From an uncultured archaeon (lineage in GTDB: Archaea > Asgardarchaeota > Jordiarchaeia > Jordiarchaeales > Jordiarchaeaceae): DNA of 32,000 nt. Shown here piece by piece: positions 1 through 32,000 of the stretch (position 1 is the first letter of the stretch; each line of letters begins with the position of its first letter). The stretch lies in NCBI GenBank assembly GCA_964510585.1, contig CAZECW010000121.1, positions 1 to 32,000 on the forward strand, given 5' to 3'. Both the position numbers and the translations under genes were made by a program. The notes beneath the pieces were generated by a model. The model did no database searches and was not told the origin of the DNA. It worked only from the letters and a program-made list of their open reading frames with translations.

Positions 1-136
1 CTGCGTCTTGTTTAGCCCCTTAAGCCCAAGCCAAACCCTTCAGCTACCAACAACTATTTATATACCCTACTTTCAAATAAGCTTTTTGGCGATTCATCCC
101 CACAACTAAAGTCGGGGGCTTTCTCGCCAAGGTTCT
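1..136 (-). mobile_element. Left-end half of a non-autonomous IS200/IS605 (IS608-like) element, cut by the window edge
   Basis: 1-140 is nearly identical to 20964-21105. Minus strand reads TTAC|AGAACCTTGGCGAG-AAAG-CCCCCGACTTTAGTTGTGGGG: target tetranucleotide TTAC (137-140), AAAG guide, imperfect hairpin. Confidence 0.85.
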
Positions 137-229
137 GTAAATACAGCTGAGAACCTAATTATGTTGGGCGTGGACGGAATAGTTACCAACAAGCCGGACA
201 TAATACCTAGAAACAAACAATCAAACTAA
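137..229 (+). pseudogene. 3' fragment of a glycerophosphodiester phosphodiesterase (GDPD)-like gene, interrupted by the element
   Basis: Frame from 137 reads VNTAENLIMLGVDGIVTNKPDIIPRNKQSN*. GVDGIxTxxPD is the usual C-terminal strand motif of GDPD TIM barrels. Only 30 codons are visible. Confidence 0.6.
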
Positions 230-290
230 CTATTTATTTATGCCATCAACTAACCATCATACCTATACGTGCGGTGTGGGGTTTTCGGTT

Positions 291-1457
291 TTAATCGCTT
301 TTTTCAAGGAGGATTGCCTGGCCTTGTCCGCCTCCAGCTGCGCTTGAGGCTACCCCGTATCTGCCGTTTTCTTTGTTTAGTATTCTTGCCAGTGTTCCAA
401 CGATTCTCACTCCACTCATTCCAGTGGGATGCCCAAGGGCTATGGCTCCTCCCTTAACGTTGACTCTTTGAGGGTTTATTTTTAGTTCCCGAATGGCAAC
501 CAACACTATGACTGCGAATAATTCGTTTATTTCCCAGAAATCAATGTCCTCCACCTTTAGTTTTGCTCTCTCCAAGGTTTTTCTAATTGCAGGTATGTTT
601 CCGTAACCCATTAGGGTGGGGTCAACTCCCGCCCAGCCCATAGATCTTACTGTTGCCAGCGGCTTGAGCCCATACTCTTGGGCCTTCTGCTTTGACATGA
701 GGATGCATGCTGCTGCGCCATCGTTTAGGGAGGTGGAGTTTCCCGCGGTTATTAGTCCGTTCTCCTTGAATGCGGGTGGTAGAGCTGCCAGTTTTTCGAG
801 GCTGGTGTCTGGTCTAACGTTCTGGTCATAGTCGACAATTTTTCTGCTTCCGTCGTCCAGAATGATTTCTATGGGGAGTATTTCTTCTTTGAAAAAGCCT
901 TCCTTTCGAGCTTTAACGGCTTTCATGTGGCTTTGGAGAGAAAACCTGTCCATTTCCTCTCTGGAAACAGAAAATTTTTGTGCAAGTTTTTCCGCCGATA
1001 ATCCCATACTTAGAGCGGTTAAGGCATCAAAGGAGCCAATATTTAAAAATTGGAGGCTGGGATTCACACCTGACCCTATGGGCATGTGCAACATGTGCTC
1101 CATGCCCGCTGCAACCACTATGTCTGCGAATCCCTGGGCTATCTCCATAGCAGCTATGGAGACAGACTCCAGAGAGGAGGCACCCTGCCTATCCACACCC
1201 AAAGCCGCCACAGAGAAGGGGAGGCCAGCCATAAGGCTAATAATTCTGCCGCCATACGTCCACTGCTCTCCACCCTGGTTTGAGCACCCTACGATGCACT
1301 CCTCTATTTCCTCCGCCCTCACACCTGTTCTCTCAACCAGCTTCCTGATAACAAGGGCGCAGAGGTCATCCATACGCATATTCTTGTAGAAATCCTGCTG
1401 AGGGTCAGCCTTGGAAATGGGCGTCCTCAAATAGTCCACAATAACTACTTCTCTCAA
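291..1457 (-). CDS. Thiolase-family protein lacking both catalytic cysteines
   Basis: Full-length thiolase motifs (NDGAAA, EINELFA, GGAIALGHP, GGGQG), but DRQGAS where the paralog has DRQCAS and SSAAGGG where it has TLCVGGG. TTG start after GGAGG. Confidence 0.9.
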   Translation of the reverse strand: MREVVIVDYLRTPISKADPQQDFYKNMRMDDLCALVIRKLVERTGVRAEEIEECIVGCSNQGGEQWTYGGRIISLMAGLPFSVAALGVDRQGASSLESVSIAAMEIAQGFADIVVAAGMEHMLHMPIGSGVNPSLQFLNIGSFDALTALSMGLSAEKLAQKFSVSREEMDRFSLQSHMKAVKARKEGFFKEEILPIEIILDDGSRKIVDYDQNVRPDTSLEKLAALPPAFKENGLITAGNSTSLNDGAAACILMSKQKAQEYGLKPLATVRSMGWAGVDPTLMGYGNIPAIRKTLERAKLKVEDIDFWEINELFAVIVLVAIRELKINPQRVNVKGGAIALGHPTGMSGVRIVGTLARILNKENGRYGVASSAAGGGQGQAILLEKSD

Positions 1458-1680
1458 AAAAGCTTCCTCCTACTACCAAATCCAAAAAGGGAAAACGAAA
1501 ATTCCGTCACAACTATAGAATTCTGGAGCCACTCCTCTTATATTTGTTTTCAACTAATAAAGAAAACCCTAAAAAATCGCAGGTTGCAAAGAACTGCTAT
1601 AACAAGTTTTTCGCGAAAAAAATAATACTTAAAAAATAAAAGGCTTGAAGCGTATTTCTTTCTGCAGAAATAGTGTTTAC

Positions 1681-2856
1681 TTACTCTCTTTTAATTATGG
1701 TGGCTGCGCCCTGTCCTCCGCCCACACACAGTGTTGCCAGGCCATAGGTGCCTCCTTCTTTTTCCAGTATGCGGGCTAGGGTGCCTGTTATTCTGGCTCC
1801 GGACATTCCCAGTGGGTGTCCGATGGCTATGGCTCCGCCTTTAACATTCACTTTTTCGGGATCTATTCCTAACTGTTTTATGGCGTATAGGGTTACTATT
1901 GCGAAGGCTTCATTTATTTCCCAGAAATCAATGTCCTCCACTTTGAGGCCTGCTGCTTTTAACGCTTTTTGGCTTGCGGGTACCGGACCTTTGCCCATTA
2001 CGCTGGGGTCGACGCCCGCCCAGGCCATAGATTTAATGGTTGCCATAGGTTCTAATCCGTATTTCTTGGCTGCCTCTTTGCTCATCAACATTACAGCGGC
2101 GGCACCAGCATTTAGAGGAGAGGAGTTGCCAGCAGTTATTATTCCATCCGGCTTGAATGCGGGAGGCAGAGAAGCGACTTTTTCCAGTGTGGTGTCTGGC
2201 CTAATGCTTTGATCTGTATCAATCACTTTTTTGCTTCCGTCAGGAAGTGTTACCTCAACAGGTATTATTTCGCCTTTGAAGAAACCTTCAGCTTGAGCTT
2301 TTGCGGCTAGCTGGTGGCTTCGTACAGACCATTCGTCCTGCTCCTTTTTGGATATTCCTGACTCTGCTGCCAGTTTTTCGGCTGTTAGGCCCATGTTCAT
2401 GGCTACAAGCCAGTCGAACCTCTTCTCCATCTTTAGGGCGTTCGGGTTTGGATTTACTCCATGTCCCATGGGTACGTGGGTCATGTGTTCAACCCCACCG
2501 GCCACCACCACATCTGAAAAGCCGGTCATTATTTCCATGGCACCAATGTGGATTGAAGACATGGCTGAGGCGCACTGTCTGTCACAAGCTAATGCCGCTA
2601 CTTCAAGTGGTAGGCCTGCCATGAGACTAAACATGCGTCCTCCATAGGCGAATTGTTCAGCTGTCTGGTTGGCGCATCCAAAAATGCAGTCATCAATATT
2701 TTTGGGGTCTATTCCGGATCTCTTCACAACTTCTCTTATTACCATGGCGGCCATGTCGTCTGCTCTAATGCTGTTGAAAACATCTTTTTCCGGCTCTCTT
2801 GGACGTGACCTTGAAATGGGTGTTCTTACGTAACCCACAATTACTGGTTCCTTCAT
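1681..2856 (-). CDS. Acetyl-CoA C-acyltransferase (thiolase)
   Basis: DRQCAS, EINEAFA, GHPLG and TLCVGGG all intact. ATG at 2856 follows GGAGG and is preferred over the track start at 2880. Confidence 0.95.
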   Translation of the reverse strand: MKEPVIVGYVRTPISRSRPREPEKDVFNSIRADDMAAMVIREVVKRSGIDPKNIDDCIFGCANQTAEQFAYGGRMFSLMAGLPLEVAALACDRQCASAMSSIHIGAMEIMTGFSDVVVAGGVEHMTHVPMGHGVNPNPNALKMEKRFDWLVAMNMGLTAEKLAAESGISKKEQDEWSVRSHQLAAKAQAEGFFKGEIIPVEVTLPDGSKKVIDTDQSIRPDTTLEKVASLPPAFKPDGIITAGNSSPLNAGAAAVMLMSKEAAKKYGLEPMATIKSMAWAGVDPSVMGKGPVPASQKALKAAGLKVEDIDFWEINEAFAIVTLYAIKQLGIDPEKVNVKGGAIAIGHPLGMSGARITGTLARILEKEGGTYGLATLCVGGGQGAATIIKRE

Positions 2857-3053
2857 TTCAGGTTTCCTCCAACATCTCAATCAGTTCTAGCGCAAATTTT
2901 TGATTTTTGGTACGGAAATCCGTTGATGTAGATATGCTTATAACTTTTTGCCCATCTTTTAGAAAAAAAGCGAGGTGAGGTTTCAAAAATTTATTTTTGT
3001 GAATTTGTGGATCTTTTTAGATTCTTTAAAAAATTTCTTTTATCTTGTTCATG

Positions 3054-3779
3054 CTAGGGGGTGCAGAAGGTGAAGGGTTGTATTCCTGCTTCTTGTAGTC
3101 TTTTTTGGACTCTGGGATATAAGATAACGATTTCGTCTTCTAGTTCTGAGGATAGTTTGTCGCTTATTTGGGATAGCCGGATGATTAGTTGTTTTATGTT
3201 TTCTTTGGTGCTGAATGAAGACATTAATGCTGCGTTGCAGGAAACTCCGAGTTCCACAAGGTTCTCTAGAGCCTTCAGCTGGAGTTGGAATCCTTCGGGT
3301 TTTGCGCCTGTGAGTCTTGAGAATTCTTCCTCGCAGGCTCCCTTCAGGGAGACTCTTACGTGCAGGTTTTTAAACTGGGATAGCTGGCTAGCATAATCCT
3401 TGTCCAGCAATATTCCTGAAGTTTCCAAAATGAAGGTGTAACGTGTTTTTTCAACCATCTCCAAGATTTTGATGAGGTGCTCCCTTCCTAGACTGGGTTC
3501 GTTGCCGCTTATTCTAATCAGGGAGTACCCCCTCTTCTTTGCTATGTGTGTCAAATTTTGGAAAACCTGCTCCGGGGAGTAAAAACGCCCGTAACCTTTT
3601 GGATTATCTCGGGGCTCTGCGCCCCAACAAAAAATACATCTTAGGGGGCACCCGCAACAGTCGGCGGTGGCGATTCCCCCATACCATTGCCCTCCCCTGA
3701 AACGATAGTATAATTTGTCCTCCCCTCGCAACACTATTTTCTCAATCCTTCTAGCCAACTCTAATGGATCGTAGGTCAT
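3054..3779 (-). CDS. Radical SAM protein (archaeal Fe-S oxidoreductase type, function unknown)
   Basis: CxxxCxxC motif (CPLRCIFC), RISGNEP, ILETSG, VRVSLKG strands of the radical SAM barrel. Confidence 0.9.
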   Translation of the reverse strand: MTYDPLELARRIEKIVLRGEDKLYYRFRGGQWYGGIATADCCGCPLRCIFCWGAEPRDNPKGYGRFYSPEQVFQNLTHIAKKRGYSLIRISGNEPSLGREHLIKILEMVEKTRYTFILETSGILLDKDYASQLSQFKNLHVRVSLKGACEEEFSRLTGAKPEGFQLQLKALENLVELGVSCNAALMSSFSTKENIKQLIIRLSQISDKLSSELEDEIVILYPRVQKRLQEAGIQPFTFCTP

Positions 3780-3780
3780 A

Positions 3781-3870
3781 AAAAACGCTCCAAAATTGTG
3801 TCCGAATATTAAATGAATTCTTGAGGTAACAATATCCTCTCCCTGCTATTTCTATTTTTGGAGCGTTTTT
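3781..3870. repeat. Perfect 15-bp inverted repeat directly upstream of the radical SAM start codon
   Basis: aaaaacgctccaaaa (3781-3795) and ttttggagcgttttt (3856-3870), 60-nt spacer. Confidence 0.8.
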
Positions 3871-4071
3871 ATTCGCGTTTTCAAAAACTTTTTTCCACTT
3901 ATTTTGAGAATTCAAAATTTGATGTGTATCTCCCTTTTTTCCTAGGAAATTAAGAGGAATCCTAGAAAAATATGGCTTGTAGAATTGCTTATTTAAAACT
4001 CTTTAGAAATATAATATAAATATTTAAAAAAATGAAGGGGGGTTACTCGTACTTTCTGGGTCAGAGAGCCC

Positions 4072-5820
4072 TTATTCGGGAGGGATGCTTTTGAAAATGG
4101 CTTCTAAGTCTACTCCTGCCCTTCTGTTCCTTCTCCTCATTACTAGGTATATTACTGCTCCAATGGAGTAAATGACAATTATCAGAAGTAGAGAACCAAG
4201 GTTAAAGGTGGCTATACCGGCAATTATCAAAGGTAGTATGGTAAATATTGCTATTACTCCGCATATGCTCAGCACTGGGAATTTACCAATTTTGGGGCTA
4301 TAAGTCTGCTCAGCAAGATCAGGTCTTCTGGCACTGAATCTAGCGCCCGCATATATGGTTAGCACGAACGCTGGAACACCTAAGAAAACCGTATTCATAA
4401 GGGCTTGGAAGGCACTCCAATAGCTTAGAATGACTCCAATACAGGCAACTAATACGGATATGCCAATGGCATATATGGGGGTAGTTGTTCTCTCATTAAT
4501 TGCGCTGATCTTTGTGGGAATAATTCTATCGAAGCTCCAAGCAAACATGTACCTTGAAGTTGATAGCAAGTAGGGCGTAATCGAATTGATAAGCCATATT
4601 GCTCCAGAGCCTATGATGAGTAATCCCAGCCAGCTCAAACCAGCAAGAGGAGCAGCAAATAGGGGTATACTTGCAGGAATAGGGACGGGAACCTTGCCAG
4701 CATAAAGCCAGGCACCATATTGAATCCAGTACTGCAGAGTGTCTTGAGACAAAAGACTACCCAGCCCTGCGGGCACCCAAGACAATTCTGCGTTTAGATG
4801 AGGTAGAGACCACATCAGCAGTCCAAAGGGATCTTTAGAGTAAGTGAGAAAATCGTACATGTGGATGAATGCTCCATAATTTGCCTGAAGAGGATAAAGC
4901 AATCCAATGTAGAAGGCAGCTATGAAGAATAGGCCTAAAACCATAGATATGTAGAATGTGCGCTTTGTGTCTCGAACTTCGCCGCCCACAATTGTAATGC
5001 TGTACACACCACCGAAGGCAAACATTGCAATCAACATTATGCCAATTGTGTTGGTGATTCCTGTTGTGGAATCTCTAAAAGCGTAGAGCCACCAGTAATT
5101 CTGATAGGCTATCCTAAACAGGTCTCCATATGCTCCGAATAAATTCTGTCCCCAGCCGAAAACGTTGTTCCAAGCCCAAATCATATCCATAGGGGAATGG
5201 GTGAACAGTACCCAGATTGTCGCTAAGCCACCCAAAAGGGGAATAAGGAACAGGAACCGCATAATCCATAGGGAACCCTTAGTGCTCACCATTAGTGCGC
5301 CTCCGAAAAAGAGGACTACGATGATGCCGAAGACAACGCCCCATAACGGATCCGTTAGCTGAATGGACCAGCCCAGGAGGCCCAAGTTATAGGTGAGCAA
5401 GCCATAGTACATTACAAAGAGGCTTCCGAAGGAAACTGCTTGGAAGGTTAGAGCTCCAATGGTGAACATGAGCATAATCCAAACGCCCCAAGAGGCGAGG
5501 AAACCGTATCCGGGACCTAGAATCCTGCTCACGTAAATGTAGTCGCCGCCGTTCCGAGGCATGGCTCTAGCCATAATGGCGTAGATGAGAGCGACTGGAA
5601 GCCACAAGAATAAAGCGAGAAGGTAACCCAAGGACAAATTGGCACCCGGAAAATATGTGGGAGCCAAACTCTGCACAGATAAGAACATGATGCCGCCACC
5701 AACGATGAAGGAGAAAACAATTACCACAGCATCGGTGATGCTTATTTCTCTGACCAGACCAGTAGCGTCCCGAGTAAAAACGATTCTGCGACCACCCGTA
5801 GAGGGATTCTTAGCAGACAT
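4072..5820 (-). CDS. APC-superfamily amino acid/polyamine permease
   Basis: FTRDATGLVRE N-terminus, MPRNGGDYIYVSR, GGEVRD, SRYMFAWSFDR motifs and about 12 hydrophobic segments. ATG at 5820 preferred over the track start at 5964. Confidence 0.9.
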   Translation of the reverse strand: MSAKNPSTGGRRIVFTRDATGLVREISITDAVVIVFSFIVGGGIMFLSVQSLAPTYFPGANLSLGYLLALFLWLPVALIYAIMARAMPRNGGDYIYVSRILGPGYGFLASWGVWIMLMFTIGALTFQAVSFGSLFVMYYGLLTYNLGLLGWSIQLTDPLWGVVFGIIVVLFFGGALMVSTKGSLWIMRFLFLIPLLGGLATIWVLFTHSPMDMIWAWNNVFGWGQNLFGAYGDLFRIAYQNYWWLYAFRDSTTGITNTIGIMLIAMFAFGGVYSITIVGGEVRDTKRTFYISMVLGLFFIAAFYIGLLYPLQANYGAFIHMYDFLTYSKDPFGLLMWSLPHLNAELSWVPAGLGSLLSQDTLQYWIQYGAWLYAGKVPVPIPASIPLFAAPLAGLSWLGLLIIGSGAIWLINSITPYLLSTSRYMFAWSFDRIIPTKISAINERTTTPIYAIGISVLVACIGVILSYWSAFQALMNTVFLGVPAFVLTIYAGARFSARRPDLAEQTYSPKIGKFPVLSICGVIAIFTILPLIIAGIATFNLGSLLLIIVIYSIGAVIYLVMRRRNRRAGVDLEAIFKSIPPE

Positions 5821-6139
5821 TTCCTCTAACCACCTTAAATTGAAATGAGTTATTATAACCTTCTTCGAGTATATAAATATTTTAGTGTAATTGTGAAAAT
5901 CGCAAAAGAGGAATAAAATTTTCGGATGTAATAAGTCCCTTGTGCGAATGTTGAAGAGAAACATTTGGTCTTGCAGCTTTTCACATTTTTCTTCTAATAG
6001 GATTTATTCTTTCTCCTTTTTCAAACAAGGAATCTCTACTACATCCTGCTTTGAGAGGAGGCTTGAGCTACTAAAACCCGCTACGCGGTTGAGCCGGCAT
6101 CTCGTAACCCGGGAAGGAGACTTTTTGTTCCCACGCCTC

Positions 6140-6343
6140 TCATTTTAAGTCTTGTATTTGGTTTGTTTTTATTTTTATTTGCATTTTTTCAAAATTTTTT
6201 CCTTCCCCACAGATTTCACATAAAGCTGGTTTTTCTTGGGTCTTGTTGAGCCCCCCACACATCGTGCATCTCCAATAAGTAATATCGTTAATTTTTGTTG
6301 TGAGACTGAACTCAAATCTAGTTGGTTTTTCCTTGTTTTTCAT
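6140..6343 (-). CDS. Small rubredoxin-like / zinc-ribbon protein (67 aa)
   Basis: WRCTMCG-x9-LCEICG paired CxxC motifs. ATG at 6343 within track ORF 6140-6505. Confidence 0.65.
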   Translation of the reverse strand: MKNKEKPTRFEFSLTTKINDITYWRCTMCGGLNKTQEKPALCEICGEGKNFEKMQIKIKTNQIQDLK

Positions 6344-6410
6344 CGTAGAATGCCTCGTATCACTCAAGGTAAATAATACAGTGTATATGTGAAATAAAAG
6401 ATTTATTACT

Positions 6411-6593
6411 AAGCCACCGGAGTCCTTGTATTGACTATGTGGCTTGGGTTGGTGTGGGTTTTTTGGTCGCCTCAAAAGAAGGAGGCCGTTTTGAGGTTTT
6501 TCCAATAAAGCCTAAAGAGCAGGTAATGTAGGCAGACTCTAAACCGCTGGGAAAAGACAAACCACATAGTTGATACGAGGCTTCAAGCCACCA
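6411..6593 (-). promoter_or_regulatory. Possible structured RNA leader with alternative pairings upstream of the small zinc-ribbon ORF
   Basis: Several overlapping inverted repeats sharing the 6434-6446 arm, plus an internal 8-bp hairpin (6470-6477/6489-6496). No known family recognised. Confidence 0.3.
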
Positions 6594-6669
6594 TTTCCAT
6601 ACTTCACACAATCTCCTAATTCGTAACATGTTTTAGTGGTTTATTTTTTATTTAGTTATGTCTCCATAT

Positions 6670-6804
6670 CTCGATAATGTTAGGGTTATTTTTCCTTCCC
6701 CCAAAATTACTGTAAATAGTTGAAAAATCTACATTCTCTCAATGGGAAGAGGAAAACAGGGAAAAATGGCTAAATGAAACAAATTTGATATTGTCAAGAT
6801 ATAT
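6670..6804 (+). repeat. Diverged ~135-bp intergenic direct repeat, copy A
   Basis: Colinear blocks shared with 8896-9034: ctcga.aatgtta, tttttcct, taaatag, aaaac.ggg.aaaaa.ggctaa, aacaaattt.a.attgtc.ag.tatat (aligned by eye). Confidence 0.65.
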
Positions 6805-6962
6805 ATTGCTTGTTTAGGGGGAGCATTAATAATTTCTGGAAATATGGTTTGTGGATGGATGAATGGATTTCAACTATTTTTAGTGTTTGTGAAAAATTAA
6901 AGTGAGGAAACCCCCAGATTCTCAATGATTTTTCTGAAAATTTTTTGGGTTTTTGGTTGGTT

Positions 6963-7760
6963 TTAGCAGATGTAGCTTTTGAGTTCTTCCTCTTGGTATT
7001 CTCTTTTAGGGGGTTTTTCCTCAGCTGCTTGTTTTTTTGTGGGTTTTTGGTTTCCTTTGTGGGTGCCGTCTAGGGGGAGATTCAAATATTTTGTAAGTGT
7101 TTCTACAAGAGTTTTCACAGCTTGGGGATCGCTGTTTCCCATAGAGGCTAATTGGGCGCTGGTTTCAGATAGTATTATTGCTCCTTCAATGTCGAATTCT
7201 TGCTTGGCTAGTGTTGGCACTATGCCATTGGCTCCCAGTATTTCTCCCTCGGTCATGGGTTTAGCGTTTGGAAGGTTGAGCAGTTTTTTTAGGTGTTCGT
7301 TTTCCTTGTGGGTGGTAGCAATATATATTTTGTTAGAATTGTTTTTGATGGCTGAGGGCTCCACTATGTATGCACCAAGGGTTACTATGAGTTTCACTCC
7401 ATTCTTGGACATGAATTTGGCTATGTGGTGCGATATGGTGTATATTCCCCGCGAAGTCATGGGTTGGTCGTCGCCTGAGACAAAGAATATGTCTCGCTTG
7501 TTTTGCGGATCCTTCCAGAAGTGTATGTGTATTTTGGGTAGGTGAGCGATTCCGTCGTTGATTATGATTATGGGTGGGAGATCATGGAATCCCAGCTCCA
7601 TAATCTTTTTCGCTTTAAGCCCTTCTGTGAGTTTCTTTACGGCTTCTGTTCCCACGTTGCTTATGTCTGGGAGGCTCTGTATGCATATGGGGTTGTTGAG
7701 GTTTTTGGGTAGTTTTTTTAGGGTTTTTTCTGTTATGCCGTACATTGTTTTTTTCACCAA
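6963..7760 (-). CDS. PAC2-family (proteasome assembly chaperone-like) protein
   Basis: SLPDISNVG, DIFFVSGDDQP, IVTLGAY, GEILGANG, ILSET, SDPQAVK match the PAC2/DUF75 pattern. Confidence 0.8.
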   Translation of the reverse strand: MVKKTMYGITEKTLKKLPKNLNNPICIQSLPDISNVGTEAVKKLTEGLKAKKIMELGFHDLPPIIIINDGIAHLPKIHIHFWKDPQNKRDIFFVSGDDQPMTSRGIYTISHHIAKFMSKNGVKLIVTLGAYIVEPSAIKNNSNKIYIATTHKENEHLKKLLNLPNAKPMTEGEILGANGIVPTLAKQEFDIEGAIILSETSAQLASMGNSDPQAVKTLVETLTKYLNLPLDGTHKGNQKPTKKQAAEEKPPKREYQEEELKSYIC

Positions 7761-8191
7761 GTTCCACTGGAAATCGACCAGTACTACCTAAACAATCATT
7801 TAATCTTAAAAATATTTAAAATCACCTACTACCCACATAATACAAGCCACCCACAAACACTCAACAAAAACTTCAAAGAAGACAACCACACCCACAACTC
7901 TCCACTCCCTCAAACCAAAAAGCTAGTATCCCACAAACCAAGACAGGGGAAAACACCTCTAAAAAAGAAACAAACAAAACCACCAAAAATACATAAAGAC
8001 TGCAAAGGACAAAATGCCAATACAAACAAATGTAACCTGCTATTTTGTTAATAAACCAATTTCAGGTTTGGAGCCTATCAGCAATAGATTCTAAATCTCA
8101 TGATTTGAGAAAAAGAGGGGAAATAAATAGTAAAAATCTTTGAGATATTGCATAGCGCTTTTTGGTTATAATGCTGCCGGGTTTTTGGGCT

Positions 8192-8689
8192 TTATTCAAA
8201 CTCGTCTTTCACGTCGCTCATAAGGTATGCCACCAGTATTATGCCCCATATCAGGTTAACTACACCCCATATTATCACCAGAATACTTATACTTATGCCA
8301 CCATATACCAACATGCCTATTCCGCCCAGAATGTATAGAAATCCAATGATTACAATTATTATTCGAGCCCAGTTCTTCATTGCAAGTAAACCGATGGATG
8401 CAACAAGATAAACTATGGAGACAATTAGCATAGCCGCTCCGAAATATGCAATTAAGGTGGCAAGCCTCATTCCTCCAATAGCATCGGGTATGGAAATGAT
8501 CATCAGGTAGAATTTCATCCATTGAGGGGTGGAGGGATTCACAAGTAGATAAAGGCTGTGTATTAGTCTCTCTTGCGGGTTGCCATAGATGCTCCATCCA
8601 AAGAATGTTATGCCGGCTCCAAGGATGATTCCACCGATTGAGGTTAGTAGAGCGATTATACCTATGAAAACGACTCCAAATCTGGCCAC
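8192..8689 (-). CDS. Hypothetical integral membrane protein (about 4 TM helices)
   Basis: Four long hydrophobic segments, GLLAMKNWAR loop motif. GTG start after GGAGG. Confidence 0.75.
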   Translation of the reverse strand: MARFGVVFIGIIALLTSIGGIILGAGITFFGWSIYGNPQERLIHSLYLLVNPSTPQWMKFYLMIISIPDAIGGMRLATLIAYFGAAMLIVSIVYLVASIGLLAMKNWARIIIVIIGFLYILGGIGMLVYGGISISILVIIWGVVNLIWGIILVAYLMSDVKDEFE

Positions 8690-8895
8690 TCAGTAACCTC
8701 CATTTTTTAATTAAATTTTTATTTGTTCTGACTAGATATAAACTTTTTTAACGGTGTTTCATTTTCTAGGAAAACATATTTTCATACTTTCTATTAAAGA
8801 TCTTTTAAATTTGGGTGCATACTACTAATTAACAGATGGAACGGTAAACGCCCCAAACTTATACAATGGTTACTTATTTAAGGAAAAGTGATTAC

Positions 8896-9034
8896 CTCGA
8901 AAATGTTAAATTAGATTGTTTTTCCTATCAGGATCACCATAAATAGCCAAAAGCCACAATTCCCTTCAACGAAAAAGGGGAGAAAAACGGGGCAAAAACG
9001 GCTAAGTAACAAATTTAACATTGTCTAGTTATAT
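8896..9034 (+). repeat. Diverged ~135-bp intergenic direct repeat, copy B
   Basis: Colinear similarity with 6670-6804. Confidence 0.65.
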
Positions 9035-9140
9035 TCGTAAGATTCGAGAAGGATGTTACAAGGCCTTGCAAGTTGAACGCGAAGAGATTATATTTATATT
9101 TGTAGGATTCTCCTATTTTTCATAAGTGGTTGTGATTGGA

Positions 9141-10154
9141 ATGGGTGGTTACGGAAGCGATTATGACTACGGTACTACGGATGCTGTGGTCAAGCGTAGT
9201 GCGGCTTCTTATAACATTGATAAGGGTCGAAAGTACACTGAAGTTAAAAGTATTCTCCCTCCGCCCAAGGGAAAAGTGCTCGTTACTAAGGCTAAACTTC
9301 CTTTGGTAGTAGCTGTAGATGTTACGGGTTCCATGCGTGAGTTTCCCAAGATAATTTTCGAAAAGCTATGTATCCTTTATAATGAGGTTTTATTTTTCCT
9401 GCCGGAAGATTTGAAAAACAGTTTTGAGATTTCCTTCGCAGCCTTTGGAGACGCCTACTGTGACCAGGCTCCTCTCCAAGTCACAGACTTCGCCTCTGGA
9501 CCACAGTTAGACCTGAATATTCAATCACTTTATCCGGAGGGTGGTGGCGGGGGATATGCGAGAGAAACATATGAACTTGTGGCTTATTATTATGCTATGA
9601 AGTGTGAATTGCTAAATGCTCAAGTTCAACCGAGACCCATTTTTATCTTTGTGGGTGACGAAGGCTATTATCCAAAGGTGAACCGCGAGCACATTGTGAA
9701 TCTTATAGGTGACAATCCGAGAACCGATGTTGACAGTAAAGAGGTTTTCGACTTATTGATGAAAAAGTTTTCAACATATATTTTGCGGGTGGAATATGAA
9801 TATCCTAAAAATGAAAAAATTATACACAAACAGTGGGAGGAAACTCTGGGGAAGGAACGGGTACGTGTAATGAAAGATCCAAGAAGGGTGGTTGACATCA
9901 TAATCGGAATTGTTGCGACTCATATTGACAAATTCGACGAGTTTAAAGAACGAATAGAAATAAGGCAAACTCAAAGTCAAGTCGAGCAAGTTTATACAAC
10001 TTTGAGTGGCATTGAATCTGAAAACCAGAAGAAATACGTGTATCGAATTGCAGCTTTAGAATGCCCGAAATGTGGAGCAAAGCTGAAAAGTGCACCCGAT
10101 TTCGGAAGACCCGTAGAATGCGAAATGTGCGGCTACATAATAGTCAGAATTTGA
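9141..10154 (+). CDS. von Willebrand factor A (vWA) domain protein with C-terminal zinc ribbon
   Basis: MIDAS motif DVTGSM, FAAFGD, GGGGG..ETYE, IFIFVGDE, and terminal CPKC-x14-CEMC. ATG at 9141 follows GTGAT; the track start is GTG at 9126. Confidence 0.85.
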   Translation: MGGYGSDYDYGTTDAVVKRSAASYNIDKGRKYTEVKSILPPPKGKVLVTKAKLPLVVAVDVTGSMREFPKIIFEKLCILYNEVLFFLPEDLKNSFEISFAAFGDAYCDQAPLQVTDFASGPQLDLNIQSLYPEGGGGGYARETYELVAYYYAMKCELLNAQVQPRPIFIFVGDEGYYPKVNREHIVNLIGDNPRTDVDSKEVFDLLMKKFSTYILRVEYEYPKNEKIIHKQWEETLGKERVRVMKDPRRVVDIIIGIVATHIDKFDEFKERIEIRQTQSQVEQVYTTLSGIESENQKKYVYRIAALECPKCGAKLKSAPDFGRPVECEMCGYIIVRI

Positions 10155-10171
10155 ATGAGCCTGGCAAGTAT

Positions 10172-10804
10172 ATGGAATTAATAGTTTCGAACTCGATTCT
10201 GGACGCTTGGACTAAAAGTCTTAGACTCCTTCAAAAAAATGGCGTCACAATAATGGATGAAGACCAAATCCTCTTTGAGGTTCTCCATCTTTTTCTAATT
10301 TTAGAAAACCCTTTGGATGAAGAAGAAAAAATTAGGGCAATTAATCCCGCTATGGCTAATTGGATGAAAACAAACTTTGAACAAGAAACACTGGTACCAG
10401 AACTGGGTAACGCTAAAAGCTACGGCTATCGCCTAAGAAACTACAAGGGCATAAACCAATTGCAGTGGGTTAAAAACAGATTGAAAACCAAACCGGAAAC
10501 AAAATCCGCCACCATTACACTCCTAATTCCCGATGAGGATACATCTTATATACCCTGCGTAAGTCTAATAGACTTCAAAATCAGGAATAACACACTCCTC
10601 ATGACCGCCACCTGCAGAAGTTTAGACCTCGCAAAAAAAGCAGTATTCAACTTTTTAGCTTTAAAGACAATCGCAGAAGAAATAAAGAACGAACTCGCCC
10701 TAACAAACTTAACCCTGAATATTCACATCATCTCCGCACACATTTACGAAAAAGACCTGCCCCTAACCAAGTCAATCATCAGCACCCTACAGGGAAGAAC
10801 TTAG
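10172..10804 (+). CDS. Thymidylate synthase (ThyA)-like protein, divergent archaeal type
   Basis: YGYRLR, NQL, catalytic PC, DFKIR, RSLD-x7-N and SAHIY motifs. ATG at 10172 preferred because the track start at 10061 overlaps the vWA gene. Confidence 0.85.
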   Translation: MELIVSNSILDAWTKSLRLLQKNGVTIMDEDQILFEVLHLFLILENPLDEEEKIRAINPAMANWMKTNFEQETLVPELGNAKSYGYRLRNYKGINQLQWVKNRLKTKPETKSATITLLIPDEDTSYIPCVSLIDFKIRNNTLLMTATCRSLDLAKKAVFNFLALKTIAEEIKNELALTNLTLNIHIISAHIYEKDLPLTKSIISTLQGRT

Positions 10805-11486
10805 AGAAGACACATTAATTAGAAGCATTACGCACAACAGGATGCATTTTCAAACAGGACATTCACAACAAAAATAAATCCCTTGCCCTAAAACATTGAA
10901 AAAATTTGATTGCTTGTAACTAAAAAATTTCATATAAAATGAGAATTTACGAAAAACAAAAGGGGGAAATAGAAGTATACCTAAATCGCTGAAACTATCA
11001 AAAAGTTTACGACTATGCTCCGCCGCGTTCCCAGATGATTTTAGCAAACTCGTGGAAGAAAACAGAGAGAACGAAAGTCTTGAAAAGCGAGCTTCCCGCC
11101 ACAAAGGAAGGGACGGTAACCTAATACCCTCAGAAAAATCAAATTTCGACTTGAAGATTCTCTACTGGAGGTACTGAAACGGCTGAACTAATTCTAACGG
11201 GTACCACATATAGGGAAATCAAGGGGAAGAGCTTCTAAAAGAATAAAAAAGGAGAAGTGAAAAAAAGTTATCTATTCTCTGCAGGGGCGAGGAGACATGC
11301 CTGCTAATATGTCTTCTAATTCAGTTTAAAGAAACCATAATTCTTTTGGAAGTTCAATACTTGTTTATTTTTTGTTAAAAATTGGTTAAAGAAGCCACGC
11401 CTATAATTAAGTTTTTTAGTGAGAAAGGTCTAAATTTTTCCTTTTTGTAATACTCTCATAGCTTTTATCTTGACTATTCGGAGTTT

Positions 11487-12347
11487 TTGGCAATGTGTGA
11501 TTCCGGTGAGGATTACTGGCTTAAATTATTAAAATTGAACGCTCTAGGCTATGATAAGAGGATAAGTCAAATTAAACAGGTTTTGATAGAAACAAGGGGA
11601 TACGTGTTTGAAAAACCCTTGGGCGAATATGTGATAATTTTGTTTTCGGGCGGTATGGATTCAACAACTTTAATTGATATGGTTATCAAAGAATGGGACT
11701 CTAAAGTGGTACTGCTCTATTTCAGACGGGGCTCCCGGAACCAAAAATGGGAAGAAAAGGCTGTAGATTACTTCTACGAGTTTTATAAGGACAGATACCC
11801 TCAAAACCTAGTCGAACTGGTAAAGTTGGAGATACAGATTCCATCAAAAGTGAATAAGCAATACTTGGATGAAAACCGGAAAAAAATAATGGGCTTACCC
11901 ATGCGAAACGCCACAATGTGGTGTAACTCAGCAACTCAAGCAGTGTATCTTAGCGGGAAATATGGGGAAGCAATAAGAACCATCCTTGTGGGCTCCGTGA
12001 ATGAGGATACCAACTCCCCAGAATCGGGGTACCTATCGGTTCTCTCTCAAAGCCTACATACATGTATATGTCTAGGAATTTGGAACTTCCAGTTCAACGC
12101 TCCCCTTATGGATGACTCATTTAGGCCGGGAGGTTTTTCCAAGGCAGATTTGATTCTCTACGCTAAAGAAAGCGGAATTCCTCTTGAAAAAACCCGCTCC
12201 TGTTTCGAAGCCACGGAGGAGCCATGTGGGAAATGCTTAGCCTGCCAAAACAGAAACGCAGCCTTCGAAACAGTAAACCGAAAAGCCCCCTCTAGTTACC
12301 AAACAGCAAAAAACAATATTCAGGCGGCAGGAAAAGAAGCTAGGTGA
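11487..12347 (+). CDS. QueC-like PP-loop ATPase (7-cyano-7-deazaguanine synthase family), divergent
   Basis: LFSGGMDS PP-loop, PMRN, and TRSC-x7-CGKCLAC four-Cys zinc site. About 45-aa N-terminal extension; no YPDCR motif. Confidence 0.85.
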   Translation: MAMCDSGEDYWLKLLKLNALGYDKRISQIKQVLIETRGYVFEKPLGEYVIILFSGGMDSTTLIDMVIKEWDSKVVLLYFRRGSRNQKWEEKAVDYFYEFYKDRYPQNLVELVKLEIQIPSKVNKQYLDENRKKIMGLPMRNATMWCNSATQAVYLSGKYGEAIRTILVGSVNEDTNSPESGYLSVLSQSLHTCICLGIWNFQFNAPLMDDSFRPGGFSKADLILYAKESGIPLEKTRSCFEATEEPCGKCLACQNRNAAFETVNRKAPSSYQTAKNNIQAAGKEAR

Positions 12348-12353
12348 CCTAAA

Positions 12354-13298
12354 ATGGAGGTGTTTTTAACCCTATCTCCTTACGCCCAATATTTGAGAGA
12401 GGTGAGTAGATACCCGTTAGTAAAAGCCCTCAGATTTAATACTGGAGCACAATTAAATGAGGGTATTGAGGATGCACTCACCCGTTTCAGAGAAACCATT
12501 AAACCGAAGGAGCTCTGGATTGACCTGAAATGCAGAGAGCTCCGACTAGTTAAAGCCACAGAACTCACCAAAGACAATAATGTTCTCGAAATTAACCAAA
12601 AAATCAGAGTTAACACCCCCACACTCTTATACTACAATGATGGAAAAAACTATTTGCAAATCGACAAGGTGATAGAAAAAAGCAAACTTCAAATCCACAT
12701 TCCAGAACAATATTCTGACACCTTCAATATCACATTCGGAAAAGGTACACCATTTAATATCCCCGACGAATCGCTAGTGGTCGAAGAATACTTAACGGTT
12801 CAAGATAAAAGATTCGTGGAAGCGGCTCAAAAACTCGGCATCCACAAATATCTGCTATCATTCGTGGAACAGAAATCAGACATTTTCGAACTATTAAAGC
12901 TAGACCCAGAAGCAAAAATAATCGCAAAAATAGAATCAATCAAAGGCTTAGAATTCGTCGAAAACACTTACCTCGAAGTGAATGAAAACGTCCGGCTAAT
13001 GGCCGCCAGAGGCGACATGTATGTGGAACTAGAATGGCCACACCAAATTCTAGGCGCACTAGCAAAAATTATTAAAGCCGACAAAAACGCAATAGCTGCT
13101 TCTCGCATACTAGAATCAACTCTGAATCCAGAGAAACTCCCCAACTGCGCAGATATTTCAGACATGGCGCTTTTATTAAAAATGGGCTACCGCTCATTTC
13201 TATTAGGAGATAACATATGCGAAAAAGAAGGCTCACTAAAATCAGCCCTAGGTCTTATGGAAGCAATCTACCAAGAATTTCTAAAAAACAAATTTTAG
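12354..13298 (+). CDS. Pyruvate kinase-like protein (A/B domains only, no C-terminal domain)
   Basis: TLSP, RFN, DLKCRELR, SFV, IIAKIE, MAARGDMYVE and ASRILES correspond to PK motifs TLGP, RLN, DTKGPEIR, SFV, IIAKIE, MVARGDLGVE and ATQMLES. Ends at 314 aa. Confidence 0.85.
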   Translation: MEVFLTLSPYAQYLREVSRYPLVKALRFNTGAQLNEGIEDALTRFRETIKPKELWIDLKCRELRLVKATELTKDNNVLEINQKIRVNTPTLLYYNDGKNYLQIDKVIEKSKLQIHIPEQYSDTFNITFGKGTPFNIPDESLVVEEYLTVQDKRFVEAAQKLGIHKYLLSFVEQKSDIFELLKLDPEAKIIAKIESIKGLEFVENTYLEVNENVRLMAARGDMYVELEWPHQILGALAKIIKADKNAIAASRILESTLNPEKLPNCADISDMALLLKMGYRSFLLGDNICEKEGSLKSALGLMEAIYQEFLKNKF

Positions 13299-13843
13299 AG
13301 GACAAAACACTGAGCAGGGATTCAGCGGCTTCTTTAAGTATTTTCAATGCGTCATTAGTTAATCTTTCCGATTCTTTCGCCTTTAATACTGCTCCTAGCT
13401 GAACAAATCCGCATGCAGCAGATACCCAGTAGTTCAGTCTTTTCATTTTTTGTTCAGTTCAAGGTTCACTCAGTCGTTTTAGAAATAGACTAACCGCCTT
13501 TTTTCTGAGGGTTGAATCTTTTAATATATGTGTGGCGTATTGCAGGCATAAACGGCCTCTTTCAGCAAGTGTTTTCCTTTATAAATCAGAATATGGGTGT
13601 ATTTGCCATGAAAACTTATTTCATAATTTGTCTAAAACGCTTAAGCGTATACGGGTTTCCCATGATTTAGCTCAAATTTTAAATCTTCACCATAATTGCT
13701 GGAATGCTGAAAAGAAGCTTAATGCTTCCTTCTTTTTTCCCACATGAAACCTTAAGTGAAAGCAAGAAACCTCCTTTTGGCAAAAGTGGGAATAAACTCT
13801 AAATTTAATTCGCCGAGGTAAATACGCACTTCGCCTCTAATTT

Positions 13844-14302
13844 TCATTTTAGTTTGACGCCTGCCAGTTTTATTGTTTCAAGAACCACGTGGCTTTCCAC
13901 TTTTTCTATTCCTTTAATATTGGATATCTTTGAAATTAGCTCTAGGGCTTCCTGCCGATCTTTGCACATTCCGAGAACTAGTAAGTCGCACTCTCCGCTA
14001 ACCCTTAGAACGACGTACACTTGAGGCAGACTCGCTACTTCCCTCCCGATGGTGGCGAGGTTTGCTCCGGTTTTTGTAGCTATGCGAATACATAAAGAGT
14101 ATAAGTTCAAGTATTCGGGGTCTAATATAATTGTGTATCCTCTTATCACGTTTTCCTCCTCTAGCTTTTTTATTCTGCTTGATACGTTTGCGTGACTCAC
14201 CCCAAGCTTTTTTGCTATATCTCGATAGGAGAGGCGAGAATCAAGTGAGAGTAACTCTAAAATTTTTTTGTCTAATTCTTCAAGCACCAATATCTCCACC
14301 AC
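13844..14302 (-). CDS. Lrp/AsnC-family transcriptional regulator
   Basis: LDKKILELL...DSRLSYRDIAKKLGVS...RIKKLEEENVIRGY helix-turn-helix plus RAM-type C-terminal domain. Confidence 0.95.
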   Translation of the reverse strand: MVEILVLEELDKKILELLSLDSRLSYRDIAKKLGVSHANVSSRIKKLEEENVIRGYTIILDPEYLNLYSLCIRIATKTGANLATIGREVASLPQVYVVLRVSGECDLLVLGMCKDRQEALELISKISNIKGIEKVESHVVLETIKLAGVKLK

Positions 14303-14311
14303 TACAATAAA

Positions 14312-14620
14312 TTATAAATTAATAACTCTATTATTATCACTAAATAGTAGATCTGCTAGCTGGTCATAATCAATTAATTTAAAGTTAGGCTGCAGGTGAG
14401 TTTTAATTCCACGAATTTCAACATCCCGCTCCAAAACATAAAATTTCACCCCTTTTCCTATGGCACTTTCCAAGTTTTGATTGCGACCGTTATTCTCCAG
14501 GGCTAGGTAAACCGCATCCTGAATTAGGATAACCTCTACGTCCTCACCCTTCTCCCTCAGCTTCTCAACGATGGGAATAAAGTCGAAATTCAACCTGTTG
14601 AGAAAAATTAATGTTTTCAT
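14312..14620 (-). CDS. dsrH: DsrH/TusB-like sulfur-relay subunit
   Basis: LIQDAVY, YVLERDVEIRG, IDYDQLADL motifs; last gene of the tusA-dsrEFH run. Confidence 0.75.
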   Translation of the reverse strand: MKTLIFLNRLNFDFIPIVEKLREKGEDVEVILIQDAVYLALENNGRNQNLESAIGKGVKFYVLERDVEIRGIKTHLQPNFKLIDYDQLADLLFSDNNRVINL

Positions 14621-14631
14621 TGACACCACTT

Positions 14632-14973
14632 CTAGAATACAATCGATGCTTGAGCCTCCAAAACAAGCTCCGGAATCTTATCTCTACTGATAACATTAGC
14701 CTCTGGAATAATATCTTCCTTTCCTAAGCCCCTCTCTTCAAGAGACTCCTCCTCAACGTATAGTTTAATGTCCATGTCGGGGAACACTTCATAAAATTTA
14801 CTGGTTAAACTCCTATCTGCACCCTTTAAGGCAGCGTAGACACCGTCACCCATCCAAATCAGCACTACGCGGTGTTGAACCAAAAGCCCTGAAGCCACGC
14901 GTAGAGCTTCATAATAGTTTAAATTGGAAAATGGCTTTGACCTTACAAATATAAGAACAGTTTTCTCAGGTAT
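14632..14973 (-). CDS. dsrF: DsrF/TusC-like sulfur-relay subunit (apparent ATA start)
   Basis: Frame continues upstream of the track's GTG (14898) as (M)PEKTVLIFVRSKPFSNLNYYEALRVASGL. Also WMGDGVY and EESLEERG. ATA at 14973 follows GGAGG, and no in-frame ATG/GTG/TTG lies upstream before the TGA at 15034-15036. Confidence 0.75.
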   Translation of the reverse strand: MPEKTVLIFVRSKPFSNLNYYEALRVASGLLVQHRVVLIWMGDGVYAALKGADRSLTSKFYEVFPDMDIKLYVEEESLEERGLGKEDIIPEANVISRDKIPELVLEAQASIVF

Positions 14974-14975
14974 TT

Positions 14976-15350
14976 CTAGTTCCTCCCAGTAAAATTTATA
15001 ACAACATCTGACTCGGCAACCATATCCGCCAAATCATATATTCCACCCACATCTACCCCTTCAGGCAACATTTCATCCACAACGCCACGCACCTCTGCGC
15101 ATACCCTACACATTGTAACGCGGGCCCCCATACCGATTAATTCTTTAAGTTTATCAAATATGGGACGTGTACGGAGGTTTTCAGTATTCTGGTAAGTGAT
15201 AGGATTGTATACTCCATCCATCATGAGGAAGATGTTTACCTTATGTCCCTTTCTTAGCGCAGCTCGAGCTATCTCATAGGCATGGTCGGCGCTATCATAC
15301 TGATAGGGAGACTCAAACAACAAAATCAATAAGGTACCCTGCAAAATCAA
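14976..15350 (-). CDS. dsrE: DsrE/TusD-like sulfurtransferase subunit
   Basis: ESPY, IFLMMDGVY and MCRVCAEVRG with the conserved Cys. Confidence 0.85.
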   Translation of the reverse strand: MILQGTLLILLFESPYQYDSADHAYEIARAALRKGHKVNIFLMMDGVYNPITYQNTENLRTRPIFDKLKELIGMGARVTMCRVCAEVRGVVDEMLPEGVDVGGIYDLADMVAESDVVINFTGRN

Positions 15351-15589
15351 GCCCCCTTCCTTATAATGTAAGTAAAGACCCCATCTTTAAAGGAAGATTC
15401 AAGAAGCGTATTTCCAGTCTTTTTGCACCAAGATTCAAAGTCTCTTTTGCTTCCGGGATCCGTTGCCAAAACTTTTAGTACCTCTCCCGTCATCATCTCC
15501 TCCACGAGTTTTTTCGTCTTTACGATCGGCAGAGGACAGCTCAGCCCTCTTGCATCAAGAACCTTACTAACCATTTGGACATTATTCAT
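15347..15589 (-). CDS. tusA: TusA-family sulfur carrier
   Basis: LDARGLSCPLP (CPxP) and VLATDPGS..DF..WC. Confidence 0.95.
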   Translation of the reverse strand: MNNVQMVSKVLDARGLSCPLPIVKTKKLVEEMMTGEVLKVLATDPGSKRDFESWCKKTGNTLLESSFKDGVFTYIIRKGA

Positions 15590-15771
15590 AATATTTCACA
15601 ACCATTTGAAATATTTCACTTTTAAAAAATAACCAAACGTATATAAACCTTTTCAGAATATTCCACCGGTTCTAATTAGAAAATGGAGTGTTAAGAAAAC
15701 AAAAGGTTACGCAAAGGATTTCGAGGAGAAAATCAATTTTTAAAAATGTCTAAAAAAATTTTTCAACGAAT

Positions 15772-16749
15772 TTATAGTAAATTACACTCCCGAAGCAATT
15801 TAGTCCAATCATTTTTTCTGTATCTGAGTTCACTTATTTTGACAAGGTATCTTTCTTCGTTTACTTTACCCAAGTAGGGTAGTTTTTCATCCCTTTTAAT
15901 AGGTGTATATTCTGAGGTTTTGAAATATCCAGAGACAAAACCTTTAAGATTTGTTTTTATTTCTCCACATTTATAGGCTTTAATTCTTTTTCTCATCTCT
16001 TCAAGGTAGCCCTTGAAGCGGCCGTTACTAGAAGGGATTTTGCTCTCTGCAAAATCAAGGAGTCTAGTGAAACCGCAGACTTCGATGAAGAATTGTAAAA
16101 TAAGTGGTTGCGGTATAAAACATTTAACATTGATTCCATAATCGTAGCCTATGTCGGCTTCAGCCCAGATACCGGCTATGGAAGGAGAGGATTTTATGCT
16201 AATGTTCTTGCTTGCGTTTACAATATCATTTCTATATTTTTCAATTTTGGGTGAAATTTCCCAGTCCAGCTCGATTTTTGAGGAAAAGTTTCTTTCAAGA
16301 AATTTCTTGACAACGATCTCGCCAAATTTTCCATTAAACTGATCCACAATAATTTTGTCGAACGTTCTTTTTTGTTCTCTAGATCCTTTTTGAGAAATAG
16401 TTGCTCTTGAACCTCCAGAGAACATTTGATATGTAATTTCAATACAAAATATGAGTAGTCGTACTATGTCTTCGTCATCTAATCTTAAGGTAATTGTGTT
16501 TGGTATCAATTTTTCTTTGACCCAACTAAAGACATTTTCTTCATTTAAAAACATCTTGTTTCCTTTTAAGCCGATCACATTAAAATCGTTACACCTACAT
16601 ACTGAGAGAAGTAGCTTACATAAGTCTTCTATGCTAAAGTCTATTCCACTTACCTTCACAATATACTCTTTGAGGTTTTGTATATGCTCACCTAATTTTG
16701 TTCTGAATTTGGGGTAAGAATTTAGTTCACCTTTTGAAATCTCAAGCAC
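15772..16749 (-). CDS. Putative type II restriction endonuclease
   Basis: Two bases downstream of a DNA methyltransferase gene, AT-rich, with a PD-(D/E)xK-like arrangement (GKFGE...ND...ISIKSS). Family not recognised. Confidence 0.55.
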   Translation of the reverse strand: MLEISKGELNSYPKFRTKLGEHIQNLKEYIVKVSGIDFSIEDLCKLLLSVCRCNDFNVIGLKGNKMFLNEENVFSWVKEKLIPNTITLRLDDEDIVRLLIFCIEITYQMFSGGSRATISQKGSREQKRTFDKIIVDQFNGKFGEIVVKKFLERNFSSKIELDWEISPKIEKYRNDIVNASKNISIKSSPSIAGIWAEADIGYDYGINVKCFIPQPLILQFFIEVCGFTRLLDFAESKIPSSNGRFKGYLEEMRKRIKAYKCGEIKTNLKGFVSGYFKTSEYTPIKRDEKLPYLGKVNEERYLVKISELRYRKNDWTKLLRECNLL

Positions 16750-16751
16750 AC

Positions 16752-18056
16752 TTAATCACTTTTCCTTAAAAATATTAGGTGTTCAGTCTTCATTCTGCTA
16801 TCCTTTTCGCCGGATGCGGGGTTTATTCCTGACTCGAACATTACATGCGAGACTATTTTATCTATAAATGTTGCCTCATGTGTCCAACCAAACTCTTTTA
16901 GATGTTCAGCAACTATCTCATCTATGGGGATGGGAGTTGTTCTTATTTTGGCAGGCCCAACAAAAATGAACATGTAGTCCTTGACATCTTCGCATAATGT
17001 GGAGAAAGCTTTTAAAATTGCATTAAAATATCTGTCGTAAAGTTCTTTAAGATAAGCTTCACTTATTTTCTCTCTAAACTCGTAGTACTTCTCTGAAAAA
17101 ATTTTAATTTTACTTACGGGTCTATAAGGGATTTCTTTTTTACTTAGTTGTCTTATGTATTGTTCATCATAACCCAACCAGAATAATTCAAGTTTTGTTG
17201 ATCGAATGTATTCTTGAGCCTGTAAATATGGGGGTGATGTAATAATCATGTTAACTTCATTTTCCAGCTTCGTTTCTAATGTGTCAATTCCTGATTTAAT
17301 CCTGTATTCAACTGGTTTTGGATTGAGATGGTTGTATTCTCGAATTTTTCTGAGGAGTGTGCGTATTTCATTACTCAGCATGGTATAAAATTTTGATTTC
17401 CAATCTGTCTTTAAAAGTTCTTCTATTTTCTTTCTGGAAAATTTTGATCTGTATAATTTGTGTACTTTCTCATCACTATAGGAGAAGTACTTGGTTACTT
17501 TAAGTAATGGTACTAATAGTAAATACTTAGATTCGTCGTTTAATGAGTGGGCAAAACCCCAAGCTTTGGAAAGTATAGAGAGGAACTCCTCAGGAAACCA
17601 ATATTCCAGGTTAGACCATTTAGGAGCAAATTCTTCTTTTGAACTTTTGATGTTTTGCATTAATTTTGGAATGTTTATTTCTGCCTTCCTCATGATGGCG
17701 GTATCATGAATTACGTTAATAATTGGATTCAAGTCCCACAATTCATAGTCATACCCATAAACTCGGGATACCACTCCGACTGTACCGTAGCCCGCAAAGG
17801 GATCGAACACTTTCATGCCTGGATTAGCGTATTCCTTTAGGATGTAAGCGATAATTTGAGGAATAAATTTGGCGGGATATTTATAAATTGAGAATGTGCC
17901 ATATGTGGTTGTTGGAATTTCGGGTATCGTATTCCTAAAAAGTATAGGAATTTTTTTGGGTGAATCAGTTAAAATTTCAGAAGCGTACTCTTTATTTCCG
18001 ATGTCTTTACCGGAGTTTAAGGGCAATTGACGGTGCCTTTTTTTTCCCTCATACAT
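16752..18056 (-). CDS. DNA amino-methyltransferase, probably N4-cytosine type
   Basis: YKYPAKFIPQ, motif I DPFAGYGT, then motif IV ITSPPY. Confidence 0.9.
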   Translation of the reverse strand: MYEGKKRHRQLPLNSGKDIGNKEYASEILTDSPKKIPILFRNTIPEIPTTTYGTFSIYKYPAKFIPQIIAYILKEYANPGMKVFDPFAGYGTVGVVSRVYGYDYELWDLNPIINVIHDTAIMRKAEINIPKLMQNIKSSKEEFAPKWSNLEYWFPEEFLSILSKAWGFAHSLNDESKYLLLVPLLKVTKYFSYSDEKVHKLYRSKFSRKKIEELLKTDWKSKFYTMLSNEIRTLLRKIREYNHLNPKPVEYRIKSGIDTLETKLENEVNMIITSPPYLQAQEYIRSTKLELFWLGYDEQYIRQLSKKEIPYRPVSKIKIFSEKYYEFREKISEAYLKELYDRYFNAILKAFSTLCEDVKDYMFIFVGPAKIRTTPIPIDEIVAEHLKEFGWTHEATFIDKIVSHVMFESGINPASGEKDSRMKTEHLIFLRKSD

Positions 18057-18483
18057 CAGTATTCACTTTTTATTTTAAATAATTAGGAGTACAATTTTTA
18101 CTTATGTTTTACATTTTAAATTCTATTAAGAGCTATCTCCCAATATACGTATAGAGTAATCTTTCTTAAATCTTTCATCGTGAGAAGAATATAAATCTCT
18201 CTCGTCCTCGAATTTTATACATTGCAATTGCAACTACTCAAATAAAGTAACTATATTTAACTAAGCCATCTATTCGTGTAGAACGCTTTCTTAATAAACT
18301 CCCCTATTTTAAACTTATTTTGAGTAAAGCGTTTCTTACAACGGAATGGAGGAGAATGAAAAAAATATTTAACAGGTAACTGAAGGGAGTATGGAAAAGC
18401 GATAAGTAATGTGAGAAGTAGTAAAAATAAAAGAGAGATAAGAGGGTTTCTGTTATTTAGAGCAATAAGCATAGGTGGTAAAA

Positions 18484-19410
18484 TTAGATATGAGTGTTCA
18501 GCCAATCTATGACGTTTTGTATTACTTCTACCCTATTGATTTCATTGAATAATTCGTGGCGGCCGCCTAGATATACTTTGAATGTGACATCTTTTATTCC
18601 AAGTTCCTTGAAGCGTTTAAATAGGGCTTCAGCGCCCTTCCCCATCCCGCTTGCAGGATCCATACTTCCCACAAAAATGTAAATAGCCAGATTCTTGGGT
18701 ATTCTCTGAAGTTTTTGAGGATCCCCTATTGCAAACATTCCCTTAGCTAGTTCTATTAGGGAGCCGTACGAGAAGGCAAAACCGCTTAAGGGGTCATCAA
18801 TGTATTTCTGTACTTCAGCCTCGTCTCGGGTGAGCCATTCAAACCCGGTTTTGGCTGGCTGGAATGGTTCATTAAAGGCTTTAGTTAGTTCGCTGAATTC
18901 TTCCGCGGGAGCGTCTAATCCTTTCTCCTCAATTAGGCGTTGAACGCTCCCCAAATCTATTCCCGCTGGCAATTTTAATGGCTCTCCCGTTGTTCCAGTT
19001 AAGAGCACCCCTCTCAGCTCGTTGCCCCAATTTTGAATGTAGCACTGGGCCAAAAGGGACCCCATTGAGTGCCCCAAGAGAAAAATGGGAAGACCAGGGT
19101 AATCCTTTTTAATTATGTCTGTTAATTCTTTTAAATCTTGAACCATGCCTTCCCAGTCGCCTGGACCAAGTTTTCCAAGTCTACCCATATTTTGCCCTGT
19201 TTTGCCATGCCCCCTATGATCATCGGCATATACTGCGTATCCTGCCTTGGCGAGGGCTTCTCCAACGTGAGCGTATCTTCCAGCGTGCTCCGCTCCACCG
19301 TGTACAATTTGAACCACAGCCTTAATTTTAGTTTTAGGCTCGGGCAACCATTTATAGACAAAAATTTCAATACCATCTCTATTTTTGAATGTAAACATTT
19401 CTCCCACCAT
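18484..19410 (-). CDS. Alpha/beta hydrolase (lysophospholipase / monoacylglycerol lipase type)
   Basis: VHGGAEH, DHRGHG, nucleophile GHSMG, GSMDP and RHELFNE. Confidence 0.92.
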   Translation of the reverse strand: MVGEMFTFKNRDGIEIFVYKWLPEPKTKIKAVVQIVHGGAEHAGRYAHVGEALAKAGYAVYADDHRGHGKTGQNMGRLGKLGPGDWEGMVQDLKELTDIIKKDYPGLPIFLLGHSMGSLLAQCYIQNWGNELRGVLLTGTTGEPLKLPAGIDLGSVQRLIEEKGLDAPAEEFSELTKAFNEPFQPAKTGFEWLTRDEAEVQKYIDDPLSGFAFSYGSLIELAKGMFAIGDPQKLQRIPKNLAIYIFVGSMDPASGMGKGAEALFKRFKELGIKDVTFKVYLGGRHELFNEINRVEVIQNVIDWLNTHI

Positions 19411-19669
19411 TGTAAGTATTGGAGGATGTAGAATTGATCGGCTTTGGTTCTTATTTCGTGTCTCTAAATTGGAAAGAAACCGTATAAATGCTCCTTTTTT
19501 TTAAAATGAAGCCGAACTTTTCTGCATCACCTTAGTAGTGGTTAGAGATATTTTTAAATCTTTTATTATTAGACTTTTATTAGAGTTGGGTTCCATTTTT
19601 TAAAGGGAAGGTTAAAGTTCTACTGTTAATTATAGTATTTGGATTTGGTTTCTATTAGGGTGTTATGAA

Positions 19670-20161
19670 TTGTCGCAGAGTGAAGTTGAAGGTTTACGAA
19701 GGCTCCAAAGCATAATTGGCGAGGTTCTTTTGGAGGTTGGCCCAAAAACAGTTGAACCAGATGTGGATATCCTTAAGCGTTACTGTGAAACTATTGGGGA
19801 GACTAACCCTGTTTATTTCGATGTTGATGCTGCTAAAAGTTTTGGTTATCGGTCGGTGATTGTTCCCCAGTCCTATCTTCTCACCCTGTTTGTTCCCATT
19901 GTGAATGAGTTTTTCGCAAAGGGGTTTGAAAGGCTATTTTCGGGCCTAATTAGGGGCGTCATACACACGGAGTCCTATGTTGTCTACTATAAGCCTTTAT
20001 TTGCTGGGGAAAAGTATGTTCTGCGTCTTGAAAGCGAGCGACTTGAGAGAAAGAGTGGGAAAAAGGGGGACTACTACGTTTGGACTCTGAAAACTACTGT
20101 TTCCAGTGAGGATGGAGAAGATTTAGCCTACGACCAACACACATTCTTCCTCAAAATATGA
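19670..20161 (+). CDS. MaoC/hot-dog dehydratase-like protein (FAS1-dehydratase N-terminal type)
   Basis: YCETIGETNPVYFDVDAAKSFGY, IVP, IHTE and PLFAGE motifs. Confidence 0.8.
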   Translation: MSQSEVEGLRRLQSIIGEVLLEVGPKTVEPDVDILKRYCETIGETNPVYFDVDAAKSFGYRSVIVPQSYLLTLFVPIVNEFFAKGFERLFSGLIRGVIHTESYVVYYKPLFAGEKYVLRLESERLERKSGKKGDYYVWTLKTTVSSEDGEDLAYDQHTFFLKI

Positions 20162-20179
20162 AAAGGGGGGACTCCAAAA

Positions 20180-20617
20180 ATGGGTAAAAGAAAGATAAAG
20201 TTTGAGGATATTCATGAAGGAGACGAGGTTCCTCCACTCAGGCTAAAAATGGATAGGCAAGCCTATTTTGACTACTCAGCAATGGTTAATGAAATAAATC
20301 CTCTGCACTTCGACGAGCAATACGCCAAAAGTTTAGGTTTCCGAACCATAGTGGTCGCCGGAGTCTACACCTACTCTTTCATCCCCAAAATGTTCGCCGA
20401 CTGGCTCAAAGACCCCCAATGTGTTAAGAGCATAGAAATCAGGTACCTCTCCCCAATATACATAGAAGATGAAATAGTGAACAGGGCAGTAATCAAAAGA
20501 AAATACACACGGGAAGATGGAGAAAAAATTGTGGAGTGCGACTTCTGGGTAGAAAACCAGGAAGGCCAGAAAGTAACCGAAGGAAAAGCAACAATCACAT
20601 TTAAACAGCAAGCCTAG
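20180..20617 (+). CDS. MaoC-family (R)-specific enoyl-CoA hydratase subunit
   Basis: NPLHFDEQYAKSLGFRTIVVAG and SPIYIED; 18 nt downstream of the partner hot-dog gene. Confidence 0.88.
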   Translation: MGKRKIKFEDIHEGDEVPPLRLKMDRQAYFDYSAMVNEINPLHFDEQYAKSLGFRTIVVAGVYTYSFIPKMFADWLKDPQCVKSIEIRYLSPIYIEDEIVNRAVIKRKYTREDGEKIVECDFWVENQEGQKVTEGKATITFKQQA

Positions 20618-20823
20618 AGTGAAAGGCACCCCCAAGACTGTCCCTCATAAAAATAGAACATGAAAACAGATACGGAAACTTGCAGGAATCATAGAGCGGG
20701 TATGGATGGTGACTAAGCCGAGGGACGAGTTTGTTATGGATTAATATTTTAAAAGCATTTTTTTATTAGGGGATTGTTATTCGGGGGGGAGAGGGTTGAT
20801 TAATTTTTATGTTTCTGATGTTT

Positions 20824-21101
20824 TTGACACTCTCCGCGACTAAAGTCGGGAGATTCTTGCTTCTGGCTCATCGGGAGCCTTCGAAGCAATGGGTGTGCCA
20901 TCACCCAGTTAACACGCCCTTCCCTCAAGGGAACGGCGTCTATGTTGGCACCCTTCATGGGGGCTGCGTCTTGTTTAGCCCCTTAAAGCCCAAGCCAAAC
21001 CCTTCAGCTACCAACAACTATTTATATACCCTACTTTCAAATAAACTTTTTGGCGATTCATCCCCACGACTTGAAGTCGGGGGCTTTCTCGCCAAGGTTT
21101 T
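20824..21101 (-). mobile_element. Complete 278-bp non-autonomous IS200/IS605 (IS608-like) element
   Basis: Left end TTAC|...AAAG-CCCCCGAC-TTCAA-GTCGTGGGG; right end GAAT-CTCCCGAC-TTTA-GTCGCGGAG-AGTG-TCAA|. Same AAAG/TTAC and GAAT/TCAA pairs as IS608. Residual frame ends QESPDFSRGECQ, resembling TnpB tails. Excision restores an in-frame host 3' end. Confidence 0.9.
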
Positions 21102-21726
21102 GTAATTTGTTCTTCACCATTTCTCTGATTAGTTGTTGGATGTCGTTTAGAGCTGGGGGTCTTACAAGGAAAACCTGTATGTCGGTTGATAGTTGTGGTT
21201 GGATGTGCATTCTGTATTCGTCGCTCATGATTAACATGCCGGCTTCTCCTTCCTTTAGGGTTTCGTTTATCTTTTTTACGATATGTTCATCTCTCCTGTC
21301 GCTGACATCCCGGTAATATTCGAGGACTTTGTCCGCTACCTTTTTGCTTCTCCCAACCACTGATAAAGCCATAAGCCAATCCGTATACTCGTCGAAAAGG
21401 TCTCTATCTTCAAGCGCTTGGATTTCGGCTCCCTGCTCATACTTAGATTTGACGAGCTGATAGCTTTTCTCATTAAACTGCCTAATAGCCTCTAGTCCTT
21501 CTTCTCCTGAAGAAAAAATACCTTCATGGTATATTTTGCTGACCTTGCCCGCTTTTTCCAGTCCGTTTATATGTTCGGCGACCTGGTCCCAGTAGAGATT
21601 ATATTTTTCCTGGTATTGTTGGGGTGCGTCTTTAATGTTTATTAGTAGGGGGACGCAGTATAGTTTTCTCTCTCCCTTAAATTTGTCCACTGAAGGTTTC
21701 GCTATTCTACCCAGCGTTTCCGCCAT
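21058..21726 (-). CDS. Conserved hypothetical protein whose last codons derive from the inserted element
   Basis: Long ORF with plausible soluble composition (RKLYCVP, KIYHEG, ALED). Reads through TTAC into the element and stops at TGA 21058-21060. Confidence 0.8.
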   Translation of the reverse strand: MAETLGRIAKPSVDKFKGERKLYCVPLLINIKDAPQQYQEKYNLYWDQVAEHINGLEKAGKVSKIYHEGIFSSGEEGLEAIRQFNEKSYQLVKSKYEQGAEIQALEDRDLFDEYTDWLMALSVVGRSKKVADKVLEYYRDVSDRRDEHIVKKINETLKEGEAGMLIMSDEYRMHIQPQLSTDIQVFLVRPPALNDIQQLIREMVKNKLQNLGEKAPDFKSWG

Positions 21727-21912
21727 TCTCAAATCCCCACTTTGACTAAATACCTCAAATTTTTAAATTTTTCACCCAAAATTCCAAAAAGGGGGCAAAC
21801 AATTTAACACATAAAAAAGGGCGCAAAAGATAGTTTTCCAAAGAAGCTTTAAGGTTAGTGGCTTCGAATTAGGTATGAGATGAAATGATTCAGTTTGATG
21901 GAGTGTGTGATT

Positions 21913-22677
21913 ATGGAAGATAAGGTTTTGGAAGAACTTAAAATGAAGTACGAACGTAACGCTCCCAAACTTTTTGAACGACTATTTTCATACTTGTCCA
22001 TCGCATCCATAATTTCTATTCTCCCCATCATTGCCATAAGCTATTTCCTTCTAGAAGTGGCCCCGGTAGATGTTCCCTGGTACTTGATAGTTTCCCTGGC
22101 TCCAGTCTACGTGGTCATAGCCAAATGGGTTTTCAACTGGGTTCTGATGCTTCTGGCAAGAGTATCAATTAGACCAGTGCAAGAAGGGGAATACGAGATG
22201 GATATGAAAAATGAGAATGTCCGAAACTGGCTAATTAACGGAGTGGTTACTAGGCTGGCCCTTAACTATTTTGGAACGAAGCCCTTCGGTATGCCCGCAC
22301 TGGGAGTGTACCCCTTAAGAATACTTGGAGCAAAAATGGGGTACGGAACCCAGGCCAATATTGTCACCGACCCCTACCTAGTAGAGTTCGGCGACGGAAC
22401 CATAGCTGGCGCAGGATCACTAGTCACCAGCCACGCATTCGTGGGTGGAAGACTCATAATAGGAAAAGTCAAAATAGGGAGAAACGTAACCCTAGGAATT
22501 TACTCGGTAATACTTCCAGGAGTAGAAATTGGAGACAACAGTGTAGTCGCCCCCCTATCCACAGTAGCCAGCAAAACACGCATTCCACCAAACCAGTTCT
22601 GGGCGGGAAATCCAGCCCGCAAGGTGGGAATAGTAACCAAGAGTGGAAAAATTAAGATACTAGAGGAAGGGAGCTAA
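21913..22677 (+). CDS. Membrane-anchored left-handed beta-helix (hexapeptide repeat) acyltransferase-like protein
   Basis: Two N-terminal hydrophobic helices, LGAKMG, repeats VKIGRN/VTLGIY/VILPGV/EIGDNS/VVAPLS and WAGNPAR. Start 21913 follows GTGAT; alternatives 21895 and 21898. Confidence 0.8.
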   Translation: MEDKVLEELKMKYERNAPKLFERLFSYLSIASIISILPIIAISYFLLEVAPVDVPWYLIVSLAPVYVVIAKWVFNWVLMLLARVSIRPVQEGEYEMDMKNENVRNWLINGVVTRLALNYFGTKPFGMPALGVYPLRILGAKMGYGTQANIVTDPYLVEFGDGTIAGAGSLVTSHAFVGGRLIIGKVKIGRNVTLGIYSVILPGVEIGDNSVVAPLSTVASKTRIPPNQFWAGNPARKVGIVTKSGKIKILEEGS

Positions 22678-22746
22678 CCCCAAAGAAAACCTAAAAGCCC
22701 AAGCATCCCTGTACATGGATATTAATCTTATAAAGAGCCTAAGTTT

Positions 22747-23070
22747 CTACTCTAGTTTAAGTTCCCTTTTCAGCCATTCCAGATAGTTTTTACTACCTTC
22801 GACAATGGGGATAGCTATTATTTCTGGTGTCTCGTATGGATGTACTTCTTTAATTGCCTTTTCAAGCTCGTTAAACAAGGATTTTTCACTCTTAATGAAG
22901 CATAGCCACTCTTCTGCGATCTCCACCTTGCCCTTCCACCAGTAAGTGCTTACTACTGGTCCAACTATCTGGACACAGCCAGCAAGTCTCTTTTCCACCA
23001 ACGCCCTAGCTATCTTCTCAGCCTGCTCCCTTTTCTCCGTAGTCGTAAATACTTGAATGTATTCATCCAT
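22747..23070 (-). CDS. cutA: Divalent-cation tolerance protein CutA
   Basis: LVEKRLAGCVQI, STYWWKG and HPYETPEII. Confidence 0.97.
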   Translation of the reverse strand: MDEYIQVFTTTEKREQAEKIARALVEKRLAGCVQIVGPVVSTYWWKGKVEIAEEWLCFIKSEKSLFNELEKAIKEVHPYETPEIIAIPIVEGSKNYLEWLKRELKLE

Positions 23071-23101
23071 AATGTATCGTCTCCTTTTTTTTGCTGCTTA
23101 C

Positions 23102-23447
23102 CAAAAATTTGACAAGCCCAGAGTTTCAAACTCTGTAATGAATTGTTAATGGTCTTAAATATAATGCAATGTACATAAAATTTTTGATGTGGTCTCGGGT
23201 GTCCAAAGATTGAAAAAAACTAGGCTCCAGAACAAAAAGCGGGAAAAGAAGATTCAAGCAAAAATATAGGGCTTGCTCAAGGAGAAAGACTACTGAAAGA
23301 AATCGCCTGGCAGGCCTACTGGCACAGCCCCTTTGCATATAGCCTATAATCAGTGAAAAGGGGGAATGCCAAGTAGGTGTGCCTCCAAGCATTAATAATT
23401 TGTCTTTTTGCAAGAATTCACCGACTTAGAGTCGAGGAGAGTGCCAA
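23102..23447 (+). mobile_element. Degenerate 346-bp IS200/IS605-derived element
   Basis: TTAC (23098-23101), then caagcc-cagagt-ttcaa-actctg-taatgaat (left-end hairpin with the same TTCAA loop). Right end gcaagaattcaccgacttagagtcgaggagagtgccaa aligns with gcaagaatctcccgactttagtcgcggagagtgtcaa of the 20824 element. Confidence 0.7.
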
Positions 23448-23488
23448 TCCATAGGAATTTATATTAAAAAGTAAATAAGATAAAAATT

Positions 23489-24328
23489 ATGAGAGCTCAA
23501 GTTTCTCTTACACCTACCGAGTCGAAGAAGCTCATTGCTAAGGCGATAGTGAAACTGGATGTTGTTCAAAAGGCTTTAATTAATGGGACTATCATCATCC
23601 ACCCCAGTACAACTACAAGCTTCATTATGGAAGAGTTAGGGAAGAAGACCCGAGGTATAGCTTGTGGGGTGATTACTCCTCGAGGCACATGCTTTGCCCT
23701 AGAGGCTATCGAAGATTTCAACTTAGCGGAGGGAATATATGCCCCAGAACTTTTTATGCCTTGGGTGTTAAAAAATGGCGAGGTGCTAAACAAGGTAACC
23801 TACAAAAAAGCGCTCAGTGAAATAGGACCTGAGGATGTTTACATAAAAACTGGCAATGCACTAGACCCCCAAGGAAATGTAGGAGTACTTATCGGTAGCA
23901 GGGCAGGTGGCACCGTTGGGGTGGCTTACATGGTATGCAGGGCTAGAGGTACCCACATTATTCTTCCCATTGGATTGGAGAAGCTGATACCTATCCCAGT
24001 TAGGGAGGCTTCAAGAGAGGCGGGAATAGAGAGGATGGATTATTCTATGGGGCTCCCTGTTGGACTGTTTCCCATAGACGGGACTGTTATTACTGAAGTT
24101 GAGGCGATTAAAATTCTAAGTGGAGCTACGGCTATACCTATTAGTGCGGGCGGAATTATGGGAGCGGAGGGGGCAGTAACTCTTGTCATAAAAGGTGATG
24201 AAAAATCGGTTGGAGAAGCTATAAGGATAGTTGAAGAAATTAAGGGAGCCCAGCTGGCAAAGGTAAAATTACCTGAATGTTCTATCTGTCCAATTCTGAA
24301 ATGTTCCCTGAAAAAGAAAATTTCCTAA
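23489..24328 (+). CDS. Conserved hypothetical protein (possibly NagB/RpiA/CoA-transferase-like fold)
   Basis: LTPTESKKLIAKA, KTGNALDPQGNVGV, GGTVG and PIGLEKLIP motifs; C-terminal CxxCxxxxC. Fold assignment tentative. Confidence 0.7.
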   Translation: MRAQVSLTPTESKKLIAKAIVKLDVVQKALINGTIIIHPSTTTSFIMEELGKKTRGIACGVITPRGTCFALEAIEDFNLAEGIYAPELFMPWVLKNGEVLNKVTYKKALSEIGPEDVYIKTGNALDPQGNVGVLIGSRAGGTVGVAYMVCRARGTHIILPIGLEKLIPIPVREASREAGIERMDYSMGLPVGLFPIDGTVITEVEAIKILSGATAIPISAGGIMGAEGAVTLVIKGDEKSVGEAIRIVEEIKGAQLAKVKLPECSICPILKCSLKKKIS

Positions 24329-24445
24329 AAGAAATGTAGTTTACGATAAATTCATGCAGCCTTTTCCAAGTTATTTCCCAAGAAAAAGAGAATCACATCT
24401 GTGATGGTTTATTTCGAGTTTTCGAGCAACATAATGGTGTGAATG

Positions 24446-25918
24446 TTACTCCTGCTTGTTTTTCTTCTCTTTTTCTAGGTTCTTTTGGTATTCATACATT
24501 TTTGCTAAAACTTCTGCCGCTGTTTCCAGTGTAGAGTAGGCGGGCACCCCACATTCTAGAACCTTTTTTAAAGTTCCGGGGTCTGTCGTGAGGGTAACTG
24601 CTACAATGGGTTTATGGTACCTGTCTATTAGGTTTCTTACTTCCTCTGCCACCTTTTTGGCTGCTCTGTCTGACCAAGTTTCATCCGAATTCTCCTTATC
24701 TCTGTGTAAGAGTTTAAATATGGATGAACCGATACTTCTACCCAAAATGAAACCCGAGGCAATGATGGCGTCGATGTTGTCCAGCTTCGCTACTTCTTCT
24801 ATGACTTTGGGTTGAACCTCTCGATTAATATACCCCACTAGGTCTACTGGATTCCCTCTGCTCCAGTAAGAGGGGAGCAGCTGATCTATTTTCTGGACTG
24901 CTTCGGGGGGAAGGGGAGGAACCTCTAAACCAGCTAATTCGCAGGAGTCTGAGGCAACTACTCCGTATCCTCCACCCCAGGTAACTATTCCCACTCTTTT
25001 TCCCTTAGGCAGTGGTAGGTAGAGGAAGCCCACTGCTAGGTCGAGCATCCCGTTTATTGTGGAGGACCTTATTGCACCGGACTGCTTTATGGCGGCCTCA
25101 AATATCCTCGTAGAACCCGCTAATGCTCCACAGTGGGATTTGGCGGCGCTTGAACCCGCCCTAGAAACAGCAGCCTTATAAACAATTACCGGTTTTTTCT
25201 CCTTAACACGTTTCACCAGGTCTACGAATTTTCGGCCCTCACGCACGCCTTCCACGTACATGAGTATAACTTTTGATTTGGGCTCTTGACCAAAATATTC
25301 TAGGTAGTCTAGAGAGGATATGTCTGCTTCGTTACCGCTGCTTACAAACTTGCTGAAGCCTATTCCCTGCTCACTGCCAAAGGCTAGTAGGTTAGTTCCA
25401 ATGTTTCCACTCTGAGAGATTAGGGAGACCTCTCCCGCCTTGGGAAGGATGGGGGGCATAAGGGCTGAGAGGCTGACTGAAGCGCTGTAAATTCCCATAC
25501 TGTTGGGGCCAACGAGAAGCATTCCTCCCCCACGTGCAATTCTAACAATTTCCTGCTCCCGTTTCTCACCTTCTTTTCCAGTTTCCTTAAATCCCCCCGA
25601 AATAACTATAGCAGATTTTACATTGCTCTCCACACATTCCTCAATGTGCTGGGGAACTGTTTCCGCGGGTCTGGATATAACGACCAAGTCCACCTGTTCC
25701 GGTATATCTTTAAGGCTGCGGTAAACCTTCAAGCCCCAGATTTTCTCTTCGGTGGGATTAATAAGATACAACCTACCCTTATACCCATTGGCCAGGATGT
25801 TTGCTGGTATAATCCAGCCATACTTTGAAGGATTGTTTGAGGCCCCAATCATAGCCACACATTTTGGCTCAAAAATGGGACTAAGATCCCTAACAGTTTT
25901 GCCCATGTAAAACACCAT
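24446..25918 (-). CDS. acdA: ADP-forming acyl-CoA synthetase, alpha subunit
   Basis: IGAS, ISGGFKE, GPNSMG, SQSG, SSGNEAD, YVEG, phospho-His motif SHCGALAG and NPVDL. Confidence 0.92.
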   Translation of the reverse strand: MVFYMGKTVRDLSPIFEPKCVAMIGASNNPSKYGWIIPANILANGYKGRLYLINPTEEKIWGLKVYRSLKDIPEQVDLVVISRPAETVPQHIEECVESNVKSAIVISGGFKETGKEGEKREQEIVRIARGGGMLLVGPNSMGIYSASVSLSALMPPILPKAGEVSLISQSGNIGTNLLAFGSEQGIGFSKFVSSGNEADISSLDYLEYFGQEPKSKVILMYVEGVREGRKFVDLVKRVKEKKPVIVYKAAVSRAGSSAAKSHCGALAGSTRIFEAAIKQSGAIRSSTINGMLDLAVGFLYLPLPKGKRVGIVTWGGGYGVVASDSCELAGLEVPPLPPEAVQKIDQLLPSYWSRGNPVDLVGYINREVQPKVIEEVAKLDNIDAIIASGFILGRSIGSSIFKLLHRDKENSDETWSDRAAKKVAEEVRNLIDRYHKPIVAVTLTTDPGTLKKVLECGVPAYSTLETAAEVLAKMYEYQKNLEKEKKNKQE

Positions 25919-26087
25919 TTTAGTGTAAATGTTAAATCAGATGAGAAACCAAATTGTTCGTGCCGCCGTAACATAAATTTTCGGCCCATTAACTCTTTAC
26001 AAAATTCTTAAAATATATTTCTTCCAGTCAAAAAACAAAAATAAAAAAGATTTTTGTAAAGAGGACGAAAAGCTTTAGGGGAAATCT

Positions 26088-27392
26088 TTAATCGAATTTT
26101 CTCAGGTCGATAATCTGTTCTTTGGTTTCCTTTATGAGACCCTTGGGTACCAGCTCCACTTCAGCTTTAACACGAATCATTTCTTTGAATTCGTCTTCAA
26201 GAACCTTTTTAGCTTCGCTTGCCTCCTTGGGCAGTGTTTGACCTGTTCCCTCAAACTCAATCCTTATTGTCAGAACATCTGATAAGCCTGGCCGGTCAAC
26301 TATTGCCTCATAGTTTCCCAGTTCAGGATGCTTCCTTATGGTGGTTTTAATGTTAACGGGGTGAACGAACATTCCCTTAACCTTAGTCAGGGCATCCACC
26401 CTACCCAGTATTCTCAAGAGTTTTGGTGAAGTCCTTCCACAGCCACACTTCTCCTCGCTGAGCACAGACCCGTCACCAGTTCTAAACCGGATAAAGGGAG
26501 TCGCCAGCTTGTGGGGAAGGGTAACAGTAACGTCTCCCTCTTCTCCCGGTGCTACAGGCTCCTTTGTTTTAGGATCAATGAGCTCCACAATCAGAGTTTC
26601 CTCAAGATGCATTCCCGAAACCTCAGGGCACTCCCTTGAGATTCCACCCACATCAGCGGTTCCATACATCTGGCGGGCAATCATGTCAAAGGTGTCCTCC
26701 AAATGTTTCCTGAGACTCTCAGGCAGCGGCTCAGCAGTGAATAAGCCTACCTCCAGCTTAAGATCGTTTTTGGGGTCGATTCCCCCCTTCTTTGCCTCCT
26801 CACCAATCATAGCTAGAAAGGAGGGAGTTCCAGTAAAGGCCGTTGCACCAAGATCCCTCATTATAATCGCCTGATACACTGTTTGACCTATACCCATAGG
26901 AATCACGGTGCAACCCATATGCCTCAGGCACATGTGCAGTCCAAGACCCGCCGGAACCAAGTGGTAGAGGAAGGCATTGTGTACAATGTCTCCGGGCCTT
27001 ATACCGCAGGAATAAGCGGCCTTTGCTCCCGCCTCTATCAGTTTTTGTTCTTCCTCAGCCATTCCGCCCTCATATATCGGTCCTGGGGAAATGAATATTT
27101 CAGAGAGCTTGTTAAGGGGAACAGCTAGGAGTCCTCCAAAAGGCGGATCCTTTTTTTGGGCCTCTTGAAGTTCAGGCTTGGTAATTAAGGGAATTTTCCT
27201 AATGTCGTCTAGTGTCTTTATGTCCTCCGGGGTTAAACCTGCGCCCTGGTACAGTTTTTTGTAGAAGGGGGAGTTGGTGTATGCGTGTTTAAAAATGAAC
27301 AGCAGATTCTTGGTGTCTAATCTTTCCTTCTCCTCTTTACTCATAGTTTCTTCTTTCTCGTTCCAAAAACCTTTGGTTCGGTCAACCTTCAT
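26088..27392 (-). CDS. Phenylacetate-CoA ligase (PaaK)-like AMP-forming ligase
   Basis: SPFYKK, PLITK, GTPSFL, YGTAD, RFRTGD, GRVD..KVKG. The usual SSGTTG loop is replaced by ISPGPIYE. Confidence 0.85.
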   Translation of the reverse strand: MKVDRTKGFWNEKEETMSKEEKERLDTKNLLFIFKHAYTNSPFYKKLYQGAGLTPEDIKTLDDIRKIPLITKPELQEAQKKDPPFGGLLAVPLNKLSEIFISPGPIYEGGMAEEEQKLIEAGAKAAYSCGIRPGDIVHNAFLYHLVPAGLGLHMCLRHMGCTVIPMGIGQTVYQAIIMRDLGATAFTGTPSFLAMIGEEAKKGGIDPKNDLKLEVGLFTAEPLPESLRKHLEDTFDMIARQMYGTADVGGISRECPEVSGMHLEETLIVELIDPKTKEPVAPGEEGDVTVTLPHKLATPFIRFRTGDGSVLSEEKCGCGRTSPKLLRILGRVDALTKVKGMFVHPVNIKTTIRKHPELGNYEAIVDRPGLSDVLTIRIEFEGTGQTLPKEASEAKKVLEDEFKEMIRVKAEVELVPKGLIKETKEQIIDLRKFD

Positions 27393-27569
27393 AATCTTCT
27401 CCTCACCATAAAGTCAATAATTTTGTAAAGATTTTGGTAACCAACATTATAAACCTTTGCACAAAAAACGGAGATGCACATGTAGTGCCTTTTTTTGCAC
27501 CGCCGTGCACTGCTATGTTTTTGTTAAACAGGACAATAACAATTTAAGTTTCAATCATCAAGGTAGGAA

Positions 27570-28265
27570 CTAGACTGTGAAGAATCGAGCTATACAATTT
27601 GGTTTATCAAATATGGATATGGTGTAGTCCCACTCACGACGGGTGGCCTTTTTTAGACTTTGGCGTACAAGTGAAAACACACCACACACCATTCTACCAT
27701 CTGCCCTTTTTAATAGACCCTCATTTAAAGCTAACCGACACGCATCCAAAAAGTAGCAATCTTGAAAGAGCACATCTATGCTTCCATCCTCATTTTCCTT
27801 GTATCCCATTTGGAGGGGAGCAATCTTCATCTCAATTGTGGACCGGCGAAGCTTTACAAGCGCATCCACCAAATCAATTTCCACTAGGTCGCCTTCCAGA
27901 CCACTGTCAGAACCCATCACCCCTTCTGAAATAGCCATATCAAGGATCCGTGTTCCCGCCCCCTGACAGCCCTCCAATTTTTTTTCAGTTTTAAACACGG
28001 CCCAAAGCAATATCCAGTATGGGGGGAAACTACACTCTTTTGAGAGTAGGTAATCTGCCAACTGGTTCAGGGTTCTAACATCTTCAGGCTTTTCTTCTCC
28101 AATTTGCCTGGAAACCAGCCGTAAAGCATAATCTATCACCTTTGCGGTAAATACGAGGCCATACATATTTTCTTGTGCCTTAACTCCATTTATAATTAAT
28201 TCTGTTATGGTTCTCGTATCGGGTTGCGAATATGGAGCCACCTCAAGCATTCTGAAGTCAACCAT
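27570..28265 (-). CDS. Hypothetical protein with V4R-like C-terminal domain
   Basis: Cys pattern DCYFLDAC...VCG...PNC within a beta-strand-rich C-terminal half. ATG after GAGG. Confidence 0.5.
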   Translation of the reverse strand: MVDFRMLEVAPYSQPDTRTITELIINGVKAQENMYGLVFTAKVIDYALRLVSRQIGEEKPEDVRTLNQLADYLLSKECSFPPYWILLWAVFKTEKKLEGCQGAGTRILDMAISEGVMGSDSGLEGDLVEIDLVDALVKLRRSTIEMKIAPLQMGYKENEDGSIDVLFQDCYFLDACRLALNEGLLKRADGRMVCGVFSLVRQSLKKATRREWDYTISIFDKPNCIARFFTV

Positions 28266-28587
28266 CCCTCAACACCTTGCTTCCTATTTTTTGTTCGAGG
28301 TATTTATCACCGTATATATAAAGATTTTTCTTAAATATTTGGCATAATTTACTTGGCATCACTTGCCGTGGGTGGCGCAGTTTTTGTGAATTCCACTCAC
28401 CTTTTACACCTGGAATGGGATTTGTTCCATGGCCAAACGCCCATTTTAAGGATTAATTTGAAAGTTTCTTCCGTGATCTAACCCGCCCAAAACAGGTGAG
28501 ACACAGTTAACTGCGCCGAATATGATAGGTATTGTAGAATAAGGAAGTATAAAAAGTAACCCAGTATAATTATTAATTATGTTCCCC

Positions 28588-29142
28588 TTATTTAAATAAG
28601 GCTTGAGCTTCTTTAAATTCCCTAGTTTTAGCGTCCCTCAAGAGTTCAAACATAAGCATCTCTGTAGAGGATATTATAGCTCCGCTGTCCCTCATGCGCT
28701 CAATTCCAATCTGGCAGTTTTCCCGCGTACGAGAAGAAATAGCATCAGAAACCACACAAACCCTCATATTGTTATCTAAGCCTGACAATGCCGTTTGAGT
28801 AACACACACGTGTGACTCTATACCCACAAGGATTAGGATGGAAACCTTCAGCTCCACTATTTTCTCCCTGAAACCTTCAGCTCCAAAACAGTCAAAAACC
28901 GTCTTTTCAATAGGTACAGTCTCAGGAAGTTTTTCCCTTATTTGCTTAACTGTAGGGCCCAAACCCTTAGGGTACTGCTCAGTCAATATAATAGGCAGCC
29001 CCACTATCCTGGCAAAATCAATCAACTTACAAATATTCTGAACAATTTTCTCCTTATCCTGCATTACAGCCAACAATTTTTCCTGAACATCAATAATAAC
29101 AAGCGCAGCACACTCCCGCGTAAGCAGTCTTGAACCTGACAA
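28588..29142 (-). CDS. Isochorismatase-family cysteine hydrolase
   Basis: IIDVQEKL, TEQYPKGLGPT, EKTVFDCF, GIESHVCVTQT and DAISSR. Confidence 0.93.
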   Translation of the reverse strand: MSGSRLLTRECAALVIIDVQEKLLAVMQDKEKIVQNICKLIDFARIVGLPIILTEQYPKGLGPTVKQIREKLPETVPIEKTVFDCFGAEGFREKIVELKVSILILVGIESHVCVTQTALSGLDNNMRVCVVSDAISSRTRENCQIGIERMRDSGAIISSTEMLMFELLRDAKTREFKEAQALFK

Positions 29143-29287
29143 CTATATCAAACCTCCGTGAAAAGAGTATAGGAATTACTTTGACACTACCCAAATAAAA
29201 ATAGTCGCCCATACACAAGCATTAACATGTGTGAAAAAAGATTTGAAAAAATAGTTATTCGATTCCGGAGCGGAGGTCCGTTTAGAA

Positions 29288-31555
29288 TTAAATTACTTCG
29301 AAGCTGTCCTCAAGCCTAATGTCCTCCGAGGAGGCTCCAACCATGACTCTGAATAGGCCACGCTCCACGGCGAATCTTCCCCTGCCTTGATAAACTGCTA
29401 AGTCTTCTACGTTTAATTGGAGAACTACTCTCTGACTCTCGCCAGGCTTCAATGATACCCTCATGAATCCTTTTAGCTCTTTGAGGGGTGTAACTCGTGA
29501 ACTGCACACATCGCAAACATAGAGCTGCACCACCTCGTCACCAGCTCTTTCACCAGTGTTTTTAACTGTTAATGATACCTTTACTTTGCCTCCCACACCT
29601 ACCTTTTTGGGGGAAACTTCAAGATCACTATATTCAAAACGTGTATAGCTTAAACCGTACCCGAATTCGAAGAGTGGAGCATAGGCTGGTGGGTGGGCCT
29701 CAATGAAGGGCCTACTCTTACAGTTGTGCCTTACTGGTATTTGACCCACATATTTGGGAATAGAAATGGGCAATTTTCCTCCAGGGTTATAGTCTCCGAA
29801 TAGTACGTCGGCTATTGCTCTTCCACCCTCTAAGCCCGGGTGAAAGGCCAACAAGATTGCGGGCACGTTTTCGGCTATCCACTTCACAGCCAGGGGTCTA
29901 CCTAAAAGCAATACCGTAACAATGGGGGTGCCTACCTCGCGAATCGCTTCAACCAGTTTCATCTGTGCATATGGCAGCTCTAGGAGGACTCGGGAGGGAA
30001 ACACGTCCAGCCTTGCCAAAAGCTTCTGTCTCAACTCCTTTGTAAGTTCAACGCTTGGTAGACCAGTATCAAAACTCATTACAGATGCGACGTCGGCCAA
30101 GCTCCAAAACTCATGGATGTAGGCGGGTTCACCAAGTACGGTTATGGCTACGTCGCTCTCCTTAGCCTTCTCCTTTACTTCCTCCAAGTTGCCAAGCTCA
30201 TTATAGTCTGCGCCCTTAACGTAGGAAACCTTGGTTTTAGGTGAGACCTTGCCCTTTATGGCTTCCAAAACAGTTACTGCTGAAGGCCAGGGGCCGAAGT
30301 GGTTTGTCCACCCGCCTAAAAGTCCCTCCAAGTTGTCAGCGTTCGGCCCAGTCACCAGTACGGAGTTCAAATCCTTCGTGAGAGGCAGAAGACCCTCATT
30401 CTTGAGCAGCACTAAGCTTTTCCTAGAAGCTTGCAGTGCTAACTCCTTATTCTGGTGGCTCCCCACAATTCTCTGTGTCTCTTCAGGGTCCACGTATACC
30501 TTTTCAAATAGGCCCAGCCTAAACTTTACCTCAAGTATTCTCCTCACCGAAAGGTCTATTCTTCTCTCAGATATTTCACCACTGTTGACCAGTTCCAAGA
30601 GTGCCTGGTAAAATCTAGCTCCTCCAATTGAGTCAATGTCCAAGCCGGCCAAAACCGCCTGTTTCACCGCATCCTTGTAGCTCTCAGCAGTCCTATGGTA
30701 TCTGTGGAGCATCTCCACGCCACCCCAATCCGAAACCACTATTCCTCTAAAGCCAAGTGCGCCTCTAAGTAGCTCTGTAAGGTACTCGTAGGAACCATGA
30801 ACTGGCTTACCATTTATCTCGTTGTAGCAGGGCATTATGGATAGTACTCCAGACTTCACGGCAGCTTCAAAGGAGGGAAGATGAACAGTGTAAAAAGTGT
30901 ACTCTGATATGTCTACTGGTGCTGTGTCTTCTCCTCCCTCGGGAGCGCTGTAGGCTGGAAAGTGTTTAGCTGTGGCAGCCAAATGTTCTCCATCCACCCT
31001 GAAGCCCTCCCCTCCCTGGTAGCCCCGAACCATGGCAGCAGCCATAACAGAGCAGAGGTAGGGGCTTTCACCAAAGGTTTCAAATGTTCTCCCCCACCTA
31101 GGATCCCTAGCAATGTCGCATACTGGGTTGAGGTTCTGGTGTATGCCTGTGGCCCTAGTTTCTCTAGCTGAAACCTCAGCTACCTTTCTTGAAAATTCTG
31201 GGTCCCATGTTGAGGCCATACCTAGGTTGTGAGGGAAAACAGTGGTTCCCTTAACAAATGCGTGTCCGTGGTCAGCGTCAGTATATAGTAGGAGGGGTAT
31301 GCCTAGGCGGGTCTTCTCTAGGGCGTAGCTCTGGATTGTGTTTACGGTGTTAGCTAGGTCAGTGGCTTTTTCCCATAGGAGGAATGGGGCTCCGGCTCCT
31401 GCATGGTATTTTTCCACGGCTTCTAGGGCTATATCAGGTGTTATCATAAAGAAGCCCGACATTTGTCCCACTTTTTCTTCGACGGTCATTTTTGATAGGA
31501 GGTCTTCAACCCTTTCTTCGACTGTGCGATTTTTGTCGCGGTATATTTCACTCAA
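29288..31555 (-). CDS. GH3 beta-glucosidase/beta-xylosidase with C-terminal Fn3-like domain
   Basis: RDPRWGRTFETFGESP, KHF, MPCYN, nucleophile VSDW, FGYGLSY, EVVQLY and ELKGF. Start probably TTG 31555 or GTG 31564, not the track start 31648, which overlaps the upstream gene. No obvious signal peptide. Confidence 0.95.
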   Translation of the reverse strand: MSEIYRDKNRTVEERVEDLLSKMTVEEKVGQMSGFFMITPDIALEAVEKYHAGAGAPFLLWEKATDLANTVNTIQSYALEKTRLGIPLLLYTDADHGHAFVKGTTVFPHNLGMASTWDPEFSRKVAEVSARETRATGIHQNLNPVCDIARDPRWGRTFETFGESPYLCSVMAAAMVRGYQGGEGFRVDGEHLAATAKHFPAYSAPEGGEDTAPVDISEYTFYTVHLPSFEAAVKSGVLSIMPCYNEINGKPVHGSYEYLTELLRGALGFRGIVVSDWGGVEMLHRYHRTAESYKDAVKQAVLAGLDIDSIGGARFYQALLELVNSGEISERRIDLSVRRILEVKFRLGLFEKVYVDPEETQRIVGSHQNKELALQASRKSLVLLKNEGLLPLTKDLNSVLVTGPNADNLEGLLGGWTNHFGPWPSAVTVLEAIKGKVSPKTKVSYVKGADYNELGNLEEVKEKAKESDVAITVLGEPAYIHEFWSLADVASVMSFDTGLPSVELTKELRQKLLARLDVFPSRVLLELPYAQMKLVEAIREVGTPIVTVLLLGRPLAVKWIAENVPAILLAFHPGLEGGRAIADVLFGDYNPGGKLPISIPKYVGQIPVRHNCKSRPFIEAHPPAYAPLFEFGYGLSYTRFEYSDLEVSPKKVGVGGKVKVSLTVKNTGERAGDEVVQLYVCDVCSSRVTPLKELKGFMRVSLKPGESQRVVLQLNVEDLAVYQGRGRFAVERGLFRVMVGASSEDIRLEDSFEVI

Positions 31556-31574
31556 TTTTGACACCTTTCGAATC

Positions 31575-32000
31575 TTATTCTCCTTCCACCCATTTTTTAC
31601 AAATGTTGACTCCTGCCACTGCGTCTGGGGCGTAGGCGTCTGCACCAATTTTTTTGGCGTATTCCTCAGTGAGTGGCGCTCCGCCCACGATGACTTTGAC
31701 CTGATTTCTCAAATTTGCCTTTCCAAGTTCTTTTATCACGTTTTCTAATTCTTGCATGGTGACTGTGAGTAGGGCTGAGATTCCTAAGATTCTGGGTTTA
31801 TGGTTACGCACTGCTTCTACGAATTGTTCGGGAGAAATGTTTACTCCGAGGTCTACTACTTCGAATCCTGCCGCCATCATTAGGGTTGCGAAAATGTTTT
31901 TTCCAATGTCGTGGAGGTCTCCTTTGACTGTGCCCACGACCGCCTTGGCCATTTTTTTAACGTCTGAGTCTTTGAGGTGTGGGCTTAGGATTTTCATTCC
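31575..32000 (-). CDS. Corrinoid (B12-binding) protein of a methyltransferase system, 5'-truncated by the window edge
   Basis: GTVKGDLHDIGKN (DxHxxG), GFEVVDLG, SALLT, VGGAP and IGADAY. The frame is open to the window end. Confidence 0.93.
   Translation of the reverse strand, partial: GMKILSPHLKDSDVKKMAKAVVGTVKGDLHDIGKNIFATLMMAAGFEVVDLGVNISPEQFVEAVRNHKPRILGISALLTVTMQELENVIKELGKANLRNQVKVIVGGAPLTEEYAKKIGADAYAPDAVAGVNICKKWVEGE

What the first reader, a model, noticed from the sequence alone, without database searches (positions are those of the whole stretch)
9141..13298. Unexplained four-gene cluster: vWA/Zn-ribbon + ThyA-like + QueC-like + pyruvate-kinase-barrel-only protein
Seen: four co-oriented genes in two tight pairs (vWA-ThyA-like gap 17 nt; QueC-like-PK-like gap 6 nt), directly followed by a sulfur relay and an R-M pair. 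Established: ThyA-fold enzymes alkylate pyrimidine C5, QueC-family enzymes adenylate and amidate a deazapurine carboxylate, and the PK barrel transfers phosphate from PEP to a nucleoside diphosphate. Each of the three enzymes here deviates from its housekeeping form, and I know no pathway that combines them. Inference: a module that makes or installs a modified nucleotide, possibly for defence or conflict, with the vWA protein as scaffold or substrate. This is the best candidate for an undescribed system in the window.
Basis: partly seen in the sequence, partly recalled or inferred. Interest (0 to 1): 0.8.

Follow-up and report, generated by a model that had tools for sequence, protein, structure and literature searches.

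The report
Glycine-tipped vWA nucleotide-tagging gene cluster
A hot-spring Asgard archaeon carries an accessory four-gene cassette that I did not find described in the papers I searched; it joins a metal-binding adaptor protein to three remodelled nucleotide enzymes and may attach a modified base to the adaptor's glycine tip, a kind of protein tagging shown so far in one bacterial anti-phage system and inferred in a second.

Summary
Four co-oriented genes lie at 9141-13298: vWA + Zn-ribbon, ThyA-like, QueC-like and a pyruvate-kinase-like protein without the C domain. The gaps are 17 and 6 nt, as stated.

All are extra copies. The genome also has a canonical QueC, a canonical PK and a genus-wide ThyA homolog. 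The cassette fills a variable site and is present in 2 of 6 genomes of the genus and 3 of 251 sampled Asgard genomes, always as one block.

The same gene order recurs in Jord-, Hod-, Sigyn-, Prometh- and Helarchaeota. A longer version occurs in DPANN archaea.

The conserved core is the vWA + mini-PK pair, not all four genes. It occurs in about 300 species genomes and one megaphage, mostly inside NAD-synthesis operons.

Wherever QueC-like is present, the vWA protein starts MGG on a disordered tail. That matches the substrates of Cap9 and QatC.

Best reading (about 0.4): QueC-like ligates a carboxylated base to Gly2 of the vWA protein, and ThyA-like and mini-PK make or activate that base.

No paper I searched describes this. 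Earlier notes of this scan reported the DPANN relatives on other DNA.

The sulfur-relay and R-M genes belong to the flank, not the module.

The parts
9141..10154 (+). vWA-fold protein of 337 aa. It has a disordered N-terminal tail starting M-G-G (residues 1 to about 35, 9141-9245), a MIDAS motif D60-x-T62-G63-S64 (9318-9332) and a C-terminal Zn ribbon with two CxxC (about 10053-10151).
   Evidence: start and motifs; AF2 pLDDT 88.5; residues 1-6 below 50, first 30 residues 46-63; Foldseek hits to vWA/integrin beta-I, NorD and TFIIH p44 folds. No Pfam, NCBIfam or PADLOC hit.
10172..10804 (+). ThyA-like enzyme of 210 aa (short, methanogen-type). Catalytic Cys129 lies at 10556-10558. R149/S150, N160 and H190/Y192 are invariant in the family. 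The folate-binding Trp motif and the SRR motif are replaced.
   Evidence: TIGR03283 110.9 bits, cut-off 174.55; family alignment A2 and alignment to TS 4dq1/1tis.
10805..11486 (+). Decayed remnant of a fifth gene (clearest at about 11040-11260). The closest relative, L121, has an intact 252-aa gene here, and Helarchaeota has a 361-aa PCI/wHTH gene at the same position.
   Evidence: about 80% column identity over about 200 nt, with 5-, 1- and 8-nt indels; stops in all three frames. No Rfam family or tRNA.
11493..12347 (+). QueC-family PP-loop ATPase of 284 aa with a roughly 45-aa N-terminal extension. SGGMDS lies at 11646-11663, an LPMRN motif is present, and the Zn motif C237-x7-C-x2-C-x2-C251 lies at 12201-12245. 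The canonical YxQxHxxE and YPDC substrate motifs are absent.
12354..13298 (+). Pyruvate-kinase-like enzyme of 314 aa: A (TIM barrel) and small B domains, no C domain. Invariant in the family: R27, N29, D57, K59, K192 (12927-12929), E194, D221 (13014-13016), S250.
   Evidence: pLDDT 96.4; the listed top matches are all pyruvate kinases, TMq 0.70-0.77.

Best explanation
This is an accessory, horizontally mobile cassette. It is a single-origin variant of a widespread two-gene core, a vWA-fold protein plus a minimal pyruvate-kinase-like phosphotransferase. In this variant the vWA protein is probably the substrate. After removal of Met1, its free Gly2 amine on a flexible tail enters the QueC-like PP-loop enzyme. 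That enzyme adenylates a carboxylate on a base or nucleotide and forms an amide with the protein N-terminus, as Cap9 does with CdnD and as QatC is inferred to do with QatB. The ThyA-like enzyme would act at C5 of a uracil-type mononucleotide. The mini-PK would use PEP to phosphorylate a nucleotide or an intermediate. Together they would supply or activate the moiety that is attached, or process it afterwards. The tagged vWA protein, through its MIDAS site and Zn ribbon, would then act as a switchable adaptor, probably in conflict with viruses or other mobile elements. Shown here: gene content, conservation of the block, accessory status, folds, retained catalytic residues, and the link between the MGG tail and QueC-like. 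Inferred: the conjugation itself, the identity of the base, the roles of ThyA-like and mini-PK, and any defence role.
For: (1) Accessory and mobile. The cluster-type ThyA-like and PK-like genes occur in 2 of 6 genus genomes and in the same 3 of 251 sampled Asgard genomes, on the same contig 1-2 kb apart. In G001 and G004 the window's flanks are only 1.0 and 2.0 kb apart and enclose other content; G001 carries the cassette on another contig.
(2) Inherited as a block. The order vWA-ThyA-QueC-PK is seen in Jord-, Hod-, Sigyn-, Prometh- and Helarchaeota, with different flanks. In the PK-like ML tree all ThyA/QueC-type copies (8 Asgard, 4 DPANN) and two decayed loci form one clade (99/88), with the Asgard subclade at 100/100.
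(3) Link between QueC-like and a glycine tip. Every vWA partner in a locus with QueC-like begins MGG, in both Asgard and DPANN. The roughly 50 vWA homologs in NAD-type loci without QueC-like begin MYSWG or similar.
(4) The tail is disordered in the AF2 model. CdnD carries an N-terminal extension and QatB an unresolved tail of 30-90 residues, and their N-terminal M(G/S)G.. and MGTS motifs are essential.
(5) QueC-like keeps the PP-loop, the RN motif and the Zn motif but lacks the YxQxHxxE and YPDC motifs of canonical QueC. Its best solved relative by profile is Cap9 (E 1.3e-6), against QueC at 4.8e-4.
(6) Complex prediction, QueC-like + vWA: weak support. Score 0.38, best of 3 controls 0.00. The mark was reached by 58 of 80 solved complexes and 2 of 110 mismatched pairs, but scores of 0.60 or under came from only 7 of those 80 and from both mismatches that passed. 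The runs agree in at least 25% of contacts and the partner's pLDDT is at least 79. My own alignments were used, and like complexes (Cap9-CdnD, QatBC) are solved, so the pass may come from memory.
(7) ThyA-like and mini-PK keep their catalytic residues. In DPANN a Ham1 NTP pyrophosphatase sits directly before ThyA-like, the layout expected for feeding a free NMP.
(8) Other MG-tipped vWA homologs sit near a different base-amine ligase, a PurA-like adenylosuccinate synthetase: Acidobacteriota L028/L040, Saccharibacteria L098 and Bxz1-type mycobacteriophages.
Against: No biochemical data exist for any member. An MGG tip is not specific to QueC-like partners: 73 of the top 150 family representatives start MG, with unknown context, and DPANN locus L126 has two MGG-vWA genes, PK, Ham1 and ThyA but no QueC-like detectable by profile. 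The loci are related, so the tail-QueC association is one or a few evolutionary events, not some 15 independent ones. Nothing in the cassette obviously makes a carboxylated base, because ThyA-type chemistry gives methyl or hydroxymethyl groups. With YPDC missing, the host's 7-carboxy-7-deazaguanine is not an obvious substrate, although the genome has QueD and QueC. The universal vWA + mini-PK pairing, which also occurs with non-glycine tails, is not explained by this model. No TGT-like (Cap10) or QatA/QatD-like gene is present. The complex score is weak and one of the three runs gave 0.05.
Confidence: 0.4

Rival explanations
1. A small-molecule pathway. The enzymes make a modified pyrimidine nucleotide: NTP to NMP (Ham1 in DPANN), C5 alkylation by ThyA-like, ATP-dependent amidation of a carboxylate by QueC-like, and PEP-driven NDP to NTP by mini-PK. 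The product would be an antiviral nucleotide analogue, a DNA/RNA modification precursor or a signal. The vWA protein would only scaffold or regulate the enzymes.
For: All three enzymes keep the residues for nucleotide chemistry, including the phosphate-binding Arg/Ser and the uracil-specifying Asn in ThyA-like and the PK catalytic K/E/D. The Ham1-ThyA pairing in DPANN and in a CPR bacterium without vWA or PK (L132) points to a free nucleotide substrate. Distant bacterial ThyA-like relatives sit beside a PurM-like ATPase and Schlafen/NACHT genes, a conflict-type context. From general knowledge, the layout resembles the T4 route dCTPase, dCMP hydroxymethylase, kinases.
Against: No NMP kinase, polymerase, glycosylase or transferase that would install or use the product is in the cassette. 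The model does not explain why vWA is the most constant partner, nor why its N-terminal tip co-varies with the presence of QueC-like. QueC-like has lost the canonical small-molecule substrate motifs.
Confidence: 0.27
2. An NAD/ADP-ribose-centred accessory module. The vWA + mini-PK core belongs to NAD homeostasis, for example PEP-driven regeneration or phosphorylation of an adenine-nucleotide intermediate, or a sensor of NAD depletion. The Asgard cassette would be a derived version in which QueC-like stands in for NadE-type carboxylate amidation on a pyridine or pyrimidine nucleotide.
For: In DPANN the pair sits in a co-directional operon: NAPRTase, nicotinamidase-like, NadE, Nudix, NMNAT-like, Ser/Thr kinase, vWA, (unknown gene), PK-like, ADP-ribosylglycohydrolase, in some loci with NadA. 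In Chloroflexota the order is NMNAT-like, vWA, PK-like, NadE. The DPANN ThyA/QueC version L122 lies next to NadE, a nicotinamidase-like gene, NAD kinase and NAPRTase. A megaphage carries kinase, vWA and PK-like with an ADP-ribosylglycohydrolase nearby. NadE and QueC are both PP-loop carboxylate amidases (general knowledge).
Against: No NAD gene is in or beside the Asgard cassettes. The ThyA/QueC-type copies are a separate clade from the NAD-operon copies. ThyA chemistry has no known link to pyridine nucleotides.
Confidence: 0.15
3. Ordinary housekeeping paralogs (thymidylate synthase, preQ0 synthase, pyruvate kinase) that happen to be neighbours.
For: Public annotations call them thymidylate synthase and pyruvate kinase. 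The genome has no ThyX, so a ThyA is needed.
Against: All three score far below NCBIfam equivalog cut-offs: 110.9 vs 174.55, 48 vs 150.3, 50.9 vs 306.4. A canonical QueC (201 bits) and a canonical PK (350 bits) exist elsewhere. A 424-aa ThyA homolog next to an MtrH-like gene is present in the genus genomes that lack the cassette. The cassette is missing from 4 of 6 genus genomes and 248 of 251 sampled Asgard genomes, yet is always found as a block.
Confidence: 0.03

Closest known systems
Type IV CBASS Cap9 acting on the CD-NTase CdnD (N-terminal deazaguanylation; Wassarman et al. 2025, bioRxiv 10.1101/2025.04.06.647259)
   Same: A QueC-family PP-loop enzyme with a Zn motif is encoded with a partner protein whose flexible N-terminus begins M-G-G. 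Cap9 is the best solved sequence relative of the QueC-like profile. The proposed chemistry, an adenylated base carboxylate attacked by the Gly2 amine, is taken from this system.
   Different: The partner is a vWA/Zn-ribbon protein, not a nucleotidyltransferase. There is no TGT-like Cap10, Cap11 or effector. Cap9 keeps the YxQ...E and Y-x-DC substrate motifs, and this protein does not. ThyA-like and mini-PK have no counterpart. The organisms are archaeal, and no defence phenotype is known.
QatABCD: the QatC-QatB pair (Gao et al. 2026, PMC13279940; PMC13329287)
   Same: A divergent QueC-family enzyme that has lost the canonical QueC substrate motifs is paired with a protein that has a long disordered N-terminal tail and an essential N-terminal glycine motif.
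   Different: The NF041925 QatC model scores 29.8 against a cut-off of 280. There is no QatA ATPase or QatD TatD nuclease. QatB is all-helical, not vWA.
TerY-P triad (TerY-like vWA + PP2C phosphatase + Ser/Thr kinase; Anantharaman et al. 2012, as summarised in PMC11090510)
   Same: A MIDAS-bearing vWA protein serves as the hub of a small conflict-associated cassette. In the DPANN, megaphage and mycobacteriophage relatives a Hanks-type kinase directly precedes the vWA gene. The Ter literature also links vWA systems to synthesis of a nucleoside-like metabolite.
   Different: There is no kinase or phosphatase in the window. No Pfam VWA/TerY or PADLOC model matches the protein. The constant partner here is a PK-like barrel, which is not part of TerY-P.
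Phage pyrimidine hypermodification routes (T4 dCMP hydroxymethylase pathway; 5-hmdU-based thymidine hypermodification). Recalled from general knowledge, not checked in a paper here
   Same: A ThyA-fold enzyme outside housekeeping is combined with an NTP pyrophosphatase (in the DPANN version) and a phosphotransferase. In those pathways an activated 5-methylene group is attacked by an amine such as glycine.
   Different: Those routes use P-loop kinases and act on DNA or dNTP pools. There is no vWA protein, no QueC-like enzyme and no PK-fold kinase.

Membership tests
Canonical QueC (7-cyano-7-deazaguanine synthase) | SGGxDS pyrophosphate loop and a C(x)8CxxCxxC zinc motif | tested here: met
   SGGMDS is invariant. 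The Zn motif is present as C-x7-C-x2-C-x2-C, compared with the definition in PMC13329287.
Canonical QueC (7-cyano-7-deazaguanine synthase) | Substrate-side motifs YxQxHxxE and YPDC (Y35 and Y131 essential), VPxRN, and a score above the TIGR00364 cut-off | tested here: not met
   Only the P-x-R-N part is kept (LPMRN). YxQxHxxE and YPDC are replaced. TIGR00364 scores 48 against a cut-off of 150.3. A canonical QueC (201 bits) is elsewhere in the genome.
Protein-conjugating QueC-family systems (Cap9/CdnD, QatC/QatB) | An operon partner with a disordered N-terminal tail that begins Met-Gly-(Gly/Ser/Thr) | tested here: met
   The vWA protein starts MGG in all loci that have QueC-like. Tail residues 1-30 have pLDDT 46-63.
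Protein-conjugating QueC-family systems (Cap9/CdnD, QatC/QatB) | A physical complex of the QueC-like enzyme with the partner, with the tail in the active site | tested here: inconclusive
   Complex prediction gave weak support: 0.38 against a best control of 0.00. No interface was reported and the pass may come from memory of solved complexes.
Protein-conjugating QueC-family systems (Cap9/CdnD, QatC/QatB) | The accompanying genes of the named systems (Cap10 TGT-like and CD-NTase, or QatA and QatD) and a match to their models | tested here: not met
   None is in the window. QatC models give only weak partial hits: NF041925 29.8 against 280, and PDLC02214 at E 1.7e-6.
Protein-conjugating QueC-family systems (Cap9/CdnD, QatC/QatB) | A covalent base adduct on Gly2 | not testable with these tools
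   Needs mass spectrometry of the expressed protein.
Thymidylate synthase ThyA | Catalytic Cys, phosphate-binding Arg-Ser, uracil-specifying Asn, His/Tyr at the sugar 3'-OH | tested here: met
   C129, R149/S150, N160 and H190/Y192 are invariant in 32 family members and align to the corresponding TS motifs in 4dq1 and 1tis. The residue roles come from general knowledge of E. coli TS.
Thymidylate synthase ThyA | Folate-binding YGxQWR tryptophans, the SRR arginines from the partner subunit, a score above the equivalog cut-off, and a housekeeping distribution | tested here: not met
   The motifs read YGxRLxxY and TKS. TIGR03283 scores 110.9 against 174.55. The gene is present in 3 of 251 sampled Asgard genomes, and another ThyA homolog is conserved in the genus.
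Pyruvate kinase | A-domain TIM barrel with the catalytic Lys/Glu/Asp and the RxN and DxK motifs, plus a B-domain lid | tested here: met
   R27, N29, D57, K59, K192, E194, D221 and S250 are invariant in 37 sequences. In the AF2 model (pLDDT 96.4) the listed top solved matches are all PKs, TMq 0.70-0.77. The mapping to PK residues is by motif and from general knowledge.
Pyruvate kinase | The C-terminal allosteric/tetramerisation domain and scores above the family cut-offs | tested here: not met
   The protein has 314 aa and ends where the C domain would begin. TIGR01064 scores 50.9 against 306.4. A canonical 491-aa PK is on contig C169.
von Willebrand A domain | Rossmann-like vWA fold with a MIDAS DxSxS motif | tested here: met
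   Foldseek probability 1.0 to integrin beta-I, SpaC, NorD and TFIIH p44 vWA domains. D60-x-T62-x-S64 is conserved. No Pfam model reaches E 0.01.
TerY-P triad / known defence systems in PADLOC | A vWA protein together with PP2C and a Ser/Thr kinase, or any PADLOC system model | tested here: not met
   There is no kinase or phosphatase in the cassette. The only PADLOC hits among the four genes are the QueC/QatC models to QueC-like (PDLC00911, E 1.9e-16; PDLC02214, E 1.7e-6).

The most novel reading that the evidence does not exclude
The vWA family with class-specific N-terminal tips (MGG.., MSESxDY.., MYSWG..) is a general, undescribed kind of protein hub in archaea, bacteria, giant phages and some eukaryote-like sequences, and its tip is covalently marked by neighbouring nucleotide enzymes. 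In the Asgard/DPANN variant the mark would be a pyrimidine-derived base rather than a deazapurine. It would be built by a ThyA-fold enzyme and a PEP-dependent mini-kinase and ligated to Gly2 by a QueC-like enzyme. In other variants a PurA-like enzyme would join a purine C6 to the same glycine amine. This would be a second and third chemistry of base-protein conjugation, and the first in archaea.
Probability: 0.15. Interest if true: 0.9.

Novelty: new variant of a known kind. Interest (0 to 1): 0.72.

Why it matters
Direct base-to-protein conjugation by QueC-like enzymes was discovered only in 2025-2026. It has been shown in one bacterial anti-phage system (Cap9-CdnD) and inferred in a second (QatC-QatB). 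The authors of that work predicted further systems.

This cassette is a concrete archaeal candidate, from Asgard archaea, the lineage nearest to eukaryotes. It has a different substrate protein, a QueC-like enzyme with a remodelled base pocket, and two extra enzymes that point to a different base.

It also gives a testable handle on a much larger unknown. The vWA + minimal pyruvate-kinase pair is present in about 300 species genomes and one megaphage, often inside NAD-synthesis operons, and I found no published function for it in the papers I searched.

If the tagging model is wrong, the alternative is an unknown modified pyrimidine nucleotide pathway, which would still be new biochemistry.

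Tried and rejected
- PADLOC, NCBIfam and Pfam gave nothing for the vWA protein, and no defence-system match beyond the QueC/QatC model hits to QueC-like.
- A single-protein search for related loci with PK-like found only an unrelated Flavobacteriaceae hit. The alignment-based scan was needed.
- The 680-nt gap was tested as an RNA gene. No Rfam match at E<=1 and no tRNA. It is a decayed protein gene instead.
- PDB sequence searches of the two large DPANN-only proteins (603 and 711 aa) gave nothing usable. They are not in the window and were dropped.
- The reading 'housekeeping paralogs' was rejected on distribution and scores.
- The reading 'the cassette belongs with the DsrEFH/Lrp/R-M neighbours' was rejected for the Lrp-Dsr stretch, which is conserved flank where the cassette is absent. 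The R-M genes themselves were not traced in relatives.
- Literature searches for vWA + pyruvate-kinase-like + NAD, for QueC-like conjugation and for TerY found no description of this cluster. The 2026 QueC-family survey left its small archaeal clusters unanalysed.
- Expression: no RNA holder listed among public runs; the holders are three hot-spring metagenomes.
- A direct repeat flanking the island (8752-8798 and 13596-13637, about 35 of 46 positions) was found by local alignment. It is AT-rich and weak, so I do not claim it as an attachment site.

Full report
**What is there**

The window is contig C121 of a 3.78-Mb, 96%-complete MAG. Source names on near-identical proteins place it in Asgard archaea (Jordarchaeia / 'Freyarchaeota'). 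The public runs that hold the stretch are hot-spring metagenomes.

Four + strand ORFs lie at 9126/9141-10154, 10061/10172-10804, 11487/11493-12347 and 12354-13298. Homolog starts fix the vWA start at ATG 9141 and the ThyA-like start at ATG 10172.

- Pfam calls genes 2-4 Thymidylat_synt (47.5 bits), QueC (71.2) and PK barrel (48.5).
- All three are far below NCBIfam equivalog cut-offs.
- Gene 1 matches no library. Its AlphaFold model (pLDDT 88.5) is a vWA fold by Foldseek (probability 1.0 to integrin beta-I, SpaC, NorD and TFIIH p44), with a DxTGS MIDAS motif, a C-terminal double-CxxC ribbon and a low-confidence N-terminal tail.
- The PK-like model (pLDDT 96.4) matches real pyruvate kinases over the A and B domains (TMq 0.70-0.77) and has no C domain.

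**Not housekeeping**

- The genome has a canonical QueC (201 bits, C162), a QueD and a canonical 491-aa PK (350 bits, C169). It has no ThyX.
- A second ThyA homolog, a 424-aa protein next to an MtrH-like gene on C71, is present in the genus genomes that lack the cassette.
- The cassette's ThyA-like and PK-like genes are found in only 2 of 6 genus genomes. In a sample of 251 Asgard genomes they occur in the same three genomes, on the same contig 1-2 kb apart.
- In G001 and G004 the window's left flank (to 8746) and right flank (from 13847: Lrp/AsnC, DsrE/F/H-like) are 1.0 and 2.0 kb apart and enclose other content. G001 carries its cassette on a different contig.
- So 8747-13846 is an insertion at a variable site. 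The sulfur-relay genes, and by their position beyond them on the same opposite strand the R-M genes, are flank and not partners.

**Conserved as a block**

The order vWA, ThyA-like, QueC-like, PK-like recurs with different surroundings in two Jordarchaeaceae MAGs, a JGI metagenome contig, Hodarchaeota, Sigynarchaeum, Promethearchaeota and genome G072. In Helarchaeota the PK-like gene is displaced.

The closest relative (82% ThyA identity) has a 252-aa gene between ThyA-like and QueC-like. Helarchaeota has a 361-aa PCI/wHTH gene at that position. In the window the 680-nt gap keeps about 200 nt of recognisable but frameshifted remnant.

**The real core**

The PK-like family is large. 446 proteins were hit in the 90%-clustered database, and 302 stretches in GTDB species genomes encode a relative. 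They span Asgard, DPANN, Chloroflexota, Myxococcota, Planctomycetota, Acidobacteriota, Clostridia and Saccharibacteria.

In my neighbourhood analysis of 84 loci, a homolog of the vWA protein lies directly upstream of PK-like in at least 61 loci. ThyA-like and QueC-like occur in only 8-9.

- In DPANN the pair sits in a long co-directional operon: NAPRTase, nicotinamidase-like, NadE, Nudix, NMNAT-like, Ser/Thr kinase, vWA, (unknown gene), PK-like, ADP-ribosylglycohydrolase. Some loci also have NadA.
- In Chloroflexota the order is NMNAT-like, vWA, PK-like, NadE.
- A 485-kb uncultured phage has DnaJ-kinase, vWA and PK-like, with an ADP-ribosylglycohydrolase nearby.
- In an ML tree of PK-like proteins, all ThyA/QueC-type copies (8 Asgard, 4 DPANN) and two decayed loci form one clade (99/88), separate from the NAD-operon clade. 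The Asgard subclade has 100/100 support.
- One of the decayed loci, L026, still has an 80-aa QueC-like fragment before PK-like.
- The ThyA/QueC insertion therefore arose once and has travelled with the pair.
- The DPANN version is longer: vWA(x1-2), PK, Ham1, ThyA, QueC, then four unknown genes and PfkB. In L122 it again lies beside NAD genes.

**Active sites**

- ThyA-like family (63 proteins, Asgard and DPANN). The catalytic Cys, the Arg-Ser of the QRSxD block, the uracil-specifying Asn and the His/Tyr pair are invariant. The folate tryptophans and the SRR arginines are replaced. Residue roles come from general knowledge of TS.
- PK-like. The RxN, DxK, KIE and ARGD motifs and a Ser at the Thr-327 position are invariant. 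The motif mapping is from general knowledge. A PEP- or phosphoryl-transfer site is therefore kept.
- QueC-like. It keeps SGGMDS, P-x-R-N and the four-Cys zinc motif and has a conserved 45-aa N-terminal extension. It lacks the YxQxHxxE and YPDC motifs that the 2026 family survey showed to be essential in canonical QueC, and that Cap9 retains. Its best solved sequence relative is Cap9 (E 1.3e-6), against QueC at 4.8e-4. Both matches are marginal.

**The glycine tip**

A lead from earlier notes of this scan pointed to N-terminal conjugation, and I tested it.

- In every locus with QueC-like, in Asgard and DPANN, the vWA protein begins MGG followed by a Tyr/Asp/Ser-rich tail.
- In the roughly 50 NAD-type loci it begins MYSWG. 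In the megaphage it begins MSESADY.
- Cap9 conjugates 7-carboxy-7-deazaguanine to Gly2 of CdnD, whose N-terminus reads M(G/S)G(G/S)GG. QatB needs its MGTS tip and disordered tail.
- The vWA tail is disordered in the model.
- A complex prediction of QueC-like with vWA gave weak support: 0.38, best control 0.00. See the calibration counts under Best explanation. Similar complexes are solved, so memory cannot be excluded.

Limits of this evidence:

- The loci are related, so the association is few events.
- MG tips are common in the wider family: 73 of the top 150 of 1314 representatives, with unknown context.
- Locus L126 has MGG-vWA genes without a detectable QueC-like.
- Several MG-tipped homologs instead sit near a PurA-like adenylosuccinate synthetase, another enzyme that joins a base to an amine. 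These are in Acidobacteriota, Saccharibacteria and about 200 Bxz1-type mycobacteriophages.

**Most likely mechanism and rivals**

I rate at about 0.4 that QueC-like ligates a carboxylated base or nucleotide to Gly2 of the vWA protein. ThyA-like and mini-PK would make, activate or further process that moiety, and the tagged MIDAS/Zn-ribbon protein would act as an adaptor in a conflict system.

- What carries the carboxylate is open. ThyA chemistry alone does not give one.
- The lost YPDC motif argues against the host's deazaguanine.
- The universal vWA + mini-PK pairing is not explained.

Rivals:

- A small-molecule modified-pyrimidine pathway with vWA as scaffold (0.27).
- An NAD/ADP-ribose-linked module (0.15).
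- Housekeeping paralogs (0.03).

**Novelty**

I found no description of this cluster or of the vWA + mini-PK pair in the searchable literature. The 2026 QueC-family survey left its small archaeal clusters unanalysed.

Earlier agents of this scan had already noted the DPANN NAD-operon trio and the DPANN long version on other DNA.

Noticed in passing
window 10805-11486 (clearest at 11040-11260): Frameshifted, stop-ridden remnant of a gene that is intact (252 aa) at the same position in the closest relative, L121:9810-10568. Helarchaeota L128 has a 361-aa PCI/wHTH (E3_UFM1_ligase-like) gene there. This may be an optional adaptor of the cassette.
   Followed up: partly
window 13602-13665 (and 13665-13830): A roughly 65-nt element just downstream of the cassette is multi-copy in genus relatives: most of the 63 matches of this flank query in G004 fall on it, some in tandem arrays with a period of about 57 nt (for example G004:C128:7370-7607). 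The adjacent roughly 160 nt also recur on several contigs. The nature of the repeat is unknown.
   Followed up: partly
window 8893-9031: A MITE-like element upstream of the vWA gene, with 20-nt terminal inverted repeats 99 nt apart. About 140 nt of it recur at 70-75% identity in G002:C451 and G003:C53.
   Followed up: no
G000:C71:10609-10986 (locus L010:862-2136, - strand): A 424-aa protein whose residues 87-212 match thymidylate synthase, encoded next to an MtrH-like methyltransferase and present in the genus genomes that lack the cassette. It is the likely housekeeping TS of a genome without ThyX, in an unusual fused form.
   Followed up: partly
L131, L136, L138-L145, L147 (marine Proteobacteria): Distant ThyA-like relatives (28-32% identity) are paired with a PurM/AIR-synthase-like gene. 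In most of these loci they are flanked by a Schlafen-AlbA_2/NACHT protein of about 1090 aa and a TPR protein. This is a different, apparently conflict-related ThyA-fold system.
   Followed up: partly
L152 (Mycobacterium phage LinStu gp257-gp260) and about 200 related phages: Kinase, vWA homolog (with an internal MGSGAWDSYTY start candidate), a small ORF, then a PurA-like adenylosuccinate synthetase. The vWA hub occurs there without the PK-like gene.
   Followed up: partly
L148 (uncultured 485-kb phage LR745208.1, 4949-7912 of the locus): DnaJ-Ser/Thr kinase, vWA (MSESADY tip) and PK-like in a row. A Thg1-like gene and an ADP-ribosylglycohydrolase lie a few kb downstream.
   Followed up: partly
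proteins P0207, P0227, P0234, P0246, P0254, P0267, P0269 and others: Longer vWA-family members, many of them MGG-tipped (P0207 is not), with low-complexity Asn-rich linkers and C-terminal tails that look like U-box domains. They may be eukaryotic, where MG would also be a myristoylation signal. I read the U-box likeness from the sequences by eye and did not test it.
   Followed up: no
window 15772-18056 (- strand): A type II methyltransferase (434 aa; PADLOC MTase_II, E 1e-26) with an adjacent 325-aa protein that weakly matches REase_II (E 1.3e-3). It looks like an ordinary R-M pair beyond the conserved Lrp/DsrEFH flank.
   Followed up: no
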